Positions 1-64,000 of a DNA stretch of 64,000 nucleotides are shown here, one piece after another (positions within the stretch are counted from its first letter, which is position 1; every line of letters begins with the position of its first letter). This DNA is from a virus. Made by a program: the position numbers and the translations under genes. The notes beneath the pieces are model-generated. The model saw nothing but the letters and a program-made list of their open reading frames with translations. It did no database searches and was not told the origin of the DNA. The stretch spans positions 107,985 through 171,984 of IMG/VR virus record IMGVR_UViG_3300010354_000044; one strand, written 5' to 3'.

Positions 1-121
1 TACTTCTGTGGCTGATAGGAGTCTTAACAGCAAAGGCTTTCGGTCTTTGATCTGACCAGTTTCTAAACACTCCAGCTCTTAGGCAGCTCGCGCCCGTGGT
101 TCCTTAATTTAACAAAAAGTC

Positions 122-289
122 ATGCTAAAAGGAGCTATCATCGCTTTTGGTGTCCTGCTTCTATTGGCAGCTCTCACAGGCCTCGCACTAATGATCATCC
201 ATCTGTTTGGTTTAGTAGGAATTCAGGTTCCTTTTTTATTTGGCCTGTGGCTAGCCGTTATTTTCCTAATATGCCTAGCCTCCATTTAA
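122..289 (+). CDS. small hydrophobic membrane protein (55 aa)
   Basis: Hand-translated ATG122-TAA289, MLKGAIIAFGVLLLLAALTGLALMII...; two hydrophobic stretches; below the ORF-track cutoff. Confidence 0.65.
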   Translation: MLKGAIIAFGVLLLLAALTGLALMIIHLFGLVGIQVPFLFGLWLAVIFLICLASI

Positions 290-305
290 CTTACGGAGAC
301 AAATT

Positions 306-647
306 ATGACACTACACGAACTCGACATTAAATCACAGGTAAGTCGGCAGGTCGTTAAACAGGAACTTGCCGAATCATTTACCCGTAAACCACCCTTTCC
401 AGTATTGCAAATAGAGAATGATGTGGCCAAGTTTATACAACTAGTAAATCACTGCCTTTATGTAGGCGATAAGGACTTGCTGCTGACCTGGGGAATTAAC
501 CCTATCAAAGAAAATCCGGGGTTACTTGGCTCTAACGATTTTGGGCTGTATAAAGAGACGTTTGAAAATCTTTATGAAAAAGCCCAGATAGAGCTAGAAA
601 AGCAATGCTTCCTTGAGCTTGTGCAGCTGTTCTCTTCCTTTACTTAA
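306..647 (+). CDS. hypothetical protein
   Basis: 113-aa ORF, GGAG RBS upstream, tandem gene packing. Confidence 0.7.
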   Translation: MTLHELDIKSQVSRQVVKQELAESFTRKPPFPVLQIENDVAKFIQLVNHCLYVGDKDLLLTWGINPIKENPGLLGSNDFGLYKETFENLYEKAQIELEKQCFLELVQLFSSFT

Positions 648-655
648 TAAATCAA

Positions 656-1312
656 ATGAAAATATTTGAATCCTTAGTTAAACTCAGCAACTCCTGGGAT
701 GCCGATTTGGCTCAGAAGTTAGCTCTGCTTTACCTAGAAAGCCCCTGCCGCGCCGCTGAGCTGCATGAGATCGGGGTCAGCGATAGTTTGACCATATGGC
801 TTCATTCTCAGGTTACCTACGACCGCGGCGCGTGGGTAGACAAAAAGACTGGGTGTCGGTGCGCTGCTGTAAAAGATAATCATGATTATGATCTTTCCCT
901 GCTAACTCAGCAGGCTGAAAATGGTTTACTGCATATAGCCAGTAGTGATATCGCAGGGGGCAGTCCTCTATGGTCATTGTCAACAAACGACATATCTCGT
1001 TTCATTTGTGTGCTCGGGCATATTAGGTATGGCATAGGGTTCAGCACCTCTGAAAAGTGCCTCCTATCTATCCTTATGGCGTCCGATTATCGGCAATGGG
1101 TTGCTGAAGACCGAACATGGGGTGGACACTGGGAACCCAAGCAAAGAAACTATGGCGCCCAGGCCCTATTGTCTGAGATTGGGCTGCAGGCTGTTACTTT
1201 AGATTGGCTAGGGAGGCCTGAGAAGAGCCGGGAGCATCCGAGGACCAAAGAAATGATGGTCTACTCCCACAAAGTTGTCCTTCCCGAAGCACTACCAACA
1301 GGACTCCTCTAA
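656..1312 (+). CDS. hypothetical protein
   Basis: 218-aa ORF in tandem array. Confidence 0.75.
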   Translation: MKIFESLVKLSNSWDADLAQKLALLYLESPCRAAELHEIGVSDSLTIWLHSQVTYDRGAWVDKKTGCRCAAVKDNHDYDLSLLTQQAENGLLHIASSDIAGGSPLWSLSTNDISRFICVLGHIRYGIGFSTSEKCLLSILMASDYRQWVAEDRTWGGHWEPKQRNYGAQALLSEIGLQAVTLDWLGRPEKSREHPRTKEMMVYSHKVVLPEALPTGLL

Positions 1313-1387
1313 TACTTTAAGACATCATGTTCAAAAAGCTAATCATACTTATTCTCCTGTTCATCGCCCTTTTAACAGACACTTCCA

Positions 1388-1726
1388 ATGGAAAATAATG
1401 AAAGCGTGGTAGAGCTAATGGAAATATACGGGGGCTTGTCCAAGCTGCGACCGATTCTTAAAGACGTTCCGCCTGAAAAGTGGGAAGGTCTGATAGAAGC
1501 AGCCCGGTATACAATAGAACTTCGCAAAGAGCTAGAAGAAAGTTCCATTCCTCATGAGGAATGGGGAGGCGCTATAGAGGCTTGCAAGATCCTTCTAGAT
1601 CTAAAACGTTCTTACAAGGGCGGAAGTCTAGTTGAGGCCCTTAGCCGTAATCGCAGCCGGATAGCTAACTTAGATACACAATACCAAGCTTGGCTTCTAA
1701 GAAACGTTACTATGCTGATTGATTGA
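1388..1726 (+). CDS. hypothetical protein with internal repeat (VPPEKWEGLIEA / IPHEEWGGAIEA)
   Basis: 112-aa ORF; duplicated helical motif. Confidence 0.7.
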   Translation: MENNESVVELMEIYGGLSKLRPILKDVPPEKWEGLIEAARYTIELRKELEESSIPHEEWGGAIEACKILLDLKRSYKGGSLVEALSRNRSRIANLDTQYQAWLLRNVTMLID

Positions 1727-1839
1727 GCTCAATCGTTTTCAGAAGTTAATTGTAGGAGAATCAATTTAAAAGTTTTAAAGAATAGTTGTCTTTTTTAACT
1801 TACGTGTGTTAAGGTAGAAAGACCTTACTCTAGATAGCC

Positions 1840-2310
1840 GTGTACAAACAAAAACGTAAGCCCAAGAAGAGAGAAGTTGGTCGGCACAGCCCCGGCGCTC
1901 AGTCTCGGCTGGATAAGTTTGTACAGACCCATAGAGCAGAGAAGGAAGCTAATCCTCTGCCCTTGGATTTCTACCGCCCTATTTATCTCCCCAATAACTT
2001 CTGGGAGACTCTACGCAGCTACGGCAATCTGTACGTGTACGCACGTATGCTAGATAAAAAGGGCGCAGGGGTTGTTACCTTTAATACGGACTTTGCAGCG
2101 GGCGAGCTCTACATGATGCCCCGGACGTGCAAAGATTATATCCGCACCTGCCTGCGGAAAGGTTTGTTTAGGCATATAGAGTGGTTAGACAAAACGACCG
2201 TCAAGGTCTATTACAACTCTATGCCTAAGCTAATGTTGGGCTTAGAAGCAGAGTCCAACACTGAGATTCTCTTGGAGAGTCCGGAGGACATCCTGAGAAA
2301 AAAGTCCTGA
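1840..2310 (+). CDS. N-terminal part (0 frame) of a frameshifted winged-helix DNA-binding / putative replication initiator protein
   Basis: 156-aa basic ORF ending at A_AAA_AAG slippery site; HTH-like segment FAAGELYMMPRTCKDYIRTCLRKGLF. Confidence 0.65.
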   Translation: MYKQKRKPKKREVGRHSPGAQSRLDKFVQTHRAEKEANPLPLDFYRPIYLPNNFWETLRSYGNLYVYARMLDKKGAGVVTFNTDFAAGELYMMPRTCKDYIRTCLRKGLFRHIEWLDKTTVKVYYNSMPKLMLGLEAESNTEILLESPEDILRKKS

Positions 2311-2335
2311 TTCCTGAGGATAGTGTCCTCAGGAA
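2283..2335 (+). promoter_or_regulatory. programmed -1 ribosomal frameshift cassette (internal SD + A_AAA_AAG + hairpin)
   Basis: GGAGG 2283-2287; AAAAAAG 2298-2304; perfect 10-bp stem TTCCTGAGGA/TCCTCAGGAA 2311-2335; -1 frame open through to 2972. Confidence 0.8.
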
Positions 2336-2972
2336 GCAGGAACAGAGTCAGTTTCGCGCTCAGCAGGAGCTGCGCACTAAGCTGCAGCAAAAGCTGAAAG
2401 ACGAACTAAACGTAAGAAAGTTAGGTGCTGAAGGAGAAGAGCATGTAGAAAAAGAGTTTAAGGACCAAATGCTCACGCTTGCCGACTTCTTTAGAAAACC
2501 CTCTGTTAATGCCGGGGGCACTGTTTTGAAGAGGAAAAGTAAACGCCGAAAACGGCGGAATAAAGCTCTTATTTATCGCGGCAAGCGGTTCACGTTGGCG
2601 CATCCAGACGCCCCTCTGTTTGGAGCTACCCAGAAGGCGATCGGCTTAGAGATAGGCCGGGCCCGCAAGACTGTATCCCGACGGCTATCTAATAGCTATC
2701 GGGAGAAAGTGGCAAAGAAATATAAGATCACTATCAAACCCCTTCAGCGCACCCAGGTGTTAATCCATTTGGGTGATGCCGCTGCTGCAGAACAGGCCCA
2801 GCGAGAGTCGCTTGAGCGCCTCCCGATTGCGGTCTACAACGATAAATCTTATATTTGCCGGCCTAACGTCTACAAGGGGACAGCAGAGACACCAAGAAGC
2901 CAACGGCGGGTGCGTCAGCACCTTCGCCAACTTGAAGCTAAGCTACAAAAGCGTAGCTCCGATGATGCTTGA
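2304..2972 (+). CDS. C-terminal part (-1 frame) of the frameshifted DNA-binding protein, second HTH
   Basis: Frame of track ORF 2469..2972 is open upstream across the slippery site; HTH-like GATQKAIGLEIGRARKTVSRRL. Confidence 0.65.
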   Translation, partial: VLIPEDSVLRKQEQSQFRAQQELRTKLQQKLKDELNVRKLGAEGEEHVEKEFKDQMLTLADFFRKPSVNAGGTVLKRKSKRRKRRNKALIYRGKRFTLAHPDAPLFGATQKAIGLEIGRARKTVSRRLSNSYREKVAKKYKITIKPLQRTQVLIHLGDAAAAEQAQRESLERLPIAVYNDKSYICRPNVYKGTAETPRSQRRVRQHLRQLEAKLQKRSSDDA

Positions 2973-3012
2973 TTTTATCAAGCGTTGCTTCTTGGGTTTG
3001 GTTGCTTCAACA

Positions 3013-3316
3013 CTAGCGCCCCTCCGCTAGGTTGTAGCAGCGAAGCGAAAAATTTATTGAAATAATATTTTCTTCGCTTCGCTGCTGGATTTTCAGCTCC
3101 GCCAGTTTTTTTTGGTGAGCTGCCCCGTGAAAAATTTTTTTATTATTTTTTTTTTGCGGGGCATGAAAGGGGGGTTATTCTTACACAAGGAAAAAGCTAG
3201 GGTATCCTTAGCTTGATTTTTAGTGTAAAGTTATTTTTTATATTAATTTCGGGAATTAAGGGATTAAAGTTAAACCTATAGTTTTTGATAGGGGCTGCGC
3301 CCCTATCTTTTTTTTT
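3013..3316. repeat. AT-rich non-coding cluster of inverted repeats (putative replication origin or structured RNA)
   Basis: IRs at 3013-3030, 3036-3086 (14-bp perfect arms), 3121-3163, 3181-3228, 3287-3307; poly-T/A tracts. Confidence 0.6.
3287..3316 (+). terminator. rho-independent terminator
   Basis: GATAGGGGC-TGC-GCCCCTATC followed by T9. Confidence 0.7.
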
Positions 3317-3370
3317 GATTAACTTTCTAAATGTCCTTTAGAAGTTTGTATGGGTACAAACTGAATCAAC

Positions 3371-3769
3371 ATGTTCTATTCCTTTGAGTTATTCGGACCG
3401 CGCTTGCGCGCGTACGAGCAGAAATTAGCTGAGCTATCGCTGTATGACCCCCCAAGCCCCCCTTCCCCCCAAACCTCGGCAGAAGGACTTAGCGATACAT
3501 CGCCCTTCCAGGAGGCTATTGATGCAGGATTAGCTATGCTAGACTGTATAAAACCAGCATCTACCGAAACCTACGGCCAACACTTTCTAAGCGTTGTCAA
3601 GCTAATAGTAAGAGCGCAGCAATACCCGCTGGCTTTACAACTCATTACAGATTACCGTTGCCCCGCTAAGTACATCTCGGGCGAACTAAAGACTTTAAAG
3701 GAAGCTATCAACACATGTCTTACTTCACCGGCTACAGACAACGACTGCAGCTCAACCATCAGAACTTAG
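3371..3769 (+). CDS. hypothetical protein
   Basis: 132-aa ORF. Confidence 0.65.
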   Translation: MFYSFELFGPRLRAYEQKLAELSLYDPPSPPSPQTSAEGLSDTSPFQEAIDAGLAMLDCIKPASTETYGQHFLSVVKLIVRAQQYPLALQLITDYRCPAKYISGELKTLKEAINTCLTSPATDNDCSSTIRT

Positions 3770-4236
3770 TAGAGCTCGCGTTGCAGTTAACCCAGGAAGG
3801 CCTTCGGGTGCAGTATTATCTCCCTTCTGGTAGGACTCTCTTAAGCTCTCTGCGCGTCATTGACGGCGAGGAGTATCAACATCGGGTATCCAAAGAAGGA
3901 CATTACTACTGGTATAAGATCTTCGTCAATGCCGTGCGTATTCAATTCAACACAGTCCCATACCGGTGGACATTTGAATACGATACGATCCCAGACTACC
4001 AGCACGGCTCTAGCACTACCGGGAAAGAATTTATCGTAAATCCTTTATGTGGGGGCCGTCCTGGGTATGCCGACTGGAATAGGTTACCCTTTAGCGTGCA
4101 AGACGTTAAGGACAATCTCCGGCCCTTCTACCTGCGTAATATCGGTGATCGCCAGCCTGGAATCCTTGATTATGTAGACCTTGTTCCACAAATGCCCGTA
4201 AACTTTAATGAAATCAAAGGAAGCTATGATGTGTAG
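3715..4236 (+). CDS. hypothetical protein
   Basis: 173-aa ORF. Confidence 0.7.
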   Translation: MSYFTGYRQRLQLNHQNLVELALQLTQEGLRVQYYLPSGRTLLSSLRVIDGEEYQHRVSKEGHYYWYKIFVNAVRIQFNTVPYRWTFEYDTIPDYQHGSSTTGKEFIVNPLCGGRPGYADWNRLPFSVQDVKDNLRPFYLRNIGDRQPGILDYVDLVPQMPVNFNEIKGSYDV

Positions 4237-4237
4237 A

Positions 4238-4414
4238 ATGACTAAAAGGCAACTACGAAAGATCAACCTATATTACTGTGTTTCTGCATCTCTTGTAATC
4301 TTACTTGCATTACTCTTGCAGTCTCCAATATCTAACCCGCTGACTCCCTTCCTAATTTCAGCAGTCTTTGTAGTTGGCATTTGGCTCTGGTTCATGAACC
4401 TGTTTGTCCGCTAA
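4238..4414 (+). CDS. small two-TM membrane protein, paralog 1
   Basis: MTKRQLRKINLYY...GIWLWFMNL; start placed by homology with the two neighbours. Confidence 0.75.
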   Translation: MTKRQLRKINLYYCVSASLVILLALLLQSPISNPLTPFLISAVFVVGIWLWFMNLFVR

Positions 4415-4452
4415 CTTTCTAAACCCTACCCCGAGGAAAATAACAATATACA

Positions 4453-4623
4453 ATGCCTAAAAAACAAGTACGCGCATTCAATAACTATTACCTCGCTTTT
4501 GCAACTCCCGTGCTTTTACTCGGGCTGCTTCTGCAGTCCGCAATAGGATTTAATGCCGTAACCGTTATCGTAACCATGGCAGTCGCCATAATAGGCGTTT
4601 GGCTATTGCTCAAAAATTTGTAG
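4453..4623 (+). CDS. small two-TM membrane protein, paralog 2 (56 aa)
   Basis: Hand-translated MPKKQVRAFNNYY...IGVWLLLKNL; not in ORF track. Confidence 0.75.
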   Translation: MPKKQVRAFNNYYLAFATPVLLLGLLLQSAIGFNAVTVIVTMAVAIIGVWLLLKNL

Positions 4624-4674
4624 AGTCAGCGTCGGAAGGATGTCACTAATTTAGAAGCGCTTAAAGGTAACAAA

Positions 4675-4854
4675 GTGAATAGAAAACAACTACGGACAAT
4701 CACACAATATTACATCTTCTTTGCAGGGCCTGTAATTAGCTTCTCAGCACTGCGGTACGTACTAGCAGGCCCTGATTTAAGCTTTATCGTCATACCCTTG
4801 TTAGTGATTCTAATAGGCCTTTGGGTCTTGTTTCTAAACCTAAAAGCTCGCTAA
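4675..4854 (+). CDS. small two-TM membrane protein, paralog 3 (59 aa)
   Basis: Hand-translated from GTG: MNRKQLRTITQYY...IGLWVLFLNLKAR; not in ORF track. Confidence 0.75.
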   Translation: MNRKQLRTITQYYIFFAGPVISFSALRYVLAGPDLSFIVIPLLVILIGLWVLFLNLKAR

Positions 4855-4881
4855 TTGTCTAAACCCTACCCCAAGGAAAAT

Positions 4882-7077
4882 ATGGCTACCATCAACCTGC
4901 TACCTAATTACCTTTACCTCGCGTCAGGGCCCTCGGCGTCGGGTAAGAGCACAGCACTTAAGGGCCTGCCTGCAGGGGTAGTGGTGTCCTCAGACAGCTT
5001 GAGAACCCAAATATTCGGTCTTGAAGCTGATACTGTAGAGGGTAACCTACTAGCCCCTCCTAGCCTAAGACCCCGCCCTGTCAACGATAGCTTTATCTTT
5101 GACACCATGAGACAGATCGTGGAGGCCCGTCTTAAAGCAGGACTGACAACAGTCGTAGACGCAACTTTGTTAACCGACCGTGACCGCAAGCAGTTCGTGG
5201 ATATAGCTGCTAGCTACAACGTCCCTGTTCAGATTTTGATCTGGGATGTTCCCGCCGAGCAGCTGACTACTAGAGATGCAGATCGTCAGTTCCGGGTAGG
5301 GGCTGAGGTTATCCAGCGACAACTGGAGCGCTTTGAGCGTACATCCCAGTACTCCTATATTGTAGACGACTACTTTGAGCTTGAAATAGCTCACCTAACA
5401 GTAGCTAGTAGCGTAGAACTGGATTTCGTGGGTGACATCCACGGCTGCTACGACCAGTTAATAGAACTGATTGAAAAGCTAGGCTATGTTATTGGCGAGG
5501 ACGGTATTGCTAGGTATGCTGGTAATGAGCCCCGGCGTCTGTGCTTTTTGGGCGACTATGTAGACCGAGGGCCCAAGTCCTTAGAGGTACTCAAATTCAT
5601 TTACCGGAATACGCCTACGCATTGGGCGTTGCTGGGGAACCATGATAGTAACCTTCTCAAGGGGTTGCTAGGAAAACCCGTAACCTCCAAGGCCACACAG
5701 GAGACCCTCCATGAAGTGATGGTCGCCAAGGCGGAGAAGTGGGTTACAGAGCTACTGACCTCACTGCCTCGTTATCTAACCTGGCGGAATGTCGTTATTT
5801 GCCATGCCGACATCCAGAGGCTTAACTTACCTCAGGAGACAACTCAGTGCGTTTACGGTTGTAGTAAACTGAACAGGCCTATAAACGCCGATGAAATCTG
5901 GAGTAAGACTGAGAAGCGCCTGCTTATCCGCGGTCACTTTACTCCTGACCACGAGTACGATAACGTCATTACCCTGGACGGTAATCCGGGCTATGGCGGT
6001 ACTATTAAAGCAGGGCGTTTTGCTGTTGCTCAAGTTGCGGGTCGGAAGCATGATAACTTCTTAATCCAGCAATGGATTGAATTCTCATTAGGGCCTACGG
6101 AAGATTATGAAGAACGCAAGAAGACTGTAATAGGTTTTCGCCTTGCCGCTATGCCAAAAGAGTTGGTTAGCACGGCTACATCGCCTTGCGGCCACCTCAA
6201 GCTGTTTAAATACACGCCTAATGCCTTTAGACAGTCCTTTAAATCTGAAGGGCCTTGGCTGGAGTACCCTGACCTTAAGTACGCCCGAGGCCTTGTCGTA
6301 GGCCTTAACCACCAACCGGTGAACACGGTCTTTCCTAAAATTCCTAGTTACACCGAAGGAATTGATCCGAGCAAGCAGGTGATTGCCGCGACAAAGTTGA
6401 ACGGCTTTCTCCTAGCTACATTCAGACATCCTTACAAAGAGGATGTGGTCTTCACTACTACCGGGTCGTTTGACTCTGAGTACGTAAAGATGGGCCGTGC
6501 ATTGTTCTACAAGCACGCAAAACAGTCTCGGCAGCAGCTCCTAAACAGCCCGGGATTGACATTCTTGTGGGAGGTTATAGACCCTAATAAAGACCAAAAT
6601 GTCCACCCTATTGCCTCGTCCGCAGGCATCTACCTAATTGCTGTAGGGCAAAATGGGGTAATCCTCCCCGAGGAGGAGATGCAAAGCTACGCCGGCAACT
6701 TGAATGTCAACTGTGCCAGTCATGTACAGACTGACTTCGGGTCAGTCCTAGAAATGGCCCGCACCAGCGACGGCGAGGGCTATATGATTAGGGACTTGGA
6801 AGGTAACTACCTTGCAAAGCTCAAATCACCGTTTTACCTGACTGTCAAGAAGTTTATGCGTCTATCGCCAAAGGCGGGCGCACAGCTCTTTAACGACCCT
6901 ATTAATTTCAACTTTGAGTATATTTGGCAGCAGTGCATGGACAACCCTTATGCCAACGACCTTTATACCCGGCAGACAGCTATCGCCGAAGCTATCCGAA
7001 CACACTTTTCCTGTGAAACTTGGCAACAAGCAGATAGTTTAACCCGTAGAGAATTTCTCTATCGCATGTTAAGCTAA
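4882..7077 (+). CDS. trifunctional RNA repair enzyme: polynucleotide kinase + metallophosphoesterase + Rnl1-like RNA ligase
   Basis: P-loop GPSASGKST and DAT; MPP motifs GDIHG, GDYVDRG, GNHD; ligase motif I KLNG, EGY, KLK; AAGG upstream of ATG4882. Confidence 0.88.
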   Translation: MATINLLPNYLYLASGPSASGKSTALKGLPAGVVVSSDSLRTQIFGLEADTVEGNLLAPPSLRPRPVNDSFIFDTMRQIVEARLKAGLTTVVDATLLTDRDRKQFVDIAASYNVPVQILIWDVPAEQLTTRDADRQFRVGAEVIQRQLERFERTSQYSYIVDDYFELEIAHLTVASSVELDFVGDIHGCYDQLIELIEKLGYVIGEDGIARYAGNEPRRLCFLGDYVDRGPKSLEVLKFIYRNTPTHWALLGNHDSNLLKGLLGKPVTSKATQETLHEVMVAKAEKWVTELLTSLPRYLTWRNVVICHADIQRLNLPQETTQCVYGCSKLNRPINADEIWSKTEKRLLIRGHFTPDHEYDNVITLDGNPGYGGTIKAGRFAVAQVAGRKHDNFLIQQWIEFSLGPTEDYEERKKTVIGFRLAAMPKELVSTATSPCGHLKLFKYTPNAFRQSFKSEGPWLEYPDLKYARGLVVGLNHQPVNTVFPKIPSYTEGIDPSKQVIAATKLNGFLLATFRHPYKEDVVFTTTGSFDSEYVKMGRALFYKHAKQSRQQLLNSPGLTFLWEVIDPNKDQNVHPIASSAGIYLIAVGQNGVILPEEEMQSYAGNLNVNCASHVQTDFGSVLEMARTSDGEGYMIRDLEGNYLAKLKSPFYLTVKKFMRLSPKAGAQLFNDPINFNFEYIWQQCMDNPYANDLYTRQTAIAEAIRTHFSCETWQQADSLTRREFLYRMLS

Positions 7078-7147
7078 TAGTGTGGAGTTGTGGACAGATC
7101 CAAGGGGTGGGGCAACTCACCCTTTTTCTTATTATTTTTTAGCAGCC

Positions 7148-7915
7148 ATGACATTTCTAGATTATGTCGTCCCCACAACCGACTCTTTATGGGTTGTAGT
7201 TGACTGGGACCGTTATGGTGTCCCCCATGTCTATGGGGTACAAAATTACTTCGTAGCCCAAGAGTTAAGGGGTCTCCTTTATAGCAGTAACTTGGCTGCG
7301 GCTGCCCAGTATCAAACGCTGACAAGAAGCCAAACACCAGGCCCAGTATACGAACCCGAGACTTATATATTGCCTACCTTAAGTCTCGGGTTATTGAAAG
7401 CTACTAGTGACTATTCTGATCAGATAGATACTATTATCTGTGAGTCCCGAATACAGCCCCGGGTTACCGCAGCCTTCACGCAAGATCTAAATCGCCAGTG
7501 CGTAACGTTTCAGCGTAGTTTTGCACCTTTACAGGCTGCAATTGAAGAAGCAAGGTCTGGTTTAACTTACACGCTACACCAGGAAGGGACTGGAGTGGAT
7601 AGGCATTTCCAAGTCTTGGATATGAGTAGGAGGAATGCTTATATGCTAGAAGCTCTAGTGAACCATAATGTTTCTTTTTTACAGAAACAGGAATTAGAGG
7701 AGCTTAGTTGCCTGCCTGAATTATTAGTCTTAGCCTGCGCGTCTAAATTCCAGGAAGCTAAAACCCTTTTGGGCTTTATCTATGGACCCAACGTCCGCTG
7801 GCCTGATGGCGAGACAGACATAGTTAAAGCATACCCAGTAGGTACCCACTTTTCTGTAGTGACAAAACCCGGGCTGCAGATTTACACCTCGCCGGGGGAT
7901 CTTCTTCAACTTTAG
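7148..7915 (+). CDS. hypothetical protein
   Basis: Long ORF (track 7082..7915); ATG7148 is the likely start. Confidence 0.7.
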   Translation: MTFLDYVVPTTDSLWVVVDWDRYGVPHVYGVQNYFVAQELRGLLYSSNLAAAAQYQTLTRSQTPGPVYEPETYILPTLSLGLLKATSDYSDQIDTIICESRIQPRVTAAFTQDLNRQCVTFQRSFAPLQAAIEEARSGLTYTLHQEGTGVDRHFQVLDMSRRNAYMLEALVNHNVSFLQKQELEELSCLPELLVLACASKFQEAKTLLGFIYGPNVRWPDGETDIVKAYPVGTHFSVVTKPGLQIYTSPGDLLQL

Positions 7916-7928
7916 TATCGTACAAGGT

Positions 7929-8162
7929 TTGAGTATGACCTATGTATTTCGCCTGAAAGGCTCTTCGTACTTGTGTCACCCCGACACTGGGGAGTTATGT
8001 CAATTCCGGTCTGAGCTAGAGGCCTATGCCTACGCTGAGAGCCGCGGCATAGAGGGGGAAGCTATAAGGCTGAGTCAGAGTAGCTATAAGCACCAAAAGC
8101 CCTGCGTCAACATGACGTACATGGAAGCTATCCCAGTTCATATCGTCAATAGGGTAATTTAG
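7929..8162 (+). CDS. hypothetical protein
   Basis: 77-aa ORF in tandem array. Confidence 0.6.
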   Translation: MSMTYVFRLKGSSYLCHPDTGELCQFRSELEAYAYAESRGIEGEAIRLSQSSYKHQKPCVNMTYMEAIPVHIVNRVI

Positions 8163-8165
8163 CCT

Positions 8166-8348
8166 ATGAATAAAAATACAACCCCGATGGGAGAAGGGGG
8201 AGACCCTGAAGATAAAAGGGTAGAGCTTGATGTTTTCTTTACTCCGGAACAAAAGAGAAAGCTAGAAGAGATAGCTAAAGCTACCGGGCTTGAGACATGG
8301 GAAGTCGCCCATAAAATGCTTGAGTTAAATATGAACGATAGAAATTAG
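8166..8348 (+). CDS. small ribbon-helix-helix-like DNA-binding protein
   Basis: VELDVFFTPEQKRKLEEIAKATGLETWEV fits the CopG/Arc strand-helix-G-helix pattern. Confidence 0.5.
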   Translation: MNKNTTPMGEGGDPEDKRVELDVFFTPEQKRKLEEIAKATGLETWEVAHKMLELNMNDRN

Positions 8349-8357
8349 GAGGTAACG

Positions 8358-8804
8358 ATGAAGCTTGACTTAATTCAACGAGGACAATTTAGAGTACAAG
8401 AATGGAAGAAGGGGGTAGATAACGTAGTTTGCTTTGACTACATGGGTAGTTCAGAGTTTGAGGGTGAAGCATTAGGCGCTAGCCTCAAAACTATCAGGGA
8501 TAATATAGAAGCTTACAATCTTACAATCCAACAAGTTTCTGCTTATGGAAAGCAGATTAGTTACTTCCTATTCGCTCCAAAAGCGAATGAAGGAGAAATT
8601 GTTGAGGGTATCAAGCAAATAGCTTTGGATAAAGTGCATTTGAAAGAAGTAGCCTATTTTGATGCAGCCTGTGGGAATATTACTTGGCTTACTCCAAGAA
8701 ACCTACCGAACTTGTGGTGGGATATTAAGAACCATTTTATATGGTGGTTACCCCATGAGCTGCAGGATGAATTTATGGCCGCGCTAAGGAACGGTGGGGC
8801 ATGA
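8358..8804 (+). CDS. hypothetical phage protein (FDYMGSSEFE motif)
   Basis: 148-aa ORF, AGGAGG RBS. Confidence 0.8.
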   Translation: MKLDLIQRGQFRVQEWKKGVDNVVCFDYMGSSEFEGEALGASLKTIRDNIEAYNLTIQQVSAYGKQISYFLFAPKANEGEIVEGIKQIALDKVHLKEVAYFDAACGNITWLTPRNLPNLWWDIKNHFIWWLPHELQDEFMAALRNGGA

Positions 8805-9229
8805 ATGCTGGACTACCTAGCAATATGGTAATAGGTTTAATTCTACCTCTGCGGCTAATCAGCCTAGGCTATCCAGCAGGGAATTGGTTTATTGATTTTA
8901 GCCCTCAAGCATGCTTACTAGCTAAGGTAGACTGGCCTGAGTTCTTCCGTCAGACAGGTATTCAGTTAATCCCGGAAACTTTCGGGGAAAGATTCCTCTT
9001 CCGTGATTTGCAGAGAGGTACCTTAGAGCTTAATGAAATCCTGGACGCTTTGGCCACACCAGTACACGGCCTTACTGGGGTTATTGTGCGGCTTGATGTA
9101 GCGAAACTCCCAGACGACAAAGCCTGTTATAAATACCAATGGACTTATTTCTATGGGTATTGCGAGACTTTTGCGGGGCTTGACGGCGTGCTCCAATCGC
9201 TGGTTGAAAAGGCCAGTCAAGGGCAGTAA
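8801..9229 (+). CDS. hypothetical protein
   Basis: ATGA overlap with upstream gene. Confidence 0.7.
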   Translation: MNAGLPSNMVIGLILPLRLISLGYPAGNWFIDFSPQACLLAKVDWPEFFRQTGIQLIPETFGERFLFRDLQRGTLELNEILDALATPVHGLTGVIVRLDVAKLPDDKACYKYQWTYFYGYCETFAGLDGVLQSLVEKASQGQ

Positions 9230-9243
9230 AATCTTTAGAACCC

Positions 9244-9582
9244 ATGGAATATATCTTCGGGACGTTTATAACAGGCGAAACGAGAATGGTTAATTACAAG
9301 ATACTAACAGGGCCCCTTGCAGGGGAGGTTGCTGAAGAGGGGCAAATCCTAGATTTGGATTATAAGGACTTGCCCTTTGACTGGAAGCTTATGATTGTTG
9401 AATGGGCGGACGAGAACCCTAAATACAAACGTATAGCCCCCCTTTCCTACCAGCAGTCACAAAGCGGACATCTAGTGCTTTTGGATGACATTAAGTCCGA
9501 CTACGAGACTAGCTGGCAGACTAAAGAGACGGATAGTCCTCCTACTATACAGCCCGCTTCTAAGTGGGTGACTCAAGATTGA
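9244..9582 (+). CDS. hypothetical protein
   Basis: 112-aa ORF. Confidence 0.65.
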   Translation: MEYIFGTFITGETRMVNYKILTGPLAGEVAEEGQILDLDYKDLPFDWKLMIVEWADENPKYKRIAPLSYQQSQSGHLVLLDDIKSDYETSWQTKETDSPPTIQPASKWVTQD

Positions 9583-9605
9583 TAACCCTTTAACATTTTT
9601 ACACC

Positions 9606-9824
9606 ATGCTTGCACCAGCTATTTTACTTTTTGAAATCTACCCCAAGACCTACGTTAATCTCCGCGAGATTGCATCTATTGAGCGTGATCTTAATGACGC
9701 GACTATTTACTTATCAAACGGGAGGACTTATTGCGTTAGCCTTGGAATTCTTGAACTTATCATAAAAGAGATGACTGTAATTTCTCCTCGTGAGCCTGGC
9801 AAACGCCCGTCGGCAATAGGGTAG
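9606..9824 (+). CDS. small beta-rich hypothetical protein
   Basis: YVNLREIASIE...IYLSNG, a LytTR/FlbD-like pattern. Confidence 0.6.
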   Translation: MLAPAILLFEIYPKTYVNLREIASIERDLNDATIYLSNGRTYCVSLGILELIIKEMTVISPREPGKRPSAIG

Positions 9825-9888
9825 CAGCTAAATCAAGACGGAAAGGTAGAATATTGATCTGCCCCTAACAAACAAAGGTTCTTATGAT

Positions 9889-10188
9889 ATGGAACAAGGT
9901 AACCCAGCCAACTACGATCCAAATCGAGTAAGGCCGCATATGTGCGCTGTATGCCCCCACCGTGAAGGGTCGCCACTAGCTTCTCTGGTACCAAAATTAA
10001 TAGAGGTGGCGCTTACGGAAGCAAACCACTTCTGTCATCTTGAACAAACCCAAGGGCTTGATCCCACTATCCTGTGCCGCGGAACCCGGAAGTTGCAAAT
10101 AGAGTTTTTCACTACCTTGGGTGTTCTAGACGAACCTACGGATGAGTGCTGGGAGCGTACATTAAAGGCCCTACAAGATTCCGAATAG
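9889..10188 (+). CDS. Cys-rich putative Zn-binding protein
   Basis: CxxCP...FCH...LCRG. Confidence 0.7.
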   Translation: MEQGNPANYDPNRVRPHMCAVCPHREGSPLASLVPKLIEVALTEANHFCHLEQTQGLDPTILCRGTRKLQIEFFTTLGVLDEPTDECWERTLKALQDSE

Positions 10189-10246
10189 TTTGCTTATCAG
10201 AAAAACAACAGAACAGGATTAACTCACTATTTACGGGACGTTACCT

Positions 10247-10762
10247 ATGAACAATGAAGAAATTTATAATACTTTAAACGCCTGGCTCTATAAAGAGATG
10301 TCCCTTACCAAACAGGAAATTGTTAAAATCCTTCATAGTTCTTTAAATGCCTGGGAGTATAAAGGGATGGATCTTACCAAAGAGGACATTGTTGCTATGC
10401 GGAAGCAGTGGGAGGCAATTAAGTTTGATACTCCCGAGTTCTTGCAAAATAGGATTGATAAAAAATTTGCTCACATCGCTCACATCCAAGCCCCCAAAAG
10501 CTTTGCGAGTCACGATAATCTTGAATGCTTTGTTCACGATGTAAACGAGGCGCTAGAACGCTTTGCACCTGAATTCCTACGTGGCACCTATAAAAAGGTG
10601 AAATCACAGTATGTTTACGAAAAGGATGATCTTAAGATATCTGCGAAACACATCTACGAGGGTATTTACGTTCTTGTAATATGGAAAGAAGGCGAATATA
10701 TAAGTTCTGATATACAGGGTGCCGTTTCTAAATGGGCAGAGGATTACCATTATCATGAATAA
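10247..10762 (+). CDS. hypothetical protein
   Basis: 171-aa ORF with internal repeat (LNAWLYKEMSLTKQEIV / LNAWEYKGMDLTKEDIV). Confidence 0.75.
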   Translation: MNNEEIYNTLNAWLYKEMSLTKQEIVKILHSSLNAWEYKGMDLTKEDIVAMRKQWEAIKFDTPEFLQNRIDKKFAHIAHIQAPKSFASHDNLECFVHDVNEALERFAPEFLRGTYKKVKSQYVYEKDDLKISAKHIYEGIYVLVIWKEGEYISSDIQGAVSKWAEDYHYHE

Positions 10763-11006
10763 GGAGGCGTTCACAAGCGCTGTCCACGAAAAGATCGGCT
10801 ACCATGCCGGTGATGAAATTATGCCCGATGGTGGGGGTTTTTATTATTTCCGATGGAACCGAAGACAAACGGACAACAACCTAATTGTTGGCTATAAACC
10901 CAACAAACCAGAGGTTAGGTGGCTTGTTTACGAAAGTACCAAACCCATCAAGCTTGGATGGGGTCCGACCATAGATGCCGCTTTTACAAAAGCAGGATTA
11001 TCATGA
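10755..11006 (+). CDS. hypothetical protein
   Basis: ATG10755 overlaps the upstream stop. Confidence 0.65.
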   Translation: MNKEAFTSAVHEKIGYHAGDEIMPDGGGFYYFRWNRRQTDNNLIVGYKPNKPEVRWLVYESTKPIKLGWGPTIDAAFTKAGLS

Positions 11007-11617
11007 ACTATGACCAACTTACAGCAACACAGCTACGACTGTTTAACTTAATATCCCACGTCCATTCTTGGCAGCATCTCGCTCAGCTACCCGACCAAAT
11101 TGCGGAAGCTCTTATTCATTTAGCATTTGCGAATAGGGGTTCTGGCTACCCAGCTATTGCCGCTAGGTATAAGCTCGAGCGACTAGCCTCTATGTCTCAT
11201 TCCGAAATTATTCAAGCCTGGGACAAGTTAAACGATACACATTCTTCCTCTAGGATTACTGCCAAAAAGATCAAATTCTATGTAGAGGATGTTTATAGTG
11301 ATAATGGGGTTCAGTATATTCAGGAAGCCTATGAGTTCCCTAATGGGCTGATTATGTCTTTATTACCACCAAACTTCACTTATTTCTATCCTGACAGGAT
11401 TAGGTTACGTGCAGAGCGCGTAATTGAGACTGAAGATACTATCACTTTCACTCCTCACAAACTCCACCAGGCTTTAACCGACAGCATCAGTACATTTGAT
11501 CAGGACCACATAACAGAAGAACTAGCGTTTTTAGTCAACCAATTGATCAACGACTACTTCGCAGCCAAATCCCGCCCCATTACCCCTAAACCTAAAACCG
11601 GCAGCCTGCAATCTTAA
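11003..11617 (+). CDS. hypothetical protein
   Basis: ATGA overlap at 11003, AGGA RBS. Confidence 0.7.
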   Translation: MNYDQLTATQLRLFNLISHVHSWQHLAQLPDQIAEALIHLAFANRGSGYPAIAARYKLERLASMSHSEIIQAWDKLNDTHSSSRITAKKIKFYVEDVYSDNGVQYIQEAYEFPNGLIMSLLPPNFTYFYPDRIRLRAERVIETEDTITFTPHKLHQALTDSISTFDQDHITEELAFLVNQLINDYFAAKSRPITPKPKTGSLQS

Positions 11618-11674
11618 CAAAGTTAAAAACCTGTAACCGCAGCGATATGTATTCCTGTCTCGGCCATTCTATTC

Positions 11675-12091
11675 GTGTCCGCCATGAGTAATGTCAATCC
11701 TTCCCCTAAAGCCCTCTTTATCTCTCCTGATGGCAAAGTCTACCCCGACACCCTGATTTGTTCTGGAAGCTTACCCCCAGAACTGCAAGGTAAACCCTGT
11801 CCCTACTCTCAAAATGGGCGATTACCCGATCCGGTGCCTCTAAATCCAGATGACCCTGGCTATACTCCTGACAAAGGTAAACCTGGGGACTTATGCCCGC
11901 CTTGTGCTAAACAACAACTAGCCCACTTGGGGCATTGGCAGGGCCATGGCGGGCAATCCTTCCCTGAAGACCTATTACCGCTACGCCTATTCAAATGCCG
12001 AATGTGGTTTTGGCTAGTGGTGCCTGGTTTAGAAGATAACACCCCAACAGAACTGCTTTCTACGCCCCCCCCCTCTCCCCAGTACCCCTAA
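11675..12091 (+). CDS. Pro/Cys-rich conserved hypothetical protein, resembling a cyanobacterial family
   Basis: ISPDGKVYPD.LIC...CPPCAKQQL..LGHWQGHG...LRLFKCRMW; flanked by a direct repeat. Confidence 0.7.
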   Translation: MSAMSNVNPSPKALFISPDGKVYPDTLICSGSLPPELQGKPCPYSQNGRLPDPVPLNPDDPGYTPDKGKPGDLCPPCAKQQLAHLGHWQGHGGQSFPEDLLPLRLFKCRMWFWLVVPGLEDNTPTELLSTPPPSPQYP

Positions 12092-12118
12092 AACCGGCAG
12101 TTTGCATCATTAACTTTT

Positions 12119-12150
12119 AACTTGCAATTTTGCAAGTTATGTAGTAGTAT
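12119..12150 (+). promoter_or_regulatory. sigma70-type promoter overlapped by a palindromic operator
   Basis: TTGCAA(12122-12127)-N17-TAGTAT(12145-12150); perfect IR AACTTGCAA-TT-TTGCAAGTT 12119-12138. Confidence 0.65.
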
Positions 12151-12157
12151 GCTAAAT

Positions 12158-12209
12158 GGGCATAGCAACTTCCTTAACTTTGAAATTTGGCCATACCTAG
12201 TTGCCGCCC
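12158..12209 (+). ncRNA. structured RNA repeat unit 1 (stem-AUA/C internal loop-6-bp stem-UCCUU loop)
   Basis: GGGC-ATA-GCAACT-TCCTT..N..T-AGTTGC-C-GCCC. Confidence 0.7.
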
Positions 12210-12221
12210 TTTAAACATTTA

Positions 12222-12274
12222 ACCCGCATAAAGCATTCCTTTAAAACTATTTGGGATAACTATGCTTCGCGGGT
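12222..12274 (+). ncRNA. structured RNA repeat unit 2
   Basis: ACCCGC-ATA-AAGCAT-TCCTT..N..T-ATGCTT-C-GCGGGT; compensatory changes relative to units 1 and 3. Confidence 0.7.
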
Positions 12275-12292
12275 GGCTACTACCCGACTAGA

Positions 12293-12366
12293 CGGGGCAT
12301 AGCGCAGTTTGGTAGCGCGCCTGCTTTGGGAGCAGGATGCCGCAGGTTCAAATCCTGCTGTCCCGA
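12293..12366 (+). tRNA. trnP: tRNA-Pro(TGG)
   Basis: Cloverleaf: acceptor CGGGGCA/TGTCCCG, D-arm with TGG, anticodon arm CCTGC-TTTGGGA-GCAGG, T-loop GTTCAAATC; CCA not encoded. Confidence 0.96.
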
Positions 12367-12369
12367 TTA

Positions 12370-12425
12370 AGTCGCATAGCAACTTCCTTTTCCGTAATTC
12401 CTACCTACCCTTAGTTGCCGCGACT
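12370..12425 (+). ncRNA. structured RNA repeat unit 3
   Basis: AGTCGC-ATA-GCAACT-TCCTT..N..T-AGTTGC-C-GCGACT. Confidence 0.7.
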
Positions 12426-12448
12426 ACCATTATTAAGGAGGCCCGATT

Positions 12449-14281
12449 ATGACTAAGCTAGATACCCGTTTAATCAGGTGCGCCTTGGACTACTTCAAGT
12501 GCGTTCCGTTGTCAGATGACAATGAAGTCGCTGAAGAGCCCGTACTTATTAAGAACCGCGGTATTGTGCTGCACCCTACTGCGGTGTACGCGGAAAAGGT
12601 AGTAGAAAATTGGCTGAGCAACTCCCCTAACGGGGAACAGATGAATAAGACCTTCTATACCTCCTGGCGGGAGTGCCTGGCGGTCTCAACCAAGCAGCAT
12701 ATGCTCAACCAATTTGTACACTACATTACCGCGTATCTTAACGACCGGGGGCTTAGTGATGAGATTATTGTTCCCCGCAATGAACAAGACATTGCTGCAG
12801 ATCTGCGTCTGCAGGTTATTAGAGGGGTATCACTTGACGAATTGGTAATTAGGGCCCACAAGACCCTCTGTCAGAACATCGCCCATCCTCAAGAGGTTAT
12901 AGAAGACCTGTTATATATTCTTGAGTGCGGCGAATTTGCCTGGAATGAGGAGGAATTGGCCAAGGTCACTAACCGAGAAGCTCGGTATCAAATCTTTAAG
13001 CTGCTGGGTCTATACCCTAGTGAAGCAGAGGAGCTAACCAAGTACCTCTTTTTCCTAGCCACCAGCGATTCCTTAATTATCGGCAACAAGCAGTATATCC
13101 AAAGCCTAAGGACATCTAATTACGTCTTGAAGCTAACCCAAGAGCAGATTGACTTAGTAGCCGAGTGCTTCCATCGGTTCAAGAACCTATGGCTGGCGCT
13201 TAAGAAAGCTTCCAGCGCAAATCCCAAAGTGGTTAATACCATATCGCGGAGAGCTAAAGAGCTGCATATACCTAAAAAGCTGCCGGCTATCAAAACTGTG
13301 ACTTCGGGCACGTTCTCTAGTAGTGAATTGGAGGACCTAGGTCGTCGGTCTTCTATCAAAGACCTTGTTACAGCTATTAATGCACTGAAGCTGTACCAGG
13401 ATACAGACAGACGGTTCTTCCGTGTCCGAAATGGTAGAGGTTGGGCTACTAAGGCTATGGAAGGGGTGTTAGGTATGCCAGTTAACGACCGGAAGGCTCA
13501 ATGGTGTGCCTATGAGAAGACACTGCTTGCAATTCTTAAGGAGAAAGTTGCTGCAAAGGGTTTGCGGGTGTACTGTCCTGATTACGTGGACTATAGCTTC
13601 CCGACCAGTCGGAAGCAGATGGTTGGTAACATCCCTGTAGGAACTAAGGTGAATGTGCCCAAAGATTCTAGAAATTCCATTGTAGGTATCTATTGGGAAA
13701 ATCAAGAAGATGCCCGAGTGGACCTAGACCTTACCGCTCATCATATGAGTGGTGAAGTAGTAGGGTGGTATACCCGTCATAGAAGTGCGCAAGTGCCCCT
13801 AGTTTATTCTGGAGACATTACCAGCGGGCCTGCGGCGGAGTATGTTTACCGCAGCCCTTCTTGTACCGATCCTTTCCTATTAGCAGTAACCCACTTTGAA
13901 GGACCTTTGGAAAACCTGCGGTTCCATTTGATCATTGGGCATGAGCTAGAGGAAGCTAAACATAGCATTAATCCAAATAATGTTTTATTTAGCCTGCCGC
14001 TGACTATGGCAAGTAAACAAAGCTGCTTAGGGCTACTAACTCAGTCAGCAGAAGGTCTAACCTTCTTTGTCAACAACGTAGGGATTGGAAACCAGCGGGT
14101 AACCCGAGCGTGCGAAAAGATAGAAACTATTTTGATGCATGCATTAGCTAGTTCTAATACTGGCCTTAAGTTGCGTGACTTAAAGGATGTAATTGAGTTT
14201 GTAGACGAACCAGATTCAAACAGTATAAACCTATCCCCGAGCGAATTGATGGTTGACTCCTTCAACTGCTTTGTGGATTAA
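12449..14281 (+). CDS. large helical protein with C-terminal TerD-like domain (candidate RNA-binding partner of the upstream RNAs)
   Basis: 610 aa, AAGGAGG RBS; C-terminal GIYWEN...VDLDL...YSGDITSGP..AEY are TerD-like motifs. Confidence 0.6.
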   Translation: MTKLDTRLIRCALDYFKCVPLSDDNEVAEEPVLIKNRGIVLHPTAVYAEKVVENWLSNSPNGEQMNKTFYTSWRECLAVSTKQHMLNQFVHYITAYLNDRGLSDEIIVPRNEQDIAADLRLQVIRGVSLDELVIRAHKTLCQNIAHPQEVIEDLLYILECGEFAWNEEELAKVTNREARYQIFKLLGLYPSEAEELTKYLFFLATSDSLIIGNKQYIQSLRTSNYVLKLTQEQIDLVAECFHRFKNLWLALKKASSANPKVVNTISRRAKELHIPKKLPAIKTVTSGTFSSSELEDLGRRSSIKDLVTAINALKLYQDTDRRFFRVRNGRGWATKAMEGVLGMPVNDRKAQWCAYEKTLLAILKEKVAAKGLRVYCPDYVDYSFPTSRKQMVGNIPVGTKVNVPKDSRNSIVGIYWENQEDARVDLDLTAHHMSGEVVGWYTRHRSAQVPLVYSGDITSGPAAEYVYRSPSCTDPFLLAVTHFEGPLENLRFHLIIGHELEEAKHSINPNNVLFSLPLTMASKQSCLGLLTQSAEGLTFFVNNVGIGNQRVTRACEKIETILMHALASSNTGLKLRDLKDVIEFVDEPDSNSINLSPSELMVDSFNCFVD

Positions 14282-14283
14282 GG

Positions 14284-14394
14284 CTTAGCGCGGTCGCTAC
14301 ACGGACAAGCGCTAAGAAGGCGGGGGTTTCCCTCCTTACCCCGCCTTTTTTAATACGAAACATGAGCCGAGGCCTCCTCGGCTTGTGTCTTTTT
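14284..14394 (+). terminator. three consecutive hairpins including two terminator-like stems
   Basis: CTTAGCGC/GCGCTAAG; AAGGCGGGG/CCCCGCCTT + T-run; GAGCCGAGG/CCTCGGCTT + T-run. Confidence 0.7.
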
Positions 14395-14455
14395 ATCGCC
14401 ATTTCCTAACTAATATGTTATATTAAAAAATACAGCAGTCTAAGCTGCCCTCGAC

Positions 14456-15091
14456 ATGAAAAGAGCCAAGAATTGGGATTTCAATTCATCCTCAAATCCC
14501 CAACACATTCCTACTCCAGCGGCGCCTGCTACTGAAAGTAGAGAAAGGTTGACTACTAAAGCTGAGAGTGTACCTAAGAGAATAACACAAGGGCCCCTTA
14601 CCTTATATCCGGAAAGAATTACTAATACTAATGTGAAACCACGCCTAGCCATAGAACTAACTCGTAGGCAGCAAGTGCATGTCGTTGCTGCAGTTGTTGG
14701 TGTATTGGCATTAGTGGCTGCCGGCTCAAGCTTAGTAACCCGCAGCATCCAGAGTACGTCACCTACGGGCGATGCTATGGCTGAGTTTAACTGTGTATCT
14801 ACTAACAATGTAGACCCCACAGGGATTCAAACATTGTATAACGTACAATCTCAGGTCTTGGCAGCTAGAACCCCCAGGGATGTCCTTGGAGACCCCGGGT
14901 GTACATTAGCTAAAGAGGTCGCGTCACCTACCTTAGCTTCTCAGGTCCTTTTGTATGAAACCGATAGACTTGACGTAGTGCTGGCGGTTGTTGTAACCGA
15001 AAGTGCTGGTAAGTTCTTTGTACAAGATACGTTCTTTACAGACGGCTTTACAAGAATTGAAGTACAGCAAAGCCAGGGAGAATCACTGTGA
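14456..15091 (+). CDS. single-TM membrane protein
   Basis: Hydrophobic helix VVAAVVGVLALVAAG. Confidence 0.7.
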   Translation: MKRAKNWDFNSSSNPQHIPTPAAPATESRERLTTKAESVPKRITQGPLTLYPERITNTNVKPRLAIELTRRQQVHVVAAVVGVLALVAAGSSLVTRSIQSTSPTGDAMAEFNCVSTNNVDPTGIQTLYNVQSQVLAARTPRDVLGDPGCTLAKEVASPTLASQVLLYETDRLDVVLAVVVTESAGKFFVQDTFFTDGFTRIEVQQSQGESL

Positions 15092-15660
15092 TTATAGCTA
15101 TAGCAGGGCCCCATAGCAGTGGTAAGGATACTATTGCCGCTTTCTTAAAACCTTACGGCTTCAAAAGAATATCGTATGCGGATGAGGTTTGCCGGTGCGT
15201 ATCCCATAAATACAAGCTCCCCTACGCCCGTCTTTTAGGCTTAAATCAAGAAGATAGACTTTGGCGCAGAACACCCCATACTAGCCTGGCTGTCCGTAAC
15301 GGCGCACATTTAACCCCCTTGGATGTTCTAAATATAGAAGGGGATGGCAGCCGAGAAGTACAGCCAGATGTTTGGGTAAAGCACCTGCTGGATGTTATTG
15401 ACAAAGATCCCCAAAGTAACTGGGTGATTCCAGGTCTAAGGCGCTTGAATGAAGCACAAGCTGTTCTAGCAAGGGGAGGGCTACTTTGGTATGTTCATAA
15501 ACAGGGCCTTCCTTTAGGCCCTGAAGAGAAGGAACTCCCTTTTGTTAGGAATCTTGCTTCAGAGATTATTTATAACCAAGCAACCCTCTCTGACTTAGAG
15601 CAGACTGTAATGGGTCTAATATTAAAATTCAACATCCAGGGCGCAAATGCTACTTATTAG
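15088..15660 (+). CDS. deoxynucleoside monophosphate kinase
   Basis: IAIAGPHSSGKDT, SYAD, PDVWV, LRRLNEA, as in T4 gp1-like dNMP kinases. Confidence 0.85.
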   Translation: MIIAIAGPHSSGKDTIAAFLKPYGFKRISYADEVCRCVSHKYKLPYARLLGLNQEDRLWRRTPHTSLAVRNGAHLTPLDVLNIEGDGSREVQPDVWVKHLLDVIDKDPQSNWVIPGLRRLNEAQAVLARGGLLWYVHKQGLPLGPEEKELPFVRNLASEIIYNQATLSDLEQTVMGLILKFNIQGANATY

Positions 15661-15759
15661 TAGAGGCTTAAAAACGCCTCAAAAGCTGAGTGCTTTTGAG
15701 ATAGTCTGGTTTAAGCACACCAGAGATTACTTAGCTGTTAGTTATCGGCTGAAAAAGAA

Positions 15760-15960
15760 ATGTCAGAAGTAACCGTTCGTTATGTAGAGCGTGATCCAGA
15801 AGTAACCGTTCGTTATGTTGACCCTGCTACGTATGACGCTATGTGCCAGCTAGCCGCGCAGGGGTACAACGGCGATCAGATTGATGCAACCCTTGGCCTC
15901 CCTCCCATCCCCTCCCCCCAACCTCGGCAGACTACGCATGAGCAGCCCAATTATAACTAG
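15760..15960 (+). CDS. small protein with tandem EVTVRYV repeat
   Basis: 22-bp duplication at 15764-15785 / 15797-15818. Confidence 0.6.
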   Translation: MSEVTVRYVERDPEVTVRYVDPATYDAMCQLAAQGYNGDQIDATLGLPPIPSPQPRQTTHEQPNYN

Positions 15961-16312
15961 AGTCGCTTACCAAGCCTACCAACTTAGGTGGCCGGCAGGA
16001 CAGGGAAACACGGTCCTAGATATCTCGTTCTATAGATTTAACGAGCATTATAAATTAGATACCCTGCCTGCTCCTTATGTCCTGCAGCACTGGCAGGGTA
16101 AGCCAATTGGCTACCGACGGTTTGGGTATTACTGTTCATCGGCAGATACGTATTACTCTAACTACACAGAGATAATACACGAAACCATTTGCCAACCCCT
16201 AGAGCTGCCGGATTCTACAGTTTATAGGCCGGTAGCCGTTAACATTTTTTACGGGTCAAAGATTGAATATGATTCAGGAACAATTAAAGTGGTTGCCGCG
16301 CCCGAGCGTTAG
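15938..16312 (+). CDS. hypothetical protein
   Basis: ORF 15881..16312, probable start ATG15938. Confidence 0.6.
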   Translation: MSSPIITRVAYQAYQLRWPAGQGNTVLDISFYRFNEHYKLDTLPAPYVLQHWQGKPIGYRRFGYYCSSADTYYSNYTEIIHETICQPLELPDSTVYRPVAVNIFYGSKIEYDSGTIKVVAAPER

Positions 16313-16808
16313 AAACTCAGTTCTTATAACAGGTGCTGGCCTACTCGGATTTGTATTAATGACTCTAGTAACTTCCTCCGAAGGTACGCTGCAGGAATCC
16401 ACGTTAACAGAGCAGACCTTAAGCGCCTTAGGATATGTTAGAGGAGATATTACCCCTACAGTAAGCGTAGACGTACTTCCGGGTAGCATGCTTTTAAACT
16501 ACAAAGAGCCTGCTACTATCCATGCCTTAAGCAATGGGGTCATTACATTAGTACCAGGCTCCCCTAAATCTTATCGGCTGGAACTTATCAGCCCCTATGT
16601 AGTTCAGTTTCAACCCGAGGGCGGAAGTATAAAACTGATAAAAGACCGCTTTAAAGAAGGCGAACCTGTTTTGAAAGTAGAAGGAAGGATCGCAGTCACA
16701 ATTTATTATCGGCAAGCATCTAATGAGATTAAGCCGGTTATTACATCAGTTATTAACAACCCGCAAGAACATAAAGCTGTTATAGACTCGATTATTCCGA
16801 AACCGTAG
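16263..16808 (+). CDS. membrane-anchored protein
   Basis: N-terminal TM segment VLITGAGLLGFVLMTLV. Confidence 0.65.
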   Translation: MNMIQEQLKWLPRPSVRNSVLITGAGLLGFVLMTLVTSSEGTLQESTLTEQTLSALGYVRGDITPTVSVDVLPGSMLLNYKEPATIHALSNGVITLVPGSPKSYRLELISPYVVQFQPEGGSIKLIKDRFKEGEPVLKVEGRIAVTIYYRQASNEIKPVITSVINNPQEHKAVIDSIIPKP

Positions 16809-16852
16809 CGCATAGCTACAGAAACAGCGGCACATAGCTACAACAACACCTA

Positions 16853-16890
16853 AAAACCCGCCCCCGGAGTGTACTGCCGGGGGTTTTTGT
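16853..16890 (+). terminator. rho-independent terminator
   Basis: CCCCCGG/CCGGGGG stem followed by TTTTT. Confidence 0.7.
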
Positions 16891-16891
16891 A

Positions 16892-17536
16892 TTGGAGAAT
16901 CGCATGTACTGGATTACTACAGAGAACAGAACCCGCATTGCCCTTTCTAATCTCACGGATAACCATGTCAAGAATGTCATTGAGTATATGCACAGAGAGT
17001 ACTTAGGCCTGTATCGGCTTTGGGAGTTTCAACAGCAGTATCCCGAGGGTTCCTTATATCACTGTGGAGCTCTGTTTCCTGCTCGGGGGCGCATCGCTGG
17101 TTACTCAGAACTTGTTAAGGAAGCTGCACGGCGTGGGATAGCAGTAGAACATCCCCCAAACCCATTAACTCATGCTTATAATCCTAAGTTTGAGGGCTGG
17201 GGAAGGAGGTTGGATTACAACAAAAATAAAGAACTCTTTGAACTTTATACTCGTTGTAGTAGCTGTAGCCGGGTATACTGGGTCGGAGAATGGTTAATCG
17301 GAAGCTCAAAGGTTAGGCTGTTACGCGTTTATAACCCAGTAAGTATCGTAGAAAATAGGCGTATTCTTGCAAGGTATACGCTTGACCTAGAAAGTCCCCA
17401 CTTTTCTAGAAAATTGTCTAAGTTGATTAATTTAAGTTACAGTATAACAAATAATTATACTGTTCCTCCTAATGAAATTAACTATAAACGACAACGACGG
17501 GGACGTAAACCTAGACATTCAAGGACCACCCACTAA
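16892..17536 (+). CDS. hypothetical protein
   Basis: 214-aa ORF, LTDNHVKNVI motif. Confidence 0.65.
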   Translation: MENRMYWITTENRTRIALSNLTDNHVKNVIEYMHREYLGLYRLWEFQQQYPEGSLYHCGALFPARGRIAGYSELVKEAARRGIAVEHPPNPLTHAYNPKFEGWGRRLDYNKNKELFELYTRCSSCSRVYWVGEWLIGSSKVRLLRVYNPVSIVENRRILARYTLDLESPHFSRKLSKLINLSYSITNNYTVPPNEINYKRQRRGRKPRHSRTTH

Positions 17537-17963
17537 GGTCTATAGCTACTGGAAATTACTGTCGGAAAACAAGGAGCTTGAACTAGCAATGGCGGGATCG
17601 GCGGAGGAAATAACTTTATTCCTAGCAGCTAATCAGAAGGAGGAGGTTCACGCTGCCCCTCTTAAAAAAGCTGAAGAGCGCGTGCATCCACCTGCCCCGT
17701 CCGCCAATCCTGACATTGATTTAGAGCATAATGGATCAATCCTTAACCTACTTAAGGGGAACGAGGTTGCCTTTATTGATCCGGAAGGGTCAACAGCTAA
17801 GCAAGTGCTGGAAAATTTATTACAAAGGTACCCCTCTAATACCGATTTAGGGTTGGACAAAAAGCTACAATCTGTAGTTAGAAAATACTTAAATGACTGC
17901 CGGGGGATAGGCCAAAAAAGATCCCCTAATGGCCAAGTAAAGTATATTCTCGGAGGTGATTAA
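17472..17963 (+). CDS. hypothetical protein
   Basis: 163-aa ORF; TAATG coupling to the next gene. Confidence 0.7.
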   Translation: MKLTINDNDGDVNLDIQGPPTKVYSYWKLLSENKELELAMAGSAEEITLFLAANQKEEVHAAPLKKAEERVHPPAPSANPDIDLEHNGSILNLLKGNEVAFIDPEGSTAKQVLENLLQRYPSNTDLGLDKKLQSVVRKYLNDCRGIGQKRSPNGQVKYILGGD

Positions 17964-18937
17964 TGCTTTTAGACGTACTTCTTAGCTTTCAAGCTTTAAA
18001 GCCTGAAGTTCCTAAGCAACAACCTAACAACAGCGACAGGATTGAAGTCCCTGCCCAGCCGTTCATCCCTTCCTTCGGAGGAGCCGGGCGCCAGCGGTCT
18101 GTCTATAGCCCGGAACTACAGCGAAAAATATTGGATGGCGAAGCTACGTTAGTGAGCTTTACACTTCCTGAGGGCGAGCAAGCCCCTACGCCAGCGCCAG
18201 TACCTGTGCTTCAAACTCCTTCTCTAGCTGAGCAGGTTAGTACAGGCTTAGAGCTGCTGCAAAAACCTAAGAAGCCCGTCAGAAAGATAATTGAAGTGCC
18301 TAAGTCAGCAACTGACTTCGGTTACTTATTTGAAGGCGGGTCTAACAGCCCGTTAGCTATTATGGTAGGTACTTCTGAAGGCACCAGAACCTACAATGGG
18401 GGTAAGACTCAACATTACAAAAGCCACATAGACCCAGGCAATAAGGCTGTAAACCAAGGGTCTTTCTCCTATCAACACAGTGCTGCTGGGCCTGAAGATG
18501 CGGATGCTAAGCAACTAAAAAGGCTACAAGGACAAGCCGCGGCGCTTATGCAGCAAGCTAACGACCTAGGAATCTCGGCTTATATAACCGAGTTTGCCTT
18601 TGCAATGATGATGGACCTATGTACACAAAGTCCTACTTCTTGCCTAGGCTCTACTCAAAGGCCTAGGAGCCGAGGTCTAATGGCCTACCTAGCGGATGAG
18701 ATTATTACAGCAAAAGACGAAGGGCGTGTAATTGACACAAATTACTTAGATACTTTGTCTATTGATAGCTGGGCAGAAATCAGGGCAGCAACCTACATAG
18801 ATACGACCGCTAATAACTGGACGTCAACTGGCTTAAAGCGCGCGGGCGTTCCGTTGTCTAACTCTACCTTTAATGATCAAAAGAGGCGGACCAAAAGGGT
18901 GCAAGAGGCTTATAGCCATTACCTAAAGACAAAATAG
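17963..18937 (+). CDS. putative lysozyme-like / cell-wall hydrolase-type protein
   Basis: SEGTRT..GG.T..Y..HIDPGN...NQGSFSYQH motif recalled from cyanobacterial/cyanophage proteins; Pro-rich linker; function inferred. Confidence 0.45.
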   Translation: MLLDVLLSFQALKPEVPKQQPNNSDRIEVPAQPFIPSFGGAGRQRSVYSPELQRKILDGEATLVSFTLPEGEQAPTPAPVPVLQTPSLAEQVSTGLELLQKPKKPVRKIIEVPKSATDFGYLFEGGSNSPLAIMVGTSEGTRTYNGGKTQHYKSHIDPGNKAVNQGSFSYQHSAAGPEDADAKQLKRLQGQAAALMQQANDLGISAYITEFAFAMMMDLCTQSPTSCLGSTQRPRSRGLMAYLADEIITAKDEGRVIDTNYLDTLSIDSWAEIRAATYIDTTANNWTSTGLKRAGVPLSNSTFNDQKRRTKRVQEAYSHYLKTK

Positions 18938-18977
18938 TCCGGCATTGAAATTTATTAATTAACCCTTGGAGGGTAAC

Positions 18978-19328
18978 ATGCAACTAGCAAACTTGGTTGA
19001 GAATCAGACTACTGAGATTACTAACCTTATGGAGGACTGGAAGCAAGTAATTTACAGTAAGTACTTTGCAAGATATGCAGATATTAACGTGGAGGACCTT
19101 GTAGTTAAGCTAACAGGAAAACGTAGATCACACCGTATAGAACTTCAGTTTCCTGTAGGAAATCAAACCATTACGCTTTATAGCGGCACTATAAAGCCCA
19201 TTAGTACATTAGATCAAGTGTTGACTGGTGCGGGTAATCAAGAACAGTCATACTATTTGGCTGGTTGTTTAAACAGCACCTTGAGAGTAAGCATAACAGG
19301 GACAGAATTCCTTTGCACCGAGGAGTGA
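18978..19328 (+). CDS. hypothetical protein, paralog of 19601..20011, with probable premature TGA (frame stays open to 19472)
   Basis: GAGG RBS; N-terminal similarity to the neighbour; TGA aligns to Trp. Confidence 0.6.
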   Translation: MQLANLVENQTTEITNLMEDWKQVIYSKYFARYADINVEDLVVKLTGKRRSHRIELQFPVGNQTITLYSGTIKPISTLDQVLTGAGNQEQSYYLAGCLNSTLRVSITGTEFLCTEE

Positions 19329-19503
19329 GGTGTTGACGCTTCTCTGCAAACCTCTCAGCATGTTCTTATCAATCCTAAGTCCATAGGAGCGTATTTGTAT
19401 ACGCTGCTAGGTGATGAAGAGTCCCTCACAATGCTGGATGAAGAGCCTGTACCGGCTGAAGACGAGCTTTAACTCTCACTTGCGTTACAAGTAGCACTGG
19501 AGG

Positions 19504-19592
19504 TTATATCTATAGGCCTGATAACTTTTAGGCTAATACTTATTAGGCCTGTAGATATAAGGACCGTCTGCAACACTTCAACCTATAGACGG
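19504..19592 (+). promoter_or_regulatory. long intergenic RNA stem (21 bp) plus RBS-overlapping hairpin
   Basis: Arms 19504-19524 / 19540-19560 with two G-U pairs; CCGTCTG/TAGACGG 19564-19592. Confidence 0.55.
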
Positions 19593-19600
19593 AGACTAAC

Positions 19601-20011
19601 ATGAACTTAGCTACGCTAATTAACGAACATAAGATCACCCTAGATTCCCTTATACAGAATTGGAAGGCCTTAACTCATGCTACATACTTTAAACAGTATG
19701 AGGAAGTAAGTCCTGACAGATTGACAACAAAACTCGTTATCTCCAATAATCGGTACCGAATTCGCCTTGATATTTCTTTTGATTTAGGGCAGGGACCTTC
19801 TAGAGTTACGTTCTACAGCAATCTGATAGAACCTCTGCCCGCAGCATCAGATTTGGAACAATGCCCAAATCTATATAATTATGTACGCAATAACCATTGG
19901 ATTGTAGCTACTGGGTTAATGACCGTGGATAACCAGCCCATTGCGCCTAATGAGTTGTTAATGCATCTTATCATGCATAACGAACGGTTACTACTGACCT
20001 TCCTCCCTTAA
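19601..20011 (+). CDS. hypothetical protein, paralog of 18978..19328
   Basis: MNLATLINEH..WK...YF..Y matches MQLANLVENQ..WK...YF..Y. Confidence 0.75.
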   Translation: MNLATLINEHKITLDSLIQNWKALTHATYFKQYEEVSPDRLTTKLVISNNRYRIRLDISFDLGQGPSRVTFYSNLIEPLPAASDLEQCPNLYNYVRNNHWIVATGLMTVDNQPIAPNELLMHLIMHNERLLLTFLP

Positions 20012-20049
20012 CCTATAACTAAAGGCTAATATACACCACAGCCTAAACT

Positions 20050-20634
20050 ATGGACAACGCACAAATTCTAGAAAACCTACATACTCTGCTGAAGGAATCT
20101 GTTGTGATTCCGCCCCAGTCAGAAGAGCAAACAACATACTTAATTGAGGATTTTGTTAAACGGCTGCTATTTCGCGCCAATAAGTACCCAAAAGTACGTG
20201 CTTGTTCCGTCGCCGTTGTTATTGACCAATTGGTCAATAAACAGACTTACCTATACCTTGAAAAGGGTAAATTGCGCGCAGCCTTCTACCCAACTGATCT
20301 AGAAAATATAGGGGACCACTATCAATATTTATCCCGGGGTCTAAATGAAAACCACCTAGAACTACAGAGTCTACACCAGCGGGTTGTAGAACTCTCAAAA
20401 GACCTACGGAATGTAAAGGAAGAAATTTCTAAGGCTGAGAAAGCGTTAGAAAATAAGCGAACCTGTATACGTAATAGCATAAAGGATCACTTCTATCAAT
20501 TTTTATTGGTAGAAACCGGGCAGCAGCCTACCAAAGTAAACCGTGAACTATTCAATTTTTATTGGGAGAGTGAAGTTACTCATGCGGAAATCCGTAATAG
20601 ATTCAAGGCCTTGAGCAGTAAGTCTGAGGAGTAA
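20050..20634 (+). CDS. coiled-coil hypothetical protein
   Basis: 194-aa ORF with heptad region. Confidence 0.7.
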   Translation: MDNAQILENLHTLLKESVVIPPQSEEQTTYLIEDFVKRLLFRANKYPKVRACSVAVVIDQLVNKQTYLYLEKGKLRAAFYPTDLENIGDHYQYLSRGLNENHLELQSLHQRVVELSKDLRNVKEEISKAEKALENKRTCIRNSIKDHFYQFLLVETGQQPTKVNRELFNFYWESEVTHAEIRNRFKALSSKSEE

Positions 20635-20665
20635 AGGCTGCTCTTACTCGCTATTACTAAAAGGG

Positions 20666-21382
20666 GTGCCTATTGTCAATCAACTTCAAACAGTAGTTAT
20701 GCGCCGATTACGAAATCCAGACGATTTTAGTATCGTTCCTGTAAATAATGCTAAAAATGTAATAACCCCTTACAAGAAAACAGTTAGTATTCCACCCCTG
20801 TGTATACTGGCTACGTTAGCTACCGTCAGTGCCTTGCTTTTTGGTTTACAGGGTTTTATAAAAGACAACCCTGTTGTCACTGAGGAGCAAAGTACTGCCA
20901 TTATTCTGGAGGGCGAGGCGCCCCAACTACAAGAAAACCCTGAGGCTGTATGGGGTGATCTAAGCTTTCCTATACATGCTAAATACTTCCAGCGGTACAC
21001 ATCAGGCTTTGGCTATCGTGTACACCCAACTAAAGGATTAGGTGCATTCCACTACGGCTTAGACCTAGCGGCCCCGATGGGATCGCCTATAGTGGCCTGG
21101 GCTTCAGGCACCGTTTCAGTGTCTAATTACCAGGGTGACTGCGGCGAAACGATTATTATTAAGTCAAACGAGTGGGAGTCTATCTACTGCCATGGGCAAA
21201 AAAATAGTCGTTTAGTCCGTGAAGGGGATACTGTAAAAGCAGGTCAGCTTGTTATGCTCGTTGGGAGTACAGGGGCAAGCAGCGGCCCGCACCTTCACTG
21301 GGGGTTGCGTTACCAAGGTAAATGGGTAGACCCTAATGTAGTTCTTGTGAAAATGAAGGAGCAGCAGAAGGCCAACCCATAA
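20666..21382 (+). CDS. M23 family peptidoglycan endopeptidase with N-terminal membrane anchor
   Basis: HYGLD (HxxxD), YCH, GSTGASSGPHLH (HxH); TM LCILATLATVSALLFGL. Confidence 0.92.
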   Translation: MPIVNQLQTVVMRRLRNPDDFSIVPVNNAKNVITPYKKTVSIPPLCILATLATVSALLFGLQGFIKDNPVVTEEQSTAIILEGEAPQLQENPEAVWGDLSFPIHAKYFQRYTSGFGYRVHPTKGLGAFHYGLDLAAPMGSPIVAWASGTVSVSNYQGDCGETIIIKSNEWESIYCHGQKNSRLVREGDTVKAGQLVMLVGSTGASSGPHLHWGLRYQGKWVDPNVVLVKMKEQQKANP

Positions 21383-21429
21383 CTTGTACGATTCAAGTTA
21401 TACAAACCTCCTCCCCCTCCCCCTACCCT

Positions 21430-21474
21430 AAAGCAGCTTGCAAAACCCCCCAAGGACCGGCAGGCTGCTTTTTC
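21430..21474 (+). terminator. rho-independent terminator with large loop
   Basis: AAAGCAGCTTGC / GCAGGCTGCTTTTT. Confidence 0.6.
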
Positions 21475-21504
21475 TATATCTTCTAACCTATTAATCTTAT
21501 TCTT

Positions 21505-22239
21505 ATGTACAACGGAGCTGTTCTATATGAGGGCCCGTCACTATTCAACGATGAACCAATCCTTTGTATCGTGACAGGACTAACGCGCCCCAGTACTAAT
21601 ATCAAAACGGGCCCTATGGCTCAGGTCTATGTGATACCTAATCACAAGCCTACTGAAGCCATCAAAGAAGGAACTGATAACTCGGTCTGTGGTGACTGTC
21701 CACTGCGACGCACTATGTGCTATGTAAGACCAGTCACGCTAAATCAGGTTTATACCGCCTATCTAGCTAATAAGTATACCCGTAATCTAGAGTGGGCGTT
21801 GGCGCAGATTAGTATCAATAGGTTACGAGTCCGGCTAACAGCTTACGGAGAGGCGCCTGCTGTCCCCTATAACGCCTTAGAGTCATTACTACAGTTCAAA
21901 CACACTGGCTACACGCATGCGTGGCGTAAGGACATAGACGAGCGCTGGAAAGGTAACCTTATGGCAAGTGTACAGACGCTGGAGGAAGCTGAAGAAGCGC
22001 AAGCGGCTGGCTGGCGTACCTTCCGTATTACCCTACCTGACGAGCCTGTGGCTGAAAACGAAATATTGTGCTTAAATGTAAAGCATAAGCTACCTTGCAG
22101 CCAATGCCTAAAGTGTAATGGCAGGGGGCCTAATGTTGTAGACCCTATTCACGGACTACAGCATAAAATAAATACTTATACTTATTTTAGAACTACTATA
22201 CAAAATGCTGAACGAACTTCTATTGCGCACGGAATTTAA
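21505..22239 (+). CDS. Cys-rich conserved phage protein (possible Fe-S / gp88-like)
   Basis: LYEGPS..., NIKTGPM, CGDCP..CYV, GYTHAW, ASV, C-terminal CxxCxxC. Confidence 0.6.
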   Translation: MYNGAVLYEGPSLFNDEPILCIVTGLTRPSTNIKTGPMAQVYVIPNHKPTEAIKEGTDNSVCGDCPLRRTMCYVRPVTLNQVYTAYLANKYTRNLEWALAQISINRLRVRLTAYGEAPAVPYNALESLLQFKHTGYTHAWRKDIDERWKGNLMASVQTLEEAEEAQAAGWRTFRITLPDEPVAENEILCLNVKHKLPCSQCLKCNGRGPNVVDPIHGLQHKINTYTYFRTTIQNAERTSIAHGI

Positions 22240-22453
22240 CAAACTAGGCCTAACAGCAGCCCACGTAGACTGGGCCTTACATTTCTATACTAATTACAAC
22301 AACGAGCCTAAACAGTCTAGTGAGGAGGATAGGGATTTAAGGTACACCATCGCCCAAGCCGTTAACCAAGAACACCCGCCCCTTACTAAAGAGTCTATGT
22401 TTGCCTACCTGGCTCAGTTTTGCGCGACTACTGTAGAGTATAAGCTAAGCTAA
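22205..22453 (+). CDS. hypothetical protein
   Basis: 82-aa ORF. Confidence 0.6.
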   Translation: MLNELLLRTEFNKLGLTAAHVDWALHFYTNYNNEPKQSSEEDRDLRYTIAQAVNQEHPPLTKESMFAYLAQFCATTVEYKLS

Positions 22454-22548
22454 TTAGATTGAATCTCATAACCTATTAATGGGAGTCAACTGCCGAGGGT
22501 TACTCGGTAGTTATATAGACTAAGCTGGTTAGATTGAACCTCATAGCC
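22445..22548. repeat. 29-bp imperfect direct repeat flanking a 10-bp hairpin
   Basis: 22445-22473 vs 22520-22548 (4 mismatches); stem 22488-22512. Confidence 0.65.
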
Positions 22549-22589
22549 GACCTTATCTTAGGGCTAAACATATAAAGGTTAATTAAGTT

Positions 22590-23207
22590 ATGGAGCACAG
22601 GTCTAAAGCTGAATCTAGTAACCAGAATGTTGTAGAGCAAATCAAGCGCAGCTTGCGGACTTTAGGGTATAAAGCCACAATAGAGAAACTGAACCGTCTC
22701 TCTAAAGTTCAAAAGTACTGGGTAAGGGAAAATAGGTTACTAGAGAAGGCTTTAAGGAGATTCGGGGAGGAAGTAGGTTACGACCTGTATAATTTAGTTT
22801 TAGATCTAGAGACTAGCTATACAGCTGTAACCTCAACCTCAAGAATGTTTGATTACAAAAAGCATAGCCCGGTCACCTACACAATAGGCTTAGATAAATA
22901 TAACTACCCAGAATTCCTAGTGTCCGGGGACGTGGAGACTGGCCATTACTATATTTCTTTAATAGGCGACTATATAGAAAAGTCAAATACGCCCATAGAT
23001 CTAGGGGAACCCCTGTATTTACAGGAGGAAATGATTCTTTTTAAAAGAGTCTCAAACCGTCATTGGAACAGACTAGGATTATTGCAATGGTATAACAGCT
23101 TTAAACCTAGCGAAATTATACAAATACTTTATAGGCCCTTCCCCTGGGAGACTTTGGAAAGAGAACAGGTCCTTTATTGGACGTGTCCTATTAAATATAC
23201 AAAGTAG
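22590..23207 (+). CDS. DUF4262-like protein
   Basis: TYTIGL...PEFLVSG...QILY..FPWE pattern. Confidence 0.6.
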   Translation: MEHRSKAESSNQNVVEQIKRSLRTLGYKATIEKLNRLSKVQKYWVRENRLLEKALRRFGEEVGYDLYNLVLDLETSYTAVTSTSRMFDYKKHSPVTYTIGLDKYNYPEFLVSGDVETGHYYISLIGDYIEKSNTPIDLGEPLYLQEEMILFKRVSNRHWNRLGLLQWYNSFKPSEIIQILYRPFPWETLEREQVLYWTCPIKYTK

Positions 23208-23270
23208 CCTTCCTATAAAGGATAGTAGCCTCAGCTCACGGGGCCTATTTTTATCTATTGAAATTTTACT

Positions 23271-25151
23271 ATGTCTCTAATCCTCTCAGAAGCTAACGTA
23301 ACAAGTAACCTTAAGGACCCGGAGGATATTGGCGCCCGGATTATTGAACGGCTTGACAGCGGGCATAATGTCTGTGTATTTGGCCAGCCCGGTACTGGAA
23401 AGACAACCCTAATTCACCGAATCGTCCGCGAATCTAAGGACAAGCCCGTGCGGGTTATCTGTGTTGCAGCAACGGGGCGGGCTGCTATGAATATGGTGGA
23501 TGGTATTACTATCCACCGGTTTGCTGGCCTTATGATCGGCGATTTATCCTACTATCCATATATGGATGTAGAAGGTAAAAAGCACGTAGAGACTCATCGG
23601 TATAAAGTGGGTAGAATGATGTACCCCCGCAAGCATACTAGGGAAAATCTAGAGAAAGTTTCCCCTCTATGTCTAGCTCCCCGCCTACTCATCATCGTAG
23701 ATGAATTAGGGATAGCTACCTCTGAGCTATTTACCTTATTCTACGAACGGATTATGTGGCGGCGTAGAGACTCTGGTCTAAGTATGGACGGAGTTACCTG
23801 GGCCCTATTCGGTGACTTTGGGCAAATGCTACCACCGACCTTAAACGCCCGCTTACTCTTTGAGCCTACAAAGTTCCTAATTCAGACCACTGTAGATAAA
23901 AAAGTTCCTATTAATCGGCCCAATGCGTTTAGTGTAACCCCTGTATCTGATAGCAATATAGGCGCTCACTTTGAAGTCCACGCGCTTACAAAGATTTGGC
24001 GCCAAGCTGACCCTATTTATCTACAGGTAGTTAACTGGCTGTACTGGGGTAAAGGCATTCACCCAGCATTATTAGAGCGTGTTTATGAAACACCCCCCGA
24101 GAATGCTGTAACTATTTACTTCAACAACGACAAAGTACTCAGCGAGAATACTGCGTTTATCAAAAATTTTATGGAACGGCATGCTAATAATACGATCGTC
24201 AAAAGAACCTTTAGGGCGATCTATAGCAATATGCCTGAGAAGCCTAACACTAGCATCTGGCGAGACTTACTACCTGTAACCAAAGAATATACGATCGCCA
24301 TTGCCCGGGGCAGCGATGGTTCCTTAATTGAAGGTATGCCTTTCATGGTTACAGTTAATGTACCCGACCCAGGTAACAAAGAGAAACTATTAGTAGCTAA
24401 TGGGGAACTGGTTACCATCATTGACATATCCGACACAGCCGTTACCGCCCTAAAAAGTAATGGCACAGAAGTCTACTTAGATTATGTAGACCATCTTTTC
24501 AGTGATACCGCTAGGAGTAACGGTAAGACCGCTAAGTTCTTAATGCTGCCAGGATATCCCGGGCACAGCTGTACTATTTATAAAGTACAAGGATTAACCT
24601 TTGATGAGGGTAACCCTAGGACCTACGCAGTCTGGGAAGTTGTCCCTAATTCTACTAAGACTAAACCTTTAAACAGAGCCGGCGCCCTAACAGTATGCTT
24701 CAGCCGTAACCGAAGCTTGGATGATGTTTATATTACCGGACCCTCTGGGGATGTAAACGAGACTCTAAGTTACTTACAGCAGTCGCTAGTTACTGATGAC
24801 CGTGTTATTAAATTTTTATTAGATGGTAAAGAACCTACATGGGTAAGGTTAAGCGACTATAGTTTTGTAGAGCTAACGTCTGTAGAGGAGCAAGCTATCA
24901 AAATTAAAGGGGAAAACTCTACCCTGTACTGGGGCTCATTTGACCTTTATAACTGGGAGGAAGAATTAACCTGCACTAACTATAGGATAGGTTTTGTTAG
25001 ACTTGAAGATAATACTATCCCATTGTTTATAGGTAACAGCCAAACTCCTATCGGGAACGAGCTGCAAAGCCTTAACAAGCTGTTGCGCACAATTTTCAAT
25101 ATCTGGTATAGAGATTACAAACCTAAGAGTATTTACAAAATTAATCAATAA
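23271..25151 (+). CDS. PIF1/RecD-like SF1B DNA helicase
   Basis: GQPGTGKT, ATGRAA, TIHRF, VDE, GDFGQ, WRQ, TIYKVQGLT, FSR. Confidence 0.9.
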   Translation: MSLILSEANVTSNLKDPEDIGARIIERLDSGHNVCVFGQPGTGKTTLIHRIVRESKDKPVRVICVAATGRAAMNMVDGITIHRFAGLMIGDLSYYPYMDVEGKKHVETHRYKVGRMMYPRKHTRENLEKVSPLCLAPRLLIIVDELGIATSELFTLFYERIMWRRRDSGLSMDGVTWALFGDFGQMLPPTLNARLLFEPTKFLIQTTVDKKVPINRPNAFSVTPVSDSNIGAHFEVHALTKIWRQADPIYLQVVNWLYWGKGIHPALLERVYETPPENAVTIYFNNDKVLSENTAFIKNFMERHANNTIVKRTFRAIYSNMPEKPNTSIWRDLLPVTKEYTIAIARGSDGSLIEGMPFMVTVNVPDPGNKEKLLVANGELVTIIDISDTAVTALKSNGTEVYLDYVDHLFSDTARSNGKTAKFLMLPGYPGHSCTIYKVQGLTFDEGNPRTYAVWEVVPNSTKTKPLNRAGALTVCFSRNRSLDDVYITGPSGDVNETLSYLQQSLVTDDRVIKFLLDGKEPTWVRLSDYSFVELTSVEEQAIKIKGENSTLYWGSFDLYNWEEELTCTNYRIGFVRLEDNTIPLFIGNSQTPIGNELQSLNKLLRTIFNIWYRDYKPKSIYKINQ

Positions 25152-25153
25152 CT

Positions 25154-27622
25154 ATGGCTATTGTTAACCACAATCCCGGACCGGAGGTTACAAGCAATGT
25201 TCCGGGCGAACCCAAGCGACTTCAATCCCATCTAACAGTTGATGAGGGAGGTATCTCTCTATTAACAAGTACGCTGACTAATACGCTATACCCCGACATT
25301 GTAAGGACGGTGGTCAGGGAGCTACTGAGTAATGCTTATGATGAACATCGTAAGTATGGTGTCACCAAGCGGGTAGATATCAGTCTGCCTACGATGAATG
25401 ATGCAAATCCTGTTTTGATTATCCAGGATTATGCCCATGGTATGAATTATGACTTTCTTACTAACCACCTGCTAGAGATTGGATTTAGCACAAAACGAGC
25501 CACAAACAAGCAAGTCGGAAAGTACGGATTAGGCCTGAAGTCCGCGTGGGGCTACCTCGAAGTGGAAAGGCTAGAGCAGTTTGCTTTAGAGTCTGTATTT
25601 CTAGACTCTGAAACTGGTTCCTTGCGTAAGATCGTGCTGAGCTGCTACCGAGATTCAAAAACAGGTAGCCCGGCTGCAGAAATTATTTACGATGGGCCTG
25701 CCTCTAGTGATGCAGAAACCGGGTGTAAATTTACTATCCCGGTACGTAGGTCAACTATTGATAAAATTGTTACTGAAGTTAGTGAGATTTATAATGAAGC
25801 TCACCTAAATGTTATTAACAAGCCTCAGAAGTTCTGGGGATGGCCTAACTTTGAAGGTAAGCACACTATCTTCACCTTTAACGGGGAGCTGTCAGAGCTA
25901 AACTATGAATTGACCTATGTCTGTAATGAGAACGTTAAGTCGTCGTTTCTACCTTCGCCTACCTGTGATGCTAGAATCTACGTTGCGGACATGCCGTACA
26001 CTGCTAATGAGTTGTTGCCAGGCTGTTGGTCCGAACCGACTGAGTTCTGTGCATACCTTAGGAACCGGGGAGACTTACTTCGCTCGGCCCCTGCAAGTCA
26101 GTTTGCCTGCTTTTATCTAAAAATCCATGTAAAGGAGTTAGGTGCTATTGCGTTATCTCCTGACCGGACCCGTATCCTGAGCGAGTCTCACAAAAAGGTT
26201 GTTACCTGGTTCAGGGAGATACGTCACAAATTCCTCGCTGAAATGCAGAATACGTTAAATAGCCTCAATAACCCTATTGAAGCATTTGGGTATCTAAAAG
26301 AGCATTTCCATGAGGAACCATCTTGCATCTACTGGCGAAACGGGTACTACCCATCCAAGCGTTATATTACCCACCGGAATTACACTGACGTTCTAGAATC
26401 CTACGATAATGATAATAATCAAGTTAATACAGCCCGCCCCCGGCCCCTTACTCGGCTAATTACGGCTGCTATTAGCAATCGCTCAGTAAGCTTGGCCAAG
26501 GTGTACTTCTACTGTCCTGAAGCTAATAACCTCCTAGCACTGCCACCTAAGCGGTTAACGGAGGTAAAAGATTTCTTTATGTCCATTGAGGACTTTAAGA
26601 CCTTCAAGATTATTCTGACAAAGACTGACTGTAAACCCTTTACAGAAAAGCAGATTAAGGATAAAGGACTAGAAAATACTAGCTTTTGCTTAGTTAGATG
26701 TAAAAATAGGGACAGCATACCGACACCTTTAAAACAGACAAAAGATTATTTATCTGATTTGGGCATAAATTTTGAGGAGTACCAACAGAAGGACGCCAAT
26801 AAGAGAAAGCTTGAAAGTCTATGGATTGGGTTATACAAGACCGAGAACTTGAGAAATAGCGACGATGTACCTGAGAAGCTTACTAAGGAGGAATGGGTAA
26901 AGCTATTAAATACCAAAGGTTTTGCTTTTAAGAAAAAGGATAATTACCATTATGGTTCAAGAGGAGATAGCTTTCTGATGGAACAAGGCGTCCCACTAGT
27001 GCTGGCTACTGATAGTGCTTACAAGGCATTATTAGAAGCAAGTAAAGGTGTTACTGTAAATAAGGACTTAATAGTTGAAGGGTTTGGGTCCGCAGAGAAA
27101 GTTATTATTAGTTTGCTAGAGCATCTGCGGGAAACCTACCCCGAACTAGACCGGGTTATGTATTTTGCTGAGTCTAATACCCTAAGTAAAATTCAGTTGT
27201 TTGGGCAGGGGGGTATGCCTCTCAGTGATGACATGAAGGACAAAGTACGCGTCCTTGTTAATAGCTACTACGCATACCATGCGGCCCGAAGAGATGGTAA
27301 GCTAAAACAGCTTACATGGCATACGTTCAGAAGCAGCATGCCGTCGGCCTATGCTGATGGGCGGGGGACGTGCATTATCAAATATATGGAGGACCTAGAG
27401 TTTCTAAAAGAGCTTGACAGTTGTTATTACGACGACGTGTTAGAATCTATTAGAACCAACAAACTTTTAAAGTCTATTGAGAACAAACTGCATCTCATTC
27501 AAGAATACATTGCATACAGGATTGCCGGCATCTGCCCGTTAAAATCGGCGTTCCTATGTAACGGTGGTACCTACGACCCCGTAATGCTCCGAGTTTTAGA
27601 CAACTACATCCAAAAACCCTAA
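25154..27622 (+). CDS. rIIA: rIIA-like protein (N-terminal GHKL/Hsp90-type ATPase)
   Basis: LY...VRELLSNAYD, DYAHGM, STKR..N..VGKYGLGLKS; 822 aa; followed by an rIIB-like gene. Confidence 0.8.
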   Translation: MAIVNHNPGPEVTSNVPGEPKRLQSHLTVDEGGISLLTSTLTNTLYPDIVRTVVRELLSNAYDEHRKYGVTKRVDISLPTMNDANPVLIIQDYAHGMNYDFLTNHLLEIGFSTKRATNKQVGKYGLGLKSAWGYLEVERLEQFALESVFLDSETGSLRKIVLSCYRDSKTGSPAAEIIYDGPASSDAETGCKFTIPVRRSTIDKIVTEVSEIYNEAHLNVINKPQKFWGWPNFEGKHTIFTFNGELSELNYELTYVCNENVKSSFLPSPTCDARIYVADMPYTANELLPGCWSEPTEFCAYLRNRGDLLRSAPASQFACFYLKIHVKELGAIALSPDRTRILSESHKKVVTWFREIRHKFLAEMQNTLNSLNNPIEAFGYLKEHFHEEPSCIYWRNGYYPSKRYITHRNYTDVLESYDNDNNQVNTARPRPLTRLITAAISNRSVSLAKVYFYCPEANNLLALPPKRLTEVKDFFMSIEDFKTFKIILTKTDCKPFTEKQIKDKGLENTSFCLVRCKNRDSIPTPLKQTKDYLSDLGINFEEYQQKDANKRKLESLWIGLYKTENLRNSDDVPEKLTKEEWVKLLNTKGFAFKKKDNYHYGSRGDSFLMEQGVPLVLATDSAYKALLEASKGVTVNKDLIVEGFGSAEKVIISLLEHLRETYPELDRVMYFAESNTLSKIQLFGQGGMPLSDDMKDKVRVLVNSYYAYHAARRDGKLKQLTWHTFRSSMPSAYADGRGTCIIKYMEDLEFLKELDSCYYDDVLESIRTNKLLKSIENKLHLIQEYIAYRIAGICPLKSAFLCNGGTYDPVMLRVLDNYIQKP

Positions 27623-27634
27623 GAGGTACTTCTA

Positions 27635-28522
27635 ATGTATAGCTGGACAATGACTGAAGGCAGCCTTTGTGTTGCTAACCAAAACGGCACGACAGTATTC
27701 AATAAGAACAGCACGCCGTTCTTTGAACACCTTGTAGACGCTGTTCTGAATGGTACTCAAGGAGATAATCTTGGAGAGTTTACCTCCAAGAAGTACAAAA
27801 CTATTATGGAAGAACGCTTCCAAAAGTTAAGATCGCACCCTGCGCTATACCAACTTGTCAGTAAGTTTGCAGGCGACTCGGCACCCTTACTGCGAAACGC
27901 AATGACCAACTTCCTGCATAATGTGTTGGAAAATAGACTCGTCGTCCAAAAGATTGAAGATAATTTTGCTGGCACTGAGGACATTATCAACGAGCTTCTG
28001 TCCTTGAACATTGTCCGCAGTGTTCTCGAGAAGAAGGTTGCGCTTACCTTTGACGGCCAGGTTGTATTGTACAACCGGGCCTCCTGGGTTAAGTTTGACG
28101 GCAGCCTGGATAACTGGGCCCAGGACGATATTCCTCTTGTACCTATTCAAGGCAGCTGCGACCAATTGGTAGCGACCATGGATTACGTTAATGGCATGTG
28201 CTCTGACCAAGGCCGTATTAATAGCATCATGGTGAATCCGGCTCACTTGCATCAAGAAGGTTGCAGCGATGACAAAGTCTTTAAGGCACGGGAATACACG
28301 CCGCTGGGCCCTCTGGAAGAAGGCAATGATCCCAATACTGGTGTTCGTCTTATCTACACCCAGTATTGCGATGCCGGCACTCTCCGGGTAAACCTACCCT
28401 TGACCCAGGATAACTGGAATTCGTACTTGTATAGTCTGCGTGGTGCTCGAGTAGAGGGTACTAGCGTAGAGACTGATCTGTTGCAGGTGGAAGCTGTACC
28501 CATGGTAAGCGCTAGTTGCTAG
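27635..28522 (+). CDS. rIIB: rIIB-like protein
   Basis: Directly after rIIA-like; FL.NV.EN, LTFDG..V.Y, DY, VNP, K..EY are degenerate rIIB motifs. Confidence 0.6.
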   Translation: MYSWTMTEGSLCVANQNGTTVFNKNSTPFFEHLVDAVLNGTQGDNLGEFTSKKYKTIMEERFQKLRSHPALYQLVSKFAGDSAPLLRNAMTNFLHNVLENRLVVQKIEDNFAGTEDIINELLSLNIVRSVLEKKVALTFDGQVVLYNRASWVKFDGSLDNWAQDDIPLVPIQGSCDQLVATMDYVNGMCSDQGRINSIMVNPAHLHQEGCSDDKVFKAREYTPLGPLEEGNDPNTGVRLIYTQYCDAGTLRVNLPLTQDNWNSYLYSLRGARVEGTSVETDLLQVEAVPMVSASC

Positions 28523-28556
28523 ATTTAAGCTCCTCGTAGCTAAGTACGTAAAAGAA

Positions 28557-28593
28557 GGCCGCTGATACTCATCAGCGGCTCTCTCTTTTTTTT
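28557..28593 (+). terminator. rho-independent terminator
   Basis: GCCGCTGAT-ACTC-ATCAGCGGC followed by T-run. Confidence 0.75.
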
Positions 28594-28635
28594 ACTTTTC
28601 AGTATACTTATAAAGAGTTATATTAAAAAGTAATA

Positions 28636-29130
28636 ATGGATATAAAGCACGGGAGTAAAGCTGATAGCAGCTTAGGTCACTTAACTAACAGTCTTAAAGA
28701 ATGCAGGGGAGATAGCACGGCTATCTCACTAATGGTTCTAAATAATTACACTAAGCTCTACGCGGACCCACAGGGCTTAATTAATGCCATTAAAGAGTTG
28801 CCGACCTATCCCCACTCTTTAATTTATTTGCTGGAAATGGTAGCAGACCATCTCTACATCACCCAAGAATTTATAGGTACCGGAAATCAGTTACACCTTG
28901 AGTTGCTTAAAAATAGGGATATTAGGCGTAAACTTCAAGTAAACGCCTTCAGAGCCTTGCAAGCATCGTCTATGGAAGATTTACCTACCACAGCAACTTG
29001 GGTACTAACTTATCTAAGAAAGATTAATATCCTGTGGCCTTCGTTAATGCTGTATGAGAAAGCTCTACTCTATAACTATAAGCTAGGAAGGAAGTCTCAA
29101 CAGCCGTCGGTAAAACCTTACATTTTGTGA
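28636..29130 (+). CDS. hypothetical protein
   Basis: 164-aa ORF. Confidence 0.65.
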   Translation: MDIKHGSKADSSLGHLTNSLKECRGDSTAISLMVLNNYTKLYADPQGLINAIKELPTYPHSLIYLLEMVADHLYITQEFIGTGNQLHLELLKNRDIRRKLQVNAFRALQASSMEDLPTTATWVLTYLRKINILWPSLMLYEKALLYNYKLGRKSQQPSVKPYIL

Positions 29131-29213
29131 GCTAGCTCACCGCTGTATATAATTTTTACGCTATAAGTGTGGTCAACTTATAGAATAATGGTATACACTA
29201 TGTACTTAATTAC

Positions 29214-30536
29214 ATGGTATACGCAATGACTAGGAAGCCTTCTGGGACTAAATCTACCGACCTAACACAAGGTTCATTTGACTACAGCCAATTTGGGATT
29301 AATAGCGCCCGGCTTCAAGGACTTACAGAATCAATCAAAACCCGGTTTCGGGACAGCTACATTGCTATGATTGATGTAGGTAATTACCTGATTGAAGTAA
29401 AGGACCTCCTAGAGCACGGTGAGTTCACCGAATGGATTAGGTTAGAACTAGAGCCTGCTTTTGGGTTAACCTACTCTAAGGTTAATAACGTAATGAACCT
29501 AGCTAAGGAGTACGAATCAGTTAAGGGAACCCCGCACGAGGCTGCGTTTCATACAATTGCATCTAATGAACTGGCGGCCATTTATAGACTTAGTACAGCT
29601 GATACCGTTCTTAAGAGCGCCATCTACGAAGCAACATCAGAGGTCAATATCCCGTCTAGAAAAAGCATTGAGCAAGCTAAAGCTATTGTGCGCAAGCACA
29701 ATCTAGAGCAGCAGGAAATCACCCCGGAGGCCCGGGCTTATTTAGCTCAGTCTGCAATTGCAGAGGATGTCCGTGAGCTACAACGCATTGAAAAATTACC
29801 TAAGAAGACTCAATTGTTAGTTAGCAAAGCCCTGGTTTGCGGCGCTGCTGCCTCTACAAAAGAAGCCCTTCAGCAGATAAAAGAAAGTAAGGAGCCCGAA
29901 GCCAGCACTATAGATACAGTAGCCGTTACTATACCGGACGCCATTAACCCTAAGGATTTTCTAAAGGTCTACACTGGAACACCTATCACAGCTATAAAGA
30001 AGATTCCCGACGATAGTATTAACATAGCTATTATAGAGGCTCCCTTAAAGTTTGACTGGGTTCAAGTAGAATTCCCACTTTTGCTAAAAACTATTGAGCC
30101 TAAACTTAAAGCCGGTGGTCTCGCTATTATCTCAATGGGTCATAAGGCCATCTGCGCTACCTACGATATAGTTGAGGCCTGTGGTTTACATGTGCTACAG
30201 CCTTTGGTGCTTCGGCTACAACCCGGGCGCACGTCTACTATTATTGGCGTGAACATTATGACAGCTAGTCGATTAGCGTTATGCTGCTTCAAGTCTCCTT
30301 ACCGGCAGCCTCAGGGGTTAGTTGTTGACCTTCAAACCGTAGGACAAGAGGATGATACCCAGGATTCTGTCCCTTCTGGTATTGAAGCCGGGTTTGGAAA
30401 GTTTCTAACGCAGTTTAGCCACGCCGAAGATACTGTAGCCCATATCCAATTAAGTCCCTCCTTAAATTTTGGAATGCGCGACTACTTAGTAGAAACATCT
30501 AAATCATTTGCTAATCAGTTCATATGTGTTGGCTAG
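29214..30536 (+). CDS. DUF3102-like N-terminal domain fused to a degenerate DNA-methyltransferase-like domain
   Basis: IDVGNYLIEVKDLLEHGEFTEWI; C-terminal IPDDSINIAIIEAP..LKAGG lacks DPPY and FxGxG. Confidence 0.6.
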   Translation: MVYAMTRKPSGTKSTDLTQGSFDYSQFGINSARLQGLTESIKTRFRDSYIAMIDVGNYLIEVKDLLEHGEFTEWIRLELEPAFGLTYSKVNNVMNLAKEYESVKGTPHEAAFHTIASNELAAIYRLSTADTVLKSAIYEATSEVNIPSRKSIEQAKAIVRKHNLEQQEITPEARAYLAQSAIAEDVRELQRIEKLPKKTQLLVSKALVCGAAASTKEALQQIKESKEPEASTIDTVAVTIPDAINPKDFLKVYTGTPITAIKKIPDDSINIAIIEAPLKFDWVQVEFPLLLKTIEPKLKAGGLAIISMGHKAICATYDIVEACGLHVLQPLVLRLQPGRTSTIIGVNIMTASRLALCCFKSPYRQPQGLVVDLQTVGQEDDTQDSVPSGIEAGFGKFLTQFSHAEDTVAHIQLSPSLNFGMRDYLVETSKSFANQFICVG

Positions 30537-30583
30537 ACTAGTACACTTAAAATACCCATAATGCTATCAGCTATGGGTATAAC

Positions 30584-31591
30584 ATGAAAAGACTAGTTGT
30601 TTGCTGTGATGGAACGTGGAATCACCTTGATTTACAAACCCCTAGTAATGTAGTTGAGCTTGTAAAATCGTGTAAGTCCCGAGCCAGTGATGGTATTACA
30701 CAGGTTTTACACTACAACTCAGGTATTGGAACAGAAACGGATCTGAAAACTACTTTACTAGGCGGGGCATTTGGCAGAGGTCTAAATCAAGATATCAAAG
30801 AGACCTACCGGTTTCTGTGCCTGAATTACGAATATGGCGATGAGATTTATTTATTCGGATTTAGCCGCGGCGCTTACACAGCACGAAGCCTAGCGGGCTT
30901 AATTTACTGCTCCGGGCTACTACCTCGTCATTATATTGATGCGAGTAATATAGCTTGGAGGAATTACAGAAACAAACACAGGCCCAACTCTGAGCATTGT
31001 AAAGAGTTTAGAGAAGCTTATAGTAGTCGTTCTACGCCTATTACCGTTTTAGGCTGCTGGGATACTGTAGGGGCCTTGGGCATCCCTACTCCTTTTAATC
31101 TCTTCAAGAAAAACGGTTTCCACGACCTGTATTTAAATCGTAGTATTCAATACGCATTTCATGCTATGGCCCTAGACGAGCATCGGCGTATCTTTAACGT
31201 AACTCCTATGTATGCCACACCAGAAACTGAGCTAGTTAATGCTTGGTTTCCAGGACATCACGGCTGTGTTGGCGGAGGCACTGGTATATTAAAACCCTTA
31301 TCTAACATTGCTTTACTATGGATGATTGACCAAGTCACTTTGTATACCGACCTGGATCTTAATCGCCCGCAGGTAGATACAAACCCAAGCTGCATCTTTA
31401 AGAATTCGCTCGGGTTTTATCGGATTCTAGGCAGACATTATAGGTCTGTGCCTGATTATAGTGAGCTGCACCCTAGTATCCTGCAGCGTCTTGATGACCT
31501 ACCAAGCTATAAACCTAAGAATTTAAAGGATCTAAAACGCGCACAGCACCCGCCTACTAGGGGAACTAACCTAAAAGAACATCTTAATTAG
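30584..31591 (+). CDS. DUF2235 (Tle1-like) alpha/beta hydrolase
   Basis: CCDGTWN, FGFSRGAYTAR, WDTVG, ALDEHR, WFPGHH..VGGG. Confidence 0.92.
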   Translation: MKRLVVCCDGTWNHLDLQTPSNVVELVKSCKSRASDGITQVLHYNSGIGTETDLKTTLLGGAFGRGLNQDIKETYRFLCLNYEYGDEIYLFGFSRGAYTARSLAGLIYCSGLLPRHYIDASNIAWRNYRNKHRPNSEHCKEFREAYSSRSTPITVLGCWDTVGALGIPTPFNLFKKNGFHDLYLNRSIQYAFHAMALDEHRRIFNVTPMYATPETELVNAWFPGHHGCVGGGTGILKPLSNIALLWMIDQVTLYTDLDLNRPQVDTNPSCIFKNSLGFYRILGRHYRSVPDYSELHPSILQRLDDLPSYKPKNLKDLKRAQHPPTRGTNLKEHLN

Positions 31592-33745
31592 GGGTGTAAT
31601 TGGGCTAATTGTTCGGCTACTATTATTTTTAAGAAGGAAACCATCCATAGCCTTGGCTTCTACCATAATACCTGTAGTATCTTCTAGGGTATCTGCAAAG
31701 TAATTACCTGGCGCAATTTCGGTCTCCCAACTAGGCTGAAATAAAACATCATTGGCTTTGATGTTATTGAATGTTACCGGTAATTCACAACTAACAGTAA
31801 CACTATTAGCCGGGCTACCTTTAGCTGTAATTTCTACCGCAGCGACTTCCTTGTAATTACGTAAGATATAGGCTCGGCCAAGCCTGAACTCGTTACTAAC
31901 AGCAGAACTTAATGTAATAGTCCCCGACGCGGTCGGGCTAGGTGTAATAACCAACTGGCTAATGCTAGCGCTTGTCTCTACCGTAAATCCAATACCCGGT
32001 GAAGTTGCTTCAAGAATAAAAGCTGTGGAATTTGAAGTGTAGGTAATGGAACGCACAGTCGTTAGTGCACGAGTAGAGATGGCATCTTCAATTTCACCGT
32101 ATAGGCCCTGGATAATAGCAATCCTCTTACTTTCAATCCCAGTACTATTATTAGGAGTCGTGAACGAAAATTTCTGTCCGTCAATAATCACAAACCCTGT
32201 AAACGCTCCTTGTATTAAAGTAGCATTAGTTCCTTGTGGTTCTACGGCAGTACAAAGCACCTGTTGGCGAGCAGTTACACTAACTGGGCTAACGTCAGCA
32301 CCAATAGTCGTACTAAAGAACCGGGTCATGGGGAAGCGAATAAACGATTTCTCGCCTGCTCTTAATGTAATAGGTGTAAAAACAAAACGACCCTTGCCCT
32401 CAGATACGGGTACTTTGTAGTCTAAAAGGAATAAACAGTTTAACATTCCCGGGATGGGGAGCGGCGTCGTCTGTAGATTAACAGATGTATTCGTCCCCTC
32501 TATCAAAGGGACTTGATCAATCTCGTCATCAATAGCAGACTTAAAGACCATAAAGTCTTTAATAACTCTAACTGCTTGCGGGGTAAAATCTAAAGGCCCC
32601 TGACTCGCTACAAAATTACTATTGTTCAATAGCAACTGAGCTCGTAACTCGTAGTCTACATACAACCTAACACTATGATTAGGTTTGTTTCTAATAATTA
32701 CCTGAGCAGTTTGAGGTAACAGCGCTGTATCATTTAAAACAAGATTGCCGCAGGTAACTCTTAGTTTACTGTCAATAATGTCAGCGCGAACATTTCCGGC
32801 AGAAAATATAACACCATCCCCCTCCCAATCCTCAAGCGTAAATCGGCACGTCCACTCAGACGCTGAACTACCTGTACTCAAACCTGCGAAAGGAGATTGA
32901 GGGTAAATCAGAACCTCTGAAGCTCTAGTAGGGGTTCCAAATGTGCTCTCAATAAAGCTCGTAGGGAACGGATAAGCCTCTAGCTGAAAGCCTCCTAACC
33001 CTAACGTTGACTGAGCCCCTAGCTGCAGTAAGATCGTTACAGTGGTTTCATAATTGCTAGGTACCGCCGCAGTAGGGTTAATACCAACATTAGTATTATA
33101 ATTTTCTTGATAACTAACGTTGGGAATATTAGAAACCGTACCCACCGCAAATTGAAGCACGACCCGCTTGAATTTAGCTATATCATTCTGAAAGGGTTGG
33201 TTGGTACCCCAGAAAGTATCTAAATTAATGCCATCTAACTCCGCATTGGTAATACTGTTACTACCATCAAATGAGATAGCACCGTTAAGGACTGATAGTT
33301 TATCAGAGCTAGTAACTAACCCCGCCAACGAGCTAATGTAGGCCGATAGGGTATAGAAGCCCGGCTTTAAATTCACCTGCTGGTAAATTACCCTACTCGG
33401 CAGACTACCTCCCCCACTCGCCGATACCTTATCTGTAAGGTAGTTCTTGGTCATTGACAGATCAGTATCCCGATTGACAGCGACCTCCGAACCAATAGTC
33501 CACGCAGGAGCCTCAATTTGCTGCGGAGATGCAATAAGGTTAGTCGTACCTGGCTCTAACAGTAGCCCACCCCCATTTAACAAGCGAGGCTCATGGATAT
33601 TAGATTCTTTAAGAGAGTACCCGCGCGATTCAATGAATGGCACGTAAGCAGCAGAGGCTCTTTTAAAGGTGGGGATGACACCATTAGCCGGCAAAATAGT
33701 ACCGGTTAGGTTAAAAATAGTTTCTCTAGCTAGATTAATTGGCAT
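31571..33745 (-). CDS. virion tail/spike fibre protein with carbohydrate-binding/LamG-like domains
   Basis: TFKRASAA...EPR...GLLLEPGTTNLI and QLEA..FPTSFI...TRA motifs typical of phage spike/fibre proteins; beta-rich. Confidence 0.7.
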   Translation of the reverse strand: MPINLARETIFNLTGTILPANGVIPTFKRASAAYVPFIESRGYSLKESNIHEPRLLNGGGLLLEPGTTNLIASPQQIEAPAWTIGSEVAVNRDTDLSMTKNYLTDKVSASGGGSLPSRVIYQQVNLKPGFYTLSAYISSLAGLVTSSDKLSVLNGAISFDGSNSITNAELDGINLDTFWGTNQPFQNDIAKFKRVVLQFAVGTVSNIPNVSYQENYNTNVGINPTAAVPSNYETTVTILLQLGAQSTLGLGGFQLEAYPFPTSFIESTFGTPTRASEVLIYPQSPFAGLSTGSSASEWTCRFTLEDWEGDGVIFSAGNVRADIIDSKLRVTCGNLVLNDTALLPQTAQVIIRNKPNHSVRLYVDYELRAQLLLNNSNFVASQGPLDFTPQAVRVIKDFMVFKSAIDDEIDQVPLIEGTNTSVNLQTTPLPIPGMLNCLFLLDYKVPVSEGKGRFVFTPITLRAGEKSFIRFPMTRFFSTTIGADVSPVSVTARQQVLCTAVEPQGTNATLIQGAFTGFVIIDGQKFSFTTPNNSTGIESKRIAIIQGLYGEIEDAISTRALTTVRSITYTSNSTAFILEATSPGIGFTVETSASISQLVITPSPTASGTITLSSAVSNEFRLGRAYILRNYKEVAAVEITAKGSPANSVTVSCELPVTFNNIKANDVLFQPSWETEIAPGNYFADTLEDTTGIMVEAKAMDGFLLKNNSSRTISPITPLIKMFF

Positions 33746-33759
33746 ACTAACCGTTTACT

Positions 33760-34425
33760 TTAGTAACTTAATGGGGCTTTATTGGTATCAAACTTTAATA
33801 TTGGATTGCCAATACCCTTGGCGGAGGACTCTAAGGCCTTTCGCATATGGGTAAACTGACTCAGCATTTCCACCCTATCTTCCTGTGGAAGCTCTGTGAT
33901 GGTTTCAATGAAACTACTAGGAAGACCAACGATGGATTCTAATAGCTGTGCTGTCAACTTCTTGCCGGTATTCAGCTTTACATTCTCACTCATTAACTGC
34001 TGGTAAGTCTCTTCATCCAACATTTCAAAGTTTATACCAGCTTCTTCACAGGCCTTATCCATCAAGTGGCGGCAATGCTTTAGTTCCCTCTCCGCATCCG
34101 CACGTTGAATAGCAATGAACTCTATACCGCTCTCTAGCTGCTCAATCTCAATTTCTAAGAGTTTCCTCTGGGCGGTTAGATAATTAGCTGCGGGGGTGTC
34201 TCCAGCCTCTTCTGCTTTACCAATAGAAACATCCTGGATAGCTAACTCAGCTCTCTTCACTTCAATCTGCTGAGCTAACTTGCGGACCTCGAATTCTGCA
34301 TTGACTAATGCCCGCTCTTTGTCTAAAGCTTGTAGGTAGCAGGCTCTATGTTTACCAATAAACGTAGGCTGCGCGTGGTAGATCCAGTCAAGCTGAGTAT
34401 TACTATTTGTAGAAAGTTGTATCAT
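33760..34425 (-). CDS. coiled-coil protein in tail module (possible fibre assembly chaperone)
   Basis: Long heptad repeats; position in the module. Confidence 0.55.
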   Translation of the reverse strand: MIQLSTNSNTQLDWIYHAQPTFIGKHRACYLQALDKERALVNAEFEVRKLAQQIEVKRAELAIQDVSIGKAEEAGDTPAANYLTAQRKLLEIEIEQLESGIEFIAIQRADAERELKHCRHLMDKACEEAGINFEMLDEETYQQLMSENVKLNTGKKLTAQLLESIVGLPSSFIETITELPQEDRVEMLSQFTHMRKALESSAKGIGNPILKFDTNKAPLSY

Positions 34426-34718
34426 AGCCCTAACCTACTTGTTCCGTTTGTATTGTTACCCTGCAACTGCGCGCCTACTACTTCTAGTGACTGGCGATCC
34501 AATGGGTAACCAAATACCGCACTACTAACAATCTGGGTGGGCCCATTTACATCGGGAACCTCAGGACCATCAACGTTTCTAAACCGGGTAACTGGTAGGT
34601 ACTGAGAAATGTAGCGTTCTGTTGTATACGTTAACTCTTGTACAGTACCTGTATAAGCTACAGTTCGTAGATTACCCTGGTCATATACACGAATATCGTT
34701 AAGTGTCGTGAACTGCAT
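34422..34718 (-). CDS. hypothetical protein in tail module
   Basis: 98 aa, 4-nt overlap. Confidence 0.6.
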   Translation of the reverse strand: MQFTTLNDIRVYDQGNLRTVAYTGTVQELTYTTERYISQYLPVTRFRNVDGPEVPDVNGPTQIVSSAVFGYPLDRQSLEVVGAQLQGNNTNGTSRLGL

Positions 34719-34719
34719 A

Positions 34720-35229
34720 TTAAATAATAGGTACTAAATCAAACTGTTGGCCCGACTGAGAAAATAGCTTTAAACCTAAAGCGGTGTTTCTAACTTCATA
34801 AATTTCGTCGGTTATATCTGATGAGGGAAACCAAGGCTCTGCCGGACTACTGCCTTCAACATTCTTTAACCAGTAAATGGTTTTCTTGAATTGAAACGTC
34901 TTCATTGTAGACCCAGTACCTACTGTAAACCGGTAGTAAATAACCTGGGTATATTTAGTCCCGGGAGTCTGTTTAGTAGGTGCCTGGTTCACAACATAGT
35001 AAATAGTCTCTGCACTCCGCCCTAGCTGGTTAGGGTCCCACCAGTAAGTTTTATAAGCAGCCTTTTGGACATAGGGCCGCGCATCTACTGTAGATTTCGG
35101 GTGCGCGTTCTCCGGCTCTACTAATCCAGCCTGGCTCTCCGCCCCTACATAAGTAAATTGATTTCCCGATTTGGTTGGAATAACCAAACGGGTTTCAATC
35201 GTCTCAAATGGGTTCTCAAATTTAGCCAT
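34720..35229 (-). CDS. hypothetical virion protein
   Basis: 169 aa in tail operon. Confidence 0.65.
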   Translation of the reverse strand: MAKFENPFETIETRLVIPTKSGNQFTYVGAESQAGLVEPENAHPKSTVDARPYVQKAAYKTYWWDPNQLGRSAETIYYVVNQAPTKQTPGTKYTQVIYYRFTVGTGSTMKTFQFKKTIYWLKNVEGSSPAEPWFPSSDITDEIYEVRNTALGLKLFSQSGQQFDLVPII

Positions 35230-35234
35230 AGTAA

Positions 35235-37286
35235 TTAACCGTTATACCTGTAAAGCGGAGTTTGTCCCGACACATTTTGTACAGCCCTAATTTGGGGAAT
35301 TGTACGCTCCGACCACACAGCGACATTCTCTGTGTAATTCTGGACAACCTGACTTCTTCTAACTGACATAGTGCCCCCAAACAAATAGCCCTTTTTGCTG
35401 CTGGCGGCTCCACTCATACTGGCGCGTCTTGAGTTAAAGCTGTTTAGATTTAAGGCTAGATTACTCAAGCTTTGGTTAACTGAATTAAACCTTACAGCTG
35501 AATTCCCCCCGATGATAGGAGTTGTTGTAGAAGAGCCTGCAAATATATAGGCAGAGGTTTCGTCAGCAAATGAAGCGGCGCCAAATACGTTAGCGCCTAA
35601 GTCTAAAGAGCCAACCGCGTTAACACTGGTTGAATTCAAAGCAATAGAGCGGACACTATTTACGATGGTGGTATTATTAACCCCACCAAATATGTAACCT
35701 ATGGATATACTAGATGCCCCAGAGTAGAAAGCTTCTGACGTACTAGAATAGGTCGTGGATGCCAAGCTAATAGCTAAAGCATTAGCGGCTTCTGTCACAT
35801 ATAACAGCTCCACCCCAGCATTACTACTTAGATGAGTCCCATTCGTTTGGACACCTCCAACGAAATAACCTTTTGTGTTATCTCCAAAGGCTGCGCCCCC
35901 AGATGGGTTTAATGCAGTTAAAGCTGCTAGGTTTAATTGAACTGAAGATTGTTTTACAAAATTGAATTTTTCTACAGTCCAGGTCCCTGACGTAGTATTG
36001 ATGGGTGTTATAGAGCCAAGGCCGGTTATATACATGGCCGCTGACGAGGCTACTGAAGTAGCATCAGCTTTCGTTTGCACCAAGCCTGTATAAACTTCAG
36101 CAGCAATTGCATCAGCACCTGGAATAGCTGAGATAACCTTCAACGTCTCAGTCTGGATATCAAGACGCTGGATAGTCTTACTGTAGCCAGTTATCCCATG
36201 TCCGCCCGCAATATAAATAGCCCCAGGCAGCGCTGTCACCTGTTGAGGCTGCCCAATAGTGCTTGTGTAAACCGCCGGCATCTTGTAGTTAAAGACTTCA
36301 CAAGATGCATTCTGTAGTTCAGCAATAGACCGTGCGTAATCTAAATTTACCCGGCGCTGTTGGTCAGCTAGAAAATTAGTATAAGCACGTCCAGCCGCTT
36401 CAATTCTGTTCCTTAAATCAGGGACCCACTCAAGGTCTCCCCCACTAGGAGCAACTTGAATCATTGCTAGTGGGCTGGGTCTATTAGTTGTTAGAATATC
36501 ATTTAAACTAATAGACCCAGGCCCACTCCCGCCACTAGACTGATTGACCCACTCCAAGGACATAGCCGAGGAGGGTCCTTTAATAGCTAAGACGCGCCCT
36601 ACAGCAGCACCGGAAGCGTTAATAGACCCTAAAGTAACAAGTTGATTAGACGCAACTAAACTTAGGATGTTATTGGATACGGTGAAGTCCGAGCTTAAGG
36701 CAATAGCCGCTGTTCCAGACTGCTGGCCTAAGGCAATCGTTCCCGGTGAGTTCTGTATCGTAGCCGGGGCCACAACGGTCGCTGGCGTTGGTAGGCTAAT
36801 TTGGGAAGCAGTAACGGCTGCATTACTTATTTTGCCCCAAGGAACAGCACTAATTGACAGCTGCTCGCCTGATAGCTGAAATTCCGTACTTAGAGTATAA
36901 GCACGTCCGGCGCCTCCGAATCCCACAGGTAACTGGCGATCAGAGAGTAGAAGATTCTCTGCTCGTAATGTTCCTGTTAGTCGAGAAGCATCTAGGCTCT
37001 GGAGCTTTAAAGCTCCTCCCACAACATCAAATTCAGGCCCTAAAGGGACATAAGTGTTGCCAACAACAACCTGCCGAGGAAGACCTGCAAAACTTAGTTT
37101 ACGTGAGCTAGGACTCCAACTTAACCCAGGCCCTGCAATATCGTCATTTTCACTTAGAGTTAGCTGGACATTTAGATTAACTTTTTCGGCAAAATTCCGT
37201 AAGGTATCTCCCTGTCCGTCTCCGGGAGTTATCCCCGTGTTAATTTGCTTCAGACCGTTAGGAAGGTCAGGTAAATTTATAGCCAT
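35235..37286 (-). CDS. tail fibre / receptor-binding protein with C-terminal Kelch-like beta-propeller
   Basis: N-terminal INTG..PGDGQGDTLR..EKVN (T4 gp9/gp10-type anchor); shaft repeats; IYIAGG, GYFVGG, GYIFGG, AYIFAG, GYLFGG blades. Confidence 0.75.
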   Translation of the reverse strand: MAINLPDLPNGLKQINTGITPGDGQGDTLRNFAEKVNLNVQLTLSENDDIAGPGLSWSPSSRKLSFAGLPRQVVVGNTYVPLGPEFDVVGGALKLQSLDASRLTGTLRAENLLLSDRQLPVGFGGAGRAYTLSTEFQLSGEQLSISAVPWGKISNAAVTASQISLPTPATVVAPATIQNSPGTIALGQQSGTAAIALSSDFTVSNNILSLVASNQLVTLGSINASGAAVGRVLAIKGPSSAMSLEWVNQSSGGSGPGSISLNDILTTNRPSPLAMIQVAPSGGDLEWVPDLRNRIEAAGRAYTNFLADQQRRVNLDYARSIAELQNASCEVFNYKMPAVYTSTIGQPQQVTALPGAIYIAGGHGITGYSKTIQRLDIQTETLKVISAIPGADAIAAEVYTGLVQTKADATSVASSAAMYITGLGSITPINTTSGTWTVEKFNFVKQSSVQLNLAALTALNPSGGAAFGDNTKGYFVGGVQTNGTHLSSNAGVELLYVTEAANALAISLASTTYSSTSEAFYSGASSISIGYIFGGVNNTTIVNSVRSIALNSTSVNAVGSLDLGANVFGAASFADETSAYIFAGSSTTTPIIGGNSAVRFNSVNQSLSNLALNLNSFNSRRASMSGAASSKKGYLFGGTMSVRRSQVVQNYTENVAVWSERTIPQIRAVQNVSGQTPLYRYNG

Positions 37287-37417
37287 GCGCTGCTGCTATG
37301 TATCCTCGTGGAGATAAGAGGTTGTGTTGTTACAATAAGGCCTACAGGCCTTCTTGGAGTAGTCAACATTTAGTCTCCCTTCCTCCCCGCCCCCTCCTCC
37401 CCCAACCGCGGCAGGCT

Positions 37418-37858
37418 CTAACTCGGCCATTGCGACAGGTTAATTACACCTTCAGTAATGTCTTGCGGGCTGTGAATGTGGTACTGTCCCTGGCGCCTAT
37501 TGTTCTCTTCGTCTAAGTCAGTAGCTATAGACAAGCATCTATTCTTTAATGTTTGTAACTCACCGTACATAATTTCAACAGACACTAAAGACGCTTCCGT
37601 AGAATTAAGGCTATTAGTTAAACTCAGTAGCGTAAAGTCTGGGGTAGACAGACTTGTGACCAATCTGGCTATCTCGGAGATAGCAATCCCAAGCGTCCCC
37701 TCTAAGGGGCTTCCTGGCTGCAAAACATCTTCCCTGCTAAAATACAAAGGTTTAATCCATAGTCTTAGCCCACCCCGGACCTGGCCCGCCGCAGGTAAAT
37801 CCGTAAACCAATGGGCCATAGACTGTACCAAGTTTGTAGCCGATGTAAGTAGACTCAT
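37418..37858 (-). CDS. putative tail fibre-associated protein
   Basis: Coiled coil then HIH..DI..G motif. Confidence 0.55.
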   Translation of the reverse strand: MSLLTSATNLVQSMAHWFTDLPAAGQVRGGLRLWIKPLYFSREDVLQPGSPLEGTLGIAISEIARLVTSLSTPDFTLLSLTNSLNSTEASLVSVEIMYGELQTLKNRCLSIATDLDEENNRRQGQYHIHSPQDITEGVINLSQWPS

Positions 37859-37864
37859 TATTAA

Positions 37865-38812
37865 TTACTGCCAACTCAATTCGTTATTTTCATTTACTAC
37901 AATAGTCTTACCCGGAGCCCAGGTACCGGAGGCTAGTTGAGCCGGTTTAAACTGCCCAGCTACAACATCAATAGCGTTGTGCTGATGATTGGCATAAATA
38001 GCTACTAACTGGGTGTATTTTGCTAGTAGCTCTGTATACTCCCTAGTTAAATTTACAAGTTGAGGGCTTATAATCCCTATGCGAGCATTCAGCTGACTTA
38101 TCTTGTCGTTCAACCCTTCCATAGACTGAGATGGCGGTGTATTCCAACGGGCACCACCAATGACCTTACGAATCTGGGTCACGATATCATTTAAGGCCTG
38201 TGATATAGTCAGTTCACCGACAGGCCTTCCAATAACTTCCGCCTCGTCATTCAATACAATACTACGCGTACTTTTAAATAAACCCGCTTCGTCAGCATAA
38301 ACCGTTGTATTAATATCTAGATTAAACTGATTTCCGTCCCAGGATAAACCAGGCCCTGCAAGGTTTTGAGTCCTACTCAGAGCAATAGATACATTGTGAT
38401 TCATAATACTAACCAAGTCCTCTACAGACATGTCAGCAAGTTCATCTAAGGGAATAATTCTTAGTTCTTTTTCACCTTGTAACTCTGCTACTTGGATAAT
38501 ACCCCAGAGGGTAGGGTCAGAAGCTGATTGGTAATATAACTGAGGTGGAGTGTTGTCCTGAACCTCCCACTCAATAACTCCAGAGGATATACCATTAGGG
38601 CCTGGGCTAATACTATAAGAAAATCCGTATGCATTATCTAGAGTAGTTTTAATAGCAAAAGGTTCATTAGGGGTATTAACCTCAAATCTAATATGGTCGC
38701 CCCGAATGATTGTAACCGGTGGATTATTAATCACTCCATTTATGGAATAAAAATCCTTCCCAGCCAACGAACCTAACGTGACCTTGTAAGTACCTACGGA
38801 TGGTGATAACAT
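37865..38812 (-). CDS. putative virion fibre protein (cupredoxin-like N-domain, coiled coil, HxH)
   Basis: NPPVTIIRG...PFAI...PPQLYYQ...GII; LAGPGLSW shared with the 683-aa fibre. Confidence 0.65.
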   Translation of the reverse strand: MLSPSVGTYKVTLGSLAGKDFYSINGVINNPPVTIIRGDHIRFEVNTPNEPFAIKTTLDNAYGFSYSISPGPNGISSGVIEWEVQDNTPPQLYYQSASDPTLWGIIQVAELQGEKELRIIPLDELADMSVEDLVSIMNHNVSIALSRTQNLAGPGLSWDGNQFNLDINTTVYADEAGLFKSTRSIVLNDEAEVIGRPVGELTISQALNDIVTQIRKVIGGARWNTPPSQSMEGLNDKISQLNARIGIISPQLVNLTREYTELLAKYTQLVAIYANHQHNAIDVVAGQFKPAQLASGTWAPGKTIVVNENNELSWQ

Positions 38813-38859
38813 TAACCTAAAGCTATACAGTGTAGCTTTTTATAGTACAGTATGTAAAA

Positions 38860-39156
38860 ATGACTAATTTATCTAACATGCTTCCTAACACAACTGTTTT
38901 TACTGTAGGTACTATGGTTTTCAACACCCTAGACTATACACCAGTAGAAGTCCTAAGCAGTAATCCACTGACGACAGAAATTAAATATGGGTCAGGCTAT
39001 GTATCTACAGTACCGACTTCAGCCCTCCTAGACGAAGAGGAGTTCAACAAGCAAAAGGAAGCTTTAGTTAGACTACTAGAAAAGCGTTTGAATAATATCC
39101 GGAACCTTAATGCTACCTACACGCATCTACGCCTCCAGAAATCGGACAGTGTTTAG
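38860..39156 (+). CDS. hypothetical protein
   Basis: 98-aa ORF divergent from the tail operon. Confidence 0.6.
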   Translation: MTNLSNMLPNTTVFTVGTMVFNTLDYTPVEVLSSNPLTTEIKYGSGYVSTVPTSALLDEEEFNKQKEALVRLLEKRLNNIRNLNATYTHLRLQKSDSV

Positions 39157-40251
39157 ACCACCCTGGTCAACCAGAAATAAGGTCTGCTTGGGAGGCTCGG
39201 GCTTGAACCCAAAGCTCAAGCTGTAAGGATTAGGACCGCAGGTGCAGCCGTTAATAATATAATCCGAGGATGCAAAACTCTGATGCCAGTGGCCCATTAC
39301 GGTAAGGTCGGCTCTAAGGTTTTGTATCTGATTAATTCTGTGAAGGTACTTCGGAATGGAAGTATGGGGGTTTCCGCCCGTAATATCATCCCCGTGCATT
39401 AGACGAATACGGTGATTATAGGCGGTAATAAATTGCATACGCTCGGTTTTAATATGGAACGTACAATCTAATTTAAGCAGGCTAGCCTGCTGCTCCAGGT
39501 TATAAAACATAAATTGCTCATAGGAGTACCCTTGGTTTTGGTTCTCCCTTTTTTTCAACGTCGCTCTGCCGTGGTTACCTGGTACACAGACAACATCCAG
39601 CTTATAACCCTTAAAGAATTGAATAATACTCAATAAAACTTGGCCTACCTGAGCCGTCTCTTCTAAAACTGTAAGGGCATTACCGTGGACTTGGGTGTAA
39701 GGCTCATGAATATCCCCGTGGATATGGTCGCCTAAAAAACATAGCACGAGGCGTTTAATAGTTTGTATGGTACTAAGTTTCTTTAGTTCCTCAGCTGCTC
39801 TTTGAGCTACTGTAATCATTCGTGTCCGGGCGATGTCTGGTGTGTGTTCATTTAGATTGTAAGTATTAGACCGCTCAATCACTTCTGCAAAATGGTTGTC
39901 ACTAAACACCAGGAAGGCTGTTGCTTCGTTTTGAGTTGTAGTCGCTTTAATAATTAAAGGAGGCCGCTTATCGTCTAGGATTTGTTGGGCGTGTCGCCGC
40001 CGATTTTCTTCACTTACTAGCTTATTAATAACCTGCTGCTGTTTAGTATTGATATTCCGAACTCGGTCGTAGGCTAAGTACCCATCTAGTTCATCAGGGT
40101 TGTCAGGTAAATACCAATGTCCATCTTCTGACAGCAGCGCCCCCAGTTCAGTAAGCGTTGTTAGAATACTATTACGGTCTAACCCTGTACCGCTAACCAA
40201 ATCATTGAATTTGCAAGTACCGTTTAGCAGACTCTTTAGTTCATCAGTCAT
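39127..40251 (-). CDS. calcineurin-like metallophosphoesterase
   Basis: SDNH, GDHIHG, GNHG, HGD, GHWH. Confidence 0.88.
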   Translation of the reverse strand: MTDELKSLLNGTCKFNDLVSGTGLDRNSILTTLTELGALLSEDGHWYLPDNPDELDGYLAYDRVRNINTKQQQVINKLVSEENRRRHAQQILDDKRPPLIIKATTTQNEATAFLVFSDNHFAEVIERSNTYNLNEHTPDIARTRMITVAQRAAEELKKLSTIQTIKRLVLCFLGDHIHGDIHEPYTQVHGNALTVLEETAQVGQVLLSIIQFFKGYKLDVVCVPGNHGRATLKKRENQNQGYSYEQFMFYNLEQQASLLKLDCTFHIKTERMQFITAYNHRIRLMHGDDITGGNPHTSIPKYLHRINQIQNLRADLTVMGHWHQSFASSDYIINGCTCGPNPYSLSFGFKPEPPKQTLFLVDQGGLNTVRFLEA

Positions 40252-40314
40252 AGTTTAGTTCAAGGCAACGTTAAACACTGCCATTCATTGTACCCAATTT
40301 CTCTTTTATTTAGT

Positions 40315-42189
40315 ATGGAAATTACAGCTAAAGTTAATCTGACCAATATTCTAGATAAAATAAGCCGTTACTTTAATAGTGACCCGTCTACTATCTTGGA
40401 TGAACTCCTGCAAAACTCTCGCCGAGCAGGAGCCACAGAAATACATATCAGAACTAATAGCAACAGCACAACAATCACGGATAACGGCTGTGGTATTGAA
40501 CACCCCCAGGTTCTTGTGGACCTATTTAATAGTGACTGGGAAGACTTACCCGAGTCTGAAGACCCTGCCGGCGCCGGGTTATTTTCTTTGGCTAGCCACG
40601 GATGTATTGTGCGCAGCAAGTACTGGAGCGTAGAACTAACTAAGGACGTGTTCGCCGGCAAGGCTGCTGCCGAAGTTAAGCACGAGGAGGAGTATATTGC
40701 TGGCACGTCTATTACCGTTCCTATCCGTATTCTCCGGCCTTTACATATCCAAAGGCTTAGATACTTTCCGGCAGCAATATTCGTCTATGATGGAGATAGC
40801 CCAGATTACACCACTACAGGTGGGTGTGATTATATAGAGGAGCGGTCGGATTACTCCATTAGATTGAATAGACGACTCGGAACCCCTAAGGTTATTGAAT
40901 ACCAAGGCTTAAAGATTGGCTTTGTAGTCAAAGATTTTAAAGAAACTATCTCAAATTCCCTCTATATTAACTTCTATGGTATTCAAGTAAATGAAGTAGA
41001 CGGAAGCTTACCATTCGACGTTTACATAGACGTTATTGCAGATACACCGCTGCGGTTTGTGCTTCCGGACCGCAAGCAAGTCTACAAAAATGACTTCTAC
41101 TATGAGCTGGTTAAGTATATCAAGACCATTATTTATCAGACAATAATGGAGCAAGAGAGCCATACCCTGCCTTATAGATTCTACAAAGAGGCTAAGGAGC
41201 TACTACCGGAATTCCCAGAAAGTACACCTATCTTTATAGACGTATTAACAAAGCAAGAGGTTACTGTAGGGCGAAATGCAAACTTGGAAGGACTTTATAA
41301 ATTCCAGCAGCTGAGGTACATGGATTGTTTCTTATACCTTCGCGATCCTTTAGCTGACGCATGTACTGACAATAATATACTATTAGTCTACGCACCTGAC
41401 GCTCATGTAGGCTACTCGTGGGCCAATATTGAAGAGGTAACGCTTTCTGTTGTAATCGCAAGTCAACAGCCTTTACCTTTGGAGGTGGAGCACGTTGATG
41501 ATAATAGCTCTACTTATAGAACTGTAGACAGCGGGGAACTTAAATCCTTTGAGCAATTTGCAGACTCTATTAAAATGTCGTTAACCAGCACCTCAGGCAA
41601 GGTTTACACAGCGGAGCTTAATTACCTGATGGTTAAGTTAGAGGATGCTGAGTTTGAAGTAGACACTTTAGGCGATGGCCAAGAAACGAAGGGTCCGGAT
41701 GAAAAGAGTCTTGTGCTTAATACTATCAGTGCGGATTATAAAACACTTACAATTACCGACTTAGATGTCTTTTCGCCGATCACATACTCCTGGTTTGATC
41801 CAGCGTGCTTACTAGATTCTGCTTCTATCCTTTACTTAAAGAATAAGCCTGAGCTGATTAATGATATTGTTGACTACTTAGCTGATTCTGTTTTTCAGTC
41901 CGGAGATTTTTCAGAGTATGAAACACAGGAGTGCGAACGAAATTTCCGGAGAGATGCGACAGACTTTGTGATTAGCCTACTACATGATGAGGATTCTGCT
42001 ATCAAGGAATATTTTACAGATGTCCTTAATGAACATCGTTACCGGGTTCCAAATGGTACGTCGGTTACCATCACACTGACGAATAACCAACGTACCGATG
42101 GGGAATGCCTCCCAATTACGACTACAGTAGAGGTTACTTGTAATCAAGAAGGCCCTGACAATCAAGAAGGCCCTGACAGTCAAGAATAA
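40315..42189 (+). CDS. GHKL (Hsp90/MutL-type) ATPase domain protein
   Basis: ELLQNSRRAGA, DNGCG, DPAGAGLFSL, GT; acidic C-terminal region ending in NQEGPD repeats. Confidence 0.8.
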   Translation: MEITAKVNLTNILDKISRYFNSDPSTILDELLQNSRRAGATEIHIRTNSNSTTITDNGCGIEHPQVLVDLFNSDWEDLPESEDPAGAGLFSLASHGCIVRSKYWSVELTKDVFAGKAAAEVKHEEEYIAGTSITVPIRILRPLHIQRLRYFPAAIFVYDGDSPDYTTTGGCDYIEERSDYSIRLNRRLGTPKVIEYQGLKIGFVVKDFKETISNSLYINFYGIQVNEVDGSLPFDVYIDVIADTPLRFVLPDRKQVYKNDFYYELVKYIKTIIYQTIMEQESHTLPYRFYKEAKELLPEFPESTPIFIDVLTKQEVTVGRNANLEGLYKFQQLRYMDCFLYLRDPLADACTDNNILLVYAPDAHVGYSWANIEEVTLSVVIASQQPLPLEVEHVDDNSSTYRTVDSGELKSFEQFADSIKMSLTSTSGKVYTAELNYLMVKLEDAEFEVDTLGDGQETKGPDEKSLVLNTISADYKTLTITDLDVFSPITYSWFDPACLLDSASILYLKNKPELINDIVDYLADSVFQSGDFSEYETQECERNFRRDATDFVISLLHDEDSAIKEYFTDVLNEHRYRVPNGTSVTITLTNNQRTDGECLPITTTVEVTCNQEGPDNQEGPDSQE

Positions 42190-42845
42190 ACATAACCCTG
42201 CTGCCGATAAGGCTGACTAACAGAAACCCGCTCTAGAATTTTCTCTATGAGCGGGTTTCTAGCAATATCAGACAGGCCCATCTCGCAGATGGCTACCTCG
42301 TCTAACCCGGTTAGGGTACTTATAGCCCAGCTAATCCCATTGCGCCCTGGAATATCAACCTGGTTAGGGTCTCCATTTAGGATCATTCTGGCGCCAGGGC
42401 CTATCCGAGTGATAAGGGTGAGGACCATATTGGCATCTAAGTTCTGGACTTCTTCACAAATAACCACACAATTGGAAAAGCTTCTGCCCCGGCAATGGCT
42501 GATTGGTATGATTTCAATGACGTTATTGGATAACATATAGTTAATCTCACCGAGTTCGCAGAAGTGTACAAGGTTGTCTATGATAGGTCCAGCCATAAAC
42601 CCCAACTTCTCCTCCAACCCACCAGGGAGCGCCCCTATCCGTTCCCCACAAGACTCGGCAGCAAGCCGCACTATTTTTATAGAGGAGGTTTCATCATCTG
42701 TGTCTTTTAATAGCTGATAAGCGGCCCATGCACTAAGGAGGGTTTTCCCTGACCCGGCTGGACCGCTTATTACCGTGATTGTGTTTTGATGGATTGCTTT
42801 GACTACGTGGCGTTGAGTAGCGGACTGAAGTCTAAACTTCTTCAT
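42180..42845 (-). CDS. phoH: PhoH-like ATPase
   Basis: GPAGSGKT, GALPG, RGRSF, EEVQN, TRIG, GDPNQ.D. Confidence 0.93.
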   Translation of the reverse strand: MKKFRLQSATQRHVVKAIHQNTITVISGPAGSGKTLLSAWAAYQLLKDTDDETSSIKIVRLAAESCGERIGALPGGLEEKLGFMAGPIIDNLVHFCELGEINYMLSNNVIEIIPISHCRGRSFSNCVVICEEVQNLDANMVLTLITRIGPGARMILNGDPNQVDIPGRNGISWAISTLTGLDEVAICEMGLSDIARNPLIEKILERVSVSQPYRQQGYVYS

Positions 42846-42907
42846 ACGAACTTAGCGTAACGATATCTAGAGTTTACATATTTATATATCCGATATCTGT
42901 ACAACTT

Positions 42908-43525
42908 ATGCCTATTAATTCGCCTGGAAATCCTGACGAAACGAGTAGTGGCTTCTCGCTACTCAGTTATACGACTGTAAGAGATTGGTGTATTGACTAT
43001 TCTGAAAAATACAACTATGTCCTACCGCGGTACTCTGAAGATTACCAATTGCTACAGCATTGTATTGATGTTTATATCCTTTGCGAGAGCGAGCTTGGGT
43101 TTCGCTCCAGATTGCCTATTAGAAATGGAGAGGTTATTCTTAGCTGCTTAAGAGCTGACCTCTTTAGATTGACTGCATCTGCTGCTATGGCTTGCTGGTT
43201 AACGACAGACACTTTTCGGTGGCATGATCGTCTACCAATTATGATAGATACTAAGACGCCGCCCGACGATATAAGTGCACTTAGTATTAATGTTAACGCT
43301 GTAGGCACTGACTTCTCCTACGGCATTCTAGCTGATTTGACACTGGACAGTGCCCTCAGGACTCCTGTACGGTATGCTGCTAATGTACTTAGCCAAGATG
43401 AAACTCGGGCAGAGTACCTAGCCCTACCTGAGTGTAAGTCTTATATTGTAGATATTATTGATAAAATTAAGCCCCACAACATAAACAAAACTCTTATTGC
43501 CAGATATCTCAATACTGGCCTTTAA
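42908..43525 (+). CDS. hypothetical protein
   Basis: 205-aa ORF. Confidence 0.7.
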   Translation: MPINSPGNPDETSSGFSLLSYTTVRDWCIDYSEKYNYVLPRYSEDYQLLQHCIDVYILCESELGFRSRLPIRNGEVILSCLRADLFRLTASAAMACWLTTDTFRWHDRLPIMIDTKTPPDDISALSINVNAVGTDFSYGILADLTLDSALRTPVRYAANVLSQDETRAEYLALPECKSYIVDIIDKIKPHNINKTLIARYLNTGL

Positions 43526-43526
43526 G

Positions 43527-44024
43527 ATGAAGTGCGATAGAAACTATATTAATTACTACACTAACTGCTCTAATAGACTAAAGCTATGTAAATACTGCAT
43601 AGTCAATGGCGGCAAGTATAATAACTATGAGCCAATTGACGAAACGCTGACACCTCACCCAGGGGTAGAGGCTTATAATAAAAATAAAGAACGGGGTGCT
43701 CAGGCCAACAAAAAAGGGAAACAAGCTGAAAAGCAAGCTATACAACGTTTAGCTAATAAACTTGTTTCTCCGACTGTGGCCTCGGGCGCCGTAAGGGGCG
43801 ATGGAGATGCTAAGCTTTCAGATCTATGTAACTTAGAACATAAGCTAAGAAACCGCTTAGGAATCACCAAAGCCGAGTATGAAAAAGGGAAGCGGCAGGG
43901 GGTTGGTGTCTGGCAGCTAACAGACCCAGACACCAATACTTCTGTCTATATTCTCTCAGAAGACGTATTTGTAAGACTACTCAAGAGGTACTATGAGTCT
44001 GAAAGCACTGAAGAAGGTCTCTAA
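43527..44024 (+). CDS. PD-(D/E)xK nuclease, Holliday-junction-resolvase-like
   Basis: GKQAEK...ASGA..GDGD...LEHK; N-terminal Cys cluster. Confidence 0.6.
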   Translation: MKCDRNYINYYTNCSNRLKLCKYCIVNGGKYNNYEPIDETLTPHPGVEAYNKNKERGAQANKKGKQAEKQAIQRLANKLVSPTVASGAVRGDGDAKLSDLCNLEHKLRNRLGITKAEYEKGKRQGVGVWQLTDPDTNTSVYILSEDVFVRLLKRYYESESTEEGL

Positions 44025-45120
44025 CTTCGTAAGTCTAGACGAGTTAGCAGACACTCAACATGTTTCTACCGGAATTATCGGTTTAGATTATTTACTAGGA
44101 GGTGGATTACCCTTAGGTCGGGCCCTAGAGATTTACGGAGGCACCAACCTAGGTAAGTCAACACTAGCTATTTGGCTCTGTAATGCGATACTAACCGCTA
44201 ATAAAAAAAACATCTGCCGGTACGTAGACGTAGAAAAACGATTAACTGGGGCAGACTTTAAGCGTATTATTCCAGAGGCTAACCGAAGCCGCATTGAGGT
44301 AAGTCAAGGCAATGATTTGAAGTGCGATGTCATCCAACCTATGACACAATTCGTTTACGAATATAACTCACAGGCTGAGGTTGCAACATCTTCTAAAAAA
44401 AGCTCAAAAGAGACTGAAGCGGACAGTCCCCTAGAGTTTGATGATACTACAACCGTAGCCTTCGTCGTAGACAGCTTGCCTTTCCTAAATACTGAAGACC
44501 TACAAGAACGGATATGGTCCGAGAAAGCCTTTGAAGCTAGGGCCCCGGGCTCGCCGCTATCTAGAGCGCTAGCCAATGCAATAGGCGCTTTTACAACATT
44601 CGCTAGTAGCCATGCCAATGGTACTACTATCTTTATTAACCACGTAAGCCAGAAGATTGACCCGTATGTTATAGACATCCCACGCCCATGTGGACTACGC
44701 TATAGGCAGCTAGTAGCTAATTCCCTCCAATTGACCGGCAATAATAGGGAAGATAAAGAGGTGAAAGGCCTCTCTATTACTGCTCTTAAGGCTACTAAGG
44801 CTAGCAGTGCTCCCGCTAACCGTACTGCTGTAATGGCGATAAGCTATAAGCACGGTATAGAGCCAAGGTATTCGCTTTATCACCTCCTAATGGAGGGTGA
44901 GCTAAAGGATAAAGTACTAGACGTAAATGGCCGAACTTATAACTTTCCGGCGGAACTTGAATTACAACCGTTCGTCGGCAAGAAAACGAACTTTTATGCT
45001 TATCTTTTAAACGAAGATGAAGTGTATAATAAGCTATATTATTATGTGCTGGAGAATTTTTGTAAGTCGTCAGCACATAATAATATTATTGAAGAGGATA
45101 TAGAAGAGTATGACGAGTAA
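43993..45120 (+). CDS. recA: RecA/UvsX-like recombinase
   Basis: STG..GLD.LLGGGLPLGR..EIYG...GKST, VDVE, VVDSL, IFINH. Confidence 0.88.
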   Translation: MSLKALKKVSNFVSLDELADTQHVSTGIIGLDYLLGGGLPLGRALEIYGGTNLGKSTLAIWLCNAILTANKKNICRYVDVEKRLTGADFKRIIPEANRSRIEVSQGNDLKCDVIQPMTQFVYEYNSQAEVATSSKKSSKETEADSPLEFDDTTTVAFVVDSLPFLNTEDLQERIWSEKAFEARAPGSPLSRALANAIGAFTTFASSHANGTTIFINHVSQKIDPYVIDIPRPCGLRYRQLVANSLQLTGNNREDKEVKGLSITALKATKASSAPANRTAVMAISYKHGIEPRYSLYHLLMEGELKDKVLDVNGRTYNFPAELELQPFVGKKTNFYAYLLNEDEVYNKLYYYVLENFCKSSAHNNIIEEDIEEYDE

Positions 45121-45463
45121 GAACACCGAAGAGTCTGCGCAAGTGAGGCTTAAAGGAGGCGACCTTGATTCAATTGTGACAACTACATCCCCGAGCGTTA
45201 ACGTTTCCAATACGGCTACACAGATTGATTCAGAAGCATTGGTCCTAATTCAAAGTTATCGGGCCAAGCTTGCTGAACTAGAGAAAAGCTTTGCGGAGCT
45301 GCAGCAACATATGGTTGAGTTAAAGGAGCAGTACGCAGTAGTTTACGGGGCCCTAGATGGTACCTATAAGCTATGTGCCGCTCTTTATCGTATAGACAAT
45401 CCGCAAGAAGCTATTAATCCGGCTGACGGAACTATTAAACGGGAGGCTACTGTTGGAAGTTAA
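45110..45463 (+). CDS. coiled-coil hypothetical protein
   Basis: 117-aa ORF. Confidence 0.7.
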   Translation: MTSKNTEESAQVRLKGGDLDSIVTTTSPSVNVSNTATQIDSEALVLIQSYRAKLAELEKSFAELQQHMVELKEQYAVVYGALDGTYKLCAALYRIDNPQEAINPADGTIKREATVGS

Positions 45464-46859
45464 AGGTCAAGCCTTTAACTATATTACGGATGGAGCCCAG
45501 TTAGCCGCTGGGCTTCACCGTTTAAAGGCTTCAGGATCAGAATTGGCATTAGATACAGAGACAGGGATTAGACCCGAATGGCGTAATAAGGTTACTGAAT
45601 CTCGCGGCGATCCAATTCAGCCTCGTCTATGTCCCCACTTAGGGCATATTTGCCTGCTAACCTTAACCCCAGTTAATGGCAAACCTGAGGTTTTTGATTT
45701 TGTGTGGTTGCGGCATAACAAAGTAGATTTAAATCCTATCTACGAATTACTAGAGCAAAAGACCTTAATCGCGCACAAAGCGCAGTTTGATGGAAAAATG
45801 CTACTAGGAGAATTCAAAAAGAATACACTTCGTTGGTGGTGTACCCTTCAGGCAGACAAAGTCCTAAGTAACGCCACAGGCAGTAAGTATGGTCTAATCC
45901 GCGGCCATTCTCTTTACTCCTGCTTACGAGATTACCTAGGTATTACCTTAAAGGGTAAGGGAAGTATTCAAACTCAGGATTGGGATCTAGACCTTGAAAA
46001 ACGGACGTTGGATAATCCGTATTGGCTAGAGATGCTTAACTATGCTGCTGCGGACACTAGATACCTACACCAGCTAAAAGCTAAATTAGAAGGGTGGATA
46101 TGTAATCCACTGCCTAGTGACTGGATGAACCGACACGACACCCCAGATGAGGCCTGTGGGTTTGGTATGGCGCGTACCATGCAGCTAGAGAACGACATGA
46201 TTAATATCTACATAGAAATGGAATATTACGGTTTTCCTACTTCTATAGATTTAATTAAAGAGTTTCAGGAAGGGATAGAGATTGAAATGTATGACCTTGC
46301 CTGCGACCTCTGTGATCTCCTAGGTATTGAGTTACCTCCGCCTGATTTAGGTTTGGACTATATAAAACCATACCCCAAAACTCTTAAGGTTTTTAATAAC
46401 CCGACTAAGGTTGTTGAACTCCTTAATGAACATAAGATCGTTACCGATAACGCTCAGAAATTAACCTTAACCCGGGTCTTAAGTTTGATGGATGAAATCT
46501 ATAAACAACAGACTACAGAGGGTAGCGATCAAGGTATTAGTTACCTCAATGACGAAGAAGAGTCCAGATATAAACTTATAGAAGACTATGAGTTATCTGA
46601 CCTTGTACAAGGAAGTAAAATCCTTAATACGTTGCTACAGTATAAAAGGGCTGTAAAACAACATGGCATGAGTATGCTCCGGTTTGTTAATCCAGCTACC
46701 GGCAATATTCATCCGGATGTTAAAGGCCCTGTATCCACTGGGCGCATGGCTATGGGGAGCCCTAACCTGCAGCAAGTATCTAATTCTAGTAAAGTACTTA
46801 TAGAGTTGGATATTGTAGATGGCACTATTCAGCACTACAGTAGTAGTAAGTTAGTTTAA
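45453..46859 (+). CDS. polA: family A DNA polymerase, N-terminal subunit (3'-5' exonuclease + thumb)
   Basis: ExoI LDTET, ExoII HKAQFD, ExoIII YAAAD; ends just after IHP...STGRM...PNLQQ. Confidence 0.88.
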   Translation: MEVKGQAFNYITDGAQLAAGLHRLKASGSELALDTETGIRPEWRNKVTESRGDPIQPRLCPHLGHICLLTLTPVNGKPEVFDFVWLRHNKVDLNPIYELLEQKTLIAHKAQFDGKMLLGEFKKNTLRWWCTLQADKVLSNATGSKYGLIRGHSLYSCLRDYLGITLKGKGSIQTQDWDLDLEKRTLDNPYWLEMLNYAAADTRYLHQLKAKLEGWICNPLPSDWMNRHDTPDEACGFGMARTMQLENDMINIYIEMEYYGFPTSIDLIKEFQEGIEIEMYDLACDLCDLLGIELPPPDLGLDYIKPYPKTLKVFNNPTKVVELLNEHKIVTDNAQKLTLTRVLSLMDEIYKQQTTEGSDQGISYLNDEEESRYKLIEDYELSDLVQGSKILNTLLQYKRAVKQHGMSMLRFVNPATGNIHPDVKGPVSTGRMAMGSPNLQQVSNSSKVLIELDIVDGTIQHYSSSKLV

Positions 46860-47332
46860 TGCTTGTCATCAAATTGACTACCAGTGAATTAGTAATATTA
46901 TCTTTATTTAAAGTTGATGCTAACCGTTCTGTTTACAACCCGGATTTAAACCTATCTGGTAAAGCTTATGGTTTAGCCGTCAGATCATTGAAGCGGCGGG
47001 GGTTTCTAGTAAGTACTAAAACCCCCTTAAAACTAACTAAAAGAGGAAAATTATTTGCAAAGATGAGTACCCACCCCCCTACGTCAGAACCCTACGCAAT
47101 TACAATTAACCAATTCCTTTCTATTACTCCAGGTACTGCCATTAGTACTGAAGATGGACGCATTTATATAAACTCTGCCGATGGCGGCAGTTATGAGATA
47201 GTACTAGCCTTACAGGACCTTACTGATCCTGAGGCCGAAGTTAAGCCTATCAGTGAACTGAGGATTGAAAATGGCGATTTGTTAGAAGAAGGAGACCTAG
47301 CTAATGTAAGCTGTAACGAAGGTATGTTCTAA
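46859..47332 (+). CDS. winged-helix-like protein inserted between the two polymerase halves
   Basis: LTTSEL.IL...AVRSLKRRGFLV...LKLTKRGK; TAATG-coupled on both sides. Confidence 0.6.
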   Translation: MLVIKLTTSELVILSLFKVDANRSVYNPDLNLSGKAYGLAVRSLKRRGFLVSTKTPLKLTKRGKLFAKMSTHPPTSEPYAITINQFLSITPGTAISTEDGRIYINSADGGSYEIVLALQDLTDPEAEVKPISELRIENGDLLEEGDLANVSCNEGMF

Positions 47333-48285
47333 TGGAGCTATTCTTTGAGTGCGCCCCTAAGAATATATTCCTAGCACCCCCAGGCTACTTCTGGTCCGGA
47401 TTAGATTACAGCGGGCAAGAGCTCATGATCAGCGCTGTTGTGTCAGGCGATACAACGATGCTGGAAGCCTTTAGACAGCCAGAGCTAAAACCGCACCCAG
47501 AGACCGGAGAGCTCTGCCCAAACCCCTACGCGGACTTACATACAATTACAACCAGAAGCGCAGTCTTTCCTAAAATATTCGAAGGCCATGAGTGGTATGA
47601 CTGGGTGAAGATAGCTAAAACTTACAAAGTGCCTAACTTTACAGAGGCGCCCCGTCAGTACGGGAAAAAGACGAATTTCTCGGCTATCTATTTATGTAAC
47701 GCACCTACGCTAGCCATTAACTTAGGCATTCCTGAGCAGCTAGCAGGAAACATTCTACAAGGCCATCGTAAAACCTATGCCGGATACTACCACTGGGCAG
47801 AGCAACAAGGGGCTATTGGGGAGGCCTGTGGGTGGATTAGCACTCCTTGGCTAAAGCGTGTCCGGGGAGTCCATGAAGCTAATGCTAAAGGAGGAGGGTC
47901 AGCAAAGCTGCTAGCTCCTAATGTTTGCATTCAGGGGACAGGGGCCGATATTGCGAAGGCGGCTATGTGTAGAATATTCCGCTGGAAAGAGAAGCTCAAT
48001 AAGCCTATAGAGTTTGCAAAACGCCCTCGTTTAATCGGACAGGTTCATGACGAGTTAGTACCACTTATTCCTGGAAAGTGCACGTTAAACCTGGATAAAT
48101 CTAAGCTAGAGGAACGTGATAACATGACAGTTGTTACAAAGGCTTGTTGGGATGTACCCGAGGCATCCTATGAATTAGCCTTACAAATCCGTCAGATAAT
48201 GATTGATGTCGAAACGGAGGCCTTTGATGGTGTATTGGAAGGTCGGGTAGATATGCCAAACCCAGCCCCCTGGTGGTCAAAATAA
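47332..48285 (+). CDS. polA: family A DNA polymerase, C-terminal catalytic subunit
   Basis: Motif A DYSGQEL, DLH, motif B RQYGKKTNFSAIY, IQGTGAD, motif C VHDE. Confidence 0.92.
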   Translation: MELFFECAPKNIFLAPPGYFWSGLDYSGQELMISAVVSGDTTMLEAFRQPELKPHPETGELCPNPYADLHTITTRSAVFPKIFEGHEWYDWVKIAKTYKVPNFTEAPRQYGKKTNFSAIYLCNAPTLAINLGIPEQLAGNILQGHRKTYAGYYHWAEQQGAIGEACGWISTPWLKRVRGVHEANAKGGGSAKLLAPNVCIQGTGADIAKAAMCRIFRWKEKLNKPIEFAKRPRLIGQVHDELVPLIPGKCTLNLDKSKLEERDNMTVVTKACWDVPEASYELALQIRQIMIDVETEAFDGVLEGRVDMPNPAPWWSK

Positions 48286-48304
48286 GTTAGGTAAAGGTAA
48301 TACT

Positions 48305-48850
48305 ATGAGTCCGTTTAGTTTTATAAAATGGCTTAGATTCCAAAGTTTGTATGGCATCCTAAATAGTGCTGACATACAACAACAGCTAAACATGTACTCA
48401 TTAGACAATAATATAAGCTACGTCCCTGAGCTTAACTACAGCGAAGAGACCTATGAAATTAACGTCTACGCCACTGATGTTAAACTGATTTATATCAGAA
48501 ACAAGAATAATAAGCTTTACATAGAATTCCTTATTCCAGTAACGGTTAATTATCCATCACTGCTAGGAAAGAATTTCTGCGCCATTTACTTAGGTGAGAC
48601 TCTCTCAGACTCATCCAATTTAGGTTGTGTCACCATGCGGTCTGGTATTGATTCCTCACCGGTATATTACCTCGCTCTGAATTTACCTTGGGCAATTAAT
48701 AAGCACCAGTTTGGTCGTTTGTTAGATAGGGTATTTAATGAGTTTAGGCAGTTTAGTAAAAGTAGTGAGCTTATAGGAGAGCAACTTGCAGATACTGCGG
48801 CCCTACTACAAGAATCAATGGACCCAGATATAGAAGAAGCTGAGGACTAA
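48305..48850 (+). CDS. hypothetical protein
   Basis: 181-aa ORF in replication module. Confidence 0.7.
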   Translation: MSPFSFIKWLRFQSLYGILNSADIQQQLNMYSLDNNISYVPELNYSEETYEINVYATDVKLIYIRNKNNKLYIEFLIPVTVNYPSLLGKNFCAIYLGETLSDSSNLGCVTMRSGIDSSPVYYLALNLPWAINKHQFGRLLDRVFNEFRQFSKSSELIGEQLADTAALLQESMDPDIEEAED

Positions 48851-48855
48851 AATTT

Positions 48856-50160
48856 ATGTTATCTATGCAAATTGATGCACTTATCAGTGCAATAAATCAT
48901 GTTGCCTATTTTCCAACTGTTAACCCAGGACATGTCCGCCGGTACTGTAAGTTTTCGGTATCCAACGGGGGGCGAGTAACGTTGTCTGTGTATGGCGCGG
49001 GCGATGTTTGGATTCACCATTATATTAATAACACTCAGTCTATAGACGGTCTGGAAATCATATTAGGGGACTTGGACGCAGTAAAAAAGCTCAAGGCTAC
49101 CTATTGCAGTATTAGGCAAACCTCAACCGGGGCTGAATTAATATCTTTTAATGAATTTAACCTTCGCAATAACCCCAAAGTATTGGATAAAATTACCCTA
49201 GGGGTCTACCCAGGGACCTTAGATGCGTTCCCGGAATATAAGTCGGTAACCAACTTAATAACAACCGTTAGGAGCTCTACATTCCGGCGCATTATCAATA
49301 CGGTAGACGAGACTAGTGAGCATAAAGACAAGAATAACTTAAGAGTTGTAAAACTTACTACGAGTCCTTTTGGTATTTATTCAAATGCTAGAATGGCCGA
49401 TTATCTTAGGTTTTATGTCTATGACACACAAGCCACCGAAGAGGAGGACTCAGAACCTACAGAGGCTAACTATTACATCCTAGGTAAGTATCTACATATT
49501 ATCAGTAAGGTCACCGAGTCCTCAGAAGAGGATGGGGTTGAGATTCACTACGCAGCGGATAACAGCGGTGACAGACTAATATTCAAAGGACCTTTAGGCG
49601 AAGTTTCTGTACCGTTAGAAGTAGGCTATGCCGCTGATTTGGCCGAACGTACTTTTAGTAAAGTTCATTTATTTGAACAACAGCCAGTTTCTATTCTTAC
49701 CAGAAAAACTATTAGCATAAGTAGGCTTAGTGATGCCCTGCAGCTGCTAAATCCCACAAGCGCTGCTCATTCCTCTATGTACTTAGAGGCCAATGAAAAC
49801 GATATTAATTCTTTAGTGCTCTATTTTGCCGGCGATATCTACCAGAATAATATAAGTACGCTACCCTTAAACCTTGACTATTGTGACTTAACAACATCAT
49901 GGCCAGCTACTGCAATAGACTACGAAGCTTTAACTATATTGGCCAAATTAGCGGCTCGTCTAGATAGCGATAAGAAAGGTGACCGGTTATCCTTAATCCT
50001 AGGCTTATATAAACATACTAGAGCCAGAAGTCGGCGGACCACTAGAGAGCATGATTTCGTGTTAAAAGCGGAGCTGCCTGACAAGATTGGTTATGACATA
50101 ATACTACCCGTTAAATGTAACTATGCCGAAGAAGTACAAACAGCCGCACCTGTACAATGA
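48856..50160 (+). CDS. putative DNA sliding clamp (DnaN/beta-like)
   Basis: Three repeats of strand-helix (MQIDALISAI / VRSSTFRRII / ISISRLSDAL), DAFP linker, C-terminal IILPVK like DnaN (VVMPMR); size and context fit. Confidence 0.6.
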   Translation: MLSMQIDALISAINHVAYFPTVNPGHVRRYCKFSVSNGGRVTLSVYGAGDVWIHHYINNTQSIDGLEIILGDLDAVKKLKATYCSIRQTSTGAELISFNEFNLRNNPKVLDKITLGVYPGTLDAFPEYKSVTNLITTVRSSTFRRIINTVDETSEHKDKNNLRVVKLTTSPFGIYSNARMADYLRFYVYDTQATEEEDSEPTEANYYILGKYLHIISKVTESSEEDGVEIHYAADNSGDRLIFKGPLGEVSVPLEVGYAADLAERTFSKVHLFEQQPVSILTRKTISISRLSDALQLLNPTSAAHSSMYLEANENDINSLVLYFAGDIYQNNISTLPLNLDYCDLTTSWPATAIDYEALTILAKLAARLDSDKKGDRLSLILGLYKHTRARSRRTTREHDFVLKAELPDKIGYDIILPVKCNYAEEVQTAAPVQ

Positions 50161-50314
50161 AAACTATCCCTGGTGTTTTCCCCAAGACGTACTACCTCTT
50201 ATAGTAAAAAAAGGTGACTGTGTGCTAAATGACGGCACACCATATACAATCAAACAAGTCCTTAAAAGGGAAGAACCTAACGCTCCTATTCTTGTTATAG
50301 GAGAGCCTGTGTAG
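50123..50314 (+). CDS. small hypothetical protein
   Basis: 63-aa ORF filling the gap. Confidence 0.5.
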   Translation: MPKKYKQPHLYNENYPWCFPQDVLPLIVKKGDCVLNDGTPYTIKQVLKREEPNAPILVIGEPV

Positions 50315-50325
50315 CCGATTACAAA

Positions 50326-51321
50326 TTGCATGCTGTGGACGATATCTATAACGCTGAGTTAGCAACCGGACCTGTCTATCATGGGCAGGTCCACCCATCA
50401 TTCCCGTTTTTAGACAATAATTTTAGGGGCTGTGAGAAATGCGAACTTTCCTGCGGCAGAGCTGTGCCGGGGGCCGGGCCCAAAGATTTAGCAAAGATTA
50501 AACTGATTCTAATTAGTGACTATCCCGGGCATTACGAAAAAACCTACGGGTTCCCGCAGGTACCTAGACCTTACGCCTATGCCAAAGAGGATGAAGAGGC
50601 TAAGAGCCAAGGTAAATCTAAGAGGAGACGCAGCGCGTTTCCACCAGCCAACTCAGGTGAGTATATTAGGTGGCAACTGAAGAGATTGTTTGACCTAGAC
50701 CCCTTTGAAGAGGTTTACTACACCAATGCTATAAAATGCCCTGCTGAGATAGGAGGCACCGCCCTTACTGTAGGCTCTAAGCATCTTAAAGCTTGCTTAC
50801 CTTGGCTGGAGCAAGAGCTAGACATCTTAGATAATGACCTACCTATCTTAATCGCCGGCTCTAAGGCTCTGGCCATGTTTGGGTATATCACCACTCTTAA
50901 AAGGAATTGTAGTGTTATGGATTACTATAACCAAGTTCCTTTTATGTATAAAGACCATCCTGTTGTTGTCACCCATAATCCAGTAACTGTTGCCCGGAAT
51001 AGTCTACGGTTGTTGAGTAACTGCAAAATACAGATTAAAGGCGGGGGCCCTTTTATCAGCCCAACAGCGGTTAGGCCCTGGGATACGGTACCCTCACCAC
51101 AGTACTTATATAGTCGGACGCTTTGGTGGCTTGCGCCTTACTTATACCCCCGGGCTGCTACAGCAGCGTGGCATAAAGATGATGCCCTACTAAGCATTAA
51201 GACGACCATACGTAAGACAAAGACTTCTATTACAGTACATATCCCTAAGCTATATACAGCAGACCAGGTCTTAGATAAGTTGGATGAGCTTCAGCTCGGT
51301 TTGGAAGTAACAAAGGTTTAA
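50326..51321 (+). CDS. uracil-DNA glycosylase family 4-like protein
   Basis: CEKCEL...AVPGAG, ISDYPG..E, YYTNAIKC, AC.PWL.QEL, THNP. Confidence 0.8.
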   Translation: MHAVDDIYNAELATGPVYHGQVHPSFPFLDNNFRGCEKCELSCGRAVPGAGPKDLAKIKLILISDYPGHYEKTYGFPQVPRPYAYAKEDEEAKSQGKSKRRRSAFPPANSGEYIRWQLKRLFDLDPFEEVYYTNAIKCPAEIGGTALTVGSKHLKACLPWLEQELDILDNDLPILIAGSKALAMFGYITTLKRNCSVMDYYNQVPFMYKDHPVVVTHNPVTVARNSLRLLSNCKIQIKGGGPFISPTAVRPWDTVPSPQYLYSRTLWWLAPYLYPRAATAAWHKDDALLSIKTTIRKTKTSITVHIPKLYTADQVLDKLDELQLGLEVTKV

Positions 51322-51326
51322 CAACT

Positions 51327-52901
51327 ATGGCTATAACCGGTACCTTTCTAACAGGGACCCTTGAATTACAATACCCCACACTGTTAGATTTCAAAGAGTT
51401 CCCAATCTGGGAAAAACGCTGCCGCAACGTTTACGACCAGCTTCCTCCTTATTACAGGGACAAACGCCCTTACCAATGGCAGTTTGCTGCTATCTACTGC
51501 TTACGGTCCTGTAACCTATTCGCCGGGGCTATGGGAATCGGTAAAACCCTAATTACTCTAGTGAAGATTAGAGCTCTCTACGACTTAACCAAGGGCAGGC
51601 CAGGCCGTATCCATATTGTCGTTCCATCTAATACAGCATTTACAGAATGGAAACAGGAATTGGACCGGGTTATTCCAGGAACCTATACAGTAATACAATC
51701 CGAAAAAGATTTACTAAAAGCAACAACACCAATCTTCATATACACTATCCACCTTCCTAAACGTAAGTCAGCAAGTGGACAGTATTTAAGTAGGTACCTA
51801 TCTAAGCGTGCAAAGCCTAACCTTCTAGTTATAGATGAGTTGGATGCTATAGGCAAAGAGTCCTCCCTACAATTCAAAGAGTTAAGTCGTATTAGACGCT
51901 CCGCGAAGCGGGTCCTAGGTTTAACAGGCACTCCAGCAGAACATCCCCATAACATTCACACTTACTGTAGATTTATTTACCAAAATCAATGGCCCTTTGA
52001 CAATATAAAGGCCTTTAAAGCGATTTATATTAATCAAAAGGAGTTAAACAGCCACTACATCTCAGGCACGAGTGTGGACGATGCGATTAAAAAACGAGTT
52101 CTACCTTACGTGAAGTTTGACAAACTACCCTCATGGGCTTCTTTGCTCCGTAGATACATCCATAGGGCTAACCTAGACGATGCAAACATACGGCCTTATA
52201 TTTCAGTACCCGATGTTAACTATATTCATTTACAGTCAGAACCCACAGCAGATACGCTAGAGGGTTATGAAGAGTTAGTTAGCCGCGTCAAATCAAAGAT
52301 TGTACACCTTGCTGAGGACTCAAGCAGCGCAGCAGAGGCTCTATCTTTATGCATAAGCCTATTAAAGAAGGTCAATTATCCAGACCATAGAACAAGCAAA
52401 GTTGAGAGTTTATCCATCCTACGGACTAGGCGACGTACTTTATTATACACAGACCTAATAGGCTCCGGGGATTATGTAGAGGACTACCTTAAAGAAATGG
52501 GCTTGAATTACAACCGGTTAAAGTCAAGCCATACCTTAGATCAGCGTGAGCGCATTATCAACAACTTTAAGTCCGATGCACGGGAGAGTCAGTTAGTCCT
52601 AATGCTTCCTATACGCATAGGGGCCCGGGCGTTAAACTTCCCAATGGTGGATAGTATAGTGTTTTACTGTCCTGGATGGAGAAGTGTGACCCTGAACCAA
52701 GCCATGCGCAGGGCCGCCCGTCCTGGAAATCAATTAGACAGCGTTGATATTTACCTGCTGTACCACCTAGGGTGTATTGATGAGCACCAGATAAATGTCT
52801 TAGCCCATAAGGCAGAGGCGACCCAACAAGCGCTAGACTTTTATGGCTATAACAATAGTGACACCCCCATCGGGAAAGAAATCTTAAGTAAGCTAAAATG
52901 A
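51327..52901 (+). CDS. SNF2-like SF2 helicase
   Basis: RPYQ, MGIGKT, IDELD, LTGTP, QAMRRAARPG. Confidence 0.85.
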   Translation: MAITGTFLTGTLELQYPTLLDFKEFPIWEKRCRNVYDQLPPYYRDKRPYQWQFAAIYCLRSCNLFAGAMGIGKTLITLVKIRALYDLTKGRPGRIHIVVPSNTAFTEWKQELDRVIPGTYTVIQSEKDLLKATTPIFIYTIHLPKRKSASGQYLSRYLSKRAKPNLLVIDELDAIGKESSLQFKELSRIRRSAKRVLGLTGTPAEHPHNIHTYCRFIYQNQWPFDNIKAFKAIYINQKELNSHYISGTSVDDAIKKRVLPYVKFDKLPSWASLLRRYIHRANLDDANIRPYISVPDVNYIHLQSEPTADTLEGYEELVSRVKSKIVHLAEDSSSAAEALSLCISLLKKVNYPDHRTSKVESLSILRTRRRTLLYTDLIGSGDYVEDYLKEMGLNYNRLKSSHTLDQRERIINNFKSDARESQLVLMLPIRIGARALNFPMVDSIVFYCPGWRSVTLNQAMRRAARPGNQLDSVDIYLLYHLGCIDEHQINVLAHKAEATQQALDFYGYNNSDTPIGKEILSKLK

Positions 52902-54046
52902 GTACATTTTATTTAAATTATCAACCCGAATCCTGGAAGACTATAGAACTCCCGTTAGTGGAGAAGAGTTTAGTCAAAGGGTGGATTATGAACGGGTTAC
53001 CCCGGGTAGTCTGTATATTCGGACCACCCGGTACGGGTAAAACGTCCCTGGCTAAGCTAATTATTCAATCCAAGCTTTGCTTGAATCGCCCCGCTCACTC
53101 AGCCGAGCCCTGTGGAGAATGCAACATCTGTAAAGTAGACCCTGCAGAGTTTACACAGACAACGGGCGTTTATTGGATATCACCTGGCGGGGGTTTTACC
53201 GATAATACGGAGGGTCAATCACTTAAACTTGCCGTCGGTGCTATTCTAAAACCTCAACATACACATCTGTTCGTTGTATTAGAGGAAGCTCAAAACCTAT
53301 CCAATTTGACCCTTACAGAACTACTACCTTTGGGCGACGTTAAGAATTATCCTAATGTTACTCTAATGGTTCTGTCTATGAACCCGTCTAGGATAGACGA
53401 AGCAACCCGTGAGGCTATTACATCCAGAGGCTCAGTTATCAACCTTAGGCCTCCAAGCACCCAGGATATCCAAAGATTCCTAAAAGCACGCTTGAAGTTT
53501 AATCCGATTTACGAAGATCAGATTACAGAGTTGATCTCCCTGTACAGTAGTAACTACCGGGAAGCTTTAAGTACCGTTGCTACCGCTATAGAAGTATGGA
53601 GCGGGAAAAACCAGACTCAGGACGAGTGTATTGAAGAGCTCTCTGATTTAGAGATTGCCCTTGTTTTGCATACAGTACCCCTAGAATCTCGGGTCATGTT
53701 ATGGTCTTACATAGCGAGCAGCGACAGGAGGGCTATCCGGGCCTTACTCGACAAATGGTTCAGTGGGCCTAATGAAGACTCTGACCTGTTTGATGTCTGC
53801 CCTAAAGAGTTAAGCAGACTGCTGCTTGACGATATAGATGAGACTCTACAACAGGAAAAGGATATTACAGACTTAGATGGCCTAGCTATTGGGTTATTCA
53901 AAGATTTTGAATCCCGCCAAGAAACGGATAGTTATATCTTTAACTTCAATGTACTTGTAAATCAAGTAGCTAACAGCCCTTTAGGGCAGAAAGTCCATAC
54001 CTATCTAACAAAGAAGTTAGCTAAGCTACATGAAGAACATTCGTAA
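52898..54046 (+). CDS. clamp-loader AAA+ subunit (DnaX gamma/tau-like)
   Basis: YQPESW, GPPGTGKTSLA, Zn module C...PCGECNIC, LEEAQ, ITSR, YREAL. Confidence 0.82.
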   Translation: MSTFYLNYQPESWKTIELPLVEKSLVKGWIMNGLPRVVCIFGPPGTGKTSLAKLIIQSKLCLNRPAHSAEPCGECNICKVDPAEFTQTTGVYWISPGGGFTDNTEGQSLKLAVGAILKPQHTHLFVVLEEAQNLSNLTLTELLPLGDVKNYPNVTLMVLSMNPSRIDEATREAITSRGSVINLRPPSTQDIQRFLKARLKFNPIYEDQITELISLYSSNYREALSTVATAIEVWSGKNQTQDECIEELSDLEIALVLHTVPLESRVMLWSYIASSDRRAIRALLDKWFSGPNEDSDLFDVCPKELSRLLLDDIDETLQQEKDITDLDGLAIGLFKDFESRQETDSYIFNFNVLVNQVANSPLGQKVHTYLTKKLAKLHEEHS

Positions 54047-55127
54047 TCAGATAAAACCGGGTGTTGTCTATCTGGTTATAGGGACCGTCCAACAAATTAG
54101 GTTCTTATTTTCTGATTTCCCTGATACCCAATTGGTCTATAAGCATCGCCCAACGACCCGGGAGATGGTAAGACTTATTCATGAGGAGGACCACGACGAT
54201 CAGACAATTATAATTATCAACCCTAAACAGACAATTTATAACCATAAGAACCCGGGAGCTGGAGATGATGTGTTTGGTGTACCCACTCGTCAGTTACTGC
54301 CAGTTGTCAAGAAACAAATGCCTCCGTTACTGGAACCGGACCCTATGGCGTATTACTTTATATGCTTAGACACTCCAGGAGTAGACAGGCAGGACCAAAT
54401 AAAGTTCTATAGGAAACTAGAAAATCCTTTCCAGGCACTTGACCTAACTCAATACTCCTATAATCTAATGGAGTCTGACGAGATTGAGCAGGCCAAGCAG
54501 CAGCAGTACAGTATAGGGGGCAAACGTATACCTAATACGGATGTAGTAGCTATTGTAAACAAATGGCGTCTATATCCCTATAAGGCTATCCAGGAGATAA
54601 GAGACTGGCCTTATTCAGCTACGTATGGTGGGGATGAGTGGCTATCAGAGAGGTTTATTCAAGATTTGACACCACCTCCCCCCACCTCCCCCAAACCTCG
54701 GCGGATTAGTTCTCTAAGTAAAAAGGAAATAGCCTCTTATTGTTTAGACCATCTTATCTATAGTTTTGAAAATAAGGACGGGTCTATTACGTATGGCCGG
54801 ATGTCCCCACTTTTACGAGCCCTATGCTCACCTATGTATAATAGCCGCCGTGGGCAGCAGGTTGTACCGTACAAGAAATGGGTAAATCACTTTGGTCCTG
54901 CTCAGGAATTAGGCCTGTATTTAAAACCTTTCCTGGACTTGGCTACTACAAAATACCGAGGTAAACCCCATGTGCCAATAAATACTTTTATTAGATGGGT
55001 ACATGCGATTAGCCGTAAACGCCCTGTCATTTACCGCAGGAGATATGGTAAAATTGAGTATACATCCATACGAGTTAATGAGTCTGCAGCTAAGCTATAC
55101 ACCACATTATTAAAGACGCTACTATGA
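54030..55127 (+). CDS. hypothetical protein (possible second clamp-loader subunit)
   Basis: 365 aa directly after the DnaX-like gene; VYLVIG start resembles HolA; weak. Confidence 0.45.
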   Translation: MKNIRNQIKPGVVYLVIGTVQQIRFLFSDFPDTQLVYKHRPTTREMVRLIHEEDHDDQTIIIINPKQTIYNHKNPGAGDDVFGVPTRQLLPVVKKQMPPLLEPDPMAYYFICLDTPGVDRQDQIKFYRKLENPFQALDLTQYSYNLMESDEIEQAKQQQYSIGGKRIPNTDVVAIVNKWRLYPYKAIQEIRDWPYSATYGGDEWLSERFIQDLTPPPPTSPKPRRISSLSKKEIASYCLDHLIYSFENKDGSITYGRMSPLLRALCSPMYNSRRGQQVVPYKKWVNHFGPAQELGLYLKPFLDLATTKYRGKPHVPINTFIRWVHAISRKRPVIYRRRYGKIEYTSIRVNESAAKLYTTLLKTLL

Positions 55128-56779
55128 CTGAAGCTACATCTAACCTGAATCTAGAAGTGACCGTTGAGCAGGAGCCTCAAGCTAAACTAACCACTGTACA
55201 GCCAGCGACAAGTAACCACCCTATTAAATTACTAACCAAAGCAGAACAAACCAGGCTAATTAATCTCATTAATGAAAAGGCTGAGGAGAACTTCCAGACG
55301 GTAGAAGAGGTACTCAAGTTCTACGACAAAGACCCAGAAGGCGTGCAAACTCTCATTGAATTAGCTCGCAGTAGTCGTCAGAAAAAAGCTGGACGTAATC
55401 ATACGACCTACGCTAGGGTTAGTATAAACAAAGATCGCTTATTCTTTGAATTTACCCAACCTACTCGGACGGAGACGGGCTACCAGTATTCCTCGTTATT
55501 TCCTAATGCTGATGACCCTAAAGACTTTAAGCATGTAAAGGGCAACCCGAGCGAGTGTAGTATTCATGGCCATAAGTTTGTCGGATTTACAGGCCTAATG
55601 CTAGATATAAGCTACGGTGTTCAGCTCAAAGCCTATGGGTCAGAAGGTTCTGAATTACTATGTCGTTCTGTTAGGTATGAGCACAATGACCTTAGTTATG
55701 AAGGTAATCTCCCAATACCAGGCCGGTTGAGTGACCTTACCTTCAATACGTATAAGAGAGTTCGGGATAGTGCAAACCAACCCGTAGAGCCCGCTAAATA
55801 CGAACCGCGGTATCAAATCTTCCACCCGCATAAGAATACACAAGCTAATATATACGGCCAGCCTTCCAAAGCTTATTGGGCAAGCAAATGGCAGGAGTCA
55901 GACTCCTCCGCGAACCAAGAACCTGAATTGGTCTCATGTCAGGACTGCATTAAACGGGGTAACCATATTCAGGATGTTAAAAACCCTAAGTCCGCTAAGT
56001 GCAAACCTCTTGCGGAAGTCTATATCCTAGTTACACATCTGCAGGAGCGTCACCCGCCATCTCTAGATGGGTTAGACCTGGCTGAACGAGTGTACAATTG
56101 GTACCCTGTTGAGTTCTTTGGGTTGAAGCCTTTTATTGTAGTACATCGTATTGACAGCCCAACCAGGACTACAATATTTAATGACGGCTTTGAGATTAAT
56201 AAAGAGCATGACCTGCTGCCTATGCCTACCGGGATCAAAGAGCTCTACCCAACAACTGAAATTTATCAAGACGCAAAACGTCAGGCTGAAAGCCGTTTCA
56301 ACCCGCTAAAAGCTATCTACACGGATGCAGACGGTGAGAAGCATAGAGAACCTAATTACTGCGTGCTCCCCGTAGAAATTCATATTGGGGTGACAGGCAA
56401 TCCAGCGTTAAAGTTTGGACCCTTTACCTATGGAGGTATTTGTAAAACATTAGATCAATGGGAACATATTGAAGAGCTGGCCAAGTTTGGTTATACCCTT
56501 GCAGCTTACAAGGAAGATAGATTAGAGGGTGAGGAGCCGGTCTTTAATCACCAGATTCCAAACCTTCCTAATGCTACAGCTGATGAAGGGCTGCCGAGCT
56601 CAGAGGACCTAACTGAACTATTGCAGGATATCACTATTGTGGATGATGTCACTGACGACACCGACGACACTGAAGTTACCGACGAGGAGGTTGAAGAAGT
56701 AGAAGAGGTGGAAGAAACCATCCCCTCTACACGTCCGAAGAACCGAGCTCGTATGCTAAACCTAGATACTGAAAACTAG
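55124..56779 (+). CDS. hypothetical replication protein with acidic C-terminal tail (SSB-like candidate)
   Basis: 551 aa; CxxC; long D/E tract near the C terminus. Confidence 0.5.
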   Translation: MTEATSNLNLEVTVEQEPQAKLTTVQPATSNHPIKLLTKAEQTRLINLINEKAEENFQTVEEVLKFYDKDPEGVQTLIELARSSRQKKAGRNHTTYARVSINKDRLFFEFTQPTRTETGYQYSSLFPNADDPKDFKHVKGNPSECSIHGHKFVGFTGLMLDISYGVQLKAYGSEGSELLCRSVRYEHNDLSYEGNLPIPGRLSDLTFNTYKRVRDSANQPVEPAKYEPRYQIFHPHKNTQANIYGQPSKAYWASKWQESDSSANQEPELVSCQDCIKRGNHIQDVKNPKSAKCKPLAEVYILVTHLQERHPPSLDGLDLAERVYNWYPVEFFGLKPFIVVHRIDSPTRTTIFNDGFEINKEHDLLPMPTGIKELYPTTEIYQDAKRQAESRFNPLKAIYTDADGEKHREPNYCVLPVEIHIGVTGNPALKFGPFTYGGICKTLDQWEHIEELAKFGYTLAAYKEDRLEGEEPVFNHQIPNLPNATADEGLPSSEDLTELLQDITIVDDVTDDTDDTEVTDEEVEEVEEVEETIPSTRPKNRARMLNLDTEN

Positions 56780-56786
56780 CGACAGG

Positions 56787-56809
56787 AGGAGGGGGCGTAA
56801 GCCCCCTTC
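56787..56809 (+). terminator. GC hairpin with GTAA tetraloop
   Basis: AGGGGGC-GTAA-GCCCCCT; weak U-tract. Confidence 0.45.
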
Positions 56810-56814
56810 AAGCT

Positions 56815-58362
56815 ATGCCTACTATTAAATACGGACTACAGAACATAGAACTACGAGGTCTATCTGCTGATTTAGCTAAGAAAATCAGGGACCTAACAAG
56901 CTATACCGTCAAAGTGGATGCGGAAAGATACTTCCAATCAATGGACATAACCCGAGAAGAAGCTTGGGAGAAAGCCACTTACTACCCTGCGACTTATCAG
57001 GTTAACAAGTCGGATGATACTTACACTCTGCGAATTCCAACAGGATTTTATTTAAGATTAGGTGACATTCTAGGGCGCAACCTTAAACCCCGTAACACCA
57101 TAGAGCCTGTAGAGTTGGATCTAGAGAAGCTGATGGCTGAGCTGGGCCTACAGGTTAGAAGCCACCAGATAGAAGCTGTAGAGGCTTTGCTGGAGTGCCC
57201 TCGGGGTCAGGTCGTCCTGCCAACCGGTGCCGGGAAGAGTTATATCATTGCGCTTTTCCTGCGCTATTTCCCGAATGTGACCGCGCTGGTTGTAGTTCCT
57301 AAAATAGACCTTCAGAGACAACTAATACGGACTTTAGAACATGTTCTGCAGGAACCTATAGGAGCCATTGGCGGGGGTAAGGATGAAATTAAACGGGTTA
57401 GCGTTGCTGTTTGGAATAGCATTAGTGACCATAGATACTCAAAGTACCTAGAAACCGTTAAAGCTATTATCATTGATGAGTGTCATGAGCGCATAGATAA
57501 CCAAAGGCGGTTATTAGACCCTAGACTAGCAAGTAATCATGTCAAAACAAACCCACCTATTAGGATAGGGGTAACCGCAACACCCCGAAAGGATGGGCGG
57601 GAATTTCATACAGAAGGTATTGTAGGCCCTGTCCTATACACCGTACCCCGTGAGAGGCTTGAGTCTGAGAATATCATTATATGCCCGGAGTTCTACTATA
57701 TTCCATACGAGCATAAAGATACTGAAAATGTGATTTATGAAGGCTATAAAGGTGGGGGTTATTGGCATGGCAAAGAGTTTAAAACCATCCCTCGTGATGC
57801 AGAACATTACAAGTTTTGCTGTACTGAAAACGAAGAGCGTAACGAGCTAATACTACGCATCCTAAAGGCCTTCATAGATTGGGACGGGCGTACTGGTCCT
57901 GGACTATGTTTTACAGCTTCTATTGAACACAGTAATCTTATTGTAGATGGACTTAAGAAGCTTAAGAAACCTAAATACACTAAGGTATGCTCCGTCAGCT
58001 CTGAAACTAAAACGAAAGATAGAAATCAAATTCTTGATAAAGCTCGGGCGGGGGAATTAAACCTACTAGTTGCCGCCAATATACTAAATGTTGGGGTAGA
58101 TATTCCGTCCTTACAAGTAGGATTTCTGACGAACCCATGCATGAATGAGATTACTCTCGTTCAACGTATCGGGCGTATTTTAAGAAAGTCTAAGCAGAAA
58201 GGGAAAGTCATTATATGTATATTCTTAGATAAGGAGAATATTTACTACACCAATAGGAGTATAAAGGCTAAAGCAGCCTTAGAACGCGAGTACGAAACGG
58301 CAACACATACAGAACTTACAGTGGCAGAGCTGATTAATAAGTTCAAAACCAACACTTTTTAG
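56815..58362 (+). CDS. SF2 DEXH helicase (UvsW/XPB-like)
   Basis: RSHQ, PTGAGKS, IDECH, TATP, GVDIP, QRIGRILR. Confidence 0.9.
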   Translation: MPTIKYGLQNIELRGLSADLAKKIRDLTSYTVKVDAERYFQSMDITREEAWEKATYYPATYQVNKSDDTYTLRIPTGFYLRLGDILGRNLKPRNTIEPVELDLEKLMAELGLQVRSHQIEAVEALLECPRGQVVLPTGAGKSYIIALFLRYFPNVTALVVVPKIDLQRQLIRTLEHVLQEPIGAIGGGKDEIKRVSVAVWNSISDHRYSKYLETVKAIIIDECHERIDNQRRLLDPRLASNHVKTNPPIRIGVTATPRKDGREFHTEGIVGPVLYTVPRERLESENIIICPEFYYIPYEHKDTENVIYEGYKGGGYWHGKEFKTIPRDAEHYKFCCTENEERNELILRILKAFIDWDGRTGPGLCFTASIEHSNLIVDGLKKLKKPKYTKVCSVSSETKTKDRNQILDKARAGELNLLVAANILNVGVDIPSLQVGFLTNPCMNEITLVQRIGRILRKSKQKGKVIICIFLDKENIYYTNRSIKAKAALEREYETATHTELTVAELINKFKTNTF

Positions 58363-58368
58363 ATCTAA

Positions 58369-58578
58369 ATGCTTACTAACAAGGAGTTTGTACTAGATCC
58401 ATCACTGGCCTGCGAGCTTATTATACAGCTACCGCAGGCCAGTGATGAGGATAAAAACTTGGCTAGGGGTTATTTGAGAAAGCACGGATCACTTACTGAT
58501 GAAAAGAAAGCAACCCTAAGCAGACATATTCTGAATTTAGCAAGTAAACTTGCAATAGCTCATGACCCTTCTATTTAA
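58369..58578 (+). CDS. small hypothetical protein
   Basis: 69-aa ORF. Confidence 0.6.
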   Translation: MLTNKEFVLDPSLACELIIQLPQASDEDKNLARGYLRKHGSLTDEKKATLSRHILNLASKLAIAHDPSI

Positions 58579-58607
58579 CCAAAAGCTTACAAACAGAACA
58601 CCAGACA

Positions 58608-59126
58608 ATGCGGAATATTATTGCAGCCATAGACGAAGCTGGAGGTATTGGTAAGGGTAATACTATCCCGTGGAACCATCCAAGCAGTGTAAACTATTTC
58701 AGGAATCTAACCTCTAACAGCACTGTTGTTATGGGGCGCCGGACGTTTGATTTATACAAGGCTACCCCTTTAGGGGGTCGGCGCAATGTAATTATATGCT
58801 CAAACCCTAGAGCGGCCTTTGAGGCCTACTACTCCGGTGACTTAAGTCATCAGAGGTCTTTAGCAACATTTACCTCAGACCCCTTTGATCCTATCATCAC
58901 AGACCCTGATCTGCATTTCAACGACGTTTGGTACATCGGTGGCGCACGATTATATGCAAACGTTATCCGTCACGTAGATGCTGTATACATTACTCGTATA
59001 CCCGGGCAACATAACTGCGATAAATTCTTTCCAGCGCTGCCTGTCAACTTTTGTTTGCAGGCCCAAACATCTTCAGCGGGACTAACCTATGAAATATACA
59101 GACCTAGAGAGCATTCCACTTACTGA
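58608..59126 (+). CDS. folA: dihydrofolate reductase-like protein
   Basis: IIAA...GIG..NTIPW, VVMGRRTF, PL.GRRN, IGGA.LY, CDKFFP; Asp27-equivalent is Ser. Confidence 0.88.
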   Translation: MRNIIAAIDEAGGIGKGNTIPWNHPSSVNYFRNLTSNSTVVMGRRTFDLYKATPLGGRRNVIICSNPRAAFEAYYSGDLSHQRSLATFTSDPFDPIITDPDLHFNDVWYIGGARLYANVIRHVDAVYITRIPGQHNCDKFFPALPVNFCLQAQTSSAGLTYEIYRPREHSTY

Positions 59127-60345
59127 AGCTGCGCGGGTTCTTAACATTGCTATCCATGATGGCAATACCAAAGCAGGAGGAGGGCGGGAGCCTTGCCCCT
59201 TCTGCGGTAGTTCTACAGGCTTTCAAACCCGAGATAATAAAACTTATACGTGTTATAGCTGCAATAACCGAGGTTCAGTCCTAAGTCTTGCTAAGCATGC
59301 GGACAATGGTTTTAGTCTTTTAAGAAAGGCTTTTATAGCTGATCCAAACCTGGCACATGCAGACTATAGCGAGATGGAGAAAATATTCTCCCATTACACC
59401 CGGCTACTGGAAGGCCACCCAGAAATCATAACCGAGTTTTGTGATACAAGACAAATAGACCTTACACAAGTAGAAGTAGGCTACGCCAAGGGTAACCTGC
59501 AGTCCTCTGGCTACTCTAGTAAGCAGCTGAGTAATTTGGGCTTACTGTCTAATAAAAATGCGGAATTATGGTGGGACCATCTTATATTCCCTATTAGAGA
59601 TAGAAGAGGCTTATTGACTCACTTTCAAGGTAGGGCCCTTGGTAACACAAAATTGCGTTGGCTAGCCAGCCGCCACCCTACTCTACCTATATCAAATTGC
59701 TTATATAACCTAAACAAGGTTAGTGACATCCAATCAGCTCCTTACTACCCAGACGTGTTTATTACCGAAGGGATTACCGATGCTCTATCCCTGCAGCAGA
59801 TGCAAGGTAAAGTCAGTGGCATTATTAAAGATAAACCTTTCACCCGGCATATAAAAACAGTCGCACTGGGTACACTTGGAATTAACCCAGATATATCCCA
59901 CCACGCTTACCCCCTAAAGGATTTCAGTATCTGTTTTATTTACGACAATACTAAGATTGCGATTGGTAGTAGGGATTATGTACAAGGCCTGCCAAATTAC
60001 CGCTCCTGGAACAGCATGCTACCATGCATTATTGATTTCTATAAACGGCGTAACTCCGGCAGAGTGTTCTGTTTACAGGTTCCCGAGCAGCCTGGCGTGG
60101 AGGACGTTAACGACTTCCTAAAAGCTATTGACTGGGATTTTAATAGCTGGTTTGCTTACTTCAAGAATAATATCAATACTCTAGAGGATTTTGTACTGAA
60201 CTACTATAAAGACGACCCTAAGGCTATGCGGCTAGTTGGGAAGTGCCTAAGCGTGAGGAAACGGCCTGAGGACCTTGATGAGTATAGCCGACTACTTAAG
60301 CACCATTTCGGCAATGAAGTAAGCTATTTACTGAGTATTCTATGA
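59089..60345 (+). CDS. DnaG-like DNA primase
   Basis: Zn finger CPFC..CYSC, FPIRD..G..FQGR, TOPRIM EGITD, YDN, DVND. Confidence 0.88.
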   Translation: MKYTDLESIPLTEAARVLNIAIHDGNTKAGGGREPCPFCGSSTGFQTRDNKTYTCYSCNNRGSVLSLAKHADNGFSLLRKAFIADPNLAHADYSEMEKIFSHYTRLLEGHPEIITEFCDTRQIDLTQVEVGYAKGNLQSSGYSSKQLSNLGLLSNKNAELWWDHLIFPIRDRRGLLTHFQGRALGNTKLRWLASRHPTLPISNCLYNLNKVSDIQSAPYYPDVFITEGITDALSLQQMQGKVSGIIKDKPFTRHIKTVALGTLGINPDISHHAYPLKDFSICFIYDNTKIAIGSRDYVQGLPNYRSWNSMLPCIIDFYKRRNSGRVFCLQVPEQPGVEDVNDFLKAIDWDFNSWFAYFKNNINTLEDFVLNYYKDDPKAMRLVGKCLSVRKRPEDLDEYSRLLKHHFGNEVSYLLSIL

Positions 60346-61241
60346 TTTACTGCGCCGCTTATAGCAGTTCTGTAGCCGCCGGCCCGGTCGTTGCTGTGGC
60401 TGCCTATTTTAAGTCTGAGGCCCCTAAGGCAAGGCCTACCTTTGGTAGCACTTCTATGCAGCAGCTGAAAGCCTATATAGAAAGTGCAGAACAAAACGTA
60501 GATTACGAATACGTCCTAATACCCAACCATAAAATAAACTACCTGGGATATAACCGGGCTGTATCTACCACCATAGAATATCTTTCGGCTAAGTTTGGAG
60601 TTAGGTATAACGTTAAGTCTCCTACTATAATACCACCCAAGCATTGCGTAGGGGCTTTAGGGAGCCCTTTTACTAAAGTCACCAGCTCCAATATCAAGCA
60701 TTGGGATAAATCCGTTTACACATTCTCGTTAGCCCGATATTATTCTGCTTTCTGGATGTCTAAGTATTACCATTACTTTCACCCTATTTACCGATGGAAT
60801 AAAAACTATGGCTTTTCCCGCCCTAATCATTTGGACGTTATTTTAGAACACGGACCTGTTCCAGAATTACACCGACGCCGAATACTACTTAGGCTATGCC
60901 TAAGATGGTACGACCGTGTGATTCAAGGAGACCGTTGGGCGCGTTCACATAACTGGTTGACAAGACAGCCTGTTTGGTGGACAGAACTTTTTCCTAAGGT
61001 TCATTTTTGTTCAAAGTTATCTAAAACCCAATTAAACCGTCTTAAAGATATCTACTACCCCTCGCTAGACGAGGAGTTTGTTAAATGGATTCAAGATACG
61101 TCTGAGCATGCTGTTGATGCAGAGAAAACACAAGACAACGAATTGCTTTGCTATAGGCCCTTTGCGCCCGGTGAATTCAGTGAATTAGATATTGAAGCGG
61201 CAGCTAGGGATTTAAAACAGCGCATTAAAATCCGAGTGTGA
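60342..61241 (+). CDS. RNase HII-like protein, catalytic acidic residues absent
   Basis: AGPVVAVA and Y.W.KNYG....H...I.EHGP....HRR match RnhB; N-terminal DEAGRG motif missing. Confidence 0.7.
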   Translation: MIYCAAYSSSVAAGPVVAVAAYFKSEAPKARPTFGSTSMQQLKAYIESAEQNVDYEYVLIPNHKINYLGYNRAVSTTIEYLSAKFGVRYNVKSPTIIPPKHCVGALGSPFTKVTSSNIKHWDKSVYTFSLARYYSAFWMSKYYHYFHPIYRWNKNYGFSRPNHLDVILEHGPVPELHRRRILLRLCLRWYDRVIQGDRWARSHNWLTRQPVWWTELFPKVHFCSKLSKTQLNRLKDIYYPSLDEEFVKWIQDTSEHAVDAEKTQDNELLCYRPFAPGEFSELDIEAAARDLKQRIKIRV

Positions 61242-61708
61242 GGTTACCAATCATGGATAAGCTACGACCTAATTATCAATTTGACCTTAGTAAACCGATT
61301 GATGAACTAATCCGACTAGAAAAGGTTTACTGTAAGCATGTTTCTAAGTTAGTTAAGTTTGGTACGATACAGCCATCTACTAAATCGTACTTACTTACCT
61401 TCTTTGTTATTATGTGCCAATTGACAGAGCACTATAAAGCCGTAGACCCGGACTTCTGTCAACGTTTAGCAGAGCACACTGTTACGTACAAAGGCTCGGT
61501 CGTTAAACTAGAAAACCTACTAGCCCAGTATCATATCCAACCTTATAATACATTTTTGATAGCTAGCTTTGACACAAAAGCAATTGACAACGAGTATAGT
61601 AATATATGGTTGCATTACATACAGCTACGCGAACATCTATGGGCCTTAGCGTTAAAAGAGGACCTCACAACTCCTGAACTCTACGACCAGCACTTAACCC
61701 CATTTTGA
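61238..61708 (+). CDS. hypothetical protein
   Basis: 156-aa ORF, GTGA overlap. Confidence 0.65.
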   Translation: MRLPIMDKLRPNYQFDLSKPIDELIRLEKVYCKHVSKLVKFGTIQPSTKSYLLTFFVIMCQLTEHYKAVDPDFCQRLAEHTVTYKGSVVKLENLLAQYHIQPYNTFLIASFDTKAIDNEYSNIWLHYIQLREHLWALALKEDLTTPELYDQHLTPF

Positions 61709-61709
61709 A

Positions 61710-62282
61710 ATGTTTATCGGATTGGACCAATCTACAACTAAAACTGGGGTCGCTGTATATGATAGCGCCTCCAACCACCGTTGTATATACTATGGCCTTA
61801 TCCGACCTGATGGGGAAGATTGGTTAGCTAGAATTAGTGTAACAGTGTCTTCGTTACTAAAATTAATTGAACAACACCCCCCTGTGCGGGTCTTTATAGA
61901 AGAACCCTTCTACTTCTCAAAAAACTCTTCATCCCTACACCAACTATTAGCTTTAGAGAAAATTATAAAGTGGGAGCTTTATAAGTTAGGCATACCTTTT
62001 CAGACCGTCCCAACTAAACAGAACTCGGGGTGGCCGGCTACAGTAGGTGTCTCGGGGACAAAAGAACATTTTGCTAAAGCTATACAGCCTTACTGCCCAA
62101 CAATCTTCGTCGCAGAAACCCATATCTTAAAAAACGGGACCTACACGCTTAAGAAGAAATATCAAGGCAAGGATTATCTAACCTATGACGTTAGTGATGC
62201 TATTGGAGTTTTATGCGGTGGGCTGCAAATTACCGTAGACAAACTATCCGTCATAAAGTTCAATCGCTTAAATATGATATAA
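61710..62282 (+). CDS. ruvC: RuvC-like Holliday junction resolvase
   Basis: IGLDQSTTKTG, FIEEP, GTKE, DVSDAIG. Confidence 0.85.
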   Translation: MFIGLDQSTTKTGVAVYDSASNHRCIYYGLIRPDGEDWLARISVTVSSLLKLIEQHPPVRVFIEEPFYFSKNSSSLHQLLALEKIIKWELYKLGIPFQTVPTKQNSGWPATVGVSGTKEHFAKAIQPYCPTIFVAETHILKNGTYTLKKKYQGKDYLTYDVSDAIGVLCGGLQITVDKLSVIKFNRLNMI

Positions 62283-62314
62283 GCTATAATAGTTACTTTA
62301 ACTAATTAAAGCTT

Positions 62315-63406
62315 ATGCCAAAGCGTGATTATATTTCCATATCTAGTCTTGAGTTATATCATAAATGCCCCCGACTTTTCAGTAAGAAGTATATTGAACA
62401 GGTAGAGGCTAAAGAGATAATCCAGGAGCCATTGATATTAGGCAGCTTGGCCCATACTTTATTAGAGACTAAATTACACGATAATCTAAAGGTAGAGGAT
62501 GCCCTAACGTTAGTCCTACCTACTTGGGTAGAAACGCTGTGCCAATTACCTATAACCAATTCCTTTGAAAAAATGAAGGATGGCGCCGGTGTTGACATTA
62601 TGTCGTTGTATAACTATGCCGATAAAGTTAGTGACTTACTGTTACGAACGGCGCCTAATTACCACAAGGCTGATCAGATCAAAAAGGTAAATGGCGAGGT
62701 CATAAAAGACCCGTTGGGTAAATACTCCACCAAGGTGTGGACAGTTGAGTATAAAAAGCTTGAGGTAAATAGCCAGAAGTTTTACGTAGACCTTACAGCC
62801 TGTAAGCATAACCCAGATTTTAGAAATTTTAGCCTCGCTAATACAGCGGCATGGGCTACGTATATGGCAAAGAATTTCCGACGCGAATCTGGGATGACTA
62901 CGTTAGATGTAGAATGGCAATTTGGTCCTGACGTAGACCGAATTGTTACTATAGAGGGATACCCATTAAAAGGTGCTATTGACTGGGTAGTTGAGTTAGA
63001 TAATGGCGAAATAGCTATTATTGATCATAAAACTAGTAAAAAACACTTCAAAGACATACAGGTTAGCCACCATAAACAGCTTAACGTGTATGCTTATGTG
63101 TACGGAGAGATAACAGGTAAACTACCCGACTGGATAGTTATATCAGCCCCTTACTCTCAGAAATTCTATTGGCAGCCTGTCATTATTGACAATGTCTACG
63201 AAGCTGTCCAGTATGTAAAAAATAGTATATTATGTATCAATACTAATTTTGATAATAATACATGGCCAGCTCCCCACCCTAATGATTACAACTCGCCTTG
63301 TATTAATAGAAGCTGGGAAACAGGGCTTGTTACCTACGAATGCCCTTACTTAGGAAACTGCTGGCCAACTTATCATCAAGATCTAACGTCCCTTGAGCCT
63401 ATTTAA
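62315..63406 (+). CDS. PD-(D/E)xK RecB/Cas4-like exonuclease
   Basis: SISSL..Y.KCP, GSLAH..LE, GAID, IIDHKT, QL.VY, C-terminal Cys residues. Confidence 0.87.
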   Translation: MPKRDYISISSLELYHKCPRLFSKKYIEQVEAKEIIQEPLILGSLAHTLLETKLHDNLKVEDALTLVLPTWVETLCQLPITNSFEKMKDGAGVDIMSLYNYADKVSDLLLRTAPNYHKADQIKKVNGEVIKDPLGKYSTKVWTVEYKKLEVNSQKFYVDLTACKHNPDFRNFSLANTAAWATYMAKNFRRESGMTTLDVEWQFGPDVDRIVTIEGYPLKGAIDWVVELDNGEIAIIDHKTSKKHFKDIQVSHHKQLNVYAYVYGEITGKLPDWIVISAPYSQKFYWQPVIIDNVYEAVQYVKNSILCINTNFDNNTWPAPHPNDYNSPCINRSWETGLVTYECPYLGNCWPTYHQDLTSLEPI

Positions 63407-63414
63407 CTCAACTT

Positions 63415-63726
63415 ATGAAAACATTTGAAGCCCCAGAATCGCTTTATGATCTGGAAAGTAAGATTAAAACACAATCAGATTTAATTAACCACATCATCGC
63501 AAAAGTACCTGTTACAAAAGCGTTGGCCAGTCGTATCATCCAAGAGGTGTTTGATTTTATTGGCATTATGCTACTGCTTCGGTGTAGTGTAGACTTTCCG
63601 AGAATTGGGAAGTTTGAAGTTAATGAAGCATCTAATGGACAGTGGCAAATCATTTTCAGACCTTCACAGCATCTAGATAAGCTAGTAAAGGCAAGCCCCG
63701 AGACAATCCGTAAAGCATATGAGTAA
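63415..63726 (+). CDS. HU/IHF-like DNA-binding protein
   Basis: TQSDLI..I...VTKALA..II..VF..I...VDFPRIGKF...FRPS..L. Confidence 0.8.
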   Translation: MKTFEAPESLYDLESKIKTQSDLINHIIAKVPVTKALASRIIQEVFDFIGIMLLLRCSVDFPRIGKFEVNEASNGQWQIIFRPSQHLDKLVKASPETIRKAYE

Positions 63727-64000
63727 TAGTAAAACTTGTATGATACAAAGTCAGTCGGGCCGCCCTATAACTATAGAACAGAGCGCTGCGGACAGCCGAG
63801 AGGTCTATATTAAGGTCACGCAGAATAACATAACAAAATCGTACCAGCTGCGAAATTGTGGGTACGAAGAACGTCCGCTTATTACTACGTCAGTAGAGGC
63901 CAATGAACAGGCCGAGTATCTAATTAACCACTATAGAGCGCGCACCTATTTCAAACCCAGGAGAGACGTCAAGAATAACCGACCGGATATCATCCGTAAA
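63719..64000 (+). CDS. hypothetical protein, truncated by window end
   Basis: ATG63719 (or 63740), open to the end of the window. Confidence 0.6.
   Translation, partial: MSNSKTCMIQSQSGRPITIEQSAADSREVYIKVTQNNITKSYQLRNCGYEERPLITTSVEANEQAEYLINHYRARTYFKPRRDVKNNRPDIIRK

Follow-up and report, generated by a model that had tools for sequence, protein, structure and literature searches.

The window analysed here is a 64,000-nucleotide stretch of a viral record (IMG/VR record IMGVR_UViG_3300010354_000044, positions 107,985 to 171,984). On its plus strand, the region at 1840–2972 is divided by gene callers into two ORFs. ORF1 (1840–2310, 0 frame) has a GTG start and a TGA stop and encodes 156 aa, made up of a basic N-terminal tail and a complete winged-helix domain; it is the predicted unshifted short product. 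ORF2 (167 aa) is called from an ATG at 2469–2471 and lies in the −1 frame relative to ORF1. This frame had been described in the preliminary description as open through the 2469–2972 ORF, and it is indeed without stops from 2265 to the stop codon at 2970–2972. When read from the end of ORF1, the −1-frame coding part (2304–2972) comprises 222 codons plus the stop and is predicted to encode a long linker helix followed by a second HTH/β domain. Joined to the 0-frame part, it would give a transframe product of 155 + 222 = 377 aa, predicted to be a two-domain DNA-binding protein. The first ATG, GTG or TTG in the −1 frame is the ATG at 2469, which corresponds to residue 56 of the −1 part. The segment ahead of it, at 2304–2468, is a linker that carries the family motif KQxQS[FY]; because this linker lacks a −1-frame start codon, its translation would depend entirely on ribosomes shifted from ORF1. 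The neighbouring genes are unannotated small ORFs and one Pnkp-like (kinase-phosphatase) gene.

The 3′ end of ORF1 reads AGA AAA AAG TCC TGA. These codons place the sequence A_AAA_AAG (2298–2304) in the X_XXY_YYZ register of the 0 frame, where it forms a candidate slippery heptamer that encodes the conserved Lys-Lys of the family and lies one codon ahead of the TGA (2308–2310). An internal Shine–Dalgarno-like GGAGG (2283–2287), a putative 5′ stimulator, precedes the heptamer by 10 nt (2288–2297), and a putative 3′ stimulatory stem-loop (2305–2341), composed of a core stem and an outer extension, follows it. The core is a perfect 10-bp stem (2311–2320 paired with 2326–2335, the two arms being fully complementary) that closes a 5-nt loop. 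It begins 6 nt past the heptamer (spacer 2305–2310), in agreement with the 4–10 nt at which downstream RNA structure is expected to begin after a slippery motif (PMC4066793). An outer 5-bp stem (2305–2309 with 2337–2341), seen in both a repeat search and an RNA fold, lengthens this hairpin. All three elements had been pointed out in the preliminary description, namely an in-frame heptamer one codon before the TGA, an internal GGAGG ending 10 nt upstream and a perfect 10-bp hairpin after a 6-nt spacer, and each is found at that spacing.

The folding energy of the hairpin region is −29.7 kcal/mol (z = −4.4), a value reached by 0 of 200 shuffled sequences, and a fold as strong as that in the 45 nt past the heptamer is found in only 0.1% of random 45-nt segments of the genome. 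The phage genome (172 kb) holds 33 AAAAAAG heptamers, six of which are in register within an ORF of at least 60 aa. A GGAGG at 10 nt upstream occurs at one of the 33, that at 2298–2304, and this heptamer also stands apart from the others in having the strongest fold downstream, a 0-frame stop right behind it and a −1 frame that is open for 222 codons. The number of heptamers expected to have both flanking elements by chance is approximately 2e-4. A chance origin of the signal can be ruled out.

To place the gene in a family, homologs were used because scans of the window's own halves against Pfam, NCBIfam and PHROGs gave sub-threshold matches or none. Outside the split lineage described below, all other family members found intact are single ORFs, either stand-alone proteins of 282–355 aa or cyanobacterial Prim-Pol fusions. 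The stand-alone homologs P0004–P0008 and P0011 (282–334 aa) are collinear with the 377-aa transframe product: ORF1 matches about residues 5–110 of these proteins, and the −1 part matches their C-terminal halves (E = 2e-17 to 7e-19). The alignment is unbroken across the junction, where the window reads ILRKK|VLIPEDSVLRKQEQS and P0007 reads HLKFKKAIIPEAIVKAKQQQS, and the 10 Prim-Pol-fused copies in cyanobacterial genomes are collinear across it too. The proposed frameshift site coincides exactly with the domain boundary and falls on a Lys-Lys that the stand-alone family members conserve. Within the linker motif, the Q and S are nearly invariant across the family. At the nucleotide level, the homologs differ from the window in both respects that matter for shifting. 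Their Lys-Lys codons are AAR AAR preceded by C, G or T, which does not form the slippery heptamer, and the equivalent place folds at −8 to −15 kcal/mol versus −27.8 kcal/mol in the window, so no strong hairpin is present. The signal therefore accompanies the need to shift. A search for shorter family members gave one (P0025 in L009), which was rejected as a second recoding site, as this copy is broken by three scattered 1-nt indels, none of which lies at the Lys-Lys. In the one genome copy flagged with an internal stop (L018), that stop lies at the extreme C-terminal end and is unrelated to the junction.

A second split copy is present on a contig from a different sample (L002, a Logan contig of SRR22077879), which shares 95% nucleotide identity with the window gene. 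This copy keeps the split together with an identical A6G heptamer, GGAGG and 10-bp hairpin core. The only change near the signal converts the stop from TGA to TAA; the 0-frame stop thereby persists, and in the −1 frame the substitution is silent (CTG to CTA). The outer 5-bp stem is one pair short in L002, and the hairpin shows no covariation, its core being identical in both split sequences (n = 2). Closer relatives were not found among viral contigs (searched with both halves and the family alignment), GenBank phages (tblastn) or JGI metagenome contigs, and the split lineage therefore consists of the window and L002 only. The preliminary description had set out two patterns for the homologs, a single continuous ORF or a kept slip site, and both are observed: the intact homologs are unsplit and have no heptamer, and L002 keeps both the split and the slip site.

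Comparison of the window with L002 yields a dN/dS of 0.07 for ORF1, 0.35 for the whole −1 part and 0.36 for ORF2. For the linker, the value is 0.27 in the −1 frame versus 1.1 and 1.6 in the other two frames, and in both sequences the −1 frame of the linker contains 0 stops versus 4–6 in each of the others. These values indicate that purifying selection acts on both halves of the gene and, in the −1 frame only, on the start-less linker.

Taken on this sequence evidence, the locus is best read, with good confidence, as a programmed −1 ribosomal frameshift of the dnaX/IS3 type. A cassette of this type joining two ORFs into a protein of ~377 aa was the central proposal of the preliminary description, and it is borne out by the collinear homologs, by L002 and by selection on the linker. 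Ribosomes translating ORF1 would meet A_AAA_AAG with tRNA-Lys(UUU) in both the P and A sites. The GGAGG 10 nt upstream would pair with the anti-Shine–Dalgarno sequence of the 16S rRNA, and the 10-bp hairpin 6 nt downstream (extendable to 16 bp) would resist unwinding. Some ribosomes would then slip back one base and go on in the −1 frame to 2972, and the non-slipping ribosomes would read one more codon and stop at the TGA. Two products would result, a 156-aa protein consisting of the tail and winged helix and a 377-aa protein consisting of the winged helix, the long helix and the second HTH/β domain. Thus the gene, as read from its sequence, probably yields a short protein with one domain in addition to the full-length form. 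The slip is taken to be ribosomal in nature and the short product to be functional; by analogy with dnaX, the efficiency of shifting is probably in the range of tens of percent. A_AAA_AAG is most shift-prone when tRNA-Lys(UUU) is the only lysine tRNA (PMC5009743, PMC4066793). In a cyanobacterium that carries the family, tRNA-Lys(UUU) is the sole lysine tRNA, although this is a proxy genome that may not match the host of the phage, and the phage itself encodes tRNA-Lys(UUU) 14 kb upstream of the window. An ordinary, undivided gene is proposed to have been the starting point from which this phage lineage acquired the signal. For annotation, a single recoded CDS should replace the two hypothetical proteins.

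The collinear homologs, the conservation in L002 and the observed selection make a decaying pseudogene, two separate genes and an assembly error unlikely. The least unlikely of the alternatives starts from the homolog alignment itself. Restoring one A to the heptamer gives the continuous family sequence RKKVLIPE, as would be expected if a 1-nt deletion in an ancestral A7 (AGA AAA AAA GTC) had become fixed and had either abolished gene function or left only the first domain, in which case slippage would be incidental or compensatory and the remnant would be decaying. Broken family copies do exist (L009), and compensatory frameshifting on indels is a recognised class (PMC5009743). This reading is nevertheless improbable: in two shifted lineages the 222 downstream codons are open and under purifying selection (dN/dS 0.27–0.36), whereas the other frames are full of stops and have dN/dS of about 1 or more. 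In addition, GGAGG and a very strong hairpin have been gained at canonical spacings, both being absent from the unsplit homologs, and a confident fold is predicted for the −1 part.

Stuttering of RNA polymerase on the A6 run, in which one A is added to some transcripts that are then translated normally, as known from Thermus dnaX and certain IS elements, would give an identical protein and therefore cannot be separated from a ribosomal shift by sequence comparison. A homopolymeric A run is present, and for organisms that have two tRNA-Lys species, transcriptional slippage has been documented as an alternative (PMC5009743). In the proxy host, by comparison, tRNA-Lys(UUU) is the only such species, a situation that favours a ribosomal shift, and the Shine–Dalgarno-like element and hairpin are ribosome-directed stimulators that have no part in polymerase slippage. 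A run of six A's is also short for efficient transcriptional slippage in bacteria, for which the known cases have approximately nine or more. Polymerase stuttering is accordingly judged highly unlikely as the source of the long product.

A similarly slight probability is given to two independent genes, ORF1 (156 aa) and ORF2 (167 aa, from ATG 2469), with the heptamer and hairpin either irrelevant or serving, for example, mRNA stability. The gene calls of both contigs list two ORFs, and in the window AAGGA stands 4 nt ahead of ATG 2469. This AAGGA is not kept in L002, where it reads AAGCA, and the aligned internal position is Met in several homologs; on this comparison the ATG at 2469–2471 is more likely an internal Met than a true start. 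Moreover, the 165 nt ahead of this ATG encode the conserved helix and the KQxQS motif in the −1 frame and are stop-free in that frame alone and under purifying selection, yet have no start codon, and every other family member found intact is a single ORF. Finally, an assembly or sequencing error that conceals a true A7 and a continuous gene can be set aside as barely credible: homopolymer indels are a common artefact, of which the three 1-nt indels of L009 are perhaps an example, but two samples and pipelines (the IMG/VR contig and the Logan contig of SRR22077879), 5% diverged, both give A6G in the same frames, and the flanking stimulators and the kept 0-frame stop (TGA/TAA) would be left unexplained.

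For structure models and searches, the homolog P0007 and the two halves of the window gene stood in for the fused 377-aa sequence. In the models, a winged helix is followed by a long helix and then by a second HTH domain. The winged helix spans residues 7–103 in the AlphaFold model of P0007, and the model of the −1 part (pLDDT 85) has a helix at residues 2–35 that begins at the junction. The two HTH domains named in the preliminary description are thus recognizable, both as Pfam HTH matches that fall in each half of family members and as two DNA-binding-type domains in the AlphaFold models. Taken by itself, the N-terminal domain has a generic winged-helix fold (Z = 9.5–10.9). The top Foldseek matches in the PDB are RepE54, pi and Rep (E = 7.5e-3 to 0.1 over ~135–158 columns, TM about 0.3), 8ac8_A aligns over both domains (Z = 7.2, rmsd of 5.3 Å for 168 residues), and viral structural neighbours bear the names replication initiator, protein O and replisome organizer. 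RepE54 (mini-F), pi (R6K) and Rep/TrfA-type initiators have tandem winged-helix/HTH DNA-binding domains, as the protein modelled here may have; in the model of the latter, unlike in the Rep initiators, a 35-residue helix parts the two domains and the second domain has an extra β-sheet. The likeness to iteron-binding Rep initiators is a resemblance of modelled architecture with weak scores, short of demonstrated membership. Pfam PF01051 (Rep_3) was absent from six family members at E ≤ 0.1 and from the window's halves, and no iterons (direct repeats of ~17–22 nt in at least three copies) were found in 1400–3500. An origin or iterons within the AT-rich spacer at 2973–3370 had been considered and is unsupported, as this spacer has no repeated direct repeats and its hairpins, followed by T-runs, are terminator-like.

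A further indication of function comes from cyanobacterial genomes, 11 of 401 of which are matched by the family profile (E down to 3e-42 outside the seed genome). In Prim-Pol (PF09250) proteins, the C-terminal two-HTH module is homologous to the phage protein and collinear with it throughout, the long helix included. The module is matched at profile positions of about 8–290 (E = 1e-20 to 1e-42) and the N-terminal Prim-Pol domain at E = 1e-19 to 1e-23. In contrast to these fusions, the phage protein is a stand-alone one, as are its closest relatives, and PF09250 was found neither in the phage contig (87% complete) nor in the stand-alone homologs. The fusions, in contrast to the phage gene, have neither the KK dipeptide nor a frameshift. 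Cyanobacterial CyRepA Rep proteins were rejected as relatives because their architecture is different (DUF3854 + DEXDc; PMC10079941). The family itself is uncharacterised and is linked to Prim-Pol replicases of cyanobacterial mobile elements. Together with the weak RepE/pi fold matches, the Prim-Pol fusions make a replication-initiator or origin-binding role plausible. The leading, still tentative, assignment is a role in origin binding or replication initiation, in which the short form may modulate the long one, by analogy with IS3 OrfA/OrfAB; otherwise, the protein would be a transcription regulator. The preliminary description had gone on to suggest that the short and long isoforms act as regulator and initiator, respectively, a division of roles that is speculative, the support for a link to replication being indirect. 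A more specific and rather doubtful extension is that a de novo, high-efficiency recoding switch at an initiator-like domain boundary sets how much winged-helix-only antagonist is made relative to full-length origin binder, with the phage tRNA-Lys(UUU) raising or timing the shift during infection. If this were true, a viral tRNA gene would act as a recoding regulator, beyond a mere supplement to codon usage.

The mechanism proposed here is well known, and its use by this gene family had not been seen before. To our knowledge, nearly all well-documented phage frameshifts concern structural genes (tail chaperones and capsid proteins). The present locus is a well-supported candidate for frameshifting in a non-structural, probably replication-related DNA-binding gene of a large cyanophage. 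The origin of the recoding site is also unusually clear, as an A-rich Lys-Lys sequence would have lost 1 nt and then acquired GGAGG and the hairpin; these steps can be read from the alignment because the family is elsewhere unsplit with a conserved Lys-Lys at this position. In addition, the compact cassette of ~60 nt is suited to tests of dnaX-type frameshifting in cyanobacteria, in which recoding has been little studied.

Among known systems, the tail assembly chaperone G/GT is a conserved −1 frameshift of phages, by which two products sharing the same N-terminus are made in a constant proportion (PMC5009743). Unlike G/GT, the protein described here is a wHTH DNA-binding protein and is not placed between tail-tube and tape-measure genes. 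It has no PHROG or Pfam chaperone match, and among the scanned neighbours no structural-gene family was matched, the Pnkp-like gene being the only family match. This would therefore be a non-structural phage frameshift. The preliminary description had held the protein to be neither a tail chaperone nor a transposase, and the second part of this statement also stands, since the protein has no DDE domain and the gene no terminal inverted repeats.

The likeness to E. coli dnaX (tau/gamma) is closest in the signal, for the heptamer A_AAA_AAG, read by tRNA-Lys(UUU), is common to both. Larsen et al. reportedly placed the dnaX Shine–Dalgarno-like element ~10 nt upstream of the heptamer and the stem-loop a few nucleotides downstream. 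The dnaX stem-loop is ~11 bp, and its stem length is tied to shift efficiency (PMC5009743); with the perfect, extendable stem observed here, the efficiency may therefore exceed that of dnaX. In both cases, the site lies at a domain boundary and one gene gives a short and a long protein. The topology is opposite, however: in dnaX the shift yields the short gamma and normal reading the long product, whereas here the shift would yield the long form. The dnaX product, a clamp-loader ATPase, is unrelated to the two-HTH DNA-binding protein.

In topology, the locus instead resembles the IS3 family, whose unshifted product is a small HTH protein (OrfA) and whose shifted product is the complete fusion (OrfAB). 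Members of this family (IS911, IS150 and IS3) use −1 shifting on A_AAA_AAG-type heptamers, with an upstream Shine–Dalgarno sequence in IS911 and downstream structures (PMC4066793). The −1 product and its homologs have no DDE (rve) domain, giving HTH-type Pfam matches only, and the models of the −1 part and of the homolog show an HTH/β domain, not an RNase H fold; a repeat search of 1400–3500 found no inverted-repeat pair that brackets 1840–2972. A further difference is that the split is the rule in IS3 elements, whereas all other members of the present family are unsplit. The proposed regulatory logic is nonetheless that of IS3, in that the short form would regulate and the long form would be active.

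ORF1 (1840-2310, plus strand, as are the signal elements described with it) starts with GTG, encodes 156 aa and ends AGA AAA AAG TCC TGA, so that the slippery heptamer A_AAA_AAG (2298-2304) lies in the X_XXY_YYZ register of the 0 frame with a stop one codon on. Upstream, 10 nt separate the end of a GGAGG (2283-2287) from the heptamer. Downstream, a 6-nt spacer leads into a perfectly paired core hairpin with a 5-nt loop (2311-2320/2326-2335), which an outer 5-bp stem (2305-2309/2337-2341) can lengthen. The 71-nt segment of the signal region folds at -29.7 kcal/mol (z = -4.4), a value equalled by none of 200 shuffles. The -1 frame stays open between 2265 and 2972, and its earliest possible start codon is ATG 2469, from which gene callers predict a 167-aa ORF (ORF2). 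Sequence inspection and folding place every signal element where the preliminary description had put it.

This combination is exceptional in the phage, whose 171,984-bp IMG/VR contig (estimated completeness, 87%) ends with the window. Both strands of the whole contig hold 33 AAAAAAG heptamers, six of them in register within an ORF of at least 60 aa. Only that at 2298-2304 has a GGAGG upstream, folds most strongly downstream, meets a 0-frame stop at once and leads into a -1 frame open for 222 codons. Given how often GGAGG and perfect 10-bp hairpins occur in this genome, about 2e-4 heptamers would be expected to carry the two at canonical spacing, and a fold as strong as that downstream of this heptamer is reached by only 0.1% of random 45-nt windows. 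A second in-register A_AAA_AAG lies outside the window, on the minus strand near position 36353 of the contig (G000:C1), in a 252-aa ORF; its -1 frame stays open over 178 codons, and the fold downstream of it is of moderate strength (-16.7 kcal/mol). This site may be the phage's tail-chaperone-type frameshift, or chance.

Querying 1.84 billion representative proteins with ORF1 returned nine relatives: a near-identical ORF1 on an independent contig (L002), two short proteins (80 and 146 aa) and, for the rest, single proteins of 282-334 aa. The ORF1-matching domain forms the N-terminus of the latter, and their C-terminal halves match the window's -1 product (E = 2e-17 to 7e-19). When the transframe product was built in silico (155 + 222 = 377 aa) and aligned with these homologs, the alignment was collinear through the junction: ...PEDILRKK/VLIPEDSVLRKQEQS... 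in the window, ...PEHLKFKKAIIPEAIVKAKQQQS... in homolog P0007 and ...PEDLKFKKAIIVEAAIASKQAQS... in homolog P0006. This collinearity strongly supports the proposal that the two ORFs are joined as a protein of about 377 aa. Further members found by profile search, one of them in Nodosilinea sp. LEGE 07298, are all single ORFs (242-355 aa). The family's nearly invariant Q..Q-S motif is located between the heptamer and ATG 2469; this stretch lacks any in-frame start codon and is therefore translatable only by ribosomes arriving from ORF1.

Whether homologs are continuous or keep the slip site had been raised beforehand: those found intact are single continuous ORFs, and in the five with DNA examined none has an X_XXY_YYZ heptamer at the conserved Lys-Lys. 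The codons there are AAG AAG, AAA AAG or AAG AAA, and the base before them is C, G or T; the 60 nt downstream fold at -8 to -15 kcal/mol, versus -27.8 kcal/mol in the window. Because homologs lack the heptamer and have weaker folds, the heptamer, the hairpin and the 1-nt offset are taken as derived together in this phage lineage.

The same split is present in L002 (Logan contig, SRR22077879, 1,438 bp), which comes from a different sample and shares 95% nucleotide identity with the window. Its ORFs are 156 and 166 aa, and its A6G, GGAGG and core hairpin are identical; the site is known from two sequences only, without covariation. The single substitution near the site changes TGA to TAA, which keeps the 0-frame stop and is synonymous in the -1 frame (CTG to CTA). 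Comparison of the two sequences gives a dN/dS of 0.07 in ORF1 and 0.36 in ORF2. The linker (2304-2468) gives 0.27 in the -1 frame, against 1.1 and 1.6 in the other two; in both sequences it is stop-free in the -1 frame, with 4-6 stops in each other frame. Just behind the signal, nucleotide divergence reaches 21%, and the -1 frame is still stop-free. By contrast, the truly broken relative L009 has 1-nt indels at three scattered places, and its Lys-Lys is free of them. This interrupted P0007-like copy (L009:4001-5050), from the same chromosomal island as homolog locus L003, is a pseudogene unless its indels are homopolymer errors of that assembly.

A deletion that became fixed and is merely tolerated is an improbable origin of the split. 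Transcriptional slippage on A6 is less probable still, as, to the same degree, is the reading of ORF1 and ORF2 as two independent genes. None of the three accounts for the following findings taken together: homologs that are unsplit, stimulators confined to this lineage, a further lineage arranged in the same way, and selection in one frame only on a linker that lacks a start codon. Nor does assembly error, which is very improbable. Overall, the computed evidence makes a convincing case that a new gene family contains a programmed -1 frameshift of the dnaX/IS3 type. The frameshift type is already known; the gene family carrying the site is new. The candidate for recoding is a non-structural, probably replication-related gene of a large cyanophage.

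The AlphaFold model of P0007 (pLDDT 90, pTM 0.87) comprises a winged helix (7-103), then a helix of 35 residues (105-139), and finally a second domain (149-290) whose HTH (188-217) packs against a beta-sheet. The Lys-Lys (111-112) lies at the beginning of the long helix and so at the domain boundary. In the model of the window's -1 product (pLDDT 85), a helix spans residues 2-35 from the junction on, so the region before Met56 (ATG 2469) is predicted to be structured protein. HTH-type Pfam matches (HTH_23, HTH_24, HTH_29, HTH_36, Sigma70_r4_2) occur in each half of the homologs and confirm the earlier label of a double-HTH protein. Pfam and PHROG scans of the window halves and homologs found no DDE domain and no tail-chaperone signature, in keeping with its description as neither transposase nor tail chaperone. 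A basic N-terminal extension of about 45 aa (1840-1975; KQKRKPKKRE...) is kept in L002 and missing from all homologs. The -1 part carries an inserted basic stretch, KRKSKRRKRRNK, that is missing from homologs and predicted to be disordered.

Of 401 cyanobacterial genomes searched, 11 contain the winged-helix/long-helix/HTH module, which in most cases makes up the C-terminal half of a 490-580-aa protein; these copies are collinear with the phage protein over the junction region. In the three copies scanned, the N-terminus is a Prim-Pol (PF09250, E = 1e-19 to 1e-23; PHROG 'DNA primase'). This uncharacterised fusion family (e.g. L012:967-2520, L016:916-2598 and L013:1354-2910; about 520-560 aa, in ~10 of the 401 sampled genomes) is probably the replicase of a mobile element. 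The top Foldseek PDB matches are the two-winged-helix initiators RepE54, pi and Rep, all weak (E at least 7.5e-3); 8ac8_A aligns across both domains (Z 7.2, rmsd 5.3 Å, 168 residues). Among the viral structural neighbours are proteins that bear the names replication initiator, protein O and replisome organizer. The Prim-Pol fusions, weak Rep fold matches and viral neighbours point indirectly to replication. Against it, a Pfam scan of the homologs gave no Rep_3 match, a repeat search found no iterons beside the gene, and no Prim-Pol was found in the 87%-complete phage contig. An origin-binding or replication-initiation factor is a reading held at slightly less than even; a transcription regulator is the main alternative.

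Behind the gene is an AT-rich spacer (2973-3370, GC 0.32-0.35) with an inverted repeat of 23-nt arms (3036-3086), two hairpins each followed by a T-run (3194-3214 and 3287-3307) and no iteron-like direct repeats. The hairpins and T-runs look more like stacked intrinsic terminators than an origin. Further on, a 740-aa protein (4855-7077) has an AAA_33 kinase domain at its N-terminus and a metallophosphatase domain, and its C-terminal part matches phage RNA ligases (tblastn); the predicted architecture is that of Pnkp-like RNA repair. In L003, the only intact homolog with chromosomal context, the gene is flanked on one side by an excisionase-like HTH_17 gene and on the other by an Xre-type HTH gene, with IS elements and a type I restriction system nearby; this setting points to a mobile island. 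The broken L009 copy is in the same neighbourhood.

The signal layout in the window matches the established arrangement of dnaX and IS911; the dnaX spacings are reportedly 10 nt (SD) and 6 nt (stem), following Larsen et al. In E. coli, A_AAA_AAG is among the most shift-prone heptamers, its shiftiness depending on AAG decoding by weakly pairing tRNA-Lys(UUU); stimulatory hairpins start 4-10 nt past the motif, and the functional dnaX stem is 11 bp, with computed stability correlating with efficiency (PMC5009743, PMC4066793). In Nodosilinea, a cyanobacterium with the family and a proxy for the phage's host, the sole lysine tRNA among 42 tRNAs detected is tRNA-Lys(UUU). The phage encodes its own tRNA-Lys(UUU) (G000:C1:94004-94074, ~14 kb upstream of the window start), which reads both heptamer codons. 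Its other tRNAs are tRNA-Met, Arg(UCU), Thr(UGU) and Pro(UGG); because all but Met serve A-ending codons, codon-usage supplementation is the simpler explanation of the set. In topology, the gene resembles IS3 elements and differs from dnaX: the short form arises without the shift and the full-length form with it. By analogy with IS3, the short winged-helix form (156 aa) could act as a modulator of the full-length one.

What the first reader, a model, noticed from the sequence alone, without database searches (positions are those of the whole stretch)
12119..14394. Candidate undescribed RNP system: array of covarying stem-loop RNAs + tRNA-Pro + 610-aa helical/TerD-like protein in one operon
Seen: three ~52-56 nt units (12158-12209, 12222-12274, 12370-12425) share an exact register: outer stem ending GC, unpaired ATA opposite a single C, a 6-bp inner stem, then TCCTT opening a 25-28 nt variable loop. 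The inner stem is GCAACT/AGTTGC in units 1 and 3 but AAGCAT/ATGCTT in unit 2 (5 of 6 pairs changed compensatorily). The outer stems also covary (GGGC/GCCC, ACCCGC/GCGGGT, AGTCGC/GCGACT). This indicates selection on RNA structure, not a plain DNA repeat. A promoter would start transcription at unit 1, tRNA-Pro lies between units 2 and 3, and the protein gene follows 23 nt after unit 3. Established: bacterial Ro60 (TROVE) genes sit beside Y RNAs, whose termini pair into a bulged helix bound by the protein, and are often linked to tRNAs and RNA-repair genes. Inference: the 610-aa protein binds the AUA/C helix and presents the variable loops, as a Ro/Y-analogous RNP for tRNA protection or counter-defence. 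tRNA processing would release the units.
Basis: partly seen in the sequence, partly recalled or inferred. Interest (0 to 1): 0.92.

Follow-up and report, generated by a model that had tools for sequence, protein, structure and literature searches.

The report
Y-RNA-like handle RNAs with TerD-fold partner
Three small folded RNAs and a tRNA sit in front of an uncharacterised 610-residue phage protein. The same RNA-protein pair recurs in many unrelated phages, so it is probably an undescribed RNA-protein particle built on the plan of Ro60 with its Y RNAs.

Summary
The three units (12158-12209, 12222-12274, 12370-12425) share one "handle": an outer stem ending GC, an A-N-A bulge opposite a single C, a 6-bp inner stem closed by U-A, then UCCU.

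A covariance model built from 20 units finds over 70 more, all on the gene's strand, beside homologs of the 610-aa protein. These lie in cyanophages S-CRM01 and S-CBWM1, gut phage Phass-1, many uncultured viruses and one bacterial MAG.

- **Covariation:** 93% of cells are paired, 11 of 12 pairs show compensatory changes, and 0 of 500 shuffles reach the score.
- **Blind test:** of 118 loci fetched by a DNA pattern, 13 of 16 model-positive loci carry the protein gene in reach. None of the 102 model-negative loci do.
- **tRNA mimicry:** in relatives the loop holds a permuted tRNA-like body that matches Rfam YrlA below threshold. In one locus the handle replaces the anticodon arm of an ordinary-order tRNA shape.
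- **Protein:** a basic helical domain with no detectable relative, plus a TerD-fold domain. No TROVE or vWA domain was detected.

Binding and function are inferred, not shown. The RNA and protein are absent from Rfam, Pfam, NCBIfam, PHROGs and PADLOC. This scan found the same pair earlier in at least eight other genomes.

The parts
12119..12138 (.). 20-bp perfect palindrome AACTTGCAA-TT-TTGCAAGTT just upstream of unit 1. It is a possible operator and overlaps a weak -35-like TTGCAA.
   Evidence: Read from the sequence. It is unique in the 172-kb record. No sigma-70 consensus promoter was called here.
12158..12209 (+). Handle RNA unit 1 (outer stem GGGC/GCCC, AUA bulge, inner stem GCAACU/AGUUGC, UCCUU, 28-nt loop containing UUUGG, single C).
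   Evidence: CM R1 45.4 bits, E 8e-10.
12222..12274 (+). Handle RNA unit 2 (outer stem ACCCGC/GCGGGU, AUA, inner stem AAGCAU/AUGCUU, UCCUU, 25-nt loop containing UUUGGGA, single C).
   Evidence: CM R1 47.1 bits, E 2.7e-10.
12293..12366 (+). tRNA-Pro(UGG), with no encoded CCA, lying 3 nt before unit 3.
   Evidence: ARAGORN. Rfam tRNA 69.6 bits.
12370..12425 (+). Handle RNA unit 3 (outer stem AGUCGC/GCGACU, AUA, inner stem GCAACU/AGUUGC, UCCUU, 28-nt pyrimidine-rich loop, single C). It ends 22 nt before the start codon.
   Evidence: CM R1 49.4 bits, E 6e-11.
12449..13564 (+). N-terminal alpha-helical domain (residues 1-372) of the 610-aa protein. It is basic, holds the invariant residues N175, E177, N263, H273, R327, N328 and G329, and has no detectable relative of known fold.
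   Evidence: AF2 models; fold searches; invariant columns; pI.
13664..14143 (+). TerD-fold beta-sandwich domain (residues about 406-565). It is acidic and holds the invariant residues G413, W416, D425, D427, G455, D456 and E464.
   Evidence: Foldseek 3ibz, 2kxt and 2qng at probability 1.0. VIA-align 2qz7_B Z 11.0, rmsd 3.2, 143 residues aligned. Invariant columns.
12449..14281 (+). The whole 610-aa ORF, a member of a family of at least 1162 representative clusters that no protein library names.
14318..14395 (+). Two tandem intrinsic-terminator-like hairpins with T runs that close the transcription unit.
   Evidence: Sequence; scan.

Best explanation
This locus encodes a ribonucleoprotein module.

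The RNAs. U1, U2 and U3 are small stable RNAs transcribed with tRNA-Pro and the 610-aa gene. They are probably cut free by the tRNA-processing RNases, because units abut tRNA ends here and in relatives. Each RNA has two parts. The first is a conserved handle: outer stem ending G-C, A-N-A bulge opposite one C, 6-bp inner stem closed by U-A, then UCCU. The second is a variable cargo. In this phage the cargo is a 25-28-nt loop; in relatives it is often a tRNA-like body.

The protein. It has a basic helical N-domain and an acidic TerD-fold C-domain that probably binds metal. I infer that it docks on the handle and that the cargo points outward. This is the plan of Ro60 with Y RNAs (YrlA and YrlB), but built from an unrelated protein and a different handle.

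Likely role. The genes sit in tRNA clusters and near RNA-repair genes, so the probable function is in tRNA or RNA surveillance, repair or counter-defence during infection. The unit just before the ribosome-binding site may also let excess protein repress its own translation.

What is shown and what is inferred. Shown: a structured RNA family, its tight and strand-specific linkage to this protein family, and the tRNA-like cargo in relatives. Inferred: direct binding, RNA processing and the biological role.
For: 1. RNA structure. In the 20-unit alignment 93.3% of cells are paired against 63% in shuffles. Eleven of 12 pairs show compensatory changes, and the covariation score is 0.792 against 0.193, reached by 0 of 500 shuffles. 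Sliding the partner columns drops the score to 0.194 or less. The 60 distinct CM-aligned units give the same picture. Invariant unpaired or closing positions (A10, U16-A56, UCCU, C62) point to sequence-specific recognition.

2. Linkage from protein to RNA. The module is present in 13 of 13 protein-first loci: the window, S-CRM01, S-CBWM1, Phass-1, L007, L008, L010, L011 and L131-L135.

3. Linkage from RNA to protein (blind). Of 118 viral loci fetched by a DNA pattern, 16 are CM-positive. Thirteen of these have the homolog in reach, and one more has it elsewhere on the contig. None of the 102 CM-negative loci has it.

4. Position. All 71 units lie on the gene's strand. In most loci the nearest unit ends 10-47 nt before the start codon or begins 3-47 nt after the stop.

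5. tRNA-like cargo. Permuted T-arm, acceptor-hairpin and D-arm bodies occur in S-CRM01, L107 (two units), L063 and L049. Four of the five (not L049) give sub-threshold full-length YrlA matches of 34-45.5 bits. In L011 the same handle, circularly permuted, replaces the anticodon arm of an ordinary-order cloverleaf.

6. Protein. The model is high-confidence (pLDDT 91.7). The N-domain is basic (median pI 9.2, above 8 in 89% of members), which fits RNA binding.

7. Context. The pair lies in tRNA or tmRNA clusters. Neighbours include Pnkp-like, TilS-like and Pth-like genes, and a Pnkp-like kinase-phosphatase ORF lies 5 kb upstream in the window.
Against: There is no direct evidence of binding, of discrete RNAs, or of function.

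The protein has no recognisable RNA-binding domain, and TerD domains are not known to bind RNA.

One 37-kb phage record judged 99% complete carries a good unit (42.7 bits) but no homolog. The RNA can therefore exist without a cis-encoded protein.

The window's own three units have no tRNA-like cargo.

Few G-U pairs occur, so wobble pairs do not prove the strand. The strand rests on the tRNA-like bodies, the orientation and the conserved single-stranded bases.

The closeness of a unit to the start codon also fits a purely cis-regulatory role.
Confidence: 0.6

Rival explanations
1. The hairpins are purely cis-regulatory leader or trailer elements of the mRNA, such as an autoregulatory translational operator or a stability element. 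They would not be free RNAs forming a particle.
For: In 17 of 25 loci a unit ends within 10-47 nt of the start codon, with the ribosome-binding site in between. In the bacterial MAG copy the unit is embedded in a terminator-like hairpin after the gene.
Against: Arrays hold 2-6 divergent units. Some units lie far from the gene: 2.5 kb upstream between tRNAs in S-CBWM1, 1.2-1.7 kb downstream past two ORFs in Phass-1, and over 3 kb away in L049 and L122. tRNA-like bodies, and in L011 acceptor-ended tRNA shapes, imply processed stand-alone RNAs. Autoregulation may still coexist with the particle.
Confidence: 0.12
2. This is an RNA-antitoxin arrangement like type III toxin-antitoxin systems (ToxIN). 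The protein would be a harmful enzyme that processes the upstream RNA array, and the units would hold it inactive.
For: The layout is the same: an array of small RNA units directly upstream of a protein gene in one transcription unit. The invariant acidic and polar residues could form an active site.
Against: Units within an array are divergent and covarying, not near-identical tandem repeats. The protein is about 600 aa with no ToxN-like or any nuclease family match, and PADLOC has no hit. The family is mostly in lytic-type phage genomes inside tRNA clusters. No terminator lies between the array and the gene in the window.
Confidence: 0.08
3. The hairpins are processing punctuation or selfish mobile hairpins of phage tRNA operons. 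They would merely travel with the gene, without a physical RNA-protein complex.
For: Units abut tRNA ends. One nearly complete phage has a unit but no gene. In L008 near-identical units flank the gene symmetrically, which hints at cassette-like duplication.
Against: The conserved unpaired bases (A-N-A, C, UCCU) and the U-A closing pair are not needed for punctuation. None of 102 CM-negative loci has the gene, and 13 of 13 gene loci have the module. The module is kept through circular permutation.
Confidence: 0.07
4. The variable loops are guides or decoys. They would be either antisense guides that direct the protein to targets, or anticodon-loop mimics (unit 2 UUUGGGA equals the tRNA-Pro loop) that soak up host anticodon nucleases.
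For: Loops are 20-36 nt and variable.
Against: The loops show no above-chance complementarity to the phage genome: the longest match is 11 nt, equal to the shuffled mean. U-G-G is a family-wide loop motif, present in 26 of 48 distinct short loops against 9.4 expected (0 of 1000 shuffles), sitting 4-12 nt before the inner 3' strand in phages with various neighbouring tRNAs. The unit 2 match is therefore explained without mimicry. The tRNA-like cargos lack an anticodon arm altogether. Host genomes could not be tested.
Confidence: 0.06

Closest known systems
Ro60 (Rsr; TROVE + vWA) with bacterial and phage Y RNAs YrlA and YrlB. Examples are Salmonella rsr-yrlBA-rtcBA, the phage examples in Chen et al. 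2014 (PMC4201824), and Thermus phage phiLo Ro60 with Yrl1 and Yrl2 (PMC12135203).
   Same: The small RNAs are encoded right beside the protein gene, often several per locus. The RNA is modular: a terminal bulged helix as the presumed docking site plus a variable module. At least one RNA in many loci carries a permuted tRNA-like body (T-arm, acceptor hairpin, D-arm), which Rfam YrlA recognises below threshold. The protein has two domains, a helical part of about 370 aa followed by a metal-site domain of about 180 aa. The pair is linked to tRNA and RNA-repair genes and occurs in phages.
   Different: No TROVE match was found for any of 82 members, and no Ro60 chain appears in sequence or fold searches. 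The C-domain is TerD fold, not vWA. The handle lacks the GNCGAA/CGAA motif taken to bind Ro60 (PMC4201824, PMC12135203) and instead has A-N-A/C plus UCCU. No match reaches the YrlA gathering score of 69. The window's own units give no Y-RNA match even at E up to 10.
TerD family (tellurite-resistance TerD, TerE, TerZ; PDB 2kxt, 3ibz, 2qz7).
   Same: The C-terminal domain (residues about 406-565) has the TerD beta-sandwich fold (Z 11.0 and 9.7; Foldseek probability 1.0). It keeps invariant D-x-D and G-D...E motifs where, from my recollection of the family, TerD binds calcium.
   Different: Pfam TerD is not matched by sequence. The domain is fused to a large basic helical domain that stand-alone TerD proteins lack. 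The context is tRNA clusters with handle RNAs, not ter operons.
Type III toxin-antitoxin systems (ToxIN, CptIN, TenpIN).
   Same: An array of small RNA units is transcribed just upstream of a protein gene, and the RNAs are expected to bind the protein.
   Different: Those repeats are near-identical tandem copies, and the toxin is a small ToxN-type endoribonuclease (my knowledge of the family). Here the units are divergent and covarying, the protein is about 600 aa and unrelated, and the host elements are mostly phages.
Stable small RNAs of the phage T4 tRNA cluster (species 1 and 2; rnaC, rnaD).
   Same: These are non-tRNA small RNAs co-transcribed and co-processed with phage tRNAs (my knowledge of T4).
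   Different: No shared motif was tested or is known, and no dedicated partner protein is known for the T4 RNAs.

Membership tests
Ro60 / TROVE (PF05731) protein family | TROVE domain detectable by sequence | tested here: not met
   Pfam gives no match for the window protein at E up to 0.1 or for any of 82 family members at E up to 0.01. The family profile against all PDB sequences, which include Ro60 entries, gives nothing at E up to 10 except one chance 25-residue match.
Ro60 / TROVE protein family | HEAT-repeat ring fold of the N-terminal part | tested here: inconclusive
   The N-domain was folded alone (pLDDT 79.5). VIA-align wide gives a best Z of 7.9, on a generic helical hairpin only, with no Ro60 in the top 50. 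Foldseek's best E is 0.05, from weak alpha-solenoid noise.
Ro60 / TROVE protein family | C-terminal von Willebrand A domain with MIDAS site | tested here: not met
   The C-terminal domain is a TerD-fold beta-sandwich. No vWA match was found by Pfam or by fold.
YrlA (Rfam RF02553) / bacterial Y RNAs | Score at or above the Rfam gathering threshold of 69 bits | tested here: not met
   The window units give no match at E up to 10. Relatives' long-loop units score 34.1-45.5 bits over the full model length, driven by the tRNA-like part.
YrlA / bacterial Y RNAs | 5'-strand motif GNCGAAN0-1G (CGAA) thought to contact Ro60 (PMC4201824, PMC12135203) | tested here: not met
   The consensus handle is GGC-AAA-NNNNNU-UCCU, and no CGAA is conserved in the 62 aligned units.
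YrlA / bacterial Y RNAs | tRNA-like domain (T-arm, acceptor hairpin, D-arm) joined to a terminal protein-binding helix | tested here: met
   This is met in relatives: S-CRM01 L001 2615-2738, L107 1473-1578 and 1585-1700, L063 1557-1683, and L049 7724-7856. A non-permuted form occurs in L011. It is not met by the three units of this window.
TerD family (PF02342) | Sequence match to the Pfam model | tested here: not met
   No Pfam hit. The only hit is a weak partial NCBIfam NF041916 match over residues 394-465.
TerD family | TerD beta-sandwich fold | tested here: met
   2qz7_B Z 11.0, rmsd 3.2, 143 residues aligned; 2kxt Z 9.7. Foldseek probability 1.0 for 3ibz, 2kxt and 2qng.
Type III toxin-antitoxin (ToxIN-like) | Near-identical tandem RNA repeats plus a ToxN-type endoribonuclease | tested here: not met
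   The units differ in stem and loop sequence. No ToxN or any defence-system model is matched.

The most novel reading that the evidence does not exclude
A large phage-borne protein family with no detectable relationship to TROVE has independently arrived at the Ro60/Y-RNA design. It would dock on a conserved handle carried by arrays of small RNAs whose cargo ranges from short U-G-G loops to whole tRNA mimics. It would use them to watch over or manipulate tRNA metabolism, such as repair, 3'-end status or host tRNA-directed defences, during infection. That would be a second, convergent class of tRNA-mimic RNPs, common in phage tRNA islands.
Probability: 0.45. Interest if true: 0.9.

Novelty: new variant of a known kind. 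Interest (0 to 1): 0.8.

Why it matters
Phage tRNA islands are usually read as lists of tRNAs and orphan ORFs. This result says that a recurrent part of them is a dedicated RNA-protein module. It comprises at least 1162 protein clusters at 50% identity and dozens of RNA units in the few loci sampled, and it is missing from Rfam, Pfam, NCBIfam, PHROGs and PADLOC.

If the protein binds the handle, this is a second solution to the Ro60/Y-RNA problem, built from different parts. That would help show what the tRNA-like module of Y RNAs is for, which is still an open question for YrlA. The system can be tested directly in cultured cyanophages (S-CRM01, S-CBWM1). It also gives a function-linked anchor for annotating hundreds of hypothetical genes and the "empty" spacers in phage tRNA clusters.

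Tried and rejected
- **Word-index and single-protein searches.** The word-index protein search found only the query. The single-protein locus search in viral contigs found nothing. The 82-sequence alignment was too diverse for the locus scanner.
- **Rfam.** At E up to 10 over 11500-15000 there is nothing on the units.
- **Ro60 or TROVE kinship.** It does not appear by Pfam, by PDB profile search, or by Foldseek and VIA-align on the whole model and on the N-domain alone. The ESM Atlas gave only unnamed viral clusters or "TerD family" clusters.
- **Other libraries.** PHROGs, PADLOC and NCBIfam give no meaningful family.
- **Promoter.** There is no consensus hit upstream of unit 1.
- **Antisense-guide idea.** The loops match the phage genome no better than shuffles do.
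- **Anticodon-loop mimicry of unit 2.** It is explained by the family-wide U-G-G loop motif.
- **CC-GG pairing.** Pairing of the CC of UCCU with the loop GG is possible but only 2-3 bp, with no consistent flanking pairs. I did not adopt it.
- **48-nt direct repeat ending upstream of unit 1.** It is the shared C-terminus of paralogous ORFs, not a promoter motif.
- **L055 neighbour.** The 439-aa ORF behind the orphan unit in L055 is not a divergent homolog (hhalign probability 0.1).
- **DNA similarity.** A window segment has no match to known phages. The first attempt was one base too long.
- **Literature.** Searches for a description of this pair found only Ro60/Y-RNA work.
- **Not attempted.** Complex prediction was not used because it takes proteins only.
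Full report
**What is in the window**

The stretch 12119-14395 is one compact + strand unit. In order it holds:
- a unique 20-bp palindrome at 12119-12138;
- unit 1 at 12158-12209;
- unit 2 at 12222-12274;
- tRNA-Pro(UGG) at 12293-12366;
- unit 3 at 12370-12425;
- an AAGGAGG ribosome-binding site;
- a 610-aa ORF at 12449-14281;
- two tandem terminator-like hairpins at 14318-14395.

Each has an outer stem ending GC, then AUA, then a 6-bp inner stem, then UCCUU opening a 25-28-nt loop, then the return strand, one unpaired C, and the outer return strand. Units 1 and 3 share the inner stem GCAACU/AGUUGC. Unit 2 has AAGCAU/AUGCUU, so five of six pairs are changed on both sides. The minimum-free-energy folds reproduce the drawing. 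The exact 16-nt signature occurs three times in the whole 172-kb virus record, all here. The scan calls no consensus promoter. By eye a weak TTGCAA-17-TAGTAT pair would start transcription at unit 1, and I treat that as unproven.

**Is it more than three look-alike hairpins?**

tblastn found homologs of the 610-aa protein at 28-32% identity in Synechococcus phages S-CRM01 and S-CBWM1 and in the gut phage Phass-1. In the two cyanophages the gene lies inside the tRNA gene cluster.

A structural scan and then a covariance model (R1, built from 20 short-loop units) find the same motif on the gene's strand in all of them:
- S-CRM01: five units immediately upstream and one 5 nt downstream;
- S-CBWM1: one unit 10 nt upstream and one between tRNA-Pro and tRNA-Glu;
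- Phass-1: six in a row, followed by a tmRNA.

Metagenomic family members show the same thing (L007, L008, L010; L131-L135). This includes a copy in a Deferribacteraceae MAG, in a chromosomal-looking context. There the unit is embedded in a terminator-like hairpin right after the gene.

**Covariation**

I counted pairs on the MAFFT alignment of 20 units with the structure I named:
- 93.3% of cells are standard pairs, against 63% after shuffling.
- 11 of 12 pairs show changes on both sides, in 70 cells.
- The covariation score is 0.792 against 0.193, and 0 of 500 shuffles reach it.
- Sliding the 3' partner by 1-3 columns collapses the score to 0.194 or less.

The 60 distinct CM-aligned units give 93.2%, 222 double-change cells and a score of 0.764. 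That alignment is fitted to the model, so it leans towards the structure.

The following are invariant: the third bulge base (A), the U-A pair closing the inner stem, UCCU, and the lone C. The G-C and C-G pairs closing the outer stem are nearly invariant. Conserved unpaired bases on a covarying scaffold are what a protein-docking site looks like.

**Blind reciprocal test**

I scanned IMG/VR with a DNA pattern that required no base pairing and made no reference to the protein. It returned 118 loci, most of them expected to be chance matches. R1 was positive at E below 1e-3 in 16 of them.

A profile of the protein family, run over six-frame ORFs, found the homolog in 13 of those 16. It found the homolog in none of the 102 CM-negative loci. 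The three remaining CM-positive loci are as follows:
- L122 is a second site on a contig that carries the gene elsewhere.
- L092 is a 4.3-kb fragment.
- L055 is a 37-kb record rated 99% complete that truly lacks the gene. This is a real exception.

All 71 units scored lie on the gene's strand. The nearest unit usually ends 10-47 nt before the start codon or starts 3-47 nt after the stop.

**The cargo**

In relatives the "loop" is often a tRNA-like body in permuted order: T-arm, acceptor-like hairpin, D-arm. This occurs at S-CRM01 L001 2615-2738, L107 1473-1578 and 1585-1700, L063 1557-1683, and L049 7724-7856. Rfam's YrlA model aligns over its full length to four of the five (not L049), at 34.1-45.5 bits. 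That is below the gathering score of 69 and is driven by the tRNA-like part.

L011 at first looked like a gene without units. In fact it carries two cloverleaf-shaped RNAs in ordinary tRNA order, at 2643-2769 and 2806-2931. In these the anticodon arm is replaced by the same handle in circularly permuted form: AGUCUU, then C, then a capped outer stem GAU/AUC, then UAA, then AAGACU, then UCCU. The unconstrained MFE fold recovers the cloverleaf and the permuted handle for the first of the two (2643-2769); the second is inferred from its parallel sequence, as its MFE differs. The handle and tRNA-body combination is therefore preserved through a change of topology. That is hard to explain unless the folded RNA itself is the functional object.

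About half of the short loops, including units 1 and 2 here, share a U-G-G motif 4-12 nt before the return strand. It is present in 26 of 48 distinct loops against 9.4 expected, reached by 0 of 1000 shuffles.

**The protein**

An exhaustive HMMER search finds 1162 representative clusters at E up to 1e-3, and 517 at E up to 1e-30. None of 82 members has a Pfam family. PHROGs, PADLOC and NCBIfam give nothing useful, and the profile has no PDB sequence relative.

AlphaFold2 with 82 sequences gives pLDDT 91.7 and pTM 0.88. The model has a helical domain (residues 1 to about 372), a beta-sandwich, and a short C-terminal tail. The sandwich is a TerD fold: 2qz7_B at Z 11.0, rmsd 3.2 over 143 residues; 2kxt at Z 9.7; and Foldseek probability 1.0 for 3ibz, 2kxt and 2qng. 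It keeps invariant D425, D427, G455, D456 and E464. From what I recall of TerD structures, these correspond to its calcium sites, but I did not align them residue by residue.

The helical domain was folded alone (pLDDT 79.5). It has no credible relative: best Z 7.9 on a generic helical hairpin, and Foldseek best E 0.05. No Ro60 chain is listed.

The N-domain is basic, with a median pI of 9.2 and a pI above 8 in 89% of members. The TerD domain is acidic, with a median pI of 4.8. Atlas neighbours are unnamed, mostly viral clusters.

**How it most likely works**

Shown:
- a structured RNA family;
- its strand-specific, reciprocal linkage to this protein family across very distant phages;
- tRNA-like cargo in relatives;
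- a position in tRNA or tmRNA clusters and near RNA-repair genes. These are the Pnkp-like neighbour in L007, the TilS-like gene in L008, the Pth-like gene in L011, and a kinase-plus-phosphoesterase 740-aa ORF at 4855-7077 of this window.

Inferred:
- The units are cut out of the tRNA-operon transcript. Unit 3 starts 3 nt after tRNA-Pro, and units abut tRNAs in S-CRM01, L010, L135 and L049.
- The protein's basic helical domain docks on the handle.
- The cargo is displayed to other factors, as in Ro60 with YrlA and YrlB (PMC4201824) and phage phiLo Ro60 with Yrl1 and Yrl2 (PMC12135203).
- A unit placed just before the ribosome-binding site could also give feedback control.
- The biological role is a guess from context: tRNA surveillance or repair, or interference with host tRNA-directed defences.

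**Rivals**

- *A purely cis-acting leader.* This fits the proximity to the start codon. It does not fit the arrays, the distant units or the tRNA-shaped versions.
- *A ToxIN-like RNA antitoxin.* The layout fits, but the repeat identity, protein type and host elements do not.
- *Punctuation or selfish hairpins.* These do not explain the conserved unpaired bases or the clean 0-of-102 against 13-of-16 split.
- *Antisense guides.* The loops match the phage genome no better than shuffles do.

**Comparison with what is known**

The system works like Ro60 with Y RNA but fails the membership tests:
- It has no TROVE or vWA domain.
- The RNA has no GNCGAA/CGAA motif.
- No match reaches the YrlA gathering score.

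The TerD fold is met by structure but not by the Pfam model. I therefore file this as a new variant of a known kind: an RNA-protein particle with modular, tRNA-mimicking small RNAs, made of unrelated parts.

My literature searches found no description of this pair. The Aravind-lab jumbo-phage survey mentions TROVE proteins and stand-alone TerD genes separately, not this pair.

This scan has met the same pair in at least eight other genomes, and those follow-ups reached a similar reading. I re-derived the key tests here independently, and their notes are not counted as evidence.

Noticed in passing
window 4855-7077 (+): A 740-aa ORF with an AAA_33 kinase domain and a calcineurin-like phosphoesterase domain, the Pnkp-like RNA end-healing architecture. 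It lies 5 kb upstream of the RNA/protein operon.
   Followed up: partly
L011 2643-2769 and 2806-2931 (+): Two tRNA-shaped RNAs in ordinary order (acceptor, D-arm, T-arm) whose anticodon arm is replaced by the circularly permuted handle followed by UCCU. ARAGORN does not call them. Because they end in an acceptor stem, they might be CCA-tailed or even charged.
   Followed up: partly
short loops of units in the window (12189-12193, 12250-12255) and in many loci: A U-G-G motif recurs 4-12 nt before the inner 3' strand in 26 of 48 distinct short loops, against 9.4 expected. In tRNA-like units the GG sits where a tRNA variable loop (GGUC) would be. It could be a protein contact, could pair with the CC of UCCU, or (speculatively) could pair with a tRNA 3' CCA end as the T-box UGGN does.
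   Followed up: partly
L055 7625-7678 (-): A good unit (42.7 bits) in a 37-kb viral record rated 99% complete that has no homolog of the protein. The unit sits 8 nt upstream of an unrelated 439-aa ORF next to a tail-fibre-like gene. It is an orphan handle RNA.
   Followed up: yes
L134 / L136 (Deferribacteraceae MAG, contig CAYJDR010000009.1), gene 3501-5339, unit 5387-5434: A family member in a bacterial chromosomal-looking context (symporter, cytochrome c3, TfoX). Its single unit is embedded in an extended terminator-like hairpin with a T run.
   Followed up: partly
L003 6632-7070 (Phass-1) and L063 4309-4734: tmRNA genes lie next to the unit arrays (Rfam 77.9 and 89.8 bits). ARAGORN missed the Phass-1 copy, and the record does not annotate it.
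   Followed up: partly
window 12293-12366; L001 5074-5285; L002 382-456; L070 2843-2916; L081 8565-8641: tRNA-Pro(UGG) lies beside or near the unit arrays in five loci. This may be chance in tRNA-rich clusters, and its significance was not tested.
   Followed up: no
L008 2472-2662 and 4771-4898: Units flank the gene in mirror order (a, b, c, gene, c', a') with near-identical copies on both sides. This suggests duplication or cassette-like insertion of the gene into an array.
   Followed up: no
window 11571-11618 and 12067-12114 (plus one more copy outside the window): A 48-nt direct repeat (71% identity) containing CTAAAACCGGCAG at the 3' ends of neighbouring ORFs 10919-11617 and 11675-12091. 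These are probably paralogous proline-rich C-termini, not a regulatory motif.
   Followed up: partly
window 15088-15660 (+): A deoxynucleoside monophosphate kinase homolog (PHROG 139, E 2e-25) lies two genes downstream of the operon.
   Followed up: no
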